64,000 nucleotides of DNA, from NCBI GenBank assembly GCA_965238005.1, contig OZ250165.1:3744001-3808000 (forward strand), written 5' to 3'. This DNA is from Longimicrobiales bacterium. Lineage in GTDB: Bacteria; Gemmatimonadota; Gemmatimonadetes; Longimicrobiales; Gaopeijiaceae. This document shows, piece by piece, positions 1 through 64,000 of the stretch. Position 1 is the stretch's first letter. Every line of letters begins with the position of its first letter. The notes under the pieces are model-generated. The model had not been told where the DNA came from. It did not search any database and was given only the letters and a program-made list of their open reading frames with translations. Position numbers and translations under genes: made by a program.

Positions 1-365
1 CAGTTGATAGGCGCGGCGCCGCGGAGGGCCGGAAGCAGCGAGGCGTGAAGGTTCAGGGAGCCCATGGGGGGCACGTCCAGGACCTCGCGCTCGAGGATCT
101 GTCCGTACGCCACCACCACCGAGAGATCCGCCCCCAAGCCGGATATCTCTTCCAGAAAGGCCTCCCCCTTGGGCGATTCGGGCTCCAGGACGGTGAGGCC
201 CTCCTCCAGGGCGGCCTCCTTCACCGCCGAGGCCTTGAGCTGCCTACCGCGACCCGCCGGCCGGTCGGGCTGGGTGACGACCCCCACGATGTCGTGTCCC
301 TCATCGCTCAAGGCGAGGAGCGAGGGGACAGCGAAGGCCGGCGTCCCCCAAAAGAGGATCTTCAC
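1..365 (-). CDS. fmt: methionyl-tRNA formyltransferase (5' part; runs off window)
   Basis: Manual translation from GTG at 365: VKILFWGTPAFAVPSL...VVTQPDRPAGRG...VVVAYGQIL...NLHASLLPALRGAAPINW; directly downstream of def. Confidence 0.95.
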   Translation of the reverse strand, partial: MKILFWGTPAFAVPSLLALSDEGHDIVGVVTQPDRPAGRGRQLKASAVKEAALEEGLTVLEPESPKGEAFLEEISGLGADLSVVVAYGQILEREVLDVPPMGSLNLHASLLPALRGAAPIN

Positions 366-388
366 AGGCCGCTAGTCCTCACAGGCCT

Positions 389-901
389 CTATTCCTCCTC
401 CTGGATCTTGTTCCACTTCTTTAGGAGCATCTTGCGCTTGAGCGGGCTCACGCGATCGATGAAGAGGATCCCGTCCAGGTGATCGATCTCGTGCTGGAGA
501 GCCCGTCCCAGGAGCCCCTCTGCCTGGAACTCCACGGGCTCGCCGTGGGGATCGAAGCCCTTCACCGTCACCTGCGCGGGACGGCTAACGACCTCCTCGA
601 GACCCGGGATGCTCAAGCAGCCCTCGGGGGCCTTCTCCGCCTTCTTGCTGGCCTCCGAGACGACGGGGTTCACCAGGGCCAGCGGGCCCGACTCGGGGGC
701 GTCCTCGTCTCGGACGTCGAGGACACACAGGCGCAGGGACACCCCGATCTGGGGAGCGGCCAGGCCGATGCCTTCGGCGTGGTACATCGTGTCGAACATG
801 TCCTTCACAAACGCACGGAGGTCGTCGTCGAAGTCGGCGACCTCTTCGCCGGGAGTGCGGAGCACCTCCTCGCCCAGAAGGACGATGTCCCGAATGGCCA
901 C
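389..901 (-). CDS. def: peptide deformylase
   Basis: GIGLAAPQIG, EGCLS and HEIDHLDG motifs. Confidence 0.97.
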   Translation of the reverse strand: MAIRDIVLLGEEVLRTPGEEVADFDDDLRAFVKDMFDTMYHAEGIGLAAPQIGVSLRLCVLDVRDEDAPESGPLALVNPVVSEASKKAEKAPEGCLSIPGLEEVVSRPAQVTVKGFDPHGEPVEFQAEGLLGRALQHEIDHLDGILFIDRVSPLKRKMLLKKWNKIQEEE

Positions 902-902
902 C

Positions 903-1217
903 CTAAGACTCCGCGGTGACTTTCCTGGCGATCCGGCTCCGCTCGATGGTGATCTTGGTCTCGCCGCCCGTCTTGATGATCAGGCGATCCTCCTCCGCCC
1001 GGATCACCGTGCCGATGATCCCACCCGTCGTCACCACCTCGTCGCCCTTCGCGATGGCGGTGATCATCTGCTTGTGGTGCTCCCGCTCCTTGCGCTGCGG
1101 GCGGATGAGGAGGAAGTAGAAGATGAGAATCACCGCCGTCATGTTCAGGAAGAACACGAACGTGCCGTCCGCCCCTTGCCGGGGAGCCATCAACACTGCC
1201 AACGCGGCCTCAGACAA
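903..1217 (-). CDS. yajC: preprotein translocase subunit YajC
   Basis: TM helix + FYFLLIRPQRK, GDEVVTTGGIIG; downstream of tgt; start codon uncertain. Confidence 0.93.
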   Translation of the reverse strand: MSEAALAVLMAPRQGADGTFVFFLNMTAVILIFYFLLIRPQRKEREHHKQMITAIAKGDEVVTTGGIIGTVIRAEEDRLIIKTGGETKITIERSRIARKVTAES

Positions 1218-1284
1218 AACCGGTCTCCGCTAGAATCTCATAGATGTGTGGCGGCGCTCCCAAGGAGCGTCATCCGCGACTGCT

Positions 1285-2460
<1,176 letters not shown>

Positions 2461-2551
2461 CTAGAGCAAATAGTCTCGGGCGTGGGCACGGGCCCGTCCA
2501 CCCCATGGCTCCAACTTGGTGAGGTGCTCCGTGGTCCGGTTCCGTACGCTC

Positions 2552-2730
2552 ATGCGCGTTCTGCCGCTGGTGATTCTACCGCTCGCTTCGGCGGGCGTGG
2601 CGGCTCAGTCCCTTCCCTCCCCCGAAGCTACTTCGGCTTCGCCATGGGGACGGACGAGAAGCTCGCCCGGGTGGGACGGCGTCCTGGAGTACTTCGAGAT
2701 CCTGGCTGCGGGGTCGGACCGCATCCAAGT
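2552..2730 (+). pseudogene. N-terminal remnant of a secreted M14-type zinc carboxypeptidase (frameshifted, truncated)
   Basis: Signal peptide, then across frames SPEAYFGFAMGTDEKLARWDGVLEYFEILAAGSDRIQV, resembling the N-terminus of bacterial M14 peptidases. Confidence 0.55.
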
Positions 2731-2975
2731 GGTTCATCCACGAGCATCAGGGCGTGACGTTCCGGTGGCACTACGGGTGGTGGCCCAGCAACTCGTCGCT
2801 GATTGTTCGGGCGCCCTAGCGGGGGCTGACCTTCGTGGTGCTCGCCAACACAAACATGCTGAGCCGGGCGTATGGCTTGGGGGGTGACAGCAACGTGCTC
2901 CGCTCCGACGTTGCGCGCCTCTTCATCGAGGCGTTCGTGCTCGGGGATGAGCCGCTCCCCGCGGGAGAATCGACG
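2730..2975 (+). pseudogene. C-terminal remnant of a beta-lactamase-fold serine hydrolase with in-frame TAG
   Basis: WFIHEHQGVTFRWHYGWWPSNSSLIVRAP*RGLTFVVLANTN; TAG at 2817-2819; no N-terminus. Confidence 0.6.
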
Positions 2976-3105
2976 CACCGAGCTACCGATTCGGGTGGAG
3001 CAGGTCTACACTTTGGTGAACCAGATCCTCGGGGCGCGACGCTAGGCGTCGCCTTGAACGCTCTCTAGACGCCGCGCCCCGGGGACCTGCTGCCGCCACG
3101 AAAGG

Positions 3106-3615
3106 CTATATCCCGGCTGATCGCTCTCCGGTGTGCTCGTCCGCGGCCGGCGGTGGCGGCGGCGGCGCGGGCTCAGCGGTAGAGGCTGGCGCGTCCACAG
3201 CGGATGCGCTGCCCATGCCCAGGACCGCACCGATGACCGCACCAGCCACTCCGAGCTGGATCATGTGAACGACGGGATCCACGAGCGTCGCCGTGAGATT
3301 CAAGACGTTCGCGACGCCGTAGAACGTGAAGTCGAGGCCGAGCCCCGAGATCAGCCCCACGAGTGCGCCAGTCTTCAAGCCAGCCAACGCGGAGGAGTCC
3401 CCGCGCCAACCCATGACCATGACGAGGAACGCCGCCAGGATGACCTGTCCGAGGATGAGCGACCACATGAGTGGGGCTTCCTTCACGGCCCCTGTTGCCG
3501 TCCCGGCATTGCTGGCGAAGAAGTCCGCAAACGCCAGGCCGTAGAGAAGGAACCCCATCACAAACACAGCCACCCCGCCGGCCAGAGTGGCCATCGTGAA
3601 CTGCTTGGCAGCCAT
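3106..3615 (-). CDS. four-TM membrane protein (DUF1761-like) with Pro-rich tail
   Basis: ATG at 3615 preceded by AGGAGG; four hydrophobic segments. Confidence 0.7.
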   Translation of the reverse strand: MAAKQFTMATLAGGVAVFVMGFLLYGLAFADFFASNAGTATGAVKEAPLMWSLILGQVILAAFLVMVMGWRGDSSALAGLKTGALVGLISGLGLDFTFYGVANVLNLTATLVDPVVHMIQLGVAGAVIGAVLGMGSASAVDAPASTAEPAPPPPPPAADEHTGERSAGI

Positions 3616-4157
3616 CTCTTCCTCCTGTCTAATGGGTTCTACCGCTCCGCCCACACCCCAGACGGCAAACATGGCCACAAGGGACGAAGGCACGTTCGCG
3701 GCAAATCTACGGGGGCGTCGGGGCTTTCGCTAGAAATTGGGGGGGCTCCGGAAGATTACGAGATCTGCGCTATCGTCCCCCAGAGCCGTGATCACGTGGT
3801 CGCCGACAACGTCTTCTCGGGCGCACGCACCGTCTGGCGGCTGGAGAACTCCGCCGCTCACGAGATCACAGGGAACCGCACGCTCGCCGAGATCCCGCCG
3901 GAAGCGTGCAGCCCCCGGGCCCTCCTGGGCGCGGCCTACGACTCGCTGGCCCCTTCCCTGCCGGGTGTACGACCGGAGATCCCCAACGTGCCGCGGGTTC
4001 GGCTCGGTCGCTCGGCCATCGTAGTGGACGAGCGGGGACCGTACGACAGGCGGTACGGGTGCGCTACTACCAGCTCGGCGGATGGTCCGAGCTGCGGGCC
4101 GAGGTCATCCGGGGCTCATCGCGCTCCATCGGGTCAGCCGGTCCGCACTAGGGGACC

Positions 4158-4484
4158 TCAGAGCAGCAGCCACCAGAGGACCTTGGACGCCACATGGATC
4201 CTCTGGTCGGTGTGGAAGGCGATCCAGTCCTCGCACTTGGCGTAGTCGACGAACCAGTGGAGCACGGTCTCGGCTACGCCCAGCCACCAGACGCCGGTGA
4301 TCAGCGCGACGGCCCCTCCGTGGATGAGGGAGTGGCTGGTCAGCCAGTAAAACCAGTAGGGGAAGTGCTCGGTGTCGGGGGGCGGTGCCCGGTAGCTCCG
4401 GTGCTTCCCCCTCGCCATTGCCTCCGACTGGAACGCGAAGTCGGCCAGGGCGTGGCCGGCGATCAAGAGGAAGAGAGTCTGCAT
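4158..4484 (-). CDS. DUF3307-like membrane protein
   Basis: GHALADFAFQ...HSLIHG...HWFVD...DQRIH His/Asp pattern. Confidence 0.8.
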   Translation of the reverse strand: MQTLFLLIAGHALADFAFQSEAMARGKHRSYRAPPPDTEHFPYWFYWLTSHSLIHGGAVALITGVWWLGVAETVLHWFVDYAKCEDWIAFHTDQRIHVASKVLWWLLL

Positions 4485-4999
4485 GTGGCTCGTCGGGCGT
4501 CACGGAAAGCGGATTCGATGACCCGAGCGGTGACGATACCGCCCCAGGGGGAGACAATTTATCTCCTCCCGGAGCGGTTCGCTGCACTTTTTTTTGAACG
4601 AACCTACTGCGCACCTCCGAGAACGATCTCGACCCGACGGTTCTGCCGCCGGCCAGCATCGGTGCCGTTGTCGGCCACCGGTTGGGACTCGCCGGCGCCC
4701 TGGACCTCGAACCGTTCCGCGTCGAGACCCGGGAAGTTGGCCAGCAGGTAGTCCCGCACCGCCTGCGCCCGGCGCAGGCTCAGCGCCCGATTATAGGCCT
4801 CCGGCCCCGTGGAATCGGTATGTCCGGTCAGCTGGACGCGCTCGCCCGGCCGGCAGGTGAGAACTCTTCCCACTTCCTGGAGGATCGGGCCGGCCGTGTC
4901 TTCGAGCTCCGCGGAGTCGTTAGCGAAGTTGACGCCGCCGAAGGTGAGGCGTCCCTCTTCCTCGAGTTCCCGCTCGATCTCGCTCACGGGGCACCCGGT

Positions 5000-5281
5000 C
5001 TCGTCCACCTCGGAGCCGGCTGCGGTGTCGGGGCAGCGGTCGATGCCGTCCGGCACACCATCTCGGTCTCCGTCCAAAGCGCATCCGTCGCCGTCCACGC
5101 GAGCCCCGGGCCGGGTGTTCGGGCAGCGGTCGAGGCCGTCGGGGACTCCGTCGCGGTCGCCGTCGGTGGCGCAGCCGTTTCCGTCCACCTGGGCCCCGGC
5201 CCGAGTGCTCGGACAGCGATCCAGACCGTCGGCCACACCGTCATCGTCCCCGTCGGTGGCGCAGCCGTTCCCGTCTACGCG
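5000..5281 (-). repeat. ~90-bp tandem coding repeats (TSP type-3 repeats)
   Basis: Recurrent 30-aa unit DGDxDGVxDGxDRCPxTxxGAxVDxxGC; DNA ccgtcggtggcgcagccgtt at 5160 and 5250. Confidence 0.85.
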
Positions 5282-5387
5282 GGGACTTATATAGGATCGT
5301 AGCAACGTCCCATATTATCGTTTCACCCTCGCGAATACGATAAGAGAGTAGGGAGAAGAGGATTTAGGATTACGCGAGGAGAGAGAT

Positions 5388-6356
5388 ATGGCTGCGCCCG
5401 GTAAATACTTTCGTAAGGGACTTTCGCTAGTAGACATCATCCGGATGTTCCCGGACGACGAGGCGGCGGAGAAGTGGATCGCGGAGTGTCGTTGGGGCGA
5501 GGAGCCTGCTTGTCCTCACTGCGGCGGCCTTGACGTACAGGTGGGGGCGAAACATCCTAGCCAGCCCTACCGGTGTCGCGTAAAGGGCTGCAGGAAATAT
5601 TTCTCCGTCCGTACCGGTACGGCCATGGAGCAGAGCAATCTCGGATATCAGATATGGGCGATAACATGCTATCTGGTCGCGACGGGCCTCAAGGGACAGT
5701 CCTCCATGAAGCTCCACAGGGATCTAGGCGTGACTCAGAAAACCGCGTGGTTCCTAGCTCACCGCATCCGAAAGGCGTGGGAGGGCCAGCAGCACGACTT
5801 CGAGGGACCGGTGGAGGTAGACGAGACCTATGTCGGCGGCTTAGAGAAGAACCGCCACTGGAAGAACCGCACCGGACGTGGGATGGGTCACGGACACTCC
5901 GACAAGACCGCCGTGGCTGGAGTAAAGGATCGGGCGACCAACCGGGTCACCGCACGTGTCATCGAACGGGCCAACAAGCCTACCCTGCAGAGGTTCATCC
6001 GAGAGGTGACCAAGGACGTGTCTGAGGACGGCGCGAAGATCTACACCGACGAGGCCGGTTGCTACGCGGGCCTGCCGAACCATGAGACCGTCAAGCATCG
6101 AGTCGGCCAGTACGTGGACCGCGAAGCACACACAAACGGCATAGAGAGCTTTTGGAGCATGCTCAAGCGCGGCTACCATGGGACCTATCACCTTATGAGT
6201 CCTAAGCACCTGCAGCGCTACGTCAATGAGTTTTCCGGGAGGCACAACATCCGGCCCCTCGATACCATCGCACAGATGAAGTCCATCATCCGGGGTCTAG
6301 AGGGCAAAAGGCTGACCTACCGGGAGCTGACGGCTCCTCCTGATACCTACGCTTGA
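5388..6356 (+). CDS. IS1595-family DDE transposase
   Basis: Zn ribbon CPHC...CRVKGC, HTH (LGVTQKTAW), VEVDETY, IYTDE, HTNGIESFWS, YVNEFSGRHN. Confidence 0.95.
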   Translation: MAAPGKYFRKGLSLVDIIRMFPDDEAAEKWIAECRWGEEPACPHCGGLDVQVGAKHPSQPYRCRVKGCRKYFSVRTGTAMEQSNLGYQIWAITCYLVATGLKGQSSMKLHRDLGVTQKTAWFLAHRIRKAWEGQQHDFEGPVEVDETYVGGLEKNRHWKNRTGRGMGHGHSDKTAVAGVKDRATNRVTARVIERANKPTLQRFIREVTKDVSEDGAKIYTDEAGCYAGLPNHETVKHRVGQYVDREAHTNGIESFWSMLKRGYHGTYHLMSPKHLQRYVNEFSGRHNIRPLDTIAQMKSIIRGLEGKRLTYRELTAPPDTYA

Positions 6357-6382
6357 CGGGGGCGGACTCCGCGTGATTTTAT
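6353..6382 (+). promoter_or_regulatory. putative sigma70 promoter overlapping the transposase stop
   Basis: TTGACG-N18-TTTTAT with extended -10 TG; points into a structured region. Confidence 0.45.
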
Positions 6383-6536
6383 AGGGGATACGGAGGGTAG
6401 CGGTGTCAACTGACACTCGGAGGAGCATTCTCTGAGCGTTGCCTGTCGAGGACGTCGTCCTCATCTGCCGTACGGTCGTCGACCGATGCTCAAAACAGCG
6501 CGGCCCGGATTGACACTGCTATCCTCCGTATTCTCT
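6383..6536 (+). ncRNA. putative structured ncRNA (IS1595 cargo RNA 1)
   Basis: 27-bp uninterrupted helix 6383-6409/6510-6536 whose 4 non-Watson-Crick pairs are all G-U on +; inner stem GAGCAT/ATGCTC; hairpins GAGGAC-gtc-GTCCTC and CGGTC-gtc-GACCG. Confidence 0.55.
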
Positions 6537-6553
6537 CCTACCCCGCATGGCGA

Positions 6554-6829
6554 TCAGGTGTTCCCCGAGTCCCGCCGCTTCTGTTCCTGGTACTCCCGCT
6601 CCCGCTCTAGCCGGTCCTTGTCTTTTTGGGCCTCTTCCTTGACGGTATGCCAGACAAAGTAGCCTAACACGGCTACTACGATCATGACCATGAAGATGAT
6701 AAGTTCCGGATTCGCGATTAAATAGAGGACGCCTACACTCATCATACCGAAGATACCGAGGAGAAGAGCGCCCACGAATGGGGCGGCTATAATGCCTAGA
6801 GCAATGAGCAGGACGACTAGGCAGGGCAT
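6554..6829 (-). CDS. small membrane protein with charged C-terminal tail (IS passenger)
   Basis: 91 aa from ATG 6829; about 60 hydrophobic residues then KEEAQKDKDRLEREREYQEQKRR. Confidence 0.65.
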   Translation of the reverse strand: MPCLVVLLIALGIIAAPFVGALLLGIFGMMSVGVLYLIANPELIIFMVMIVVAVLGYFVWHTVKEEAQKDKDRLEREREYQEQKRRDSGNT

Positions 6830-6886
6830 CCGGGGCGAGTCCTGTGTGTGAGGATGCGCCCGGACATGGGTGTCGGGCCATTTGGT

Positions 6887-7028
6887 CACCACAGCACAGG
6901 AGATCGTGCAGGTCCTGCCTATTCGCCCTGCCTAAAGCTCAACGGGAGCTACCCGCGTAGTGCGGCCTTAGACAATACAGGCTGTGTTATTCGGCAGGTA
7001 ACCCGACTCAGGGTCCTGCACTGTAGTG
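6887..7028 (-). ncRNA. putative structured RNA or 5' leader (IS1595 cargo RNA 2)
   Basis: 14-bp closing helix 7028-7015/6900-6887 with 3 G-U pairs valid only on -; inner CCTGCC/GGCAGG stem and small hairpins; minus-strand promoter TTGCAG-N17-TAAATT just upstream. Confidence 0.45.
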
Positions 7029-7142
7029 ACAGAGCCAATTTATCATACCTGAAGCTGGGCTGCAACTACTATTGTGTCGGGAGGGTATACGGCGATAATC
7101 TGTTGTACGGACTGACTTTACCAATCCACAGGGAGGCATAGC

Positions 7143-7307
7143 ATGGACGCCGCCGACACCAAGTCAGAACCGGATGAGCTACAGATGCCGGAGCCCATAC
7201 CGGACACGCCTGAAAATATCATGAAGGCGATCCTGGCTACGCCGCCTCGCCGTCCGGAGGATTGGAAGTTCGTGGAGGAGTCCGAGGAGGGGGAGGATGA
7301 AGCTTGA
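7143..7307 (+). CDS. 54-aa acidic/Pro-rich small protein (IS passenger; below ORF-track cutoff)
   Basis: GGGAGG RBS; MDAADTKSEPDELQMPEPIPDTPENIMKAILATPPRRPEDWKFVEESEEGEDEA. Confidence 0.65.
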   Translation: MDAADTKSEPDELQMPEPIPDTPENIMKAILATPPRRPEDWKFVEESEEGEDEA

Positions 7308-7330
7308 CAGGAGCGATTATGGGGTGATTT

Positions 7331-7496
7331 CGTGAGAAGGTAGCCGCAGGGCGGTGTGCTAGCGCCCCGTTCTAGGCGGCTACGGTGGACTCATTGCATA
7401 GGCATCACCTTCCTTTGGTTGGTCACCTGCCTTTCTTCTCCTTTCTGCCCGCCTTGGGTTCTAGGGGCCAGCCGAGCGTATTCTCGGCTGGCCTCA
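7331..7496. ncRNA. putative structured RNA (IS1595 cargo RNA 3) with SD/anti-SD-like tracts
   Basis: GTAGCCGC/GCGGCTAC stem with inner GGGCG/CGCCC; three pyrimidine tracts resembling the 16S 3' end; perfect 11-bp hairpin 7466-7493; TTGACA at 7304. Confidence 0.35.
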
Positions 7497-8573
7497 TCTG
7501 TATCTACCCCGCAAGCTAGGAGTATTCCGCTGAGATGCGGCATGCGATAATGTGGGACGTTGCTACGGCCATATATAATCCCCTCTACGCGGGCTCCGGC
7601 CGGAGTGGAGGGACACTGGTCCGCGTGGTCAGCCACGCCGTCTCGATCCGAGTCGAGCGCACAGCCGCGTGCATCGACGCTGGCGCCCATGGGTGTGTCG
7701 GGGCAGGCGTCCGAGCTGTCGTCTACACCATCCCTGTCGGAATCCTGGCTTCCACTTGCACTCAGGAAGAAGGAGGCGCCCAGCGTGAACCCCCAGCCCC
7801 AGAACGTCTCTTTGGAAAGCGCCGAGCCGGCCAGCGCGGCAGCGGTGTTCGCCAGTGCGTCCGGGACCTGGTGCATTCGGGCCTCAGCCCGAAGCGCGAT
7901 CCTTGGGGTCAGCGAGAACCGCACCCCACCGCCGTACGTCAGCGTGAGGTCGGTCTCGGAGTCGAGTCCCTCGGGGCTCCAGCTCGAAGCTCCCAGGCCG
8001 GCGACGCCGTACGCCTGGATCCGCTCACCGAGCGGGACGTTGTAACCCACCCCAGCGCTGAAGAGCACCAGGTCCAGGTCCACCACACCTCCTGTCTCCA
8101 GCCTCATGTCCAGGGGGAAGTATCCACCCTCGGCATCCACGAAGAGGCCCGAGGCGAAGTTGTAGGCCACGTGGCCTCCGCCGAAGATGTTCCTGGCCGG
8201 ATCGACGAAGACCGAGCTGCTGCCGTCCGGATGGAATTCCGGTTGGTCGTCGAAGACCCCTACGAATGGAGAGATCTCCCATCCTGTGGGAACCCACCCG
8301 CCGGAGTCTTGGGCGGCAAGGGCACTCGGGGGAAGGCGAAGGTCACGGCCAAAGCCGACAGCGCTCGAATCACGGTGGCGATCCTTTCGTGTCCAGTCGT
8401 GTTACCAGATCACGCCTAATTCGCACCTTCAAATATACCTACACCCTCGATCTCCTCCACAGGGGAAAAATGGAAGGGGCATCGGGGAGCACGAAATCCG
8501 CTCAGGACCCGAACGCGTAGTCCCGCACCTCCGCCAGGTTGCGCCGTGACAAGGAACCAGCAGCTTACCTCCC

Positions 8574-9455
8574 ATGTTCGACTCCATCGAAGAGGCCGGA
8601 CGTACCCTGGCCGGCCACGCATACCTCTCCGACGTGGGGCTGTCGACCAGCCTCTTCCTGGCCTTGCGGATGGAGAAGGCCCTCTTCCTCGAGGGCGAGC
8701 CGGGCGTGGGAAAGACCGAGCTGGCCCACGTCGTGGCCAAGGCCCTCGATACGACCCTCATTCGGCTGCAATGCTATGAGGGCCTCGACCTCGGCCAGGC
8801 GGTGTACGAGTGGAACTATCCGCGCCAGCTGCTCGAGATCCAGGCCGGCGTCACGTCCGGAGAGGGGCTCTCGACCGCCGACATCTTCACCGAGGAGTAC
8901 CTTCTCAAGAGGCCCCTGCTGCAGGCGATCGACGCCAGCCACGAGCGCCGTCCGGTCCTCCTGATCGACGAGCTCGATCGAGCCGACGAGGAGTTCGAAT
9001 CCTTCCTGCTCGAGCTCCTGGCCGACTTCCAGGTCACGGTGCCGGAGATCGGAACTCTCCGGGCCGAGCACGTGCCCATCGTCTTCGTCACCTCCAACCG
9101 CACCCGGGAGATCCACGACGCGCTGAAGCGGCGATGCATCTACCACTGGATCGACTATCCGTCGGCCGAGAGGGAGCTGGAGATCGTCCAGACCAGGGTC
9201 CCCGAGGTCGGCCCGGCCCTGGCCGAGGAGATCGTGCGATTCGTCCAGGTGCTGCGAGACCAGGATCTGTACAAGCTGCCGGGTGTGGCGGAGTCCCTCG
9301 ACTGGGCTCGGGCTCTCAACCACCTGAACGCGACCGAGCTGAGTGAGGATCTAGTCGTTACGACACTGGGCTTCCTTCTGAAGTATCAAGACGACGTGGA
9401 CAAGGTGAGCGGTACCGTGGCGAGGGAGTGGTTGGACCGCGCCGCGGCAGACTGA
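8574..9455 (+). CDS. coxD: MoxR-family AAA+ ATPase (CODH maturation)
   Basis: GEPGVGKT, LIRLQCYEG, LLIDELDR, HDALKRRC; cox context. Confidence 0.88.
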   Translation: MFDSIEEAGRTLAGHAYLSDVGLSTSLFLALRMEKALFLEGEPGVGKTELAHVVAKALDTTLIRLQCYEGLDLGQAVYEWNYPRQLLEIQAGVTSGEGLSTADIFTEEYLLKRPLLQAIDASHERRPVLLIDELDRADEEFESFLLELLADFQVTVPEIGTLRAEHVPIVFVTSNRTREIHDALKRRCIYHWIDYPSAERELEIVQTRVPEVGPALAEEIVRFVQVLRDQDLYKLPGVAESLDWARALNHLNATELSEDLVVTTLGFLLKYQDDVDKVSGTVAREWLDRAAAD

Positions 9456-10612
9456 TGGCCGCCATCGTCCCGAACCTCGTCACCTTCGGGAGAACCCTGC
9501 GCCGCTTGGGGCTGCCCGTCACCACCGGGCAGATCGCGGCTTTGGCCGAGGCTCTGGACTGGGTGGAGCTGGGTGCGCGCGATCAGGTCTTCCACACCGC
9601 CCGGTCGCTCCTGGTGAAGCGCAGAGAGGACCTCGAGCTGTTTCAGATCGTGTTCAACCACTTCTGGAGTCGGACGTCGGGAACAGGCGGCGAGCGGAGC
9701 CGAGAGATCGCCGAGCGAAGACGGGACGCCCCGTTCCAGCAACGATTCAGCATCGCTACCTATCGTGCGTCGGTGGCGAAGAAGACGGATCCATCGGTGG
9801 ACCTGGTCGACCGCCGCGGCACCTACAGCGAGGAGGAGATCCTCCAGGGAAAGGATTTCTCGGAGATGTCCGCCGACGAGCTGGAGGAGGTGCGGCGCCT
9901 CATGATGCAGATCCAGTGGAGGATCGCGCTCCGTCGGAGTAGAAGGCGCGTCGCCGACCGCCGGGGGAACATCGTGGACCTGCGGAGGACCCTGCGTGAG
10001 ACGGCCAGGCTGAGATCCGTGCCCCTCCACCTGCCCCGGCGCCGCCCCAAGGTGAAGGAGCGCCCCCTCATCCTGATCGCGGACATCAGCGGCTCCATGG
10101 AGAAGTATTCGAGGCTGGTGCTGCAATTCTTCTACGTGATGAGCCGCTCCCTCCGTGAGGTGGAGTGCTTCGTTTTCGGCACGCGCCTCTCGCGCATCAC
10201 CCCCGAGATGCGGATCCGCAACGTGGACCGGGCCATCAACGCGGCTGCCCGGGTGGTGGTCGACTGGGCCGGAGGCACCCGCATCGGCGCATGCCTCAGA
10301 ACCTTCAATCGTGATTGGAGTCGCCGCGTTCTCAGGCGAGGCGCCGTGGTTCTCGTCATCAGCGACGGGTGGGACCGAGGCGACGTGGAGGTGCTGAGAC
10401 ACGAGATGCGTTACTTGCAGGCGCGCTGTCATCACTTAGGTTGGCTGAACCCTCACCAGGGCCGTCCCGGGTACCGACCGGTGGTCTCCGGCATGGCAGC
10501 GGCTCTGGACTACGTGGATGATTTTCGCTCGGTGCGGAATCTCGAGGCACTGCGCGATCTCGCGGGTTCGCTGGCCGACCTACCCCATCGGGCCCGCTCT
10601 AAACGCTCATAG
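9455..10612 (+). CDS. coxE: vWA-domain CODH accessory protein
   Basis: DISGSME MIDAS, FGTRL, WAGGTRIG, ISDGWDRG, WLNP. Confidence 0.88.
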   Translation: MAAIVPNLVTFGRTLRRLGLPVTTGQIAALAEALDWVELGARDQVFHTARSLLVKRREDLELFQIVFNHFWSRTSGTGGERSREIAERRRDAPFQQRFSIATYRASVAKKTDPSVDLVDRRGTYSEEEILQGKDFSEMSADELEEVRRLMMQIQWRIALRRSRRRVADRRGNIVDLRRTLRETARLRSVPLHLPRRRPKVKERPLILIADISGSMEKYSRLVLQFFYVMSRSLREVECFVFGTRLSRITPEMRIRNVDRAINAAARVVVDWAGGTRIGACLRTFNRDWSRRVLRRGAVVLVISDGWDRGDVEVLRHEMRYLQARCHHLGWLNPHQGRPGYRPVVSGMAAALDYVDDFRSVRNLEALRDLAGSLADLPHRARSKRS

Positions 10613-10705
10613 GGCCCGTCACGACCACCGGAGGCGCCTAGTGTACCGTTACCGAAGTGTCTCGGCCAGTCGAGGGCACGGTGCATCCGAAACACTAGCA
10701 GAGTC

Positions 10706-11344
10706 ATGAATCTCGATGGCGAGTACACGTTCCGTGCCCCCCAGGACCTGGTCTGGCAGTGCCTCCTCGATCCGGTCGTGCTGGCCGCCGCGCTTCCCGG
10801 ATGCGAGAAGCTCGAGTTGGTGGGCGAGAACGAGTACGAGGGCGCGCTGAACATCAAGATCGGACCGGTGCAAGGCACGTTTCAGGGCAAGGTGAAGCTC
10901 GAGGACATAGAGCGGCCGACTCGATACACCATGCAGGTGGATGGCCGAGGAGCCCCCGGTTTCGTGAAGGCGACGGCCCACCTCGAGCTCGAGAGCCACG
11001 ACGGCGAGACCCACTTTACCTACACGAGCCGAGCCCAGGTGGGCGGCCGCATCGCGAGCGTAGGGCAGCGACTGATCGAGAGCTCGGCGAAAGCCATCAC
11101 GAAGCAGAGCCTGGAGGGTCTCAACAGGGCCATCCTGGCGCGCATCGGTGATCCGAGCGCAGGATCGACTGCGGATGCGGCACTCGCGACCGACGCGGCA
11201 CCCGCGACCGACACGGCATCCCCTTCACAGGCCCAGTTCGCCGCAGCGGTGGCGAAGGAAGTGGCCAGGGATCTGGTGCCACGCTGGGCGTTGGTGGCCG
11301 CCGCCGCCGTGCTCCTGGTGGTGATCGGCTTGATCCTTTTCTGA
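10706..11344 (+). CDS. coxG: CO dehydrogenase subunit G (SRPBCC fold, C-terminal TM anchor)
   Basis: VWQCLLDP...LPGCE...GGRIASVGQRLI; hydrophobic C-terminus. Confidence 0.88.
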   Translation: MNLDGEYTFRAPQDLVWQCLLDPVVLAAALPGCEKLELVGENEYEGALNIKIGPVQGTFQGKVKLEDIERPTRYTMQVDGRGAPGFVKATAHLELESHDGETHFTYTSRAQVGGRIASVGQRLIESSAKAITKQSLEGLNRAILARIGDPSAGSTADAALATDAAPATDTASPSQAQFAAAVAKEVARDLVPRWALVAAAAVLLVVIGLILF

Positions 11345-11413
11345 CACGGGTGACGGGACATCGGAAGGGCGGCCGGCTCTGAAGGCAGCCCCAACTTTGA
11401 GGAGGTTATCACA

Positions 11414-12289
11414 GTGATTCCCGGAGCGTTCGACTACCACGCCCCCTCCTCGGTCGACGAAGCGGTCCGGCTGCTCGATCAGCTGGGTGACGGGGCGAAG
11501 ATCCTGGCCGGCGGGCACAGCCTGATCCCCGCCATGCGGTTCAGGCTGGCCGTTCCCGAGGCCCTCGTCGACATCAACGGCATTCCGGACCTGGAGTACC
11601 TTCGCGAGGAGGACGGCGAGCTCCGGATCGGAGGCCTCACGAGAGAGTCGGCAGTCGAGGATTCTGAGCTCGTGCAGGAGAGGTATCCCATCCTGGCCGA
11701 CGCCTCCAAGGTCATCGCCGATCCGCTGGTCCGGAATCGCAGCACGGTGGGCGGCAATATCGCGCACGCCGATCCGGCCAACGACCACCCGGCGGTCATG
11801 CTCGCACTGGGCGCCACGATCGTTGCTCAAGGTCCCGATGGAGAGCGGACCATACCCATTGACGACTTCTTCGTCGGGCTCTTCGAGAGCGCCCTCCACC
11901 CCAACGAGGTCCTGACGGAGATTCGGGTCCCCTCGCCGGGTCCCGGACAGGGGGGCGCCTACGTGAAGATGGAGCGGAAGGTGGGCGACTACGCCCTTTC
12001 GGCCGTGGCGGTCCACGTCACGATGGAGGGGGACCGATGCGTGTCGGCGCGGATCGCCCTCACCAACGTGAGCCCCGTTCCCATGAGAGCGACCGGGGCG
12101 GAGTCGGCGCTTGCGGGCAACGCCGTCACCGAGGAGGTGATCGAGGCGGCCGGAGCGGCGGCCGCCGCCGAGTGTGACCCGTCGGCAGACCTGCGCGGCA
12201 GCGTCGCATACAAGAGAGATCTCACCAGGGTCCTGACCAAGCGAGCCATCCGAGCGGCCGTCGCGCGGGCCGAAGGGGGGTCCTCATGA
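11414..12289 (+). CDS. coxM: aerobic CO dehydrogenase medium (FAD) subunit
   Basis: [27 protein letters not shown]. Confidence 0.92.
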
Positions 12290-12789
12290 GCCAGAAGACG
12301 CATACCGTCGCCGTGTCCGTGAACGGCGAAACGGTCACGAAGGACGTCGAGGCCAGGACGCTGCTCGTCCACTTCATCCGTGAGGAGCTCGATCTGACCG
12401 GAACACACATCGGGTGTGACACGTCGAGCTGCGGCGCCTGCACCGTGATCCTCAACGGGACCGCGGTGAAGAGCTGCACGCTGTTCGCGGTCCAGGCCAA
12501 CGGGGGCGAGCTGCAGACGATCGAGGGAATGGAGCAGGACGGTGCTCTCCATCCGCTGCAGGAGGGCTTCTGGGAGAAGCACGGACTCCAGTGTGGGTTC
12601 TGCACCCCGGGAATGATCATGAGCGCTGCGCACCTCCTCTCCAAGAATCCGAACCCGACGGAGGAGGAGATCCGCGTAGGGATTTCGGGCAACCTGTGCC
12701 GGTGCACGGGCTACAACAACATCGTGGAGGCCGTGCAGTACGCGGCAGAGAAGCTGCACGCACAGCCCGCAGAGGAGCCGGTCTCATGA
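12286..12789 (+). CDS. coxS: aerobic CO dehydrogenase small (2x[2Fe-2S]) subunit
   Basis: [26 protein letters not shown]. Confidence 0.93.
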
Positions 12790-15221
12790 CGCACTTCGAA
12801 GACAGGGTCGAACAGCACACACCGGTTCCCGAGGAATCGTCGGCAATTGTGGAGACCGTCGACGAGATCCGCGTGACCACGCCTCCGGAGATCTGCGGGA
12901 TGGGCCACCGGATGAAGCGCAAGGAGGATCCCCGATTCATCCGAGGCAGAGGGCGCTACCTGGACGACGTCAAGCTGCCCGGCATGGTCTACATGGACAT
13001 CGTCCGAAGCCCCTACGCACACGCCAAGATCCTGAGCATCGACCCCAGCGAAGCCCTCGCCATGGACGGGGTGGCCGCGGTGATCACCGGAAAGGATCTG
13101 GAGGCGGCGGGGAACCTGCACTGGATGCCGACCCTCATGTCGGACACCCAGATGGTCCTCCCCATCGACAAAGTGGTCTACTACGCCCAGGAGGTCTGCG
13201 TGGTGATCGCCACTACTCGCTACACGGCCGCGGACGCGGTCGAGAAGGTCTTCGTGGACTACGAGCCCCTCGATCCCGTTGTCGATCCGTTCGAGGCGAT
13301 GAAGGACGAGGTGATCGTCCGGGACGACAAGGAGGAGAGGACCAACCACATATGGCACTGGGAGGCCGGCGACGCCGAAGCCACCGAGCGCGTGTTCGCC
13401 GAAGCAGCCCACACCGTTTCGCAGTCCATGCACATCCCCCGGATTCACGTGTCGTCCATCGAGACCTGTGGCATGCTGGCCAACTATGACAAGGTCACCG
13501 AGCGGATGCAGATCTACATGACGTCCCAGGCTCCCCACGCCCACCGGACGGTCTTCGCCATGGTGAGCGGTCTTCCGGAGCACAAGATCCAGATCATCTC
13601 GCCGGACCTCGGCGGAGGGTTCGGGGGCAAGGTGCCGATCTATCCGGGCTACGTCTGCTGCCTCGTCGCCAGCCTGGTCACGGGCTTGCCGGTGAAGTGG
13701 GTGGAGGACCGGAGCGAGAACCTCCAGGCCGACAGCTTCGCCCGGGATTATCACATCACGGCGGAGATGGCCGCCGACGAGGATGGCCGCATCACGGGCC
13801 TCCGCGTGAAGACCCTGGCGGATCACGGCTGCGCGGACGCCGCGGCGCAGCCGTCGAAATTCCCGGCGGGCGTCTACAGCATCTGCACCGGGTCCTACGA
13901 TCTACAAGCCGCGCACATCGTGGTGGACGGCGTCTACACGAACAAGCCGCCGGGAGGGATCGCCTATCGCTGCTCGTTCCGCGTGAGCGAGGGGGTACAC
14001 ATGATCGAGCGCATGACCGACATCATGGCGCACGAGCTCGGAGAGGACTCGGCCGACTTCCGTCTGAAGAACTTCATCCGTCCCGATCAGTTCCCCTACC
14101 AGTCGCCCACCGGATGGCTGTACGACTCCGGCAACTACGAAGGGGCCCTCCGGAAGGCCATGGAGATGATCGACTACCCGGCACTCCGACAGGACCAGGA
14201 GGAGCGGCGGGCTCGAGGAGAACTCATGGGGATCGGTATCTCGAGCTTCACGGAGGCGGTTGGGGCGGGCCCCTCGCGGGACTTCGACATCCTCGGGATC
14301 AAGATGTTCGACTCGGCGGAGATCCGCATTCATCCCACCGGGAAGGCGATGGCGCGCTTCGGGACCAAGTCCCAAGGACAAGGGCACGAGACGACATACG
14401 CCCAGATCGTCGCCGAAGAGCTCGGCCTTCCGGCGGCCGACGTGGAGATCGAGGAGGGTGATACCGACACGGCGCCCTACGGTCTCGGAACGTACGGCAG
14501 CAGGTCGACGCCGACGGCCGGTGCCGCGGCGGCCATGGCCGCCAGAAAGATCAAGGCCAAGGCCAGAAAGATCGCCGCCTACCTGCTGGAGGTGGGCGAG
14601 GACGACCTGGAGTGGAACGTGAACAAATGGCAGGTGCAGGGCTCTCCCGACCAGGCGAAGACCATCCAGGAGATCGCCTTCGCCGCGTACACCGACCACC
14701 CGCCCGGAATGGAAGCGGGCCTCGAGGCCACCGACTACTACGACCCGCCGAACCTGACCTTTCCGTTCGGTAGCTACATCTGTGTGGTGGACATCGACAA
14801 GGGTACGGGGCAGGTGGAAATCCGCCGGTTTGTCGCCGTCGACGACTGCGGGAGCATCATCAATCCCATGGTCGTCGAGGGTCAGATCCACGGTGGACTG
14901 ACCATGGGCCTGGCCCCGGCGCTCTTTGAGGAGATCGTCTACGACGAGAACGGGCAGAACCTCACGGGCACGCTCGCTGACTACCTGGTCCCCACCGCGG
15001 TGGAGTCCCCGAAGTGGGAGCTGGGGAGGACGATCACGCCGTCGCCCCACCACCCCCTCGGGGCCAAGGGAGTGGGTGAGTCGGCGACCGTAGGCGCGCC
15101 GCCGGCCATCGCCAATGCCGTTGTCGACGCGCTCTGGCATCTCGGGGTGAAGCACGTGGACATCCCCATCTCCCCGAACAAGGTGTGGAAGCTGCTCCGG
15201 GACCATGGAGTGAGCGACTGA
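12786..15221 (+). CDS. coxL: aerobic CO dehydrogenase large (Mo-Cu) subunit, form I
   Basis: AYRCSFR active-site motif; [28 protein letters not shown]. Confidence 0.95.
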
Positions 15222-15239
15222 GCGGGCGGGCAGCGGCGA

Positions 15240-16250
15240 ATGTACCACGACTTCTTCGAGAAGGCCAATGGGCTAGCCCGGGACGGCGTCCCGTTCGCCA
15301 CGGCCACGGTCGTGCGGGCCGAGAAGCCCACGTCGGCCCGGCCCGGCGATCGAGCCATCGTCACGCTGGACGGTGTGATGTACGGGTGGATCGGTGGGAG
15401 TTGCGCGCAACCCACCGTGGTCGCCGAGGCCGTGAGGGCGATCTCGGAAGATCAGAGCCGCCTGATCCGCCTCTCCCCGGGCCCGGGCGCCGAACCCGCC
15501 CGGGAGGGAATCATTGAAGTACCCATGAACTGCTTCGGAGGGGGGACCTTGGACATCTTCATCGAGCCCCATCAACCCAAGCCCCAGCTGCTCGTCGTCG
15601 GCGCCCTCCCCATCGCCCAGGCTCTGGCGCACCTGGCCAAGGCCATGAGCTATCGGGTGATCGCCGTCGATCAGGACGGGGCGGGCGCCATGGCCCACGC
15701 CGACGAGGTCTTCTCGAGCCTCGAGGAGGCGTCGTCCCGGGTGAGCGCCCTCACCTTCGTCGTGGTGGCCACCCACGGCAACTACGACGAGTCGGCCCTG
15801 GCCGCCGTGCTCCGCTCCAACGCTCCCTATGTGGGGCTGGTGTCCAGTCGAAAGCGGGGACAAGAAATCACACGGCACGTGAGGCAGGAGGGTGTGGACG
15901 AGGACGCGCTGTCTCGCCTCAAGATCCCCGCGGGCTTGGACATAGGCGCTCGGGGCCCCGACGAGATCGCGCTCAGCATCATGGCCGAGATCGTTCAGGC
16001 GCGACGCTCGATGGAAGAGGTGGGGTGGGCCCCGTCGGCCGGAAACGCGGAAGGCGAGGAGGCCGAGGAACCGGTGGCCGGGACCCCCGGGGAGCCAGGG
16101 GAAGAGGCCGAGGCCGTCGATCCCATCTGCGGGATGAAGGTCACCAAGGCGGAGGCGCGACACACCTGGGAGGGCGACGGCCAGACCTTCTACTTCTGCT
16201 GTGAGGGGTGCCGACGCCGTTTCGCAGAAGAGGCTCGAGCGGCCCCCTGA
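15240..16250 (+). CDS. XdhC/CoxF-family maturation factor with C-terminal YHS/TRASH domain
   Basis: GWIGGSC, CFGGGTLDIFIEP, PAGLDIGA, EIALSI; tail DPICGM...FYFCCEGC. Confidence 0.88.
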   Translation: MYHDFFEKANGLARDGVPFATATVVRAEKPTSARPGDRAIVTLDGVMYGWIGGSCAQPTVVAEAVRAISEDQSRLIRLSPGPGAEPAREGIIEVPMNCFGGGTLDIFIEPHQPKPQLLVVGALPIAQALAHLAKAMSYRVIAVDQDGAGAMAHADEVFSSLEEASSRVSALTFVVVATHGNYDESALAAVLRSNAPYVGLVSSRKRGQEITRHVRQEGVDEDALSRLKIPAGLDIGARGPDEIALSIMAEIVQARRSMEEVGWAPSAGNAEGEEAEEPVAGTPGEPGEEAEAVDPICGMKVTKAEARHTWEGDGQTFYFCCEGCRRRFAEEARAAP

Positions 16251-16499
16251 CCGGCAGCCCGAGACTCCGAGCAAGCCCTGCCGCCGAGCGCCTGGCGCGA
16301 GCAGATTCCGCGAGTCGGGACCGGCCTTCGGCGCCTGCCGGTGGGGCGGAGCTCGATGGCTTCGGTGTACGTAGGTTTCGTGTTAGAACATACGTATGAC
16401 GGGTGTGATTGTTTCTACCTCAAGGCGGCAACCTGTTGAGTGGACTAATCTACCCTGAGGGCCGACCAACGGAACCAGGCCGGCGGCCAGGGGCGCCCC

Positions 16500-16690
16500 G
16501 ATCACGATGGGTCGCGCTTCCGATGGCCGATCAGCTCGTAGTAGCGCTCCTTGGGCTCGCCGGGCCATCCGTTTACTCCGTTCTTGGGAAGCCACCAGAC
16601 GTGGATGACGAGGGCACCCAAGAGAGGCAGCGCGAGGACGCCGAGCGCCCACGCCCGGGCCACCGCTGTGGAGTCCTCTCAAGCCAATCG
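16500..16690 (-). pseudogene. C-terminal fragment of a small membrane protein
   Basis: AWALGVLALPLLGALVIHVWWLPKNGVNGWPGEPKERYYELIG; no start codon or RBS. Confidence 0.35.
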
Positions 16691-16705
16691 GGCGAGGGCA
16701 GACCC

Positions 16706-16867
16706 TCAGGGAAGAAGGCGTTTCAAGGCGCGCTGCGTGACGTACAACCCGATGCCGGTCCCGACCATGCCGACGACGAACGCGGTGAAGAACGAGATCG
16801 GAGCCCCGATAGCCCAGCCCAGCCATCCACCCACGGACATTCCCATGAGGTTGAGGAAACCTTTCAT
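16706..16867 (-). CDS. small Gly-rich two-TM protein
   Basis: MKGFLNLMGMSVGGWLGWAIG...GTGIGLYVTQRALKRLLP. Confidence 0.6.
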   Translation of the reverse strand: MKGFLNLMGMSVGGWLGWAIGAPISFFTAFVVGMVGTGIGLYVTQRALKRLLP

Positions 16868-16930
16868 GACCCACCATGCCGCCCCGAGCCGCGGGCGGCA
16901 AGGAGAACGGATCGCCAAGTCGTCGTGAGG

Positions 16931-17914
16931 TCAGGTGAGGACGACGATCTTGCCACCGGCTGCGTTGTCTTCCATGCAGCGGTGCGCCTCGACGATGGCG
17001 TCCAGGTGGAACACAGCCCCGATCTTGGGCGTCATGCGTCCCCCCTCCACCTCGTTCACCACCATCTGCAACGGCGTTGCCATGAAGTCGGTGGATTCAC
17101 CGGCGTAGGTCGTGAGATTGACGGTGGACGGTATCGCGCCCATGGGGGTGAACCGATCGAACTCCCAGGCGTTGCCGACTATGCCGGTCATGCACACCGA
17201 ACCGAAGCGCGCGGCGCACTGGAGGGAGTCGAGCAACGTGGTGGTCCCCACGAGCTCGAGCACCTTGTCGACGCCCGAAGGAAACACACGCCGGACGTCG
17301 CCAGCGATCTCACCACCGTCGATGAAGACGTGATCCGCACCGTTGTCTTTCAGCATAGCTTCGCGATCGACTCTTCGGGTGGTGGCGGCCACCGTGGCGC
17401 CCTGTTCCTTGGCAAGCGCCGCGGCCGCCAGACCCACCGAGGTGGTCCCGCCCCGAATCAGCAACGATTGCCCGCCCTCGAGCTTGAGCGAGCTGTTGAG
17501 CGAACCCCAAGCGGTTTGGATCATCTCGGGTAGTGCACCGAGGGTTTGCCAATCCAGGGTCGTGTCGAGGGCTTGCACCTGGCCGGCAGGCACGCAGGTG
17601 TACTCTGCGTAGCCGCCATCGAATGCTCGGCCCATGCCGCCCATGGCGGTCGCCACGATTTGCCCCGGTTGGAACTCCCCGCCCGGTGCCTCCTCAACAG
17701 TCCCGACCGCCTCGATGCCGAGTACGCGGGGGAAGTCGACCCCGGACGAGTGGCCCTGTCGGGTGAAGAGCTCGGAGCGATTGAGGCCGAACGCCTTAAC
17801 TCGGATGAGAACCCACGCGCCTGTCGGCCGCGGAACGGGGAGCTCCTCGATCCTCAGCACCTCGGGGGCTCCTGGTTCACGAATGACTGCGGCCTTCATG
17901 GTCCTCATAGCCAC
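16931..17914 (-). CDS. MDR-family (quinone oxidoreductase-like) protein
   Basis: VKAFGLNRSE, LGIEAVG, GGYAEY, RGGTTSVG, GKIVV. Confidence 0.9.
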   Translation of the reverse strand: MAMRTMKAAVIREPGAPEVLRIEELPVPRPTGAWVLIRVKAFGLNRSELFTRQGHSSGVDFPRVLGIEAVGTVEEAPGGEFQPGQIVATAMGGMGRAFDGGYAEYTCVPAGQVQALDTTLDWQTLGALPEMIQTAWGSLNSSLKLEGGQSLLIRGGTTSVGLAAAALAKEQGATVAATTRRVDREAMLKDNGADHVFIDGGEIAGDVRRVFPSGVDKVLELVGTTTLLDSLQCAARFGSVCMTGIVGNAWEFDRFTPMGAIPSTVNLTTYAGESTDFMATPLQMVVNEVEGGRMTPKIGAVFHLDAIVEAHRCMEDNAAGGKIVVLT

Positions 17915-18045
17915 GTCTCTCCCTAGTGTGGTGTCCCAGAAGTGTCTCGGCCATCGATCTCGCTGCGCTCGATCGTCTCGCGGTCAACTCGGCGCTCACG
18001 ACGAGCATGAAGGTCGCTCGGCTCGCGAACTTCTGGGACACCACA

Positions 18046-20674
18046 CTAGAACGCGAACCCCAATCCCACGTAAAGCGCCGTGCGCCCTTCGCTTTCCGCG
18101 ATCGCCAAATGGACGGCGCCCGACCGAGTCACCGGCGCAAGCCAGATGCCTGCGCCCAGGGACGTGTGCCATTCATCGGATGTCTGGCCCTCCGCGTACA
18201 CGCGTCCCACATCGCTGAGCCCGAACACGCCGAAGTCCGCGGGAAAGAGTAGGAAGAAGCGCGTCACGAACACCCGCAGCTCGGCGCTGGCGTACAAAGA
18301 TGCGTCGCCCGCAAAGCGTTGCTCTCTCAGCCCTCGCACGTTGGCCGATCCGCCGATGAAGGCGGCTTCGAAGTACGGAAACGTGCCCCAGACGCGCCTC
18401 CCCCCAGCCCTCAACGCAAGCGTGGGATTGCCGCCACCGGGTGACAGGAAGGTGGCTACCTCTCCATGAACCTCGGCAAAGGAGCTCTCCAGGTCGATGG
18501 CCGCGGGGTAGTAGCTGGCTCCGCCCGAGAGGTGATAGCCCTTGGTCGGCGCACTCCGACCGTCGCGCCCGTCCAACTCCAGCGAGGCCTGAAGCCCTAC
18601 CTGCGCGAACGTGCCTGCCCCGTACGGGCGGTTTTCCGCGACAAAGGTCGCCGTCCCGGTGGTGTCCGAGGACGTGTACTTGAAGACAGGGCCGATGCTG
18701 AGCTCCCGCCGCTCACCGTCCCCGAAGCTCAGCGCCGCCGTCACGAGGATCTGCTTTTGATCGACCTCGAAAAAGCTCGAAGGCGCCGTCTGCGTCGTTT
18801 CGTTGCCCAACCCGTAGAAGTCGACCACGTCGATCCCGGAAAAGCGGGCTCGCAGCTTCAGACCTCCACTGCCAAACAGACCACGGAAGTGCTGCCGATA
18901 GCCCAGGATCGGCTGGGATCGGCCGAACGCCCAGGCGGCTCTCAGCTGGAGGCGAGAGCTGTACGGGTAGCTGAGGAAGCCGTGGCGGTCCTGCTGGATC
19001 CCGATCCCGACCACCAAGCCGCGGTCCCCGTCGAAGCTCATCCTCATGGACGGCTCGGACTCCTTGCCCCAGTCCAACTGGCGAGCGCCCTCGAACCACG
19101 CGGTCGGCCGCGGCGCGGGCCGGCGCACCAGCTTCGTGCCGCCACCGCGTGTCACCGTGCCGTCGCCGGCGTCGTAGAGAACCACACCCCTCGAGCCGGT
19201 CGAGTTGATGAGCTCGTCGCGGCCCCCACCCCCCACCACGCGTATCGTGATCGGCAAGTCCGTGCTGCTCTCGACCCGTATGAGGTCGTCTCCACCGTGC
19301 ATGGAGAGGCGCACCTCGCGAGTCTCGTCGGGCGAGAAGGTCTGCTCGAAGTGGGGCGACCCCTCCGGCTCCGACGACGGCCCCCGCGGGTGAATCGCGA
19401 TGCGGACGTCGCCCCCGTCGACGCGCTCGATCATCGCCACTTCGTCGGTGTCCGTGCCGTGGATGTCGGCATACCGGAAGACGATGTCGTAGAAGTGGTG
19501 GGCGGCCATCGGAAGCTCGTCGCGACGCGCCCGGAGCTTCGCTTCCGAGGCCGGCCCGACCAGGGCGTAGTGCTCCCTCGGCATGCGCGAGACTGCCTCG
19601 GCGATCACGCCGTCTGTGATCGCGGCCGTGACCTCCTGGACGGTGGCATTCCAGGTGGTACGATCGAGTCCGACCAACAAGTTACGATCGATGTCCCAGG
19701 CGTTCCTGGTGAGAGCCTTGATGTCGGGGTAGTCGCTACCGAAGCGGACCAACCGAGGTTCGTAGAAGCGGGCGAGGCCCTTCAGGAATCCGTCAAACTG
19801 GACGAAGGCCTGATCCCGGTCACGAGGGATCGGGCGCCAAACGTAGCCGCCGTCCGTGTCGGGAAAGCGGGCCCAGAGATGGTTGTTCATGCTGCGATCG
19901 CGATCCCCCACCAGAAGGTCCACCAACCGGGACTTGAGCAGCTCTCGGAGCTCCACGCGGTTCCGGGGATCCTCCTCGAGCTCGTCTAAGAGGTCGTCCG
20001 TCTGGACGATCCGGCGAGAGCCCGCAAAGCCGGCTTGCCCATCGGGGAGGTCATCGGGTCGCTCCTCGAAGAGCGCGAGCATGCCGGCGAACTGACTCCT
20101 GAACTCAGCGAGTCGAGGGTCATCCGGAATGACGACCAACCGCGGCTCAGGGTGGAGCACGCCCACCGCCTCGAGCAGTCTGGCCACAACGACGGCTCCC
20201 GAGGGGTGGAACGAGCTCATCTGGTCTTGGATGATGCCCTCGACGGGCGTGTCCTGGAATTCCTCGGCCAGTGCCTGCGGCGACTTGTCCACGGAGCGCA
20301 GCACGTAGCGCCGGCCATCCACGCCGCGAAGGTGGAGGGTTTGAGTGGTCGCTCCCCCCCCCGAGGCGGAAGGGCGTCAGACCACCGCCGCCCAGGCTCC
20401 CGAGGTCCGCGACGGGCACCCTGATGGGGGTGGTCCACAGCCGGCGATACCCTCGCCCCATCATCGATGTGAACAGGCCCCCCGCTTGGTAGTGGGCTCC
20501 GGGAACCACCGTGACCGCTTCTTGGGTGGGCAGTGGCGGCGGATCTACCTGAGCTCCCAGGCCCGGGGCCAGAATCCCCCACGCCAAGAGAGCCGGTCCT
20601 ACCCCGGTTCGGAGTACCTTGACACCGCCAGGTCGGGGCTGGGTGGCAGACACGAGGTGCTCTTGGCTGGCCAT
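18046..20674 (-). CDS. BamA/TamA (Omp85)-barrel outer membrane protein with N-terminal extension; frameshift in a G-run near 20355
   Basis: WTTPIRVP...LGGG|...LRSVDK, PRDRDQAF, VRGLREQRFAGD, terminal GFAF; two ORFs joined at a homopolymer. Confidence 0.8.
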
Positions 20675-20762
20675 CGGTCCGTTCCTCCGAGAGGTGGATG
20701 ACTAGGCTTCGTTGGCGTCCATGCCTGTCCCTCAGCCGCCTCCGTGCTCTGGCTGGCGAAAA

Positions 20763-20778
20763 GGCACAAATGGTGCCA
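20763..20778 (-). promoter_or_regulatory. putative sigma54 -24/-12 promoter for the Omp85 gene
   Basis: TGGCACCATTTGTGCC (GG-N10-GC) about 90 bp upstream of the start. Confidence 0.4.
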
Positions 20779-20889
20779 GCGAGCGCACCATCGTGAAAGT
20801 GGGGCGCAAGGTGATTATGAACAACACCCCTGCACGTGCCCGCCCTTCTCGGGCCGGGACAGGAACGGAGTGGCCCAGGCAACCAGTCT

Positions 20890-21469
20890 CGGACCACGCA
20901 TGTCACCGTGCTGGAGCACGAGGGGTTTGCGCACCTCCTCATCCGCCGCTTCGACATCGAGAACGGAGCACGCATCCACCAGCACACCTTCGGAGGGCTG
21001 ATCCACGTCGACTACAACGACCGGGGGGCGAGCTCGTACGAGGAGTACTTACGAACCGTCTTCAGGCTCGGGATGACGTACGGCCCACTCGAGCAGGCGT
21101 ACCGCCGGATGGTCTTCAACGTGATCGCCGTCAACCAGGACGATCACGTGAAGAACCTGTCCTTCCATATGCGACCCGACGGGGAGTGGGCGCTGGCTCC
21201 GGCGTACGACGTCACCTTCGCTCGGGGCGTGGACTGGACGTCGGAGCACCAGATGCGCGTGCGCGACAAGACCGCGGGCATCCTCGAGTCCGACCTTCTC
21301 GCGGTCGCCGGGGACTTCGACGTGAAGAAGCCGAAGCGCATCCTAGATCAGACGCGCTGCCGCCATAGTCGATTGGCGGCGCTTCGCCCAGGAGTCCGCG
21401 GTCCCGCCGGCGACAGTGACCCAGGTCCGGAAGGCGCTGGACGAGCGGGCCAGGTCGCTGGGGGGCTGA
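20890..21469 (+). pseudogene. HipA-family kinase toxin, C-terminal fragment
   Basis: IRRFDI, RRMVFNVIAVNQDDHVKNLSF, LAPAYDV; N-terminus and hipB absent; frameshift near 21357. Confidence 0.8.
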
Positions 21470-21522
21470 TCCGGGCGCCGGCTATGTCTGGAGCACTACC
21501 TGGGCACCGTCATATCCAGGAC

Positions 21523-21551
21523 TTGACTTTACCGACCGTTCGGTTTATCAT
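21523..21551 (+). promoter_or_regulatory. sigma70 promoter with TetR operator in the spacer
   Basis: TTGACT-N17-TATCAT; ACCGACCGTTCGGT (21531-21544) between the boxes. Confidence 0.75.
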
Positions 21552-21558
21552 CATCCCC

Positions 21559-22131
21559 ATGAGCAAGATCGCCGAGCCCGAGCTGCTGATTCGCCTGACG
21601 GAGGTGTTCCGCACGCACGGGTATGAGGGAGCCAGCCTGAGCAAGATGTCGATGGCCACCGGGTTGCAGCGCGCGAGCCTGTACCACCGCTTTCCGGGCG
21701 GCAAGGCCGAGATGGCTGAGGCCGTCCTGAACCGGGCGGGCGAGTGGCTGCAAGCGCATGCCCTGAAACCGCTTACCGAGTCGGGACCGCCGGAGCGGCG
21801 GCTGCGCCAGATGGCCCGGAAGTTGGACGAATTCTACCACGGTGGCCAACAGTCGTGTCTGCTCGACGCGCTCTCGTTCGGGGTCGAGGAGGGCGCGATT
21901 CGAGATCACCAGAGAGCTGCAATGGAGACATGGGTCGACGCCATCTCAACCATGCTGCATGAGTCGGGCCTCCCGCAGCGCACCGCGCGGGAGCGCGCCC
22001 AAGACGCGGTGATCCGCATCCAGGGCTCGCTGGTGATGGCGCGCGCAACCGGTGACCCGAGGCCGTTTCGCAGAACACTCCGGAATCTCCCGCAGGACCT
22101 CCTGCGGAAACCGGAACCAGCGGGATCCTGA
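21559..22131 (+). CDS. TetR/AcrR-family regulator
   Basis: [36 protein letters not shown]; true start is internal to the ORF-track ORF. Confidence 0.9.
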
Positions 22132-22179
22132 TGGACGAGTCACGATGGGGGAGGCCGTTTTATTTTACCACTGGTATTT

Positions 22180-22193
22180 ACCGAACGTTCGGT
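22180..22193. promoter_or_regulatory. second TetR operator
   Basis: Perfect palindrome ACCGAACGTTCGGT; 13/14 match to the 21531 site, both preceded by TTT. Confidence 0.75.
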
Positions 22194-22286
22194 CCACACC
22201 CGACACATCACCCAAGGAGGTGTCCCAATGAAAGCCGCAATCATCATCCTGTCCGATCCCAAGAATCTCAACCAACGGAGATCATC

Positions 22287-23300
22287 ATGAGAACCTTCCC
22301 ACTTCTCGCCTCACTGGCCGCGACGATCCTGATCGGAGCAGCGAATGTAGAAGCACCGTCCGACGACCCGGGCACGCGTGTGAACGAGACGCACACGGCG
22401 CCCAGGCGGACATTCGCCCGTCAGGTCCACTACCGCTCGACGACGATCGACGACGTGGAAGTCTTCTACCGCGAAGCGGGCTCGCGGGAGAATCCCACAG
22501 TTCTCCTGCTCCACGGCTTCCCGACGTCGTCTCACATGTTCCGCAATCTCATTCCGGCCCTGGCCGGCGACTACCACCTCATCGCGCCGGACTACCCCGG
22601 CTTCGGGAACAGCTCGATGCCCGCCGTCGACGAGTTCGACTACACGTTCGATCGACTGGCGGAGATCATCGAGTCCCTGGTCGACCAGCTCGACCTCGAC
22701 TCATACAGCATCTACGTGATGGACTACGGCGCCCCGGTGGGATATCGCCTGGCCGCCAAGTATCCGGAGCGCGTCGAGTCGTTGATCGTCCAGAACGGCA
22801 ACGCGTACGACGAGGGGCTCCGGGAGTTCTGGGACCCTATCAAGGCGTACTGGGCGGACAAGAGCCCCGAGAACGCCGAGCCGTTGCGCGGGCTGTTCAC
22901 GATCGACGCAACCAAGTGGCAATACCTCACCGGCGTGCGTGACCCAGCCAGCATCAGCCCCGATACCTGGGGCCACGTTCAGCCGCTTCTGGATCGTGCC
23001 GGCAACGACGAGATCCAACTGGCGCTGTTCTACTCGTACGGGAGCAACCCACCCCTTTATCCGGAGTGGCAGGAGTACTTCCGCCGGCATCAGCCGCCCA
23101 TGCTCATCGTTTGGGGCCAGAACGATCCGACCTTTCCGGCCGAGGGCGCCCACCCGTACAAGCGCGATTTGAAAGACCTCGAGTTCCATCTCTTGGACAC
23201 GGGCCACTTCGCCCTCGAGGAAGACGGCCCGGTGATCGCGCAGCTCATGAAGTCCTTCCTGGATCGGAAGGTGAAGAGACCTTCCCTCCTGGGTTCATAG
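22287..23300 (+). CDS. alpha/beta hydrolase (epoxide hydrolase/dehalogenase-like) with signal peptide
   Basis: [34 protein letters not shown]. Confidence 0.9.
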
Positions 23301-23379
23301 AACCCGTTTAGCCAGCCGCGGGGGCGGGGCCCCAGGATCGCGCCCCCGCCGGTATGGACCACTGAAAGGAGCCTTGGCA

Positions 23380-24321
23380 ATGACTGTCGCAACCATCTAC
23401 CACGAGGGTGAACTGCTCGTCCAGCAGCGCACGGGCGAAGAGCTGCAAGCGAAGCAGAACGCAGGCGTGATCTCCGATCGCATCATACCCGGTGCCATTC
23501 CCTTCATCGCTCAGCAACCGATGGTGGTGTTGGGGAGCGTGGACACGGATCAGAACGTCTGGGCATCCGTGCTGTTCGGCCGCCCGGGATTCGTCTCGGC
23601 GGCGGACGACCGCACAATGGACTTCGATCTGTCCCGGGCCGGCTACGACGAGCACGACCCGCTCTGGGCCAACATCGCCGGCGATCCGCGCGTCGGAATG
23701 CTCGCGATCGAGCTCGCCACACGCAGGCGTCTCCGTGTCAACGGTAACCTGAGACGCGTGGATGACGAGAAGCTGCGGCTCGACGTGATCGAGGCATACC
23801 CCAACTGCCCCAAGTACATCCAGCGTCGTCACATCGTGCAGCTCTCGGGTGAGTCACGGAACGGAATCGAGCCGCTCTCGGGTGGCATCCTGAAGCCCCC
23901 ACAGCGAGCGTCCATCGGCGCAGCCGACACCTTCTTCGTCGCGAGTGCTCACCCCGAGCGGGGTGTGGATGTCTCGCACCGGGGAGGGAACCCCGGGTTC
24001 GTCGAGGTCCTGGACGAGCGGACGCTACGGGTCCCCGATTATGCCGGGAACAGCATGTTCAACACGCTTGGCAACTTCGTCGCCAACCCGCGGGCCGGTC
24101 TCCTCTTCATCGACTTCGACGCCAACCAGACCCTGCAGTTGGTCGGAACACCGGAGATCCGGTGGGAGCTCGACGAGTCGAGCGATCGCACGGGCGGAAC
24201 GCGCCGTTACTGGGATTTCACCGTCGAGCGCTGGCTCGAGAGGCCACTCCTCCACCCCGTCGAGTGGGAGCTGCTCGACTACTCGCCGTTCAACCCAAGG
24301 TGGACGGAGGGCGAGAAATGA
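23380..24321 (+). CDS. pyridoxamine 5'-phosphate oxidase-family FMN-binding protein (tandem domains)
   Basis: YHEGELLVQ, YPNCPKYIQRR, DVSHRGGNPGFV, GNSMFNTLGN. Confidence 0.88.
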   Translation: MTVATIYHEGELLVQQRTGEELQAKQNAGVISDRIIPGAIPFIAQQPMVVLGSVDTDQNVWASVLFGRPGFVSAADDRTMDFDLSRAGYDEHDPLWANIAGDPRVGMLAIELATRRRLRVNGNLRRVDDEKLRLDVIEAYPNCPKYIQRRHIVQLSGESRNGIEPLSGGILKPPQRASIGAADTFFVASAHPERGVDVSHRGGNPGFVEVLDERTLRVPDYAGNSMFNTLGNFVANPRAGLLFIDFDANQTLQLVGTPEIRWELDESSDRTGGTRRYWDFTVERWLERPLLHPVEWELLDYSPFNPRWTEGEK

Positions 24322-25265
24322 AACTCACGGTGAGTCGCATCAGAGTGGAAGCCGAGCGTGTGAGATCGTTGGAGTTACGATCAGTCGGCGGTGAGCAGCT
24401 GCCCTCGTTCACCCCTGGATCTCACCTGGCTATTCAGGTGCAGCTACAGAGCGGACAAACCGAGCAGCGCCGGTACTCCATCCTCTCCGATCGCGAGGAC
24501 CGCACACGTTACGAGATCGCGGTGCTTCGAGAGGCGAACGGGCGGGGAGGATCGCGCTTCATGCACGAGGCGGTCGGGGAAGGCGATCTCATGGAGGTGT
24601 CCGGACCCAGGAACGACTTCCCTCTGGCGTCCCACGCATCGCACTCCATTCTCATCGCCGGCGGCATCGGCATCACGCCCATCCTCGCGATGCTGAGGAA
24701 GCTCATCTCGGACGGCGCCTCATTCGAGATCCACTACGCGGCGCGCGCCAGAGAGACCATGGCGTACGGCGAGGAGGTGGAGCGTCTCGCCGGAGACCGG
24801 GCGACTCTCTATTTCGGAGGGCGCGCCGGGGACACCCCACTCGACATCCCAGTTGTGCTCTCGGCGCCGACCGATGGCGCGCATGTGTACGTCTGTGGCC
24901 CTGCCGGCCTGATCCGAGCCGTGCGAGACACCGCGCTCGAGAAGGGCTTGCGGCGGGGCCAGATCCACTTCGAGAGCTTCGGCGGGAGCGCGAAGACCGA
25001 CGACCGACCCCTCCAGGTGGAGCTCGCTCGCTCACAGATGTCGCTGGAAGTCCCCGCGTCACAGTCGATCCTCGACGCGATGCTCGAAGCCGGCGTGTGG
25101 GCAACGTACGACTGCAAACGCGGCGAATGCGGCATGTGCATGACGCCGGTCCTGCAGGGGGAGCCGGATCATCGAGACGTCTTCCTCACCGAGTCGGACC
25201 GGGAGCGCTTCATGTGTACCTGCGTCTCCCGCGCGAAGAGCGAGAGGCTCGTTCTCGATCTGTGA
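24318..25265 (+). CDS. PDR/VanB-family FMN/[2Fe-2S] reductase
   Basis: RRYSI, GGIGITP, YVCGP, CKRGECGMC...CVSRA. Confidence 0.9.
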   Translation: MKLTVSRIRVEAERVRSLELRSVGGEQLPSFTPGSHLAIQVQLQSGQTEQRRYSILSDREDRTRYEIAVLREANGRGGSRFMHEAVGEGDLMEVSGPRNDFPLASHASHSILIAGGIGITPILAMLRKLISDGASFEIHYAARARETMAYGEEVERLAGDRATLYFGGRAGDTPLDIPVVLSAPTDGAHVYVCGPAGLIRAVRDTALEKGLRRGQIHFESFGGSAKTDDRPLQVELARSQMSLEVPASQSILDAMLEAGVWATYDCKRGECGMCMTPVLQGEPDHRDVFLTESDRERFMCTCVSRAKSERLVLDL

Positions 25266-25305
25266 AACTTCGTTCACGTCGACGTCGAACGACCCGGTGG
25301 CGCCG

Positions 25306-26775
25306 TCATCGGCGGCCGAGTCCCAACTTCTTGATCCGCGACGCTAGTGTGGTGGCCTTGACCCCGAGCAACGCTGCGGCACCATCGGGTCCGTAGACCC
25401 GCCAGTTCGTGCGCTCCAGGGCGCGTAGCACGTTGTCGCGCTCCCGTCGTCGCATCTCGGCGGCGGACACCACGCCAACCTCGGCATCCACCGCACTCCC
25501 GGGCGCGGAGGGCCCACTTCCCTCCGACGAAGGAAGATCGAAGCTCAGCGGTCCGCCACGATTCGTGATCACAGCCCGCTCGATCACATTCTGTAACTCC
25601 CGCACGTTTCCGGGCCAATCGTATGACAAAAGCCTCGACGCTTCCTCGGACGCGAGCGACCTCGGTCCTCGACTGAGCTTCCGCACGGCTCGTTCGAGGT
25701 AATGAGTCGCGAGGAGCTGGGTGTCGTCGCCGCGATGACGGAGAGGCGGCACGTCGATGGGAAAGACATTGAGCCGATAGTAGAGGTCCTGGCGGAAACG
25801 GCCACCCTCGACCTCCCCTTTGAGATTTCGATTGGTGGCCGCGATGATCCGAACGTCGGCACTGCGTGTCTTGGCCTCGCCGACCCGCTCGAACTCACCT
25901 TCCTGTAGAACGCGGAGCAGCTTGCCCTGAATCTCGAGGGGGATCTCACCGATCTCGTCGAGGAACAACGTGCCCTGATCCGCGAGCTGGAACCGGCCGA
26001 CGCGATCCTTGATCGCTCCGGTGAACGCACCCTTCACATGACCGAAGAACTCACTCTCGAACAATTCGCGCGGGATAGACGCACAGTTCACCTTGATGAG
26101 CGGCTTATCACGCCGGCTGCTGAGTGCGTGGATCGCCCGAGTAACGACTTCTTTGCCAGTCCCCGTTTCCCCGCTGATCACGACATTGGCGTCCGTCGGC
26201 GCCACGGTCTCGATCGCGGCACGCACGTTCGCCATCGCAGGGGACTCGCCCACCATCTCCTCGAAATTGTACTCGGCCTGGAGCTCCTCGCGGAGATACT
26301 GATTCTCATGGTGGAGTCGGTCTCTGAGTGCCTCGACCTCGGCCAGTGCGGTCCTTAGCTCCTCCTCTGCTTTCTTGAGCTGCGTGATCTCCTGGCCGCA
26401 TCCGAGGACATGCGTGACCGTCCCGGCCTCGTCTTCGACGGGACTGAACGTGCGGACGTAGTGAAGCCGGCGACCGTCTCTGTCGGTCCAGATCTCCTCG
26501 AACGTCACCGACTCCTTCTCCTTCACGCAGTGATCGACGGCCCCCTGTCGCTTATCCGCAATCTCGATCGGATGACCCCGCTCTAGCACCCACTCGTGGT
26601 TCGTCTTGCCGAGCATCCACTCTCGCACCCCGGGGTCGCGAATTCCGGACGGCGTGTTGAAGAGGTACCGCCCTTCGGTGTCGAGAACGCCGATCTCCGC
26701 CGGGATGTTGTTCAGTATCCGCCGGTACTGCTCGAGCTCGTTGATCAGATCCGGTGTAAGACCTTCTCCGGGCAT
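25306..26775 (-). CDS. PAS-domain sigma54-dependent activator
   Basis: GETGTGKE, GAFTGA, LFLDEIGE, WPGNVREL, C-terminal HTH. Confidence 0.93.
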   Translation of the reverse strand: MPGEGLTPDLINELEQYRRILNNIPAEIGVLDTEGRYLFNTPSGIRDPGVREWMLGKTNHEWVLERGHPIEIADKRQGAVDHCVKEKESVTFEEIWTDRDGRRLHYVRTFSPVEDEAGTVTHVLGCGQEITQLKKAEEELRTALAEVEALRDRLHHENQYLREELQAEYNFEEMVGESPAMANVRAAIETVAPTDANVVISGETGTGKEVVTRAIHALSSRRDKPLIKVNCASIPRELFESEFFGHVKGAFTGAIKDRVGRFQLADQGTLFLDEIGEIPLEIQGKLLRVLQEGEFERVGEAKTRSADVRIIAATNRNLKGEVEGGRFRQDLYYRLNVFPIDVPPLRHRGDDTQLLATHYLERAVRKLSRGPRSLASEEASRLLSYDWPGNVRELQNVIERAVITNRGGPLSFDLPSSEGSGPSAPGSAVDAEVGVVSAAEMRRRERDNVLRALERTNWRVYGPDGAAALLGVKATTLASRIKKLGLGRR

Positions 26776-26838
26776 TCATCCTCCTCGGAGGCTGGGTGAC
26801 GATCGTGTCTTGGCATCCCATCGCAGTTCCGAACAAAA

Positions 26839-26894
26839 TCACGATAACTCGTGACGATATCAACGATAGTTCGTGATACCACGAACTTTCGTGA
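26839..26894. promoter_or_regulatory. three tandem palindromes, probable enhancer (UAS) of the sigma54 activator
   Basis: TCACGA-taac-TCGTGA (26839), CAACGA-tagt-TCGTGA (26861), CCACGA-actt-TCGTGA (26879). Confidence 0.7.
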
Positions 26895-26949
26895 TCAGCC
26901 TGAAATCCGCAACGTGGTTTCTGACAATGATTTACGGCGCTGCCTCGCT

Positions 26950-26965
26950 TGGCACGACCCGTGCC
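26950..26965 (+). promoter_or_regulatory. sigma54 -24/-12 promoter
   Basis: TGGCACGACCCGTGCC (GG-N10-GC), divergent from the activator. Confidence 0.7.
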
Positions 26966-27030
26966 TTCCTTTGCGATTGAGCGACGGAGAGGCACAAGGA
27001 CCTCTCGCCACACGACAAGGAGAGAGAACG

Positions 27031-28122
27031 ATGGCAACGATAACGAAGAGCGAGACGGTGCGAGGAACGGAGCAGTCCATCGCCGGAGCGATGAAGGCAG
27101 TCGTCATCCGGGGATTCGGCGGACCCGACGTGCTCGAGCCCACCGAAGTGCCGGTCGCGGAGCCGCAGCCTGGTCATCTGCTCATCAAGGTGAACGCCGC
27201 CGGCCTGAATCGGTTCGATCACTACATCCGACAGGGCGAGATCGCCCCGGAGCTTCCGTGGCCACACATCCTGGGCTCCGATGCTGCGGGTGAAGTGGCG
27301 GCTATCGGCGCCGGCGTCAGCGGTTTCGAGATCGGCGACGCGGTCATTCCGGTGCCTGGCTATCCACTCGATGAGGCCGAGTGGGGCATCCGGCCGGCCG
27401 GGACGGCCGTCAGCTTCACGGTCCCCGGGCTCGGGCGGCCGGGCACGTACGCCCAGTACGTCGAGTTTCCGGCCGAGTTTACGGTAAAGGACGAGACCGG
27501 ACTAGCGCCGGAGCTCGTGGCGACACTGCCGGTGGTCTTGGCAACCGCGGTACGCTCGGTAAAGACGGTAGGCGGCGTGAAGTCGGGCGACACTGTGCTC
27601 GTCCACGCCGGCTCGGGTGGCGCCGGGAGTATGCAGGTGCAGGTCGCCAAGGCGCTCGGCGCAAAGGTCGCGACAACGGTGCGGAGTCAGGAGGACGCGG
27701 ACTTCGTACGGTCGCTCGGTGCCGATTTCGTGATCGACACGAGCACGGATGACTTCGTAGCACGCGTCAAGGAATGGACTGATGGCCAGGGCGTCGACGT
27801 CGTGATCGACAGCCTGGGTGGCGATGTGCTGCCGAAGAGCATCGATGCGGCGCGTCCCCTCGGCACCATCGTCATCTACGGGTTCGCGGCCGGTACGGAG
27901 ACGACCTTCGACGTGAGGAGTGTGTTCTTCACGCAGAAGCGGTTGCTCGGCTCGATGGCGATGGACAAGGAAGACCTTGAGTACGGTCTCGAGTTGGTCG
28001 CCGCCGGCCACATCAGGCCGATCCTCGACCGTGCGCTTCCGTTGAGCGAGGCCGCAGAGGCACATCGGTTGATCGCTGATAACGAGATCACAGGCAGCGT
28101 GGTGCTCCTGCCCTGGGCCTAA
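27031..28122 (+). CDS. MDR-family NADPH:quinone oxidoreductase-like protein
   Basis: AAGLNRFD, LGSDAAGEV, VHAGSGGAG; AAGGAG RBS. Confidence 0.9.
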   Translation: MATITKSETVRGTEQSIAGAMKAVVIRGFGGPDVLEPTEVPVAEPQPGHLLIKVNAAGLNRFDHYIRQGEIAPELPWPHILGSDAAGEVAAIGAGVSGFEIGDAVIPVPGYPLDEAEWGIRPAGTAVSFTVPGLGRPGTYAQYVEFPAEFTVKDETGLAPELVATLPVVLATAVRSVKTVGGVKSGDTVLVHAGSGGAGSMQVQVAKALGAKVATTVRSQEDADFVRSLGADFVIDTSTDDFVARVKEWTDGQGVDVVIDSLGGDVLPKSIDAARPLGTIVIYGFAAGTETTFDVRSVFFTQKRLLGSMAMDKEDLEYGLELVAAGHIRPILDRALPLSEAAEAHRLIADNEITGSVVLLPWA

Positions 28123-28136
28123 GCATGAAGCCCAAC

Positions 28137-28165
28137 CCCGGCCCTCCAGTCGATGGAGGGCCGGG
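28137..28165 (+). terminator. GC-rich intergenic hairpin
   Basis: CCCGGCCCTCCA-gtcga-TGGAGGGCCGGG; no U-tract, so possibly a stability element. Confidence 0.4.
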
Positions 28166-28213
28166 TCTAGCCACACCCCACGAACGAACAGCCAGAAGGA
28201 GGGAGAAGCTATC

Positions 28214-29254
28214 ATGAAAACGCGAAACCTGAGATCGTCTCTGACGGTCGCCGCCACCACCGCCTCTGCCCTCGCCCTCGCGGCGTTGACCCCGACGAGC
28301 AGCCGGGCGCAAGACACCGAGCTCATCGAGCCGTCTACGACAGTGCCCATGGTCCCGGGACAGAAGCTCAAGGTGAGCGACTTCGACCGGATGATGCGGC
28401 CCCATACGATCCAGCGACTCACAGAGCGAGCATACTGGGTCGAGGTAATGGGTTATCAATCCACCGTCCTGGTCGGGGATAGAGGGGTCCTCGTAATCGA
28501 CGCCGCCAGGGACGGACGTGGGGCGGCGATCATCCAGGCGATTCGTGCAGAGCTCACGGATCTGCCGATTACCACGCTCGTGTACAGTCACTACCACTAC
28601 GATCACGTGGGAGGAGCGGGCGCCTACGTCGAGGAGGCAGAGCGCACAGGAACAGAGCTGCGCATCGTGGGAACGGAGGCGGCCCGCACACAGATCCAGC
28701 GCTACGGTGAGAGAGTCCCCCTGCCGACCGAGATCATTCCGGTCCCATGGGGTCAGTTCGAGTTCGAGGGTATGGTGATCGAAGTCGGGACGCCGGCGGC
28801 GGGTCACTCCTCGGACAACAGCTGGATTCTACTGAGGGATGAGAAGGTGCTTCACAATGTGGACCTGGTGCACCCCGGACTTCTCGAGTTCCCCGGGTTC
28901 GGGTGGGCGGAAGACCTCTTGGGGTACGAGGAGTCCGTCCGGGAGCTCCTGACCATCGACTGGGAGATCCTCGTCGCCGGCCATAACAACATAGGCTCTC
29001 GCGGGGATGTGCAGTTGGTGGCGGACTACTTCGACGATGTCCGCAGTCAGGTGATCGAGGCTATCCAGGGAACCGAGTTCGGGCCCTTCCTCGACAAGGA
29101 CAAAGTGTTCTACGCGTGGTTCATCGACTACGCGGACGCGGTCTCAACGAAAGCCGTCGAGGCTCTCCGCCCCAAGTGGGGCGAGCATGCCGGGTTCGAC
29201 ATCGTATCCAAGTCGCACTCGGAGAAGATGTTCTGGCATCTCTACATGCACTGA
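28214..29254 (+). CDS. secreted MBL-fold metallo-hydrolase
   Basis: Signal peptide; SHYHYDHVGG, GHSSD, AGH. Confidence 0.85.
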   Translation: MKTRNLRSSLTVAATTASALALAALTPTSSRAQDTELIEPSTTVPMVPGQKLKVSDFDRMMRPHTIQRLTERAYWVEVMGYQSTVLVGDRGVLVIDAARDGRGAAIIQAIRAELTDLPITTLVYSHYHYDHVGGAGAYVEEAERTGTELRIVGTEAARTQIQRYGERVPLPTEIIPVPWGQFEFEGMVIEVGTPAAGHSSDNSWILLRDEKVLHNVDLVHPGLLEFPGFGWAEDLLGYEESVRELLTIDWEILVAGHNNIGSRGDVQLVADYFDDVRSQVIEAIQGTEFGPFLDKDKVFYAWFIDYADAVSTKAVEALRPKWGEHAGFDIVSKSHSEKMFWHLYMH

Positions 29255-29261
29255 GCTTGGC

Positions 29262-29392
29262 AACAGGTGCCGGTGGCTACCTCAAGGCTTACGATGGTAG
29301 CCGAAGGTCAAGGGAAGATCGCGAGGACTGCGGTGCTTCCTTCTCACCGAGGGATGGGTCTCGGTAGACGCCTCATTCGGGAACTGGAGACC
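29262..29392 (+). pseudogene. internal fragment of a GNAT acetyltransferase
   Basis: VPVATSRLTMVAEGQGKIARTAVLPSHRGMGLGRRLIRELE (motif A); overlaps homologous fragment at 40525-40570. Confidence 0.65.
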
Positions 29393-29600
29393 AGTTGTGC
29401 TCCTTCAAGAAAAACTGGACGCCGTTAGCGCCTCTCTGGCGAAGGAGGCTCGGAGCCGACTGAGATACTGGAGTCACTTAGTGGGCTTTGAGCCTCCTGG
29501 GCCACAACGCCTGCTAGGATGGTGAAGAGGCTGTAGCGAAATTGAGTCATTCGATCGAACCCTGATGCAGCTCCACTAGACGTCGGAGCAGGAGGTAGTC

Positions 29601-30785
29601 ATGTCGTCATCCACACCGGTCGTGACAACCGAGGTGATGTTTCAGCCCGTTCAGGTTGGACGCTATGAGCTGGCCCACCGAATTGCGATGGCGCCGCTGA
29701 CCCGCTCGCGCACTCGGCAGCCGGGCAACATTCCATCCTCCCTCAACGCCTGCTATTACTCCCAACGTGCTTCCGCCGCTCTGATCATTTCCGAGGCCAC
29801 TCAGGTCTCCCAGCAGGGCCAAGGCTACGCCTGGACACCCGGTATCCACACCCCCGAGCAGGTCGCGGGATGGCGGTTGGTTACGGATGCGGTGCACAAA
29901 GCGGGCGGCCGGATCTTCATGCAGCTCTGGCACGTCGGGTGAATTTCTCACCCTTCGTTGCAGCCCGATGGCATGCCTCCGGTGGCGCCATCGCCGATCG
30001 CGCCTTCCGGGGAGGCGTTCATCGAGAACGAAGACGGCGAAGCTGCGTTCGCGCCCTTCGTGACGCCACGCGCGCTGCAGCTCGAGGAGATGCCATACGT
30101 CGTCGAGCAGTTCGTGCGCGGGGCGAAGAACGCCCTTGCCGCCGGTTTCGACGGCGTGGAAGTCCACGCGGCGAACGGGTACCTCCTCGACCAGTTCCTC
30201 CAGACAGCGACCAACCGTCGCACCGACGAATATGGAGGCTCGGTAGAGAACCGCGGAAAGATTCTGCTGCAGGTCATCGAAGCCGTGAACGAGGTCTGGG
30301 ATTCCGACCGCGTCGGCGTCCGCCTGTCACCCATCGGAGCATTCAACGACATGGCCGACGATAACTCGGAGGCCACCTTCGGCTACGTCGTCGAGAGGCT
30401 CAACGACTATGACCTCGCCTATCTCCACGTTGTAAGGCCGCGCATCCCCGAAGCTGAATTCGGATCCTGGGACGATCCTGAGGCGCAATCGATGATGCAG
30501 TTGATTCGCGACAAATACGAAGGCACGCTGATCGTAGCCGGTGGGTTCGATCGTGACGAAGCCGAGGAATGGGTACTGAGCGGCAAGGCGGATCTGATCG
30601 CGTTCGGGCGGAAATTCTTGGCGAATCCTGACCTACCACAGCGCTTCCGACTCGGTGCGGAGCTGAACGCCGACGACGCGACGTCCTACTACGGCGGCGG
30701 TGCGAAAGGCTACACTGATTACCCGTCGCTCGACCAAGAGCGCGGCGAGGTGCCAATGCCCTGCGTCGACCAACGGTGGCGGTGA
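29601..30785 (+). pseudogene. Old Yellow Enzyme/NemA-like alkene reductase with premature TGA
   Basis: MAPLTRSR...QLWHVG*ISH (TGA 29940-29942 at conserved Arg), HAANGYL, FGRKFLANPDL, GYTDYP. Confidence 0.85.
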
Positions 30786-30827
30786 CACGGCGCTTCGGAA
30801 GACTACTCGATGCGCTTTGGCACCAAT

Positions 30828-31274
30828 TCAATCGAGGGAGACACCCTCCTCGAATTCGACCGAGTCCATGATCTCCACCCCGTTCGTCAGTGTCTTGTGG
30901 ACTGGACACCGCTGCGCCACCTGCCCGAGTCGCTTCCGCTGCGCGGTGTCGAAGCGTCCGCGGATCGTCACGTTGGACTGAATGCGCTCGATCCACCCGT
31001 CCGCCCGTGCATCGCAGTCCTCGCAGTCGTCGGCGTGGACGCGGTCGAAGGCGAGGTGGACGCCGACGCCCGCCAGGGGAATGCCCTTGTGGTTCGCGTA
31101 GAGCCTGAGGGTCGTGGCGATGCACGCCGCCAGGCTCCCCAGGAGCAGTTCGTAGGGCGTGGGGCCCGTGTCGGTTCCGCTGGCCTGAGGAGGCTCATCC
31201 GCCAGCCATGAGAATTGGCGTGCCTCGATCGTCACCTTGGTACCTTCTGCCAGATTCGCCGTTACCGTGGCCAT
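30828..31274 (-). CDS. OsmC-family protein
   Basis: ADEP...GTDTGPTPYELL...ACIATT...CPVHKTL. Confidence 0.9.
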   Translation of the reverse strand: MATVTANLAEGTKVTIEARQFSWLADEPPQASGTDTGPTPYELLLGSLAACIATTLRLYANHKGIPLAGVGVHLAFDRVHADDCEDCDARADGWIERIQSNVTIRGRFDTAQRKRLGQVAQRCPVHKTLTNGVEIMDSVEFEEGVSLD

Positions 31275-31284
31275 GCGCGCCTCC

Positions 31285-31560
31285 TCAGGCTGATTCTTCA
31301 AGCTGCCTATAACGCCGCTCGGACTCCGCTATCGGAACATCGTTCGCGCTCATGTCGCGGCGGCGCATGAGACCTTCCTCGTCGAACTCCCAGTGTTCGT
31401 TGCCGTGGGTCCGGTACCACTGGTCGCTCTCGTCCCGCCACTCGTATTCGAACCGCACCGAGATGCGGTTGTCGGTATAGGCCCAGAGCTCCTTCATCAG
31501 ACGATAGTCGAGCTCGGACGCCCACTTGCGCGTGAGAAACTCCTTGATCGCCTCGCCCCG
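31285..31560 (-). pseudogene. DUF1348 (SnoaL/NTF2-like) protein lacking its N-terminus
   Basis: [26 protein letters not shown]...[19 protein letters not shown]. Confidence 0.75.
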
Positions 31561-33238
31561 AATCCCGGGTCTCGGCTCGGTGGAGGGGACTGTATCCCCG
31601 GACCTGCTTCAGCGTCGTCTTGGGAGGCATCGAGAGCTCGCCGGGATTCGTGAGCACATCCACCAGCACCGGGCCGTCCGTCTCGAGCGCGGACGCCACC
31701 GCCGATCTCAGTTCTCCCGGATCCTCCACGCGGATTCCTCGCGCGCCCATCGCCTCGGCGACCTTGGCGAAATTCGGATTCACTAGCTGCGTCCCGAAAT
31801 CACGGAGCCCAGCCACGTTCTGCTCGAGCTTGACCATCGCGAGCGAGCTGTTGTTGTAGACCACCACCTTTACCGGAAGCCGCGCCTGCACCAGCGTGAT
31901 GAAATCCCCCATCAGCATGGTGAACCCGCCGTCTCCCGAAAGTGAGATCACCTGGCGATCGGGATAGCAGAGCTGGGCTCCGATCGCCTGGGGAAGGGCA
32001 TTGGCCATCGAGCCGTGGGTAAAGGAGCCCAGCAGACGGCGCTCTCTGGTCATCTGCAGATACCGCGCCGCCCAGACCGTGCACATCCCGACATCCGCCG
32101 TGAACACCGCGTCGGGGCTGGCCAGCTCGCTCACGATGGTCGTCAGGCACTCGGGGTGGATCGGCTTGTCCTTCTTCGATTTCCGTACGTGCTCGTCCAG
32201 GCGTTTGCGTGCGGACACGTGTTGCTCGACCGCCTGATCCAGATGGCCTGAGTCTTCCTTCTCTGCCAGCAGAGGCAGGAGAGCCGCCAGCGTCTCCTTT
32301 ACATCGGCTTGGACTCCCAGGGTCAGGCCGCAGCGGCGTCCCAGGCGCTGCCCGTCGATGTCGACCTGGATGATAGTCTTTCCCTTGGGATACCAGTCGG
32401 CGTAGGGGAAATCCGTGCCCAGCATGAGGAGCACATCACAGCTTTCCAGCGCCTCGTAACCGGGTGAGAGACCAATCAAGCCCGTCATTCCCACGTCGTA
32501 GGGATTGTCGTAGGCGACATGCTCCTTGCCCCGGAGCGCGTGCACGATCGGAGCCTTGAGAGTGGCGGCAACCTCGAGGAGCTGACCGTGGGCGCCCGCG
32601 CACCCCGCGCCAGCGAGGATCGTGACCCTGGCCTTGCCGCTCAACAGCGCGGCGAGCTCGGCCAAGGTGTCGTCACACGGCTGGCTGCGCGAACAGTCCC
32701 CGGCGATGGGGTGCGCCAGATCCATGTCAGTCATCTGGGCCGGGGCGATATCTCCCGGCAGCACGATCACGGCGACCCCGCGCCGGCTGATTGCGGTCTG
32801 CATGGCGATCTGAAGCGTACGGGGCATCTGCCTGGGGGAGGAGATCAGCTCACTATAATGACTGCAGTCGACGAAGAGCCGGTCGGGATGGGACTCTTGG
32901 AAGAATCCGGTCCCGATCTCGGTGGAGGGGATGTGGCCCGCCAGCGCCAATACTGGCGCCAGGCTGCGCTGCGCATCGTACAGCCCGTTGACGAGGTGAA
33001 TACACCCGGGCCCGCTGCTCCCGGCGCATACGGCCAACCGACCGGTCAGCTGAGCTTCGGCCGCAGCGGCGAACGCGCCGGTTTCCTCGTGTCGGACGGA
33101 CACCCAATCCACATCGGGATGACGGCGCACGGCTTCGGTGACTCCGTTGAGTGAATCACCAACGATTCCGTACACCCGCTGCACGCCGGCTTGCGCGAGA
33201 GCGGAAACGATGTATTCGGACACTGATGGTTTCTTCAC
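31307..33238 (-). CDS. poxB: pyruvate oxidase/ubiquinone-dependent pyruvate dehydrogenase; C-terminus apparently replaced by deletion fusion
   Basis: [35 protein letters not shown]...NN; homology appears to end near 31590. Confidence 0.8.
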
Positions 33239-33328
33239 GGGGGTGCTCCTTGGAGGACGCTGGAGAACGTCGTAGAATACTGTGAACAACTGTAGCACCG
33301 GGAGCCATAGGACCCGAGCGCCTCGACT

Positions 33329-34033
33329 ATGAGCATCCTATCAGTGAACGTCTCGCTCCCGAAGGTCGTCGAGTACAGGGGCGGAAGAGTCGAGACAGGC
33401 ATCTTCAAGGATCCCGTCGCTGGGCCGTTGATGATGCGCGAGCTCAACCTGGTTGGGGATCGGCAGGCCGACCTCAGCGTGCACGGCGGCCGGGACAAAG
33501 CGGTCTATGTCTACTCAAGCGACTACTACGAGTACTGGAAGCAAGAGCTGCGGCGCGATGATCTCCGTTACGGCAACTTTGGAGAGAACCTCACCGTCGA
33601 GGGCCTGACAGACGAGGTCGTGCGCATTGGCGACGTCTTCAGGGTCGGAGACGCCACCGTTCAGGTCACGCAACCTCGCCTGCCTTGTTACAAGCTGGCC
33701 ATCAAGATGGAAGATCCAGCTTTTCCGAAGCTTTTTTTGGCCAGCCGTCGCACGGGGTTCTATCTCCGGGTACTAGCGGAAGGCGAGATCGGTGCTGGCG
33801 ACGAGTTCGAGCTCGTCGAGCGCGAGTCGGAGCCCCTCACGGTCCATGAGGTCGTTGAGTTGTTGTTCTTCGATCGGGGTAACCTCGATCGAGCCGAGGC
33901 AGCCTTGCGCGTGAGAGCCCTCCCTCGGGGGTGGCGCGATGAATTCGAGGAGCGTCTACGTAGAGCGGGCGTCTCTGTTGGGGCGGAGGCAGTCTTGGAT
34001 GACTGCTGCGGGCCCTCCGGCTTGACTTCGTAA
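33329..34033 (+). CDS. MOSC-domain protein (YiiM-like)
   Basis: TGIFK, GDRQADLSVHGG, FGENLT, QPRLPCYKL. Confidence 0.9.
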   Translation: MSILSVNVSLPKVVEYRGGRVETGIFKDPVAGPLMMRELNLVGDRQADLSVHGGRDKAVYVYSSDYYEYWKQELRRDDLRYGNFGENLTVEGLTDEVVRIGDVFRVGDATVQVTQPRLPCYKLAIKMEDPAFPKLFLASRRTGFYLRVLAEGEIGAGDEFELVERESEPLTVHEVVELLFFDRGNLDRAEAALRVRALPRGWRDEFEERLRRAGVSVGAEAVLDDCCGPSGLTS

Positions 34034-34056
34034 ACCGACATATCCAGCGGTCGTAA

Positions 34057-34633
34057 TCAACCCCCCCCCGCCTAGCTGGCCGGTGTACAGGTAGTCGTTC
34101 GCCTGCATGGCCGTGTGGCAGTTGGTGCAGCCCGGCAGTCGCCCTTCCATAGCCATTCCGCCAGGCGTTCGATCCAGCTCGCCGCTGGCGAGATGCTTGG
34201 TGAAGAACCAGTCGTTCACGTCGGGGTTGTAACCCCCCACCTTGAACATGGTCGTGACGGCGGCCAGGGTGCTGTCGGGCATGTAGTTCTCTTTCACGAT
34301 GATGGCTCCCGGCGCCATGCTTGACGCCCCCGAATTCAGCGCCTGCAGAGCAACGTCGTTCAGATAGGTGGTCAGGAGCATGCCGTGCGGCTCTTGCCCG
34401 GTATACAGTTCGCCCTTCTCCGGCCACAGGGTCCAGGTGCTTCGGTAGTCCGACTGCTGGAGATGGGCCCAGATGGCCGCTCCAGTAGTGTCGGCTTCAG
34501 CTACGATCGATGCCTGGGGCGTCGGCTCCGCCTCCTCGCCTTCAGGTCCGTCCGACGGACCGCAGCCCCCGGCGGCGAGAGCTACCAGGCCGATCGTCAG
34601 AAACAGGAGCCCCTTGGACGTGCTCATAGACAT
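34057..34633 (-). CDS. cytochrome P460-family c-type heme lipoprotein
   Basis: Lipobox-like AGGC; PGAIIVKENY; DWFF; C-terminal CTNCH; stop probably shifted by the G-run at 34061-34070. Confidence 0.8.
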
Positions 34634-34873
34634 TCCCCCGGATGACGGAACGGCTGTCACCCCCCGGTCCGCTGCCCGGACCAGAGGGTCCAGCTCGCGG
34701 AAATGTACGAAAGCCTTAGGACATCCAGCAAGGGCGTTGCCGCGCAGAGTGCGCTCAACGACGTCGTCGAGCCCGTGGACCGCAGAACGTGTACCGCGGT
34801 CATGGTGACGCCGGTTTGGACGTCGATCTCCTCCTCCACGAGGTAGTCGCGGAGCAGGGCGCTCAGTTCGGGC

Positions 34874-35341
34874 CTAGAAAACGGTCGCGAACGAAGTGCC
34901 CAGCACGGCACGGATATCCCAATCCACGAGAGATCCCGGCACCGTGTGAAGACGATGGGTGAACTGCAGCTGGCGGGAACCCATGGCCTCCGCGACCAGA
35001 ATCAGGTTGCCCAGCTCAGCCCCCAGGTGGAAGGGGATCTCGAAGCGGGCCGTGCCCAGCCCCGTGACGTTGCCGAGGGGCCAACGGCCCCGGTAGGTCG
35101 CGGTCTCCACTACGTAGATCCGCACGTCCAACCAGTTGTCGTTCGTCACCTGGACCGTGACCGGCTCGCCGAATCGGTCAGGAGCCCGTTCGTTCTCGAT
35201 GACTGGAACGCCCTGGGCCTCGAAGCGCCTGAGCGCCTCCTCCAGTTTTTGGGTCTGTGCCTGTAATGGCACCACCGCCGAACCTCCGACGAACAGCGCT
35301 AGTAACGCAGTGTAAAGTGTGTGCCTAGTCATTGTAATCAT
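34874..35341 (-). CDS. secreted hypothetical protein
   Basis: AGGAG RBS, signal peptide; VTVQVTNDNWLDVRIYV. Confidence 0.65.
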   Translation of the reverse strand: MITMTRHTLYTALLALFVGGSAVVPLQAQTQKLEEALRRFEAQGVPVIENERAPDRFGEPVTVQVTNDNWLDVRIYVVETATYRGRWPLGNVTGLGTARFEIPFHLGAELGNLILVAEAMGSRQLQFTHRLHTVPGSLVDWDIRAVLGTSFATVF

Positions 35342-35466
35342 CTCCTCACTACATCTATGGTCAACCGCCGGTTCTATAGGCGGTGCTAATCTCCTACGAC
35401 TTGTTAGTGAGTGAGCGAAGGGCGGAATTTATTACACTCGTCATCGAACCCACACGGGGAGCACCT

Positions 35467-35724
35467 TTGGAAGACCTCGATGCCTTCCTGAGTAGCTACG
35501 GCTACTGGGTGTTCTTCGCCGTGGGCTTCGCCGAGTTCGTTGGAGTGCCCATCGTCAGCGTGCCGGTGCTCATCGGGGGAGGGGCGATGGTCGCCTCAGG
35601 GACCCTCGGCTTTTGGGAGGTGGTGGTCCTGATGCTGGTCGTCCTTGCTGCAGCCTGGCGGCTATGGAAAGTGCGCTTCCACAAGGAAGTGCACCGCCGC
35701 ATGAATCCGACAGCACCCGCTTGA
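35467..35724 (+). pseudogene. internally deleted DedA/VTT-family membrane protein
   Basis: SYGYWVFFAVGFAEFVGVPI...LIGGGAM N-terminus joined directly to a final helix. Confidence 0.55.
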
Positions 35725-35840
35725 GCCGGGCGCCCCCCAAGCGCGGGGCAGCCGCCCGCGCCGGGAAGAGCTGGCGCCGCTTCGGACGCGCTCCCCCCGA
35801 CGCATTCGGCGTCCGCGCATTTTGCTTCAGTTAGCGGTCG

Positions 35841-36275
35841 CTAGGGAACCGGAGCGACATCGCGTCGATGGAGCCAGGTGTAAACCAGGCCGAGGATGCT
35901 GCCGTACATCAGGTGACCGACCAGGCTGGGGAGCATGGTCGCAGCAGCGGCGGCATTCCAGTTAACGCCGAAGCCCATCCCCATGAAGAGTGGCATCAAG
36001 GTGAGGGGTCCCAGGATCCACCAGGCCCCACCGTATACGAGGCCGGCCCCCAGACCGCTGCGAATCCCGCTCACGAACCGACCGAGTACAATAGCGAAGC
36101 CGATCCCGATGATTACGCTGTTCGCCATGTGCACAGCGAAACCGGCAGCGGCCGTCGGTTGGCCGACCATGCTTCCGATCATCGGAAGCATGCCCATCAT
36201 TCCCATCATCCCTCCGAAGATCAAACCGCCGGCGACACCGCCGTAGGCGCCCAACTTCAGTTCTCTCGTGCTCAT
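35841..36275 (-). CDS. Met/Gly-rich four-TM membrane protein
   Basis: GMMGMMGMLPMIG, GFAVHM, SLVGHLMYG; resembles 48405-48842. Confidence 0.75.
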   Translation of the reverse strand: MSTRELKLGAYGGVAGGLIFGGMMGMMGMLPMIGSMVGQPTAAAGFAVHMANSVIIGIGFAIVLGRFVSGIRSGLGAGLVYGGAWWILGPLTLMPLFMGMGFGVNWNAAAAATMLPSLVGHLMYGSILGLVYTWLHRRDVAPVP

Positions 36276-36461
36276 TTCTATTTCCTCGTCGAGTACGTTC
36301 TTTAGGGATCGGAAAATCCAGCCAGACCATCAACCGGACTCCGTGACTTGCCAGTGAGTGGGCGAAGGGGGCATTTCATTACAGTGGCGCGTGAGCCTCC
36401 CACGTTCGGAAAATGGCCTCACGCTCGAGCTCGACTTCCTCAGGCCCGAGGGCTGTAACCC

Positions 36462-37310
36462 GTGGACACGTTCTCGCAGTTATGGTGGGTCTTTCCGGCG
36501 TCCATCGTGTTCTCGACCGTGGCGATCGGTTCGGGAGTGTCCGGGGCACTCTTCTTCAGCCCGTTCTTTATGCTGGTGGTGGGTCTCACACCCGTACAGG
36601 CTGTAGGTGCGGGCCTCCTGACTGAAGTCTTTGGGATGGGTAATGGCCTTCGCTCTTATGTGAGGGCCAAGCTCGTGGACTACGCGACCGCCCGGTGGCT
36701 TTTGTTGGGCAGCATTCCCGCTGTAGTCCTGGGCGCGGTAGGCGCCGACATGGTGTCGGACCGGATCCTCAAAGGGATCTTTGGAACTGGACTGTTGGTG
36801 CTATCTGCGTTTCTGATACTCGTCCGCTCGCCGGAGGAGTGCGAGCCTGGTGACAGACCGGTGGCCTTGATTGACGCCAAGTCCGAGGGCAGAGGGACGA
36901 CCGTGGTGCGAGCCCGCGACGGGTCAGTCTACCAGTATCCCACGTGTTGGAGACTACCGGGTGTAATGATGGCGGCGGTGGGCGGTGTCCTTACCGGAAT
37001 GATCAGCGCCGGCCTGCCTGAAATCTCGACCACGCAGCTCGTGGTGCGCTGCCGAATGCCACCGCGCGTCGCGATCGCGACCAGCGTCTTTACGCTAGCG
37101 GTCGTGGCAGCCGTAGGCGCCGGGATTCATGCTCTCTCGGCGCAACCGGTGTGGCAGGTCGTGGGCTGGAGTATCCCTGGTGTCTTGATCGGGAGCACCA
37201 TCGGGAGCCGAGTGGGCAAATACCTCCCGGCACAGACTATGGAAAAAGGCTTGGGGGTTGTCTTCGGGGGCGTGGGAATTCTCGTTCTCGTCCTCGAGTT
37301 CATGGTGTAG
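36462..37310 (+). CDS. TauE/SafE-family sulfite exporter
   Basis: GSGVSGALFFSP; multiple TMs; AIATSVF, GSTIGSRV. Confidence 0.8.
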   Translation: MDTFSQLWWVFPASIVFSTVAIGSGVSGALFFSPFFMLVVGLTPVQAVGAGLLTEVFGMGNGLRSYVRAKLVDYATARWLLLGSIPAVVLGAVGADMVSDRILKGIFGTGLLVLSAFLILVRSPEECEPGDRPVALIDAKSEGRGTTVVRARDGSVYQYPTCWRLPGVMMAAVGGVLTGMISAGLPEISTTQLVVRCRMPPRVAIATSVFTLAVVAAVGAGIHALSAQPVWQVVGWSIPGVLIGSTIGSRVGKYLPAQTMEKGLGVVFGGVGILVLVLEFMV

Positions 37311-37364
37311 GCGAACCCGCCTGGAACATGGAGGTCGTGAACTGGATCGGTAGTGGATGCTCGT

Positions 37365-38201
37365 ATGTGTAGGCTTTATTGATTCAGGGCCAATGCGCCG
37401 TCGAAAGTGGACTGCTCGCTAGTGAAAGCCCAGAATGCGCTTCTCGAGCAGAGCCGTCGTGACGAGCGCGGCCTGGAAAACGCGGACGGCTGGGGAATCG
37501 CCTACTACCCCAACGGAACGCCGAACGTGCTGAAGCGCTACACCGCGGCGCATGCCGATGTGGAGTTCAGCGAGGCGGCAACCGAGATCGCGGCGCCGAC
37601 CCTCATTGCCCACGTGCGGCGGGCGACCGTCGGACGGTCACAGATCGAGAACACCCATCCTTTCTTACGGGGCCGCTGGACTTTCGCGCACAACGGCACG
37701 GTGACCGCCTTCGAGCGGGTAGCGCCCAGGCTGGAGGCGGAAACCGAGCCGCGGCTTCTCGGCGAGCGTCGGGGAACGACCGATAGCGAGCTGCTTTTCC
37801 TCTGGCTACTCGGACGCCTCGCGGCGGAGGGAATCGATCTCGATTCGCCGCTGGACGACCTCGACAGGACGCTCGAGATCTTCGCCGGGTCGGTGGCGCG
37901 AGCGGCCGAGCTATCGAACGCCGAGGGCGCCGAGGAGGAAGCCAAGCTCAACCTGCTGCTGACCGATGGGCACGCCCTGATGGCCTCGCGCCGGGGCAAC
38001 TCGCTCCACGTTCTCCAGCGCGAGGGCGTGCAGGACTGCGAGATCTGCGGCATCTGCCACGTCGACGCGCCCCACCGGGAGGGGTATCGCGCCGCGATCG
38101 CGGCCTCCGAGCCGATCACGAGCGAGGCCTGGCGGCCGGTGCCGGAACGGAGTGTGCTGGCGATCGATGCCGATATCGGCGTCCTGTTTGCCAGCATCTA
38201 G
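37365..38201 (+). pseudogene. class II glutamine amidotransferase (EgtC/YafJ-like) with TGA at codon 6
   Basis: MCRLY*FRAN (TGA 37380-37382); ADGWGIAYY, AHVRRAT, NTHPF, FAHNG, GTTDSE. Confidence 0.8.
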
Positions 38202-38302
38202 CTCGGCGATCGAGTGTGCACCCCCTACTGTGTTAGTTCAACGCCCCTTAAAGGGGGGTGAGGGCCTCTGAGCTCTGCCAGATAGTTAGGTGCGGGGTGT
38301 TC

Positions 38303-38518
38303 CTAGTCGCCGGCTTCGTACCTGAAGGAGACCTTGACCTTCGCGCGGTAGCTCTGAACGGCACCGTCCCTGAGCTGCAGGTCCAGCTCTGAGACCTCCG
38401 CCACACGCAGGTCCCGCAGTGACTGGGAAGCACGTTGGACGGCTGCTGCCGCAGCCTTCTCCCACGACTCAGTAGAGGTTCCTACTAGCTCGATCACTTT
38501 GTACACACTTTCAGCCAT
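38303..38518 (-). CDS. dodecin flavin-binding protein
   Basis: VYKVIELVGTSTESWEKA...YRAKVKVSF. Confidence 0.92.
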   Translation of the reverse strand: MAESVYKVIELVGTSTESWEKAAAAAVQRASQSLRDLRVAEVSELDLQLRDGAVQSYRAKVKVSFRYEAGD

Positions 38519-38686
38519 CTTCTTTTCTCCTCCCCAGCAATGTGGCCGCCACGTAACGGATTCAGATGCTGCGCGACCAGTGTGTCTACCCACGGCGCGA
38601 GCTGACCTTATAAAGCGGATGGCCCTCCGGAGCCGAGCGAAGTACGCTAATCTAATCTGCGGCCGCTCAACATCAGGAGGCCAACC

Positions 38687-38848
38687 ATGTCGGTCGCAGG
38701 CATTGACCTACAGGCAACGTACGTGGTGGTCACGATCGTGAGCAACAAAGGATCGATCATCCAGAAGCCGCGCCGGATCCGCAACATCGAGGCCGATCGG
38801 CTCGTCGAACTCCTCGAGGCCCACAAGCCGCTCGAGGTTGTCGTCGAA
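38687..38848 (+). mobile_element. IS110-family recombinase N-terminal remnant
   Basis: AGGAGG RBS; MSVAGIDL...VVVE resembles the first two DEDD residues; truncated after about 54 codons. Confidence 0.55.
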
Positions 38849-38877
38849 CTAGGAGGGTGTGACGTGTTCGTCAGCGT

Positions 38878-39195
38878 CTAGCGCGGATCGGTTTGTTCTG
38901 CCGGAGGTTCGGGGTTGCGACCGCGCCCGTCCTCAATATTCTCATCCGATGCATCGAGGCATCGCTCCAGGATCGAGCTTTCAAGCTTCTCGAAGCTTGC
39001 TCTGTCCGCCACGCCCGAGTCCCACCGGTCCCGCGCAGCAGCCCCGATGGCTCGAAGCTGAGCCGCGTAGCCTCGGCAGTCGCGGCACCTGAGGAAGTGG
39101 AACCGGACAAGAGCCCGGCTCAACCATGCGGCGTCGGCGAGCTCCTCGCTGGCAAAGAGGCGCGCAACTTCTTTACAGTTCGGCATGTTGATCAT
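38878..39195 (-). CDS. zinc-binding anti-sigma factor (ZAS-like)
   Basis: CKEV...HFLRCRDC (HxxxCxxC); overlaps the ECF stop. Confidence 0.75.
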   Translation of the reverse strand: MINMPNCKEVARLFASEELADAAWLSRALVRFHFLRCRDCRGYAAQLRAIGAAARDRWDSGVADRASFEKLESSILERCLDASDENIEDGRGRNPEPPAEQTDPR

Positions 39196-39806
39196 GGCTC
39201 GATACCCTTGGCTTCCAGGCATTCCCGCAGGCGATTGCGGACCCGATGCAGAAGGACTCCTAGGTTGGTGCGCGTGACCTCCAGAATCTTACAGATTTCT
39301 AGGGTATCCATCCCTTCGATCTCACGCAGGACGAAGGCCATCCGCTGGTTGGTTGGAACCCGGTCCAGACAGCCGTCAATTCCCCTCCGCACCTCGGCAT
39401 CGTAGACCTCCGCGTCCACCGGGAGCGGTGGCCGCGTCCAGCTCCCGGCGTCATCAAACCGCTGCTCGAAGACTTCCTCGATGTCGTCCATCTCATTGTC
39501 GCGCCGCAGATTCCGCCGCGCTGCGGCAATCTTCTTGTACAGGATGCCGAACAGCCAGGTCCGGACATGGGATCGGCCCTCAAATCGGGGCGCCGTCTCG
39601 ATGAAGGTGACGAAGGTGTCCTGCGCGACGTCCTCGGCCAGTTGAGGGGCGAAGCCGGCACCGCGGGCGGCGCGGAGGATTTGGGGGAGATAACGGCGAA
39701 CGACCTCCTCGAGCGCTTGGGCATCGCGCTCCCTGATCCGCGCCGCAAAGCCGGGATCGTCCACGGACGTAGCTCTCGCTGCGCCACTCGTTGTCGTGTC
39801 CGCCAC
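39192..39806 (-). CDS. ECF sigma factor
   Basis: AEDVAQDTF, RTWLFGI, EICKILEVTRTNLGVLLHRVR. Confidence 0.92.
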   Translation of the reverse strand: MADTTTSGAARATSVDDPGFAARIRERDAQALEEVVRRYLPQILRAARGAGFAPQLAEDVAQDTFVTFIETAPRFEGRSHVRTWLFGILYKKIAAARRNLRRDNEMDDIEEVFEQRFDDAGSWTRPPLPVDAEVYDAEVRRGIDGCLDRVPTNQRMAFVLREIEGMDTLEICKILEVTRTNLGVLLHRVRNRLRECLEAKGIEP

Positions 39807-39853
39807 TCAATCCTCGGCAATCGGGGTGCAAGAGATCGAGTGATTCCAGTATC

Positions 39854-40522
39854 TCAGTCGGCTCCGACCGCTTCGGACGCGTCCCCCGACTGTTCCATCG
39901 CCTCGACGGCCTCCTCGGTTGTGACCACCGCGTTGGCCATGAACTTGAAGTTGGTCACCCCGGCGGTGTAGCCGTCGCCCAGATCAGGCGTGACCGCGGC
40001 GGCGGTGGCGTCCTTCACAACCATCACCTCGAAACCCTGCTCCAAGAGCTCCCGCATGTGGGCCTCGACACACAGGTTGGCCGACATGCCGCCCAGGACC
40101 ACCCTGCCGATGCCGCGCTTGCGGAGCTGCAGCACCAGATCGTTGTTCTCTGGACCGTAGACCTTGTGCGGACTCGCCACAACGGTTTGGCCGTCGTCGA
40201 TGTAGGGCTTGTAGCGCTCTAGCCAGTCGGCCCCCGAGCCTTCGAAGTCGTCGAGATTCAGGGCACCCTTCCGGTCGAACATGTGAATGTCGTGCATCAC
40301 CTTCTCGAGCGTGCCCTCGAACTTCCAGCCGTGATCGGTCGGGAAGTAGTAGTGGGGCGAGATGAAGACCTGAATCTCGTTCTCCTTCGCTGCCCTGAAG
40401 AGGGCTTCGATGTTCTCGACGGTCCCGTTCTCGGTCACGCTCTCGCCGACCAGGTCCCAGGTCGCCCCTTCGGGACTCAGAAAGTCGTTCTGTGGATCCG
40501 TGATCAGCAGTGCCGTGTTTTG
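39854..40522 (-). pseudogene. isochorismatase-family cysteine hydrolase with N-terminus lost or replaced
   Basis: TALLITDPQNDF, GMSANLCVEAH; fused to a GNAT fragment. Confidence 0.75.
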
Positions 40523-40524
40523 AG

Positions 40525-40732
40525 ACCTGCGGCCACCATCATAAGCCTCGCGGTAGCCACTGGCACCCCTGCATCGAGTACGAGCACGTGGGAGGCCGAT
40601 TGATCCGCACCGTCGATGTTGATCTCGCGCGGAAACCCTCTGTTCCTCTTCGAGCACTCTTACTCTGATCTCTTGGGCCTGCTTGAGCTCCTCAGCGGTG
40701 CTCACTTCCCTGATCGTAATCAGGCTTTTCAT
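40525..40732 (-). pseudogene. N-terminal half of a GNAT (ElaA/YjcF-like) acetyltransferase
   Basis: EELKQAQEIRVRVLEEEQ|FPREINIDGADQSASHVLVLDAGVPVATARL across a 1-nt shift. Confidence 0.7.
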
Positions 40733-40796
40733 GCCTCGGGGTACTCCTGGTGCCGAACGTCGGACATCTTGATCTCCCTCCTTTCATGTGTTCGTG

Positions 40797-41876
40797 GCGT
40801 TGGTGCATGGCTCCGAACTGAGAACAGATCCCCCCTCTCCTGAGCGGAAATCACTCCACGCGGTAGCTGTCCGGCATCCCAAGCAGCGTCATCGTATTGA
40901 GGATTTTGCTCGCCAGGTGTACTCGACTCGTTGTCCGTCGAAGGTTCGACTTCTCATACTTCGACCGATGATCGTCTTGTATCGGAAGACGGTATTCTCC
41001 ACCAGGCTGCGCGTGCTGTAGCCTGAGCGCGTATGCCACTCGCGTCGACCGAGTTCCCGGATTGAGCGGATGTTGCGATTCCTCTCCTTCTGTGCGGCCG
41101 AGGGCCTCGGATTCAGTTGGGCGTCGCGTCCAGGTGGAATGAGCAGTCTCACAGCGTGTCCTTCACCCTTCACCTAGGCCGCTTCGTAGACGGCCACCGC
41201 GTCGTAGGCCCCATCGGCCGAGACGGAGGCTACCGGATCGTCGATCTGCTCGATGAGGACAGGTACCCGAGCACAGTCAGCTGCCCGACGACCGGTCAGA
41301 TCCGGGGCGACGATCTCACCGGTACGGGCATCAACCGCGAGGTGCAGCTTCCTCCAATCCCTGTTCTTTGGCGGTTTCCGTAGATGCCCGACGTGAATCC
41401 TGAGCCCCGTACTGTCGATGAGTAGGTGGATCGGTCGATCCGTGGCGAGCCTCCGGAACTGGATCTCGCCGAGCTTCTGAAGCCGCCGGGACAGGGTCGT
41501 GTGATCAGGAATCGGGAGATCCAACTCGAGCAGCTGGGCCAGCGACCGGAGGAAGCCCTCGGTCTGGCGAAGCGGAAGATGAAAGACCATGCGGATCGTC
41601 AGAGCAGTCTCGATTGCGATGTCCGCATAGGTGCGCTGGCCGCGGGGTTTGGCGCTGGCCGGAGCACGCCAGGCATCGAGCGCGGCATCGGAGAGCTAGA
41701 CGGTCAGGTCGCCACGCTTCTGGAGGCCCGCTTCGTACTCCGCCCAATTCCGCACCCGATATCGAGACTTCGCGGACTTGCACTGGCTGCGCTTCGGATA
41801 CTTCATGAGTGATGGCTCCGGCCCGGGGATGTTCCGTCCTCATCAGGTAGCCAAACCTGGAGCCATGCACCAACGC
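40797..41876 (-). mobile_element. IS5-family (IS903-like) element with inactivated transposase
   Basis: Perfect 18-bp TIR GCGTTGGTGCATGGCTCC (40797-40814/41859-41876); tnp 41806 to ~40851 with NWAEYE, PDHTTLSRR, IDSTG, ADGAYD; TAGs at 41698 and 41176; no TSD seen. Confidence 0.9.
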
Positions 41877-41936
41877 ACCTTTGCTTCGCCGTTGACGGTT
41901 GGATATCGTGACAACCACCATCCCGGAGACCCAGTC

Positions 41937-43301
41937 ATGCGTCACTTCCAACACCTGATACTCGGGACCGGCCAGGCAACGGGCACCCTACTGGGCGATC
42001 TCCTTCCCACCGGAGACTCGATCGCCGTCATTGAAGGAGATCGAATAGGCGGCACCTGCCTGAACACGGGCTGCACCCCCACGAAAGCACTCGTGGCCAC
42101 CGCCCGGGTGGCTCATATGATGAAGCGGGCACCGGAGTACGGCATCCATCCGAACGGTGTCGAGATAGACTTTGAAGCCGTTCGGGCGCGCATGAACGCC
42201 GTTCGCGACACCACCGGGATGGTTTCGTGGATCTCCTCGGCAGAGAGCGTGACCCTATTCGAGGACTGGGGCCGATTCGAGGGTCCGCGGCAGATTCGTG
42301 TGGGCGACGAGATCATCACGGCCGATCGGATCTATATCAACGGCGGAGCACGCCCGCGCGTCCCCGACATACCAGGGTTGGACACCGTTCCATGGCTGGA
42401 TCACGGCCGACTCCTCGAGCTGACCGAGGTGCCGGAGCACCTGATCATCCTGGGAGGGAGCTACATCGGGCTCGAATTCAGTCAGATCTTCCGAAGATTC
42501 GGCGCGCGGGTCACCGTGATCGAGTCGGGATCTCAACTCGTATTTCGAGAGGATGCCGATGTTGCGGAGTCGATCAGGGACATTCTCGAACTGGAAGGCA
42601 TCGAGTTCTGTATGGACTCGAGCGCGGTGAGAGTCGCCCCCGATGGCGCGGGTGTTGCGGTCACCATCGTACAGGGTGGCGACGAGCGCCAGCTGACCGG
42701 CTCCCACTTTCTCGTCGCGGTCGGGCGGGTCCCGAACTCGGACCTGCTCAACGCTGAAGCGGCGGGTATCCAGCTCGACGAACGGGGGTACATCGAGGTC
42801 GACGATTTTTGCCAGACCAGCGCGGAGGGTGTCTTCGCCCTGGGCGATATCAACGGACACGGTGCCTTCACCCATACCTCGGTCAACGACGCCGAAATCG
42901 TCCTCGACCAGATGCGCGGTGGCACCAGGAGATTGTCGGACCGGATCCCCGTGTACGGGCTTTTCATCGATCCCGCGCTCGGTCGTGTCGGAATGACCGA
43001 ACGGGAGGCCGTCGCGAAGGGGCACAAGGTAATGAAAGCCACGCGGCCGATGTCCCGAATCAGCCGGGCCAAGGAGATGGGAGAGACGCTCGGGTTCGCC
43101 AAGCTCCTGGTCGACGGCGACACGGATCAGATTCTGGGTGCCGCGATTCTGGGACCCGGTGGTGACGAGATCGTCAACATGTTCGCGGCTTACATGTACA
43201 GTGGTCTGCCCTGCATGGATTACCGGAGATCAGTGCTCGTCCACCCGACCGTGTCCGAGCTCATGCCCTGGATATTGGACACGCTGGAGCCGGTTTCATG
43301 A
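41937..43301 (+). CDS. pyridine nucleotide-disulfide oxidoreductase (RclA/MerA-like)
   Basis: GGTCLNTGCTPTK, GGSYIGLE, HPTVSE; lacks the MerA C-terminal Cys pair. Confidence 0.88.
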   Translation: MRHFQHLILGTGQATGTLLGDLLPTGDSIAVIEGDRIGGTCLNTGCTPTKALVATARVAHMMKRAPEYGIHPNGVEIDFEAVRARMNAVRDTTGMVSWISSAESVTLFEDWGRFEGPRQIRVGDEIITADRIYINGGARPRVPDIPGLDTVPWLDHGRLLELTEVPEHLIILGGSYIGLEFSQIFRRFGARVTVIESGSQLVFREDADVAESIRDILELEGIEFCMDSSAVRVAPDGAGVAVTIVQGGDERQLTGSHFLVAVGRVPNSDLLNAEAAGIQLDERGYIEVDDFCQTSAEGVFALGDINGHGAFTHTSVNDAEIVLDQMRGGTRRLSDRIPVYGLFIDPALGRVGMTEREAVAKGHKVMKATRPMSRISRAKEMGETLGFAKLLVDGDTDQILGAAILGPGGDEIVNMFAAYMYSGLPCMDYRRSVLVHPTVSELMPWILDTLEPVS

Positions 43302-43647
43302 CGCTGCGGGGGGACATGATCATGACGCGGCAGTCTATTCGCAGAACTCGAGACGACCGAGTCGCCGCGTGGATCCGACCAGCGTTGGGAATCCTATTCG
43401 TGATGACTCGTCGTCAGTTCGTAGCAGTTCATTGTCCTGCTCCTGGTTCAATGATCCATCTGTCTTACTCATAGCGTGTATCGCTCTCAGCACTTGGCGG
43501 TCCAGAATCCCGCAGGCCGCACAGTCGAAGAAGGCGTCGGGATCTACGGCCAGCAGTTGGTAGTAGCTCATCTCTCAGTTCGTCCTTGAGGGTTGTTTCG
43601 CCAGAGAGGGGTCGGCGGCTTTCTCGAGGAGAGGCTTGGCTAAAGCT

Positions 43648-44823
43648 TCACCCCAGCACCAGCCGGCTGAGCTCGGCGCAGTGTTTCTGGGCGTCGGCCT
43701 CGCCGATCTCGATCACGCGGCTGATGTAATCGGACTGAAACATCAATAGACTCAGGAAGTCGGGGCTCCGTGTCTCGCGGGTACCGAGGCCGCGGGTCAA
43801 GAAGCGAAACCAGCGAGGTAGGTCTGCCTCATGCTCGCGAGCAAGCTTACCCAGGTCCACCGATGGCCTCACTACGAGCGTTTCGATTTCCCGGAGGCCC
43901 TTGCGTTTCTCGGCGGGCAACTCCTGAAGCAAGCTGTTGATCCTATTCAGCTGCTCAGCGTCCTGGTCGATCGCATCTAGGAAAACGGCGTTGAAGAGCT
44001 TCCCCAGGATCTGAGCAGGCGGCGGGTACCTGGCTTCCTGCAGCTCGGCCTCCCGACGAGCTGGCTTGTGGCGTGTCGACACCGTGATGATCCGGCTTGC
44101 CCCCAGATGCACGGCGGGCGCCAGCGGCGCAGCCATGCGAATACCTCCGTCGCCGTGCCACGCGTCGGCCAGTCGCACGGCTGGAAAGACCAGCGGCAAC
44201 GCCGCAGAGGCCATCACGTGGTCAGCGGTGAGCCAGACCTTGGCGCTGCACCGGTCGGGTCGTTCCCAGGTCGGGATGTCGCACCCCTGGACCCAGGTCG
44301 TCGTCTGGCCGGTGCCGTAGTGCAGAGTGGTGAGGGCGATCGCATCGAGGCGGCCCGCCTCCAAGTTGTGGCTGATGCCTGAGATCTCCCCGTCGACTGT
44401 GTGGAGCTCCTGCTCGAGAAGTCGCGCGAGGGGCGCGGTGTCCACCAGGCCACGCACCTCAGGAGCGACCCTGACGCCGCCCGAGATGAGCCGCATGCCC
44501 CAGCGTACCGCGTTCCGCGCCATCGCCAGGCCTCCGGTCCGGAAGACGCGGTCAACCTCCAGACTACACCTGAGCCGGCGAAGGTCCTTGGTGGCTTCGG
44601 CGAGTCCACCCGGGTGGCTAGCGAGAAAGGCAGCGTTGATGGCCCCGGCTGACACGCCCGTGACGATGCGAAAACGGTAGTCCGGGACCATCTCCGCAAG
44701 ACAGCGCAGTAGCCCGACCTGATAAGCGGCCCGTGCCCCGCCGCCGGTGAGTGCGATGGCAACCGCGCCTCCCGGAGGCTCCTGAGCCAACGTCCCAGTA
44801 GTGTTCTCGCTCTTCGCCATCAT
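43648..44823 (-). CDS. patatin-like phospholipase
   Basis: GGGARAAY, GVSAG, DGG. Confidence 0.9.
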   Translation of the reverse strand: MMAKSENTTGTLAQEPPGGAVAIALTGGGARAAYQVGLLRCLAEMVPDYRFRIVTGVSAGAINAAFLASHPGGLAEATKDLRRLRCSLEVDRVFRTGGLAMARNAVRWGMRLISGGVRVAPEVRGLVDTAPLARLLEQELHTVDGEISGISHNLEAGRLDAIALTTLHYGTGQTTTWVQGCDIPTWERPDRCSAKVWLTADHVMASAALPLVFPAVRLADAWHGDGGIRMAAPLAPAVHLGASRIITVSTRHKPARREAELQEARYPPPAQILGKLFNAVFLDAIDQDAEQLNRINSLLQELPAEKRKGLREIETLVVRPSVDLGKLAREHEADLPRWFRFLTRGLGTRETRSPDFLSLLMFQSDYISRVIEIGEADAQKHCAELSRLVLG

Positions 44824-44888
44824 TCCTTCACTGCGCAGCTCGGGTCACCCTGGCCAGCCCACCTGTACCGACCTGCAGGCGAACGACC

Positions 44889-47310
44889 TTATCCTCGCAG
44901 AGAACGAAACGCCTCGGGAACGAACGCATCGACCTGAATCACCTCGTCGCGGACCTCGTCAGCGCTGAGCACGTCCCGGCGCTCCTGTGCGGTGACGATG
45001 CCGGCCTCGACCGCTCGGTCCAGCAACATGTCTCCGGGCGCCTTGTCCAGAAGGCCCGCCCGGACCGCATCTCGGATCTTTCTCTCAACTGCCAGGGCTG
45101 GAAGCGCATGATCCAGGGCGGCATCAAGCATTCCGAGTCCGGGCTCGTGGGCTGGGGGAACGTAGATGTCACGCGTCAGAGCCTGGCATGCTTCTCGATC
45201 GTCGAGAAGCCCGCGCGCCACGGCGCCACCCAGCCTGTCGCTCGGCGGACTGAGGCGGGCACCCAGTGGGAAGACCACGGGCCACAACGCCCACGCCGCG
45301 GGACGGTTTGGCAGGTTACGGAGAATCCCGACCAGCGCCGTCTGGATCTCGTGCAGGGCGTGCTCACAGGACCACTCCACGAACGGAACGTCGCAGTCGC
45401 GTTCCCCTTCGTCGTAGAATCGCTTCAGCGCGGCCGAGCCCAGGTACATCCAAGCCAACGCGTCGGCCAGGCGTCCACTGATCTTCTCCCGGCGCTTGAG
45501 CTTACCTCCCAAAGTGGCCATCGCCGCATCGGATACGACCGCGAAGGCTGCGCTCATGCGGGTCAGCCGACCAAAGTATCGCTTCGCCTTCCCACTCGCG
45601 GGAGGCCTCACCAATCGGCCATTCGTCACTCCGAGCAGCACGGCTCGCACTGCATTGACGATCACGAAGCCCACGTGACCGAAAAAGGCACGGTCGAACC
45701 GTCGCACGTCACTCTCCGCCACCGCCCGCATTTCCTCCTGCGCATGTGGGTGGCAGCGGATCGCCCCCTGGCCATAAATGATCATGGAACGAGTGAGGAT
45801 GTTCGCCCCTTCCACGGTAATGCCGATCGGCACAGCTTGATATGCACGGGCGAGGATGTTGCGCGGCCCCCGACAGATCGCGGCGCCCGCACGGATATCC
45901 ATGGCGTCGTTCACCACCCGGCGCATCCCCTCGGTCAGGTAGGCCTTCACGATGGCTGAGGCCACGGCCGGTCGCTCCCCGGCGTCAACGGCCCCGGCCG
46001 TCATTATGCGTGCGGCGTTCATCGCATAGGTGAGCCCCCCGATGCGGGCCAGCGGCTCCTCGATACCCTCGAATCTGCCGATCGGAGTGTCGAACTGTTC
46101 GCGGACGGTGCCGTAGGCGCCCACGACCCTGGCGGCCAGCTCGGCCGAAGCCCCAGCGAGGGATGGAAGTGAGATAGACCGGCCCGCGGCCAGACTCTCC
46201 ATGAGCATCCGCCACCCCTCACCAGCCATCTCGCGCCCCCCGATGATGAAGTCCACCGGGACGAAAACGTCGCGGCCCCAGTTGGGCCCGATCTGAAACG
46301 GCACACCCAGGGGATCGTGTCGAGCGCCGATCTCGATCCCGGGCGTATCGGCGGGGATCAGGGCGCACGTGCTCCCGTGGTCTTCCTCCTGCCCCAACAG
46401 CCCGTCCGGATCGCGGAGCCTGAACGCGAGCCCGATCACTGTTGCGACCGGTCCCAACGTGATGTAGCGCTTGCGCCAATCGAGGCGCATTCCCAGAACC
46501 TCTTCACCACGATAGGTCCCGCGGCATACGGTGCCTACGCTCTGGGTCGCTGCCGCATCGCTGCCTGCCTCGGGGCCGGTCAGGGCGAAGCAAGGGATCT
46601 CCTCACCCGTCGCCAGCCGAGGGAGATACCGGCTCTTCTGCTCCTCAGTACCGTATCGGTGGAGGAGCTCGGCCGGTCCGAGCGAGTTGGGCACCATGAC
46701 GGTCACTGCGGTCGTTACACTGCGGCTCGCCAGTTTCGTGACAACAGCCGTATGGGCCGCCGCGGAGAAGCCAAGCCCACCGTACTCCTCGGGGATGATC
46801 ATGCCCAAGAAGCCGTGCCGTTTGATGAACTCCCAGGCCTCCGGTGGAAGATCTCCCCTTTGAACTACCTCCCACTCGTTGACGATCGCGCAGAGTTCCT
46901 CGACCGGGCCATCGAGGAACGCACGCTCTGCCTCGGACAAGCCACGGATCTTGAAAGCGAGGAGCTTCCGCCAGTCGGGATCACCGGAGAAGAGATCGCC
47001 GTCCCACCAGACGGTCCCCGCTTCCAGGGCGATTCGTTCAGTATCTCCCATCCGAGGGAGGAGCGGTGCGATGAGCCGCATCACCCACGAGCTCACCAGG
47101 GTACGGCGCAGTGGCCGGACTCCGAAGACGAGCGCCAGGACCCCGAATCCGCCGGCTACCACACCAAAGAGGGCTGGAGAACCCACCCCCCCCTGCCGCC
47201 CACCAGATCACGGCGAGCGCCCCAGGGGTCACCCACGCCCAGAAGCTGCGGCCTTGATAAGCCAGGGTCACACCGAGAAACAAGAGCACTGTGAGAACGA
47301 CGATATCCAT
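44889..47310 (-). CDS. fadE: FadE-type acyl-CoA dehydrogenase; frameshift in a homopolymer near 47190
   Basis: ALEAGTVWW, VPNSLGPAELL, FALTGPEAGSDA, ITVEGANILTR; N-terminal TMs in another frame. Confidence 0.85.
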
Positions 47311-47383
47311 GGGTCCTCAAATGGTGTTGAGTGGCCGATCGCTCCCAGAGCGTCTCCAGGTGCAGGTAGGCCTCTCGATCAAT

Positions 47384-48130
47384 CTAGCGATAGTCAGGGT
47401 TGACGAAGTCGAACCGGCAACCTGCATCCCACTCGGAGCGCTGATTCCCGTGCGCGGGGACCCCACCTGCGTCTTTGAGCATCCGCGCGACGTGCATGAG
47501 GTTCCACGCCATGAACGTCGTGTTCCGGTTGGTGAAGTCGTTTTCCGGGCCTCCCGATCCCGGGTCCAGATAGGACGGACCTGGACCCGCCTCGCACAGC
47601 CAGGCGGCGTCGGCCTGTGGTGGGATGACGTAGCCGAGGTGCTGAAGCGAGTAGAGGATGTTCATGGCGCAGTGCTTTGCGCCGTCCTCGTTGCCCGTAA
47701 TGAGACAGCCCCCAACCCGTCCGTAGTAGGCGTATTGCCCGGCCGCATTGAGTAGGTGGGACGCCGCGTACAGCCGCTCCACGACCTTCGTGCAGACGGA
47801 CGACTTCTCGCCCAGCCAGATCGGAGACGCCAGCACCAGGATGTCCGCCGCCATGACCTTCTCCAGGATCCCTGGCCAGTCGTCCTGGCTCCAGCCGTGC
47901 TCGGTCATGTCAGGCCAGACCCCGTACGCAACGGAGTAGTCCACCGGTCGAAGCACCTCTACGCTGACTCCGTTCGCCTCCATGATGGCGGCAGAAATGT
48001 CGATCAGCCCTTGGGTGTGCGACATCTCCGGCGAGCGCTTGAGTGTACAGTTCAAGAAGAGCGCCCCGAGGTTAGAGAAGTCCCACTGACTCTGCTCGCA
48101 CAGCTCCTTTTGCTTCTCGGTGAGCTCCAT
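47384..48130 (-). CDS. flavodoxin-fold NAD(P)H-dependent FMN reductase
   Basis: NCTLKRSPEMSHT, SPIWLG, ITGNEDGAKH. Confidence 0.85.
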   Translation of the reverse strand: MELTEKQKELCEQSQWDFSNLGALFLNCTLKRSPEMSHTQGLIDISAAIMEANGVSVEVLRPVDYSVAYGVWPDMTEHGWSQDDWPGILEKVMAADILVLASPIWLGEKSSVCTKVVERLYAASHLLNAAGQYAYYGRVGGCLITGNEDGAKHCAMNILYSLQHLGYVIPPQADAAWLCEAGPGPSYLDPGSGGPENDFTNRNTTFMAWNLMHVARMLKDAGGVPAHGNQRSEWDAGCRFDFVNPDYR

Positions 48131-48404
48131 GGCGCTTCCTCCTCTCCGACGGTTTGTGTTCGCGACCTCCAATACAGGGGACGATCTTAGGGGTTGTCAA
48201 ACCGCTGGCAGCTCGGCCCAGGAGCGCGGGCCATCGGTTCGGCAATGATCCTTGCTGTACCCACTCCGGTATTCCGCGCCGTTTCCGGTCGCAAGAGCTT
48301 CGGTCAACTCGCGGCTCCAGGGTCTTTGGCGTACAGTAATGGAACGAAATCGCTCCGCCGGGACCCAGCGGGGCCCTCCGGTGGGGCCGAACAGAGGAGG
48401 AACG

Positions 48405-48842
48405 ATGAACGTGCACTTCGGGCGCGCCGCGCTGGCCGGCGTCCTCGGGACCGTGGTGATGACGGTCGTGGGGCTTTATGCCGCGCCGATGATGGGCATG
48501 CCCCCGATGAACCCTGCGGAGATGCTTGCCGGCCAAATGGGTGGGAGCATGGTCATGGGATGGATCGTGCACTTCATGATCGGCGTGATCCTGGCCGAGC
48601 TGTACGCCGTGGTCGCGGGGTCCCTGCCCGGGCCGGTGGTCGTTCGCGGGGCCCTGTTCGGTTTGGCTCCGTGGCTGCTCTTACAGGTGGCCGTCATGCC
48701 GATGATGGGGATGCCGTTCTTCTCGGGCGCGATGAGCCTGGCGATGGGGTCGCTACTCGGTCACATCATCTACGGCGGTGTCGTGGGTGCCGTGTACGGT
48801 GAGCCCTCACCGGACCCTACGCCCGTGAGCGCGACGTCCTAG
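48405..48842 (+). CDS. Met/Gly-rich four-TM membrane protein
   Basis: AGGAGG RBS; PMMGMPPMNPA, GWIVHF, SLLGHIIYG. Confidence 0.78.
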   Translation: MNVHFGRAALAGVLGTVVMTVVGLYAAPMMGMPPMNPAEMLAGQMGGSMVMGWIVHFMIGVILAELYAVVAGSLPGPVVVRGALFGLAPWLLLQVAVMPMMGMPFFSGAMSLAMGSLLGHIIYGGVVGAVYGEPSPDPTPVSATS

Positions 48843-48942
48843 AACCTACTCTCGTAGGTGTCGGCCAGCCACTCCACGACCTTCAGTGTTTGGTTCCCAT
48901 CGTGGGCTTTCACGACACACACGACGATTTCGTGCGGCGGCG

Positions 48943-50583
48943 ATGTCAGAGAACACACACGACTACGGATCCGACCTGCTCTTCCATCCGTCCACCAACA
49001 AGTCGACGGCCTTCACGCTCGAGGAGCGCCGGCGACTCGGTCTACGCGGGCTGCTTCCCGCGCAGGTCAGCACCATGGAGCGCCAGAAGGAACGTGTCCT
49101 CGAGAGCCTTCGCCGCAAGGCCTACGACATCGAGAGGTACATCGCGCTGCGGGCGCTTCAGGATCGAAACGAGCGGTTGTTCTATCGGACGCTGATCGAC
49201 CACATCGATGAACTCATGCCGATCGTCTACACGCCGACGGTCGGGCAGGCGTGCAGAGAGTTCGCGCACATCTTCCGGCAGCCGCGAGGGTTCTACGTGA
49301 CCCCATCGGATCGTGGGGAGATCCGCCAGAACCTGGACAACTGGCCGGAGCCCGACGTGCGCGTGGTGGTCGTGACCGATGGCGAGCGAATCCTCGGGCT
49401 TGGCGATCTCGGGGCGAACGGCATGGGCATCCCCATCGGGAAGCTCGCGCTCTACACCGCGTGCGCCGGCATCGCACCCGAGCACTGCCTGCCGGTGATG
49501 CTCGACGTGGGTACCGACAACGAAGAGCTCCTCGCCGACCCTTTGTACCTGGGCGTGCCCGAGCGCCGTGCGCGCGGCGAGAGCTACGACGACCTGGTGG
49601 ACGAGCTGATCTCGGCCCTGCAGGATAAGTGGCCGCGCGCGCTCATTCAGTTCGAGGATTTCCTGACGCCGAACGCCTACCGGCTGCTCCGACGCTACCG
49701 CGACCGAGTCTTCTGCTTCAACGACGACATCCAGGGGACGGCGGCCGTCGCCCTGGCCGGTGTGTACGCCTCGACTCGCATCTCGGGGCTGCGCTTCGAG
49801 GACCTGCGCATCATGTTCCTCGGCGCGGGATCGGCGGCGACCGGAATCGCCGACTTGACGGCGGAGGCCCTCGTCGCGGCGGGGCTGTCGCGCGGTGAGG
49901 CGGTAGGGCGCCTCTCGTTCGTCGATCTTCACGGGCTGCTGGTGGCCTCGCGTGCCGATCTCCAGGAGCACAACCTTCCCTACGCTCAGGAACGCGCCGC
50001 AATGGGCTTCGTCGACGCGTTGCGCAGCGTCCGGCCCCACGTCCTCATTGGAGCCACGGGCGCACCGGGCACCTTCACCCGCGAAGTGATCGAGACGATG
50101 GCCGAGATCAACGACCGTCCGGCCATCTTCGCGCTCTCCAACCCCACATCGCGTGCCGAGTGCACGGCAGAGCAGGCTTACTCCTGGTCCGCTGGGCGCG
50201 CGATCTTCGCCAGTGGGAGCCCGTTCGGGTCGGTCGACTTCGAGGGCCGGCGCTATCGGCCGGGCCAAGGAAACAACGCGTACATCTTCCCCGGGGTCGG
50301 GCTGGGTGCCGTCGCCTGCCACGCGACCCGTGTGTCGGAGCCGATGTTCCTGGCCGCTGCACGGGCTCTCGCCTCTCAGGTGACCGAAGCGCGACTCGAC
50401 GAGGGTGCGATCTACCCACCGTTATCGGAGATTCGCGCGGTGTCCGCACAGATCGCCCTTGCCGTCGCCGAGCAGGCTTACGCCGACGGGCTCGCCCGCC
50501 TGCCCCGTCCGGACGACCTGCACGAGCACATGCGGACTCAGATGTACGACCCTTCATATCAGGAGCGAGCGTGGGCTCCATGA
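48943..50583 (+). CDS. maeA: NAD-dependent malic enzyme (large-subunit type)
   Basis: YTPTVG, VTDGERILGLGD, FNDDIQGT, GAGSA, LSNPT, QGNNAYIFPG. Confidence 0.92.
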   Translation: MSENTHDYGSDLLFHPSTNKSTAFTLEERRRLGLRGLLPAQVSTMERQKERVLESLRRKAYDIERYIALRALQDRNERLFYRTLIDHIDELMPIVYTPTVGQACREFAHIFRQPRGFYVTPSDRGEIRQNLDNWPEPDVRVVVVTDGERILGLGDLGANGMGIPIGKLALYTACAGIAPEHCLPVMLDVGTDNEELLADPLYLGVPERRARGESYDDLVDELISALQDKWPRALIQFEDFLTPNAYRLLRRYRDRVFCFNDDIQGTAAVALAGVYASTRISGLRFEDLRIMFLGAGSAATGIADLTAEALVAAGLSRGEAVGRLSFVDLHGLLVASRADLQEHNLPYAQERAAMGFVDALRSVRPHVLIGATGAPGTFTREVIETMAEINDRPAIFALSNPTSRAECTAEQAYSWSAGRAIFASGSPFGSVDFEGRRYRPGQGNNAYIFPGVGLGAVACHATRVSEPMFLAAARALASQVTEARLDEGAIYPPLSEIRAVSAQIALAVAEQAYADGLARLPRPDDLHEHMRTQMYDPSYQERAWAP

Positions 50584-50589
50584 AGTCCA

Positions 50590-50946
50590 CCAAGCCGAAA
50601 GGGAGGATGGCGTGGAGAGCCAGCAAAGGGAAGGAAGCGACAAATGAAAGGTGCTGAGCTCTTTATCCGGTGCCTCGAGAACGAAGATGTGGACTACATC
50701 TTCGGCATCCCGGGGAGCCGTCTTCGCGAGAGTGGTGGTGGAGCCAGGAGATCAGGGTGAGCGTGCTCGAGGAGGAACAGGGCTTTCCCGGCGAGCCGGT
50801 CACGGTCCGCGTGACGAACAAAAACTGGTTGGCGTCAGCATCTGCGCCGCCGGGGCGATGGCCGGTGCCTTCCTTCTGGAGCGGAGTTGACCATAAAGCT
50901 CTGGTAGTCCGAGTGCTGGAGATGGGCCCAGATGGCGGCTCCAGTA
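50590..50946. repeat. mosaic of five short diverged gene fragments homologous to other loci in the window
   Basis: Matches to 51570-51694, 40631-40676, 35128-35170, 57727-57788 and 34443-34487 (see findings). Confidence 0.85.
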
Positions 50947-50953
50947 CCTAAAA

Positions 50954-51244
50954 TCAGACTCTTCCGAGTTTGGTGGGCGGTGAATCTTCGAGATTGGGAT
51001 CCGCGTTCAGCGCATGGAGTGCCTGCAGCACCCGATCCAGAATATCCGACGGCTGCTCGCCTCCCATGTTCTCTTCTTCCGCGACTTGAAGTTGCAGCGC
51101 GTCGAACTTCCAGCGACGTAAGATTTCGATCTTCTGTTCGCGACTCAACTCCTCCCGTTTGAGCACATCCTCGGGACCACGGAATACAAGCGCCGGGTCC
51201 AGCATTGCTTTCCTGAGATCGATCCGCTTTCCGCTGTTTGTCAT
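50954..51244 (-). CDS. small hypothetical protein
   Basis: GGAGG RBS; AMLDPALVFRGPEDV...KIEILRRW...AEEENM. Confidence 0.7.
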   Translation of the reverse strand: MTNSGKRIDLRKAMLDPALVFRGPEDVLKREELSREQKIEILRRWKFDALQLQVAEEENMGGEQPSDILDRVLQALHALNADPNLEDSPPTKLGRV

Positions 51245-51623
51245 TGTCAGGCACCCTCCGCAACGCTCCGACCTTACGGAGATTCGTTGCTCTTACGTTA
51301 TCTTAGGTGCGGCTTAGGGAGCTCTCAGGCATCCGTACGTTCACAGCACTTACGCCATGGCTGCTAGGAAGTTGCACTCGCCGCCCCCGGAGGGCACTGC
51401 CCTCATCTGCTCCGTCGGTCCGCGTGATGGGGGTCCTCGAGCGACCTCGTGCGTGAGCCGCTTACTTTGCCTCGCTCCCCAGGCAGCGATTTGCGGCGAG
51501 CCCCGCCAAAGGGTAATTAGCTTCGATCGCGTAGGCCGTCAGCGAGATTGCCTACGCGCGCCGCTTTGGCCAAGCGGAAAGGGAGGATGGCGTAGAGACC
51601 CAGCCAAGGGAAGGAAGCCACAC

Positions 51624-53258
51624 ATGAAAGCTGCTGAGCTCTTTGTCCGGTGCCTTGAGAACGAAGACGTGGACTACATTTTCGGCATCCCGGGCGAAGA
51701 GAACATCGATATGATGGATGTCCTGCTCGACAGTTCGATCCGCTTCATCACGACGCGGCACGAGCAGGGCGCGGCCTTCATGGCCGACGTGTACGGACGG
51801 CTGACGGGTAGAGCGGGGGTCTGCCTGGCGACCCTCGGTCCCGGCGCCACGAATCTGGTGACCGGCGTAGCGGACGCGAACATGGACCGGGCGCCTGTCG
51901 TGGCCATCGCGGGCCAGGCGGCCACGACGCGGATGCACAAGGAGAGCCATCAGTACCTCGATCTGGTCAGCCTCTTCGCTCCCATATCTCAGTATAGCAC
52001 GCAGATCATGGACCCGGAGACCATTCCGGAGGTGGTTCGCAAGGCGTTCAAGCAGGCGATCGCGGAGAAGCCAGGCGTCAGCTTCATCTCCCTTCCCGAG
52101 AACGTCGCCGGCTCCGACGTAGAAGGAAAGGAGCCGCTCAAGGTGCAGGCGGCCACGACCCCCGGGGCCCCTGAGGCCAAGATCGAGCAGGCCGCTGAGA
52201 TCATCTCGAGCGCGGAGCACCCGGTCATCATGGCAGGGAACGGCGTCATCCGCGCCGGAGGCGCGGCGCAGCTCCAGGCGTTCGCCGAGAGACTGCAGAT
52301 CCCCGTCGCGACCACCTTCATGGCCAAGGGCGCGATACCGTTCTCACACCCCCTCAGCCTCGGGACCGTGGGCTTGCAAGCCCACGACTACGTCAGCTGC
52401 GGATTCGATCGCGCAGATGTGATCATTTGCGTAGGCTACGACATGGTCGAGTACCATCCCTATCTGTGGCACCCCGAAAAGCACGCCCAAATCCTACACA
52501 TCGACGAGACGCCGGCCGAGGTGGATGAGCACTACATGCTGGCGGCCGGGGTCATCGGCGACATCGGTGAGTCACTGCAGCGGATCGCTGAGGTGGCGCG
52601 GCCTCAGGATGAACCGAAGCTTGGAGCACTGCGGGACCTCGTCCTCCAGGAGCACTCCGATCACGCGGAGAACCCGGCGTTCCCCGTGGTGCCCCAGCGC
52701 ATCCTTTGGGACCTCCGGCAGGTGCTGGAGCCCGAGGACATCGTCATCAGCGACGTGGGCGCTCACAAGATGTGGACCGCCCGGCTCTACCAGGCCGAGC
52801 GCCCCAACACCTGCATCATCTCAAACGGTTTCGCCTCGATGGGGATCGGCGTGCCCGGGGCCGTCGCCGCGAAGCTGGTCCACCCGGAGCGTACCGTGGT
52901 AACGATCACGGGCGATGCCGGATTCCTGATGAATTGCCAGGAGATCGAGACCGCACTCCGTATCGGGACCCCTATCATCATCCTCATCTGGGACGACAGC
53001 GAGTACGGTCTGATCCGCTGGCATCAGCTGCGCCACTTCGACCGCCCCAGCCACATCGACTTCAACAATCCCGATTTCGTGATGTTCGCGGAGAGCTTCG
53101 GGGCCAAGGGCTATCGGGTGGAAGGCGCCGACGAGTTGGTGCCGACGCTGAAGCAGGCCATCGCCGACGACACGGTCGTGATCATCGACTGCCCGGTGGA
53201 TTACTCAGAGAACATGAAGCTGACGGAAAAGCTGGGGAATCTGGTCTGTCCTATGTAG
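51624..53258 (+). CDS. ThDP-dependent enzyme, acetolactate synthase-like (OgdA-like clade)
   Basis: FGIPGEEN, RHEQGAAFMAD, GPGATN, ESHQ, SNGFASMG, GDAG. Confidence 0.88.
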   Translation: MKAAELFVRCLENEDVDYIFGIPGEENIDMMDVLLDSSIRFITTRHEQGAAFMADVYGRLTGRAGVCLATLGPGATNLVTGVADANMDRAPVVAIAGQAATTRMHKESHQYLDLVSLFAPISQYSTQIMDPETIPEVVRKAFKQAIAEKPGVSFISLPENVAGSDVEGKEPLKVQAATTPGAPEAKIEQAAEIISSAEHPVIMAGNGVIRAGGAAQLQAFAERLQIPVATTFMAKGAIPFSHPLSLGTVGLQAHDYVSCGFDRADVIICVGYDMVEYHPYLWHPEKHAQILHIDETPAEVDEHYMLAAGVIGDIGESLQRIAEVARPQDEPKLGALRDLVLQEHSDHAENPAFPVVPQRILWDLRQVLEPEDIVISDVGAHKMWTARLYQAERPNTCIISNGFASMGIGVPGAVAAKLVHPERTVVTITGDAGFLMNCQEIETALRIGTPIIILIWDDSEYGLIRWHQLRHFDRPSHIDFNNPDFVMFAESFGAKGYRVEGADELVPTLKQAIADDTVVIIDCPVDYSENMKLTEKLGNLVCPM

Positions 53259-53309
53259 GGCGGCTCTATGTAGGGCGGCGGGGGCGGCCAAATAACCGGA
53301 GATACGAGA

Positions 53310-54749
53310 ATGCCTGAGCGGTTCCCACTCATGGTTCCGGGCGCTACGCCGGACGGCGACCTCATGGACGTCCATGCGCCCTACGATCAGAGCCTGATCG
53401 CTACCGTAGAGTGCGGAGGAGCGCGGGTCGTGGAGGAGGCGCTGGATACGGCCTACCGACTCTTCCGCGACAGGGACACTTGGCTCAGCGCGGCCCGCCG
53501 GACCGAGATCCTGAGGGGCGCCGCCGCCATCATGCAGGAGCGACGAGAGGAGCTAGCGGTCGAAGCCGCCCGGGAGGGCGGAAAGCCACTGATCGACTCG
53601 CGTGTCGAGGTGGACCGTGCGGTCGACGGTGTGCACGAGTGTGTAGAATTCCTGCGCACTCAGCACGGCGAAGAGATTCCGATGGGACTCAACGCCGCGT
53701 CGGCCAACCGATTGGCGTTCACCCGCCACGAACCCATTGGCGTCGTGGTCGCCTTCAGCGCCTTCAACCATCCGCTGAACCTGATCGTCCACCAGGTCGG
53801 GCCGGCTGTCGCGACCGGGTGTCCGTGCATAGTCAAACCGGCAGAGGCCACGCCCCTGTCGGGGATGCGCTTCGTGGGAATTCTCCGCGAGGCGGGTCTC
53901 CCGGAGGAGTGGTGCCAGGGCCTCATGACCACCGATCTAGACGTCGCCGGATCACTGGCCACGGATCAAAGGGTGGGCTTCTTCAGCTTCATTGGCAGCG
54001 CTCGTGTAGGCTGGATGTTGCGCTCCAAGCTCGCGCCCGGCACTCGAAGCGCCTTGGAACATGGAGGCGCGGCGCCCGTCCTCGTGGCCGAGGACGCCGA
54101 CCTCGACCATGTGCTCCCGCTGATCAGCAAGGGGGGATTCTACCACGCCGGCCAGGTCTGCGTTTCAGTTCAGCGCGTCTTCGCCCACGGGAGCATCGCT
54201 CGCGATCTGGCCGAGCGCCTTGCCCAAGTGGCGATTGCTCTCAACGTCGGTGATCCGACCTCCCCGGACACCGAAGTGGGGCCTCTCATCCGCCCAGCCG
54301 AAGTGGAGCGCGTAGGAGAGTGGGTGAGGGAAGGAGTCGATCGCGGTGGCGAGCTCCTCACCGGCGGCGAAGCCCTTTCCGAGACGTGCTACGCCCCAAC
54401 GGTGCTGTACGATCCGCCCGGCGACGCTCGAGTCTCGACATCCGAGATCTTCGGCCCGGTCGTCTGCGTATATCCGTACGACGACATCGATGACGCGATC
54501 GCCCGGGCGAACTCGCTTCCTTACGCTTTCCAGGCCTCAGTATTCACCCGCGATCTCGATACTGCGCTACGGGCTTCGCGCCGGCTCGACGCCTCTGCGG
54601 TGATGGTCAACGATCACCCCGCCTTCCGCGTGGATTGGATGCCGTTCGCTGGCCTGAGGGAGTCGGGCATCGGAGTGGGGGGAATCCCCTATACGATGGA
54701 AGACATGCAGATCAGGAAGCTGGTGGTGATTCGTTCACAGGAGCTGTAG
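53310..54749 (+). CDS. aldehyde dehydrogenase family protein
   Basis: FNHPLN, KPAEATP, LEHGG, GQVCVS, EIFGP. Confidence 0.92.
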   Translation: MPERFPLMVPGATPDGDLMDVHAPYDQSLIATVECGGARVVEEALDTAYRLFRDRDTWLSAARRTEILRGAAAIMQERREELAVEAAREGGKPLIDSRVEVDRAVDGVHECVEFLRTQHGEEIPMGLNAASANRLAFTRHEPIGVVVAFSAFNHPLNLIVHQVGPAVATGCPCIVKPAEATPLSGMRFVGILREAGLPEEWCQGLMTTDLDVAGSLATDQRVGFFSFIGSARVGWMLRSKLAPGTRSALEHGGAAPVLVAEDADLDHVLPLISKGGFYHAGQVCVSVQRVFAHGSIARDLAERLAQVAIALNVGDPTSPDTEVGPLIRPAEVERVGEWVREGVDRGGELLTGGEALSETCYAPTVLYDPPGDARVSTSEIFGPVVCVYPYDDIDDAIARANSLPYAFQASVFTRDLDTALRASRRLDASAVMVNDHPAFRVDWMPFAGLRESGIGVGGIPYTMEDMQIRKLVVIRSQEL

Positions 54750-54763
54750 CTCGGAGGTGCGGT

Positions 54764-56506
54764 ATGAAGCTCGTGTCTGTGAACGTCTCGCTTCCCCTGG
54801 AAATCACACACAAGGGCAAGACCGTCCGAACCGGAATCTTCAAGGAGGCCGTCGAGCGTCGCGTACGGGTCGCCACTCTCAACATCGACGGCGACGGCCA
54901 GGCCGACCTCATCGGCCATGGCGGCCCGTTCAGGGCCGTGTTGGTTTACTCCCTCGACAACTACGCCTACTGGGAACACGAGCTCGGTCAGTCGGGGTTC
55001 GCGTTCGGTCATTTCGGTGAAAACTTCACCGTCGACGGGATGGTGGAGGAGGATGTCCACGTCGGTGATGTCTTCAGAATCGGCACAGCGCTGTTCCAGG
55101 TGACGCAGCCGCGGGTGCCGTGCTACAAACTCGCCATCAAGGTCGGAATCGAGAATTTCTACAGTCGCATTCTCGAGAGTGGGAGGCCCGGATTCTATTT
55201 CCGCGTGTTGGAGGAGGGCGAGGTCGGGGCCGGCGACGCCATCGAGCGCGTTCGCCTCGATCCGGTCGAGCTCACCGTCCGTCAGGTCAGCAACCTCCTC
55301 TATTTCGACAAGGACGACTTGGAAGGCGCGAGAACCGCGCTGCGCATCGAGGCGCTGTCACCGGGCTGGCGGCAATCGTTCGAAAAGCGGTTGGCCAACG
55401 CGCAGCGCGCGACCAAGTCCAAAGAGAAGTACCGAACCTTTGTCGTGACGGGAAAGGTCCCGGAGAGCGAGTCCATCACGTCGTTCTGCCTCGCCGCGGA
55501 AGACGGAGAGCCTTTGGACGCGTTTCTCCCGGGCCAGTTCCTGCCGCTCCGGCTGAACATCCCCGGCCAATACGAGCCTGTGTACCGAACGTACTCTCTC
55601 TCCGACCGACCGGGCGCCGAGCACTATCGCCTGACCATCAAGCGGGAGCCGGCGCCTCCCGACCTCCCCAACGCGTACCCCGGCGTATCGTCGAACTACT
55701 TCCACGATCACGTGGACGTGGGTGCCACACTCTCGGCGAAGGCGCCACGCGGACGTTTCTATCTCGACCCACAGCGTGAGACCCCGGTAGCACTCGTGAG
55801 CGCGGGCGTCGGTCAGACGCCGATGATCAGCATGCTCAATGCCATCGTCGCGGCCGGCGCAAAGCGGCCGACGTGGTTCGTTCACGGGAGTCGATGCGGC
55901 CGGGAACACGCCCTGGGCGACGCCGTGCGGCGCCTCGCCGAGGAACATGACCACGTCCACGCGCACATCCGCTACAGCCAGCCGTCCACCGAGGATGTCG
56001 TGGGGCGCGACCACGACGACACCGGGTGGGTCGACGCGGACCTGTTGAAGCGTCTTCTGCCGGACAACGAGTGCGATTTCTATCTGTGCGGCCCGACCGG
56101 GTTCATGCGATCGCTCTTCGAAGGATTGCTGTCGTGGGGAGTCCCCGAGCAGCGGATTCACTATGAGTTCTTCGGACCCGCGTCCGCCTTGAAGGAGCGA
56201 GCGAATGTCGCCACGCCGAAGCGCGCTCCTGGGGCCGCCGAATGTTACACCGATCTCGAGGTCACGTTCTCGACTTCTGGGGTGCGCGCCAACTGGAACC
56301 CGTCTTTCGAGAGCATCCTGGACCTGGCCGAGGCGAACGGCCTGAGTCCCGACTACAGCTGCCGGTCAGGAGTCTGTCAGACCTGCGTGGCCAGGATCGA
56401 GGAGGGTGAGGTCGAGTACGTCATCGAGCCTCTCGACCCGCCTGATGACGGCTCCGTCTTGATCTGCTGCTCCAAGCCCGCGACCCCTGTGGTCATAGCA
56501 CTGTGA
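54764..56506 (+). CDS. MOSC + FAD/NAD-binding reductase + [2Fe-2S] ferredoxin fusion
   Basis: QPRVPCYKL; RTYSLS, AGVGQTP, YLCGP; CRSGVCQTC...ICC. Confidence 0.9.
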   Translation: MKLVSVNVSLPLEITHKGKTVRTGIFKEAVERRVRVATLNIDGDGQADLIGHGGPFRAVLVYSLDNYAYWEHELGQSGFAFGHFGENFTVDGMVEEDVHVGDVFRIGTALFQVTQPRVPCYKLAIKVGIENFYSRILESGRPGFYFRVLEEGEVGAGDAIERVRLDPVELTVRQVSNLLYFDKDDLEGARTALRIEALSPGWRQSFEKRLANAQRATKSKEKYRTFVVTGKVPESESITSFCLAAEDGEPLDAFLPGQFLPLRLNIPGQYEPVYRTYSLSDRPGAEHYRLTIKREPAPPDLPNAYPGVSSNYFHDHVDVGATLSAKAPRGRFYLDPQRETPVALVSAGVGQTPMISMLNAIVAAGAKRPTWFVHGSRCGREHALGDAVRRLAEEHDHVHAHIRYSQPSTEDVVGRDHDDTGWVDADLLKRLLPDNECDFYLCGPTGFMRSLFEGLLSWGVPEQRIHYEFFGPASALKERANVATPKRAPGAAECYTDLEVTFSTSGVRANWNPSFESILDLAEANGLSPDYSCRSGVCQTCVARIEEGEVEYVIEPLDPPDDGSVLICCSKPATPVVIAL

Positions 56507-56528
56507 CGCCGGAGAGGAGCGAGACCTC

Positions 56529-57788
56529 ATGACGCACGACAGATCGGTTCGGGTGGCCGTGGTGGGCGGCGCGCGCACGCCGTTCGCCAGGGCCGGCACC
56601 GTGTTCCGGAAGTACTCGGCGCTCGACCTTGGCGTTCACGCGGTGGACGGCTTGCTGGCTAAGCACAGCCTCGATCCGCAGTCGGTCGGGGAGCTGGCGT
56701 TCGGGATTACCGTCGTCGACGCACGGATCCCCCACCTCGCCAGGGACATCGTCTTCTCCAGTGACCTACGGCCCGCGGTGCAGGCACTCACCCTCACGAA
56801 CAACTGCATCACGGGGACGTCGGCGATTACCGCGATCGCCGACTCAATCGTTGCCGGCCGCTCCGAGATCGGGATCGCAGGCGGGGTAGAGTCGATGTCC
56901 AACCCGGCGCTGCTATTCGGTAAACGGGCGAGTCGCATCTTCCTCGACGCCGCAGCGGCCAAGACGTTCGGGCAGCGTCTCCGCCTCTTTGCACGACTGC
57001 GCCCCGGAGATTTCAAGGCTCACGCTCCCGGCGTCAACGAGCCGTCCACCGGTTTGTCGATGGGCGAGCACACCGAGCTCATGGTCAAGGAGTGGAAGAT
57101 CCCGCGGGAGGAGCAGGACGAGATCGCCTATCGTAGTCACATGAACGCGCACAGGGCGATGGAAGACGGCCGTCTGAAGGCCGAGATCCACCCCCTCGAC
57201 GGGTTCGATCACGACCTGTTCGTCAGGCCCGACACCTCGATGGAAAAGCTGGCCAAGCTGCGGCCGGTGTTCGACTGCAGTCCCGCGGGAACGCTAACCG
57301 CGGGCAACTCGAGTCCACTGACGGACGGCGCGGCCGCGGTGTTGCTCATGTCGGAAGCTCGAGCCCGCCACGAAGGTCGCGAGCCACTCGCGTTCGTGAA
57401 GGACTTCGAGTACGCAGCGATCGACCCGAAGGACGGCCTGCTCATGGGTCCGGGCGTTGCGGTGCCACGGCTCCTTCAGCGCACCGGCCTCACGCTCTCC
57501 GATCTGGACCTGATCGAGATGCACGAGGCATTCGGCGGACAGGTGGCGTGCAACCTGCGCGCGTGGGAGCAGGGGTGGAAGGAGCCGGCCATCGGAACCG
57601 TCGATCGGGACAAGCTGAACCAGCTCGGAAGCTCCATTGCGGTCGGCCATCCGTTTGCCGCCACCGGAGCCCGGATCGTCACGACATTGGCCAACGAGAT
57701 GAAGCGTCGTAAGGCGAGATATGGGCTCGTGAGCATCTGCGCAGCGGGCGCCCAGGCGTCGGCCATGATCCTCGAGCGGGATGTGTAG
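56529..57788 (+). CDS. acetyl-CoA C-acyltransferase (FadI-like thiolase)
   Basis: RTPF, NNC, GGVESMS, HEAF, GHPFAATG, CAAG. Confidence 0.9.
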   Translation: MTHDRSVRVAVVGGARTPFARAGTVFRKYSALDLGVHAVDGLLAKHSLDPQSVGELAFGITVVDARIPHLARDIVFSSDLRPAVQALTLTNNCITGTSAITAIADSIVAGRSEIGIAGGVESMSNPALLFGKRASRIFLDAAAAKTFGQRLRLFARLRPGDFKAHAPGVNEPSTGLSMGEHTELMVKEWKIPREEQDEIAYRSHMNAHRAMEDGRLKAEIHPLDGFDHDLFVRPDTSMEKLAKLRPVFDCSPAGTLTAGNSSPLTDGAAAVLLMSEARARHEGREPLAFVKDFEYAAIDPKDGLLMGPGVAVPRLLQRTGLTLSDLDLIEMHEAFGGQVACNLRAWEQGWKEPAIGTVDRDKLNQLGSSIAVGHPFAATGARIVTTLANEMKRRKARYGLVSICAAGAQASAMILERDV

Positions 57789-58429
57789 CGCCGAACGCCA
57801 CGATAAAGGCCGTGGAGCGATTGAGCAGGCCAGAACGGGGAGCTGACGCGGGATGGTGGAAGGCAGGAAGGTGAGCAACATGACGAGCACGGCAAAGGCC
57901 CACTCGTTCAGTCTAGGAGCGACGATCCTGGTCGCGACGTCCTTCCCCGTTGTGGAGGGTATCGCTCATAGCATGGACAGTCTTGCCCTAGCTCATGACT
58001 TTTTGGACCCTCGCCTGCGGCAGCTTTTGGCTCTTGCTGCTGTCCATCCCGGCCCTGACACAGATGGATTGGCCGGGGGTCCCGTGGTCGAGTGTGACGT
58101 GGCCCCAGGCGTGGTGCCCTGTCCTACGCTACACGACCTGCAGCCATCGGCGGTCCCTAGAGCTGGGGCATCATGAGGATGGCCGGGTCAATCTTCTTCA
58201 ATACGCCGCCTCCGTGGAGTCATGGGTCACGGACTGCGGAGCTTGTTTGACAAGCTGGGACGGGTCATGGGGTTCGCCGCCACGTAGCGACGTGTGATCG
58301 TCTCAAGGTCCTCGGGGGCGGAACCCCCAACGCTGTGGACCACGTCGTTGGGCGCTCCCGCTGCGAAGCCTCCACGACGATACTCCTACGGCGACGCGGG
58401 CGACATCCTCGTTCGATACCGGCGGACCC

Positions 58430-58781
58430 CGACCCGGATGTGCGACGGCCGGGCAACCTGCGCACCGTCGCGGTGACCCTGCAGGTGGCCTGTCAGAGGG
58501 TGGTCGACCCGTGCCTCAACCTGACGGCCGAGCTCCAGGTGGACGGGGAGCGCTTCGAATTGACGGTGCGCGAAGGGCACGTTGCCGTCCGATACAGAGC
58601 GGCCGAGGCATCACAGGCCATCCTTTCGATGGACTACGAGGCTATGGTCGACGTCGCGGATGGCCGAATCCCGCTGGAGGAGCTCGCCGAGCACCACGTG
58701 GAGATCGTCTCGGGCGAACCGGCCGCCATCGAGGAGTTGATGAACCTGCTGTCATGTACGATGGCGCAGTTAGCGGCGTGA
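58430..58781 (+). pseudogene. SCP2-like C-terminal domain fragment
   Basis: AELQVDGERFELTVREGHV...AMVDVADGRIPLEEL...IVSGE; no convincing start. Confidence 0.4.
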
Positions 58782-58804
58782 TGTTCCGGCCCATCGGCCG
58801 TTTT

Positions 58805-60268
58805 CTACTCCATGATGCGTCGCCTGGCAACGAATCGCTGTAGGATCTCCAGCGTCATCGCGACGCCCCGGCGCACGTTTTCCTCCGTCACGCGCTCGTC
58901 GTTTCCGTGCACGCCGCTCGCATCCGCCTGGGGTGTCGCGGTGGCCTCGTACCCGTAGCTCACGATGCCCAGGTCCCTGAAGAAGTGACTGTCGGTGAAG
59001 CCGCCCTGCACCTGGGGAACGAAGTTGGCGTCGGGAAAGACCTCGAGCGTCACATCGCGGATCGTACGGTAGAGCTCGGTATCGGTAGAAGACACGGCGG
59101 GGCTGAATCCCATGAGGACCTCGACGTCGACGTCGGGTCCAAGGATCTCGCGCAGCTCGGCCAGCCAGACCTCGGGGTCCTGGTCGGGCAGCAACCGGCA
59201 GTCGATCTCGGCGGTCACTTCGGCGGAAACGACGTTGATCTTGTCGCTACCCTGAAATCGGGTGATTGAGCAGGTGTTGCGCGTGAGGGCGTGCAGCCCC
59301 GGGTCGTACTCCTGGAGCTCGCGTAGGAGGCCGGGTTGCTCGAGCACCGAGGCCAGGTCCGCGAAACGAGACCGCCAGGGCTCGGGATGCCCCGCCGCCA
59401 TGCCCTTGAGGTGCGCATCGACCGCGGGCACGATGCGGGCGTCGAATCTGTGACGACGCAATCGATCGAGCGCCTCGACCAGCTTAGTCGATGCGTACGA
59501 GACAAGGGGCCTCGATCCATGACCCGGCTTACCCGAGGCGGTCACCCGGAGCCAGTAGGGCACCTTCTGGGTGACCTCGAGGCCGAACTGGATGTTGCCG
59601 TCCACGTCCTTGCCTCCACCGCCTTCGTTCAGCAGGAACCCGACGCCCTCGAAGATCTCCGGCCTGTTCTCCGCGAGCCAGCCGGCACCGAAGAAGCCCC
59701 CCGCCTCCTCGTCCGCCGTGGCCATGAAGATCACGTCGCGCTGGAGCGGGGTCCCGGAGCGGTGGAGCGCAAGAAACGAAGCGAGGTGCAGGATGCCGCT
59801 GGTCTTGGTATCCAGGGCACCGCGGCCGTATAAGTAGCCGTCGCGCAAGTCGCCCGAGCGGGGGTCCGTGCTCCAGAAACGCACGTCGGCGGGTACCACG
59901 TCCATGTGGTGGAGCAATAGCAGCGCGGGAGCGTCACCCCCGTCGAGACGTGCCCAGATGTTGCCACGGCCCGGAGCGGATTCGGCGATCTCGTACGGGA
60001 TCCCTTCAGCGTCGAAGATCTCCGCGAAGAAGCGCGCGCCTCGTATCTCGTTCCCGGGCGGGTTTGTCGTATTGATGCGGATGTAGTCCTGGAGCCACCC
60101 GACCGCTTCGTCCTGAAGCGCGGACAGGTCCACCTGTGCCGCCCCCCCTGTGGGGATGAAAGCCGCGAGCAGGGCGAGTGCTGGGATCCGGGTCCATGTC
60201 GATACGGCTGTGTGCATCGTGCCCTTCTTGGTCTCGTGGGAAGCAGCCACTGTGGTCATGGCCCGCAT
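58805..60268 (-). CDS. secreted M20/M25/M40 metallopeptidase
   Basis: NPPGNE, HHMDVVP, GRGALD, ADEE, GHGS, HGNDE; start may be 60217. Confidence 0.9.
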   Translation of the reverse strand: MRAMTTVAASHETKKGTMHTAVSTWTRIPALALLAAFIPTGGAAQVDLSALQDEAVGWLQDYIRINTTNPPGNEIRGARFFAEIFDAEGIPYEIAESAPGRGNIWARLDGGDAPALLLLHHMDVVPADVRFWSTDPRSGDLRDGYLYGRGALDTKTSGILHLASFLALHRSGTPLQRDVIFMATADEEAGGFFGAGWLAENRPEIFEGVGFLLNEGGGGKDVDGNIQFGLEVTQKVPYWLRVTASGKPGHGSRPLVSYASTKLVEALDRLRRHRFDARIVPAVDAHLKGMAAGHPEPWRSRFADLASVLEQPGLLRELQEYDPGLHALTRNTCSITRFQGSDKINVVSAEVTAEIDCRLLPDQDPEVWLAELREILGPDVDVEVLMGFSPAVSSTDTELYRTIRDVTLEVFPDANFVPQVQGGFTDSHFFRDLGIVSYGYEATATPQADASGVHGNDERVTEENVRRGVAMTLEILQRFVARRRIME

Positions 60269-60369
60269 TGTAGGGAGCCGTCGATCGTGCGGCTACCCCG
60301 CGGTCTGACACATGCAACGCAGGGATATTGTCAGCGGCGGACCCTTATCTGACTAATAACCTATATCTC

Positions 60370-60804
60370 GGGCTGGTCGGCGAGCTGCAGCGGTGGTCGG
60401 AGGATCCTGTGCGAGCCAGACAAGAGCTATTCCGCCGAATCGCCTTCAACGCGCTGATCTCCAACACCGACGGCCACCCGCGCAACCACGCGTTGATCGA
60501 TCCAGGTCGCGGCTGGCGACTCTCGCCGGCCTACGACTTGACTCCGTCGCTCGTGCAGAGCCTCGAACGCCGCGATCTGGCGATGGTCTGCGGGGACCAC
60601 GGCAGAATCGCCAGCAGACAGAACCTGCTCTCGGCCTCCCCGAGGTTCGGCCTCACGCGGGCCGGGGCCGGCGAGCTCATCGATGACATCAAGGGCGTCG
60701 TCGAGGCCGATTGGCACCGGGAGGTTCTTGACCAAGGCGGCTCAGAGCAGGACTGCGCCACCATCCAGGGCGCGTTCAGCTATCCGGGGTTCGAGCTGCC
60801 CTGA
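60370..60804 (+). pseudogene. HipA-family kinase C-terminal fragment
   Basis: ELFRRIAFNALISNTDGHPRNH, WRLSPAYDL; N-terminus missing. Confidence 0.78.
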
Positions 60805-60808
60805 AAGG

Positions 60809-62371
60809 TCAGGATCGCTTCTTCCGGCGTCCCCTCTTCCGCCCGTCTCTCGCCGTTCCCCATCGGGCCAGGAACGCCGTGATGAACTCGTGCTGGTCAG
60901 GCGGCTCCACCGCCAAGGGGGCGAGCGCCATGGCCGTCGACAGGGCGACGTGATACTCGACGGCCCGAGAGCCCACCAGTCTCTGGTATGCCGGATGAGC
61001 CTCGTTGACCCGCACCGTGGATTCGACCAGCCGAGCCAGCTCGGGGTCGTCCGGGCGTGCCTCGAACTCGATGCTCAACAGGTATCGGGTCGGCCGGCGC
61101 GGACCCTTACTCGCGAGGGGTTGAAAGGCCGTCGGCGGAGGCTCGGGCGGGCGCTGCGCGGAAGCACCGTCGGCGGCGGGCTGAGGAGGCTCGTCGGTAG
61201 ACGCCGGCTCCTTCCCCTCCGCCTCGGGCGTCGTCGGCTCGAGCATGACTCCGGTCACGGACGGACGCCCGATCGGTAGGCTGCGCTGACCGCCAGCGCG
61301 GCGCTCGACGAGGGTCGATACGAGCGGGAAGCTTTCGGCCAAATCCATCAGCACCGTCTCCAGGTCGCGTTCCATGGGACGAGCCGCGCGGCGTCGCTTG
61401 TCCTCTCGCCGGTCGCCCAGATTCCCCCACTCGGAGAGACGGATCGAGACCGCCTCCTGGATCGCCTTGCGATAGGCCAGGTAAGTGGCGCCTCGCTGGC
61501 CGGTGCGGATGAAGTCTGCCTTGTTGAGGGTCAGGCACGCGGCCAGGGCCGGGGCCTCGATTACGCCGCCGATGGACTCGGCAGCGCTCGGAGCCACCCC
61601 GAGCCAGTCCCAGCCGCGCTTGATGACCTTGCCGAGGGCGCTGATCGCGATCCCCCGCTGTTCCTCCGGCAGGGGTGCGTCCGCACGTAGCAGGTATCCG
61701 ACCGCCGAGGGCTTGCGCTTCCGGGGCAAGCGGACCGCCACGGGTACCCTCTCCCGTCCTTGCCACTTACCTCGGGGGAGGGTCTGTCCGTTCACGACGA
61801 AGCGAACGCCGCCCTTGTAGTGCCGTGAGAGAAGCTCGTCGAAATCGGGATCGAACAGCGGGTAGAAGTGCTGATAGAGGACGGTCTCGATGTAGCTGGC
61901 ATCGACCAGCACGGAGAACGCGTCCTGAACCGCGAGCCGGACCGCTGTGCCTCGCTCTCCAACCAGTCCGGGCGGAGGCCTCACCCACTTCCACGGGGCT
62001 CGCCGCCGGGACGTGAGGTGCCAGGTGGTGGCCACGTGCTGCTTGCCCCGGCGCGTCTCGGTAAGGACCTCGTCGCACACCAGCAGCCCGAGCTTGATCC
62101 CTACGCCAGCGAACCCGATCCCGCGCCCACGCGTCTTGGTCGTGGTGGCGAGGTCGTGGTAGCCGGAGAGCTCTCGGCGCTGCATTCCCGAGCCGTCGTC
62201 CACCACCGTGAGCGTGGAGCTCTCGGGGTCCGTCGCCAGCGCGATCGTTCCCGCGCCCGAGTCGAGGGAGTTGGCCACGATCTCCGTCAGGATCGTTTCC
62301 TCGATGGCCCCGGGGTAAGCGTCCCTCAGGTCCTCGAGGAGATGAAGGAGGTCGACGCGCGTTTCACCCAC
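60809..62371 (-). CDS. GHKL (HSP90/MutL/MORC-like) ATPase
   Basis: EIVANSLD, VVDDGSGM, GIGFAGVGIK; Pro-rich linker and small C-terminal domain. Confidence 0.8.
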   Translation of the reverse strand: MGETRVDLLHLLEDLRDAYPGAIEETILTEIVANSLDSGAGTIALATDPESSTLTVVDDGSGMQRRELSGYHDLATTTKTRGRGIGFAGVGIKLGLLVCDEVLTETRRGKQHVATTWHLTSRRRAPWKWVRPPPGLVGERGTAVRLAVQDAFSVLVDASYIETVLYQHFYPLFDPDFDELLSRHYKGGVRFVVNGQTLPRGKWQGRERVPVAVRLPRKRKPSAVGYLLRADAPLPEEQRGIAISALGKVIKRGWDWLGVAPSAAESIGGVIEAPALAACLTLNKADFIRTGQRGATYLAYRKAIQEAVSIRLSEWGNLGDRREDKRRRAARPMERDLETVLMDLAESFPLVSTLVERRAGGQRSLPIGRPSVTGVMLEPTTPEAEGKEPASTDEPPQPAADGASAQRPPEPPPTAFQPLASKGPRRPTRYLLSIEFEARPDDPELARLVESTVRVNEAHPAYQRLVGSRAVEYHVALSTAMALAPLAVEPPDQHEFITAFLARWGTARDGRKRGRRKKRS

Positions 62372-62710
62372 AGCCCACTCCGCAAGGGGAGGGTCCCGTC
62401 ACCTCTGTGGAGGAGTCGTGGGGAGCCCCTCGGATGGTGTCCCAACCTGCGTTCCAGAAGGACTGTAGTCGCGGGGGCCAGCCAGTCAAGACGTGGCTGG
62501 GGTGAACCCGGCCTCCACTCCCAACTTCAGACGGACCGCGAGTGTGGGCACGCGGTGATCCTGGTTCGCAACGGTTGGGGGGACATGCTACAGTCCGGGT
62601 GATGGGTGTGATGGGCCGGAGACCGCTGGGACAGCGGCTGTCGGCAGTCCGCCGGAGGGACCGAAAGGTGGGGTGAACGAACGCTGAGTGAGCTTGCAAA
62701 GGAGGAGATC

Positions 62711-63727
62711 ATGAATCGCAGGAGTGTGCGGCGGGTTGCGCGCGTCGTCCGGATCGGGACGGTCGGCATGGTTCTCGGGACAGTGGGCGCCGTGATCGGG
62801 TTTCACGCCGCGCCCGCGGCGGGAGCCACACAGGAGAACCTCCCACCCTACCAGTGGTCCGACGAGTACATCCGCGACGTCGTCGACAACGTTCGCGCGG
62901 GCCGCTCCCTGCAGCCCCTGACTTGGCCCGGCAGTGCGCGCGTCGCGGTCCTGCTCTCCTTCGACGTCGACAACGAGAGCGTGACGCTCAGGAACGGAGA
63001 AGCGCCCGTCGGCCCGCTCTCCCAGGGCGAGTACGGCGCTCGGGTCGCGCTGCAACGCGTTCTGGACTCACTCGACGAGCACGACATCCCGGCCTCGTTC
63101 TTCATTCCCTCGGTGAGCCTCATGCTCAACCCGCAGATGGCGGATGCCATCGGGGCGTCGGGGCGGCACGAGTTCGCCATCCACGGATGGATTCACGAGC
63201 GCAACAACCAGATCTCCGGATCCGAGGAGCGACGGCTCGTCATGCAGGCCATCGACTTCATGGAAGAGGCAACCGGCTCTCGGCCCGTGGGCTACCGGGC
63301 TCCCTCCTGGAACTTCAGCGACAACACGCTGGACATCCTGCGCGAGGTCGGCTTCCTCTACGACAGCTCGCTCATGGCGGACGACCGGCCCTACGAGTTG
63401 ATGGCGAACGGAGAGGCCACAGGCATGGTCGAGCTTCCCGTCGACTGGATCCTGGACGACGCGCCACTCTTCAACCCTCTGGGCGCTCGCTACAGTCCGC
63501 CGCGGGACGTGCTCCAGGTCTTTAAGGACGAATTCGACGTGGCCTACGAAGAGGGGACCATGTTCCTGCTGACCATGCACCCGCACATCACGGGGCACCG
63601 GTCACGAATCCTGGTCCTGAAGGAGCTGATCGATCACATCAGGCGGAAGGGCGACGTCTGGTTCGCCACGCACCGGCAGGCGGCGGAGTACGTGAAGCGC
63701 ATGGCCGACGAGGGGGGGTTGCGGTAG
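62711..63727 (+). CDS. polysaccharide deacetylase (PuuE/H. pylori PgdA-like) with signal peptide
   Basis: SFDVD, GEYG, HGWIHE, GYRAP, YDSS, LTMHP. Confidence 0.88.
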   Translation: MNRRSVRRVARVVRIGTVGMVLGTVGAVIGFHAAPAAGATQENLPPYQWSDEYIRDVVDNVRAGRSLQPLTWPGSARVAVLLSFDVDNESVTLRNGEAPVGPLSQGEYGARVALQRVLDSLDEHDIPASFFIPSVSLMLNPQMADAIGASGRHEFAIHGWIHERNNQISGSEERRLVMQAIDFMEEATGSRPVGYRAPSWNFSDNTLDILREVGFLYDSSLMADDRPYELMANGEATGMVELPVDWILDDAPLFNPLGARYSPPRDVLQVFKDEFDVAYEEGTMFLLTMHPHITGHRSRILVLKELIDHIRRKGDVWFATHRQAAEYVKRMADEGGLR

Positions 63728-64000
63728 CGCATACTGGCTTTCCGAGAGCGTGCCGGGGTTGAAGCACCGCCATGTGCAACCCCGGCGCCTCCTCCTGCAA
63801 CACGCGCGTTGCCCCAACAAGCTCCTTTGCTCACCTAAGTCTCACCAGGACAGGCGCTTACGCAGGTCGCACGTTCAGGCACGCCCCCTGCACCCATGAA
63901 ACGCGCCAAGAGCCGGTACGGCAGTCGACGCCGATCCGCTCGGCGGGGAGGCCTTCGCACCTTCGGAGGCCACCGGCACACGAACACGGGGCAATGGGGA

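Follow-up and report, generated by a model that had tools for sequence, protein, structure and literature searches.

A predicted leader RNA distantly akin to sRNA-Xcc1 ahead of the cargo gene of an IS1595-family element

Insertion sequences of the IS1595 family encode a transposase with a zinc ribbon and a DDE domain, end in terminal inverted repeats, duplicate 8 bp of their target and can hold internal passengers. Groups of the ISNwi1/ISNha5 type were reportedly set apart by Siguier, Gagnevin and Chandler in 2009 as 'transporter IS' with passenger genes. Structured, transposon-encoded and lineage-typical RNAs are known from other families, namely the bridge RNA of IS110 and the omega RNA of IS200/605. 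In a literature search we found no description of an RNA in IS1595 elements, nor of the conserved 54-aa end-gene reported below, and a search on structured RNAs of sponge symbionts returned nothing on such RNAs.

The closest described RNA is sRNA-Xcc1 (Rfam RF02221), which has a length of 87-88 nt, was first found in Xanthomonas and occurs on integrons, transposons and plasmids. In the available text of PMC2996969 it is detected as a discrete 88-nt RNA, and Chen et al. (2011) name it trans-acting in their title. The accessible part of a recent preprint (bioRxiv 10.1101/2025.06.18.660453) places it upstream of symE in integron cassettes of Xanthomonas. Here we describe an IS1595-family element in which a predicted enlarged relative of this RNA precedes the cargo gene.

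An IS1595-family element with passengers

Positions 5282-7583 of the window (the whole 64,000-nt stretch of DNA that was analysed) hold a complete, cargo-carrying IS1595-family element with an intact transposase gene. This gene (5388..6356, plus strand) encodes 322 aa, and the zinc ribbon and DDE domain of the product match PF12760 (3.2e-6) and PF12762, DDE_Tnp_IS1595 (2e-35), respectively. Against the IS1595 model of NCBIfam, NF033547, the protein reaches 176 bits (8.4e-52) at a cut-off of 75. The element ends in 39-nt terminal inverted repeats (5282..5320 and 7545..7583, 85% complementary), flanked by two identical copies of the 8-bp target-site duplication TCTACGCG at 5274..5281 and 7584..7591. 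When the element was excised in silico together with one duplication copy, a single 495-codon minus-strand frame joined both flanks. The interrupted host gene encodes a protein of the OmpA family, in which a beta-barrel and TSP3 repeats are present. The insertion is recent, and the sequence-only reading of this DNA, which had called a complete and recent IS1595 element with cargo, was right on these points. The full element is present as one copy only in its own genome; the closest full-length transposase outside this genome shows 69% identity in genome records and 62% in metagenomes.

Beyond the transposase the list of open reading frames contains only two entries, as had been stated before: a minus-strand frame of 91 aa (6829 to 6557, stop codon 6554-6556) and one of 54 aa on the plus strand (7143-7307). 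The 91-aa frame encodes a very hydrophobic small membrane protein and lies within the element ends with its own putative promoter and leader, as befits a transporter IS, and the related element L008 carries different passengers. Unlike the transporter IS described so far, the present lineage has a fixed 54-aa end-gene, and its cargo is often preceded by a structured leader RNA.

The 54-aa gene (7143..7307) is a conserved and translated end-gene of this transposon lineage. For this gene 132 relatives were found, with the core PEPIPDTPEN..L.TPP and codon-position entropies of 0.60, 0.35 and 1.34. The copy in the window is devoid of the AT-hook-like RGRP stretch that is present in most relatives, and look-alike proteins belong to unnamed clusters only. 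A 21-nt match between the 5' region of the transposase gene and the 54-aa gene (z -4.6) proved to be specific for the window, as the mean z is -0.12 in 34 relatives. Directly after the transposase stop codon a terminator-like small GC hairpin is followed by a T-rich run (6357..6371, plus strand). One terminator-like site was found and 1.2 were expected from shuffles, which is chance level, and a hairpin in this place is not a common trait of the lineage since it is strong (z < -3) in only 6 of 38 distinct relatives, with unrelated sequences.

The conserved RNA and its relation to sRNA-Xcc1

The space between the genes had been read as three strongly paired plus-strand RNAs, each behind a sigma70-like promoter. 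Folding bears this out for segment 1 (6383..6536), which is far more stable than shuffled sequences (z -7.0, 0/200 shuffles), and to a moderate degree for segment 3 (7331..7496; z -3.7, 1/200). Segment 2 (6887-7028) is not above chance on the proposed plus strand (z -1.1, 27 of 200 shuffles as stable), in contrast to the minus strand of the same region (z -4.5, 0/200). The promoters were not recovered: a consensus scan of 5200-7700 gave no sigma70-like site on either strand and weaker matches only. A single one of these weaker matches, TTGCAG, 17 nt, TAAATT on the minus strand (7037..7065), recurs across relatives. It scores under the threshold of the consensus scan, but a promoter in the same layout and at the same fixed distance precedes 31 of 39 leader instances, where 3.7 were expected.

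We conclude from comparative evidence that the conserved RNA of the element is one, that it is encoded on the strand opposite to the one proposed, and that it is predicted to precede the cargo gene as its 5' leader. This putative transcript covers 6858..7030 on the minus strand (~170 nt). It opens, 6 nt past the promoter, with the outer stem P1, in which 7030-7014 pair with 6901-6885; then follow GUCGGGUUA (7007-6999), an invariant hairpin with GGGUAGCUCCC (6954-6944) and a last hairpin opened by GGCCCGAC (6878-6871). In the alignment of 39 instances, which was fitted to its own model and contains many mutually related rows, 92.8% of the cells are paired versus 83.0% in shuffles, and none of 500 shuffles reached the alignment by any measure. 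Double-sided changes occur in 15 of the 25 leader pairs, and pairing drops to 32-53% when the partners are slid by 1-3 columns. P1 differs in sequence everywhere and is always formed; its duplexes average -35.7 kcal/mol for own pairs versus -24.1 kcal/mol for cross pairs (36 instances). In a manual tally the given strand folds more stably than the reverse complement for 28 of 36 instances, which assigns the RNA to the minus strand of the window. Covarying homologues thus exist for the leader, while segments 1 and 3 have no homologue in 160 related loci (80 from genomes and 80 from metagenomes).

A further helix between GUCGGGUU and GGCCCGRC, proposed by RNAalifold, closes the structure. It is 95% paired across 38 distinct rows, although its variation is mostly one-sided and both sides change in only 2 of 9 pairs. 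By geometry the closing helix and P1 cross, so they would form either a pseudoknot or alternative pairings. The last hairpin is without a U run in most members. As an anti-Shine-Dalgarno sequence the invariant hairpin gave a mean z of -0.9, with GGGAG or GGAGC in 10 of 21 cases, in what is a weak test.

The RNA had been thought to be without precedent, which no longer holds, as covariance models point in both directions to a distant, enlarged relative of sRNA-Xcc1. With our leader model R1 the position of the sRNA itself is hit in 19 of 20 genuine sRNA-Xcc1 loci (10.8-30.5 bits). Conversely, for three short variants from transposon loci RF02221 is the top Rfam match (26-28 bits), and its best match in the 4.84-Mb genome of the window coincides with one of the three R1 matches there (23 bits). 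The short variants, at 23-28 bits, stay below the gathering threshold of 53 bits. On the copy in the window RF02221 gave no match even at E up to 10, and a search of the window and 14 loci against Rfam at permissive thresholds gave no family for the enlarged RNA.

The core of sRNA-Xcc1 is present in the leader. Common to both are the closing helix GYCGGG / CCCGRC, the inner helix with AAUACAA and GAAAUA-type loops, a short CCC/GGG helix and a CCCGGCACC-type tail, and both are mobile and located just upstream of a gene. In difference to sRNA-Xcc1 the leader has about twice the length, with a 35-nt inner-loop insertion that carries the invariant GGGUAGCUCCC hairpin, a covarying outer stem of 13-22 bp that uses a new 5' extension, and an additional terminal hairpin. 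Its hosts belong to other phyla and its cargo consists mostly of exported proteins.

This kinship raises the question whether the leader is itself an independent small RNA that acts in trans on host or transposon messages, bounded by a promoter and an end of its own, while the next gene is a mere passenger. The putative promoter, the stable hairpin that closes the conserved part, the mutually unrelated cargo genes and the discrete band reported for sRNA-Xcc1 in the available text of PMC2996969 agree with such an RNA. However, in most instances a gene on the same strand, equipped with a ribosome-binding site, has its start codon within ~20-60 nt of the leader, and the genuine sRNA-Xcc1 loci are arranged likewise, with gaps of 20-50 nt to the gene in most of them. 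The position upstream of symE, as given in the accessible part of bioRxiv 10.1101/2025.06.18.660453, argues in the same direction. We regard a trans-acting RNA as unlikely, yet as the strongest of the competitors to a leader that acts in cis.

Cargo genes and link to the transposon lineage

The leader is a conserved, covarying fold directly upstream of a coding gene on the same strand, as expected of a cis-acting leader. In the window this gene is a near-orphan (6554..6829, minus strand, including the stop codon). One protein search returned the 91-aa protein itself alone, none was found in 80 related loci, and among 1.84 billion representatives three weak relatives (E 2e-6 to 1e-3) were detected. 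Across the family the genes after the leader are unrelated to each other, and for 22 of 32 no Pfam family applies; among the others are collagen-repeat lipoproteins, TM2 with a zinc ribbon, DUF4177, a trypsin-like protein, SNase, M8 peptidase and cadherin-like proteins. In a manual tally the N-terminus resembles a signal or membrane segment in 25 of 39 cargo proteins, and 11 of 39 show a lipobox-like motif; in an independent metagenome set the same kind of N-terminus was read by eye in 12 of 16. The leader family thus heads unrelated, mostly exported cargo. A riboswitch would be expected before functionally coherent genes. The common trait of this cargo is export or membrane location only, and because the functions are incoherent they suggest no ligand.

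The predicted promoter-linked RNA is typical of this IS1595 lineage, so this part of the earlier reading stands, with one RNA in place of three and on the opposite strand. R1 matches 23 of 80 metagenome loci that were selected by the transposase only; several locus sets were collected via transposon genes, which biases the association, whereas the genome-wide R1 searches are free of this bias. The latter gave 16 matches in the genome of the window and 100 relatives, and an IS1595 transposase lies within 1.5 kb of 10 of them. Among the distinct copies of the metagenome set 10 of 16 face the transposase gene in the convergent layout seen in the window, and tandem and divergent layouts are present as well.

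An RNA so strongly linked to one transposon lineage could serve the transposon, either by guiding it, in the style of the bridge RNA of IS110 and the omega RNA of IS200/605, or by regulating transposition. Read-through from the commonest, convergent layout would be antisense to the transposase, and the variable stem of the RNA shares a 9-nt match with the insertion junction in the window. This match was equalled in 36 of 500 shuffles, and L008 offers 8 nt only (71 of 500), so that complementarity to ends or target is not above chance and the targeting role put forward before is not supported. Position and strand of the leader relative to the transposase are not fixed, unlike in the bridge and omega systems, and the element encodes a DDE transposase. 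Furthermore, 6 of the 16 genome-wide copies have no transposase within 1.5 kb, and none of the 20 genuine sRNA-Xcc1 loci has an IS1595 transposase nearby. DDE transposases like this one are not known to require a guide RNA. A role of the RNA in the service of the transposon is accordingly quite improbable.

Segments 1 and 3 and the proposed organisation

Segment 1 is an orphan 154-nt structure with a 27-bp closing stem between the convergent transposase and cargo genes. The plus strand is favoured (-83.6 versus -63.7 kcal/mol for the minus strand): all four departures from perfect pairing within the stem set a G of the 5' arm opposite a T of the 3' arm, which gives G-U pairs on the plus strand. 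Segment 3 comprises two orphan hairpins on the plus strand, one at ~7340-7383 and a perfect one at 7464-7495. With the element DNA as query no homologue of either segment was found in the genomes of 60 relatives, nor elsewhere in the genome of the window. As segments 1 and 3 are without homologues they are most likely terminators or insulators. Segment 1 is probably a 3' stabiliser, terminator or insulator, and the second hairpin of segment 3 probably terminates the 54-aa gene. A 3' hairpin is not common to the cassettes, since among 34 of them z < -3 was reached in the 3' region of the window's cassette alone.

An addiction role had also been suggested, in which segment 1 and the hydrophobic 91-aa protein would form a pair resembling a type I toxin-antitoxin system. 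A plus-strand RNA from ~6383 would then share its path with the 3'-terminal part of the toxin mRNA; the two units are convergent, the protein is small and very hydrophobic, the fold favours the plus strand, and a weak promoter-like TTGACG, 17-18 nt, TTTTAT was read by eye before segment 1. This candidate fails the promoter scan, the strongly folded 3' region is confined to this one cassette, and typical type I toxins are shorter than the 91-aa protein. Moreover, protein and segment 1 are both orphans, so no conserved pairing of toxin and antisense RNA can be demonstrated and the comparison lends the addiction role no support. We consider it highly improbable. Just as improbable is that the conserved element works as DNA, namely as a folded recombination or capture site which marks cargo cassettes like an integron attC: it always heads swapped cargo genes in mobile DNA, and sRNA-Xcc1 resides in integron cassettes in the accessible part of the preprint cited above, but the many G-U pairs of the helices would be A-C mismatches on the opposite strand, which is the less stable one in most instances, the promoter keeps a fixed distance, and sRNA-Xcc1 has been detected as RNA in the available text of PMC2996969.

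The reading that we favour, and hold to be reasonably probable, is that of a recent transporter IS with three transcription units, in which segments 1 and 3 are hairpin terminators or insulators and the cargo is driven by a cis-acting leader. The transposase gene would be the first unit. The second, on the opposite strand, would be a portable expression cassette of promoter (7065 to 7037), leader (7030 to 6858) and 91-aa membrane protein, and the conserved 54-aa end-gene would be the third. Segment 1, as a very stable one-off hairpin, would end or insulate the two convergent transcripts, and segment 3 would be the terminator region of the 54-aa gene. The leader may act on its cargo gene by a choice between pairings: the near-invariant GGCCCGRC could pair with the upstream GUCGGGUU to form the closing helix, as in sRNA-Xcc1, or with the downstream GUCGGGUU copy to form the last hairpin, and this choice would decide on transcription or translation read-through into the cargo. 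In the part of PMC6478431 available to us, HMP-PP riboswitches of the thiS class, whose sensing domain is lodged within the terminator stem, show a comparable design: a closing helix encloses a conserved folded core just upstream of a gene, and the 3' strand of this helix can also pair elsewhere. The resemblance is one of design only, as the leader is mostly without a U run and its cargo without a common pathway.

A bolder extension, which we think unlikely as a whole, would make the enlarged leader a true sensor for a bound ligand or protein, perhaps for the 54-aa protein of the transposon itself. It would then give captured surface and secreted proteins a portable, host-independent control under a particular condition (e.g., inside an animal host), convergent cassettes would in addition throttle transposition by antisense read-through, and the whole sRNA-Xcc1 superfamily would be a widespread and hitherto unrecognised class of mobile cis-regulators.

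For annotation, the transposon lineage can be conveniently recognised by its 54-aa end-gene, and the current Rfam model misses the enlarged branch entirely. With long covarying helices and several invariant loops the enlarged form is a good orphan candidate for a search for a ligand or protein partner. Should the leader prove to be a regulator, sRNA-Xcc1, at present catalogued as a trans-acting sRNA of Xanthomonas, would be only the smallest representative of a much larger family of leaders that are mobile. A common class of transposons would then distribute ready-made, regulated expression cassettes, with genes for surface proteins and secreted proteins, over at least half a dozen bacterial phyla.

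Insertion site and coding content of the element

The IS1595-family element at 5282-7583 is complete, as the sequence-only reading had stated. It is bounded by inverted repeats of 39 nt with 85% complementarity, the 8-bp target duplication TCTACGCG is present in two identical copies (5274-5281 and 7584-7591), and the transposase is intact. The latter is encoded by an ORF of 322 aa (5388-6356) that matches the Pfam domain DDE_Tnp_IS1595 (2e-35) together with the IS1595 zinc ribbon, and scores 176 bits against the NCBIfam IS1595 transposase model, for which the cut-off is 75. The G+C content is lower in the element (0.54-0.62) than in its surroundings (0.64-0.72). Excision in silico of the element and one copy of the duplication yielded a single minus-strand frame of 495 codons, in which thrombospondin type 3 repeats lie between a beta-barrel (outer-membrane) half and an OmpA-domain half. 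In DNA searches the whole element was found as a single copy in the 4.84-Mb genome, and the remaining IS1595 transposases of this genome showed only 66-67% DNA identity to that of the window.

DNA contigs from the public runs X1, X2, X3 and X5, inspected for window positions 4600-8200, end exactly at both termini of the element. In one study, where a related strain is represented, the flanks differ at about 1.7% of their letters and are covered at higher depth; the element and both of its junctions show no change, at a depth of 2. These contig breaks and changed flanks hint at a polymorphic site, where strains with and without the insertion may exist.

DNA searches of the window's genome and of 60 relatives brought up three kinds of match only: the transposase, a portion of the 54-aa ORF and some 40 nt of one proposed RNA segment (segment 2, see below). 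A 3.3-kb sister element (L008) is present in a relative of the same genus. Its ends GGGAATTATATCC... and duplication TTTCGTTT were read from the sequence listing, its passengers differ from those of the window, and it encodes a 72-aa homologue of the 54-aa protein.

For the 54-aa protein (7143-7307, plus strand) 40 unnamed relatives were found, none of them with a Pfam family, which have the invariant core P.IPDTPEN..L.TP in common. A scan with one genome per species yielded 132 relatives. By their record titles the best 80 of these 132 loci belong to uncultured bacteria of many phyla (Gemmatimonadota/Longimicrobiales, Latescibacterota, Acidobacteriota, Chloroflexota, Alphaproteobacteria, Acidimicrobiia, Nitrospira and Binatia), and 62 of these 80 have a same-strand IS1595 transposase 70 nt to 3.5 kb upstream. 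Therefore the 54-aa gene is a fixed end-gene of a cargo-carrying IS1595 lineage. The entropies of its three codon positions (0.60, 0.35 and 1.34 in 58 distinct copies) show, on sequence grounds, that the gene is translated. Most relatives carry ahead of the core an RGRP stretch, which we take to be an AT-hook motif and which is absent from the window copy; the N-terminus of the latter (7143-7184) is acidic where most relatives have this K/R-rich stretch. The conserved peptide also occurs as a C- or N-terminal fusion in 58 unrelated proteins of greater length (P0042-P0099), whose Pfam accessions presumably stand for RhuM, HNH, DNA methylases, ClpP, an integrase N-terminal domain and one IS1595 transposase. 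As a guess, the 54-aa protein could have an accessory role at the AT-rich element ends.

In addition, a 21-nt inverted repeat (90% complementary) is shared by the 5' part of the transposase gene (5451-5471) and the 54-aa gene (7237-7257), both of which lie on the plus strand. The duplex has a z-score of -4.6 in the window. Because the mean across 34 related elements is -0.12, this repeat is either lineage-specific or due to chance.

Folding of the proposed RNA segments

The sequence-only reading had proposed three structured RNAs, each behind a sigma70-like promoter. Two of the three, segments 1 and 3, indeed fold. Segment 1 (6383-6536) reaches -83.6 kcal/mol on the plus strand (z -7.0), far better than chance, compared to -63.7 kcal/mol on the minus strand, and a comparison of the arms of its 27-bp stem revealed four departures that are all G-U pairs on the plus strand. 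The transposase and cargo genes converge on it, with a stop codon on either side. No second copy was found in the window's genome, no homologue in 160 related loci, and a scan of the 3' regions of other cassettes detected no structure like it. Strong hairpins, unrelated in sequence, follow the transposase in 6 of 38 relatives. We therefore regard segment 1 as a one-off structure that serves as terminator, stabiliser or insulator. Segment 3 (7331-7496) folds moderately better than chance (z -3.7) and consists of two orphan hairpins, of which the perfect one (7464-7495) probably terminates transcription of the 54-aa gene, because a U-rich stretch comes next on the plus strand.

The fold of segment 2 (6887-7028) on the plus strand is not above chance (z -1.1, with 27 of 200 shuffles as good). 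A consensus promoter scan returned no site on either strand, and an Rfam search gave no family at E up to 1.

A leader RNA upstream of the cargo genes

In other loci the matches of segment 2 precede a gene and have the opposite orientation to the query. Taken as minus-strand sequence of the window, this region is a structured RNA in which compensatory changes are obvious. In the window this leader RNA extends from 7030 to 6858 (minus strand, fold z -4.5), ahead of the 91-aa cargo gene (6829 to 6554, minus strand). From 5' to 3' it is composed of the long outer stem P1, a small hairpin with GUCGGGUU as its end, the helix CCUGCC/GGCAGG, an internal loop with GAAUACAACA opposite GAAUA, a short GCC/GGC helix, a variable stem with the invariant hairpin GGGUAGCUCCC as its cap, the 3' strand of P1 and finally ACAAYGGCCCGRC, the start of the last hairpin.

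A covariance model of the leader (R1) was built from 13 sequences. It gave 3 matches in the window's own genome, and 16 matches in 6 of 101 genomes when this genome was searched together with 100 relatives. Five genomes from other phyla yielded 23 matches, and a single Latescibacterota genome accounts for 14 of them. In the alignment of 39 instances 92.8% of the cells are paired, versus 83.0% in shuffles, and 15 of 25 pairs show both-sided changes, figures that lean toward structure as the alignment is fitted to R1 and many instances are related. None of 500 shuffles reached any of the measures, and when the partners were slid by 1-3 columns pairing fell to 32-53%. P1 could not be aligned by MAFFT and was therefore tested apart in 36 instances, three without the anchor motif being dropped; the strands of one RNA form a duplex of -35.7 kcal/mol on average, versus -24.1 (sd 5.2) for strands from different RNAs. 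By row tally, 28 of 36 instances fold more stably as the given strand than as the reverse complement, which places the leader on the window's minus strand. Just upstream of the leader the promoter pattern TTGNNN, 16-18 nt, [TC]ANNNT is present in 31 of 39 instances (3.7 expected), in the window as TTGCAG...TAAATT from 7065 to 7037 on the minus strand.

Most instances of the leader are followed, within about 20-60 nt, by a start codon that has a ribosome-binding site. The encoded proteins are mutually unrelated and 22 of 32 have no Pfam family; the others include collagen-repeat lipoproteins, TM2 with zinc ribbon, DUF4177, trypsin-like peptidase, SNase, M8 peptidase, cadherin-like proteins, an oxidoreductase and a DNA methylase. 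By a crude criterion (row tally) the N-terminus is signal- or membrane-like in 25 of 39 and carries a lipobox-like motif in 11 of 39. In protein searches the 91-aa protein of the window is nearly an orphan.

An IS1595-family transposase lies within 1.5 kb of 10 of the 16 R1 matches in the window's genome and its relatives. A metagenome scan by transposase alone gave 80 loci (best full-length identity 62%), and R1 matched in 23 of them. The 16 distinct RNAs among these mostly follow the transposase in convergent orientation, which is the layout of the window (10), and otherwise lie downstream in tandem (4) or upstream (2); genes for signal-peptide or lipoproteins, as read from the N-termini, follow 12 of the 16. 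The leader was also found away from an IS1595 transposase. A second full copy in the window's genome (G000:C1:29249-29383; L104 1750-1884, minus strand; 119.6 bits) precedes a small ORF of 84 aa that is very hydrophobic, and is flanked by ORFs that we take, by their sequences, to be transposases of other families.

At locus L096 (about 4470-4545) two like transposon ends are separated by only six T, as read from the sequence; the leader promoter begins some 20 nt into the second of these ends, so that here the RNA cassette is at the very edge of an element. Group II intron domains (161 bits each) were matched in two other genomes, at L133 2764-2987 and L214 184-410, 1.1 to 4.4 kb from leader RNA copies.

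Kinship with sRNA-Xcc1 and possible working of the leader

A search of four genomes with the Rfam model of sRNA-Xcc1 (RF02221) gave sub-threshold matches only. In the window's genome the best one scores 23 bits (E 0.3) and coincides exactly with the third match of R1, a short variant at G000:C1:736235-736346 (L106, L146) that is without the inserted hairpin and the last hairpin and precedes the gene of a lipoprotein in which collagen repeats are combined with a trypsin-like domain. The short variant and sRNA-Xcc1 have in common the closing helix, the inner helix, the AAUACAA and GAAAUA loops and a CCC/GGG helix. For three more short variants in transposon loci RF02221 was the top Rfam match (26-28 bits). 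In the phylum of one alphaproteobacterial locus RF02221 was above threshold in 24 of 151 genomes, and in 19 of 20 fetched genuine sRNA-Xcc1 loci R1 falls precisely on the sRNA site (10.8-30.5 bits). Judged by these reciprocal matches, with RF02221 below threshold, the window RNA is an enlarged, distant relative of sRNA-Xcc1 and not a member by Rfam's threshold; the idea of an RNA without precedent is thereby withdrawn. An IS1595 transposase and the 54-aa gene are nearby in none of the 20 genuine loci, most of which have an ORF start 20-50 nt downstream. According to PMC2996969 sRNA-Xcc1 is an 88-nt RNA on a Northern blot, and a preprint places it upstream of symE in Xanthomonas integron cassettes (bioRxiv 10.1101/2025.06.18.660453).

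The motif GGCCCGRC of the leader has two complementary partners, the upstream GUCGGGUU (95% paired; 2 of 9 pairs change on both sides, most changes being one-sided) and a downstream look-alike; pairing with the latter forms the last hairpin. By reasoning, the helix with GUCGGGUU crosses P1, therefore the two would form a pseudoknot or be alternatives. Such a layout would act as a switch on the gene behind it, with GGCCCGRC pairing to its upstream or its downstream partner. A U run at the last hairpin is absent in most members, an anti-Shine-Dalgarno role is a weak idea, and no ligand can be suggested.

The observation of the sequence-only reading is partly confirmed and its interpretation partly supported: an RNA typical of the lineage stands, a set of three does not. 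The IS1595 lineage has its typical RNA, which is a single one, on the other strand, a leader of the cargo and kin to a known mobile RNA.
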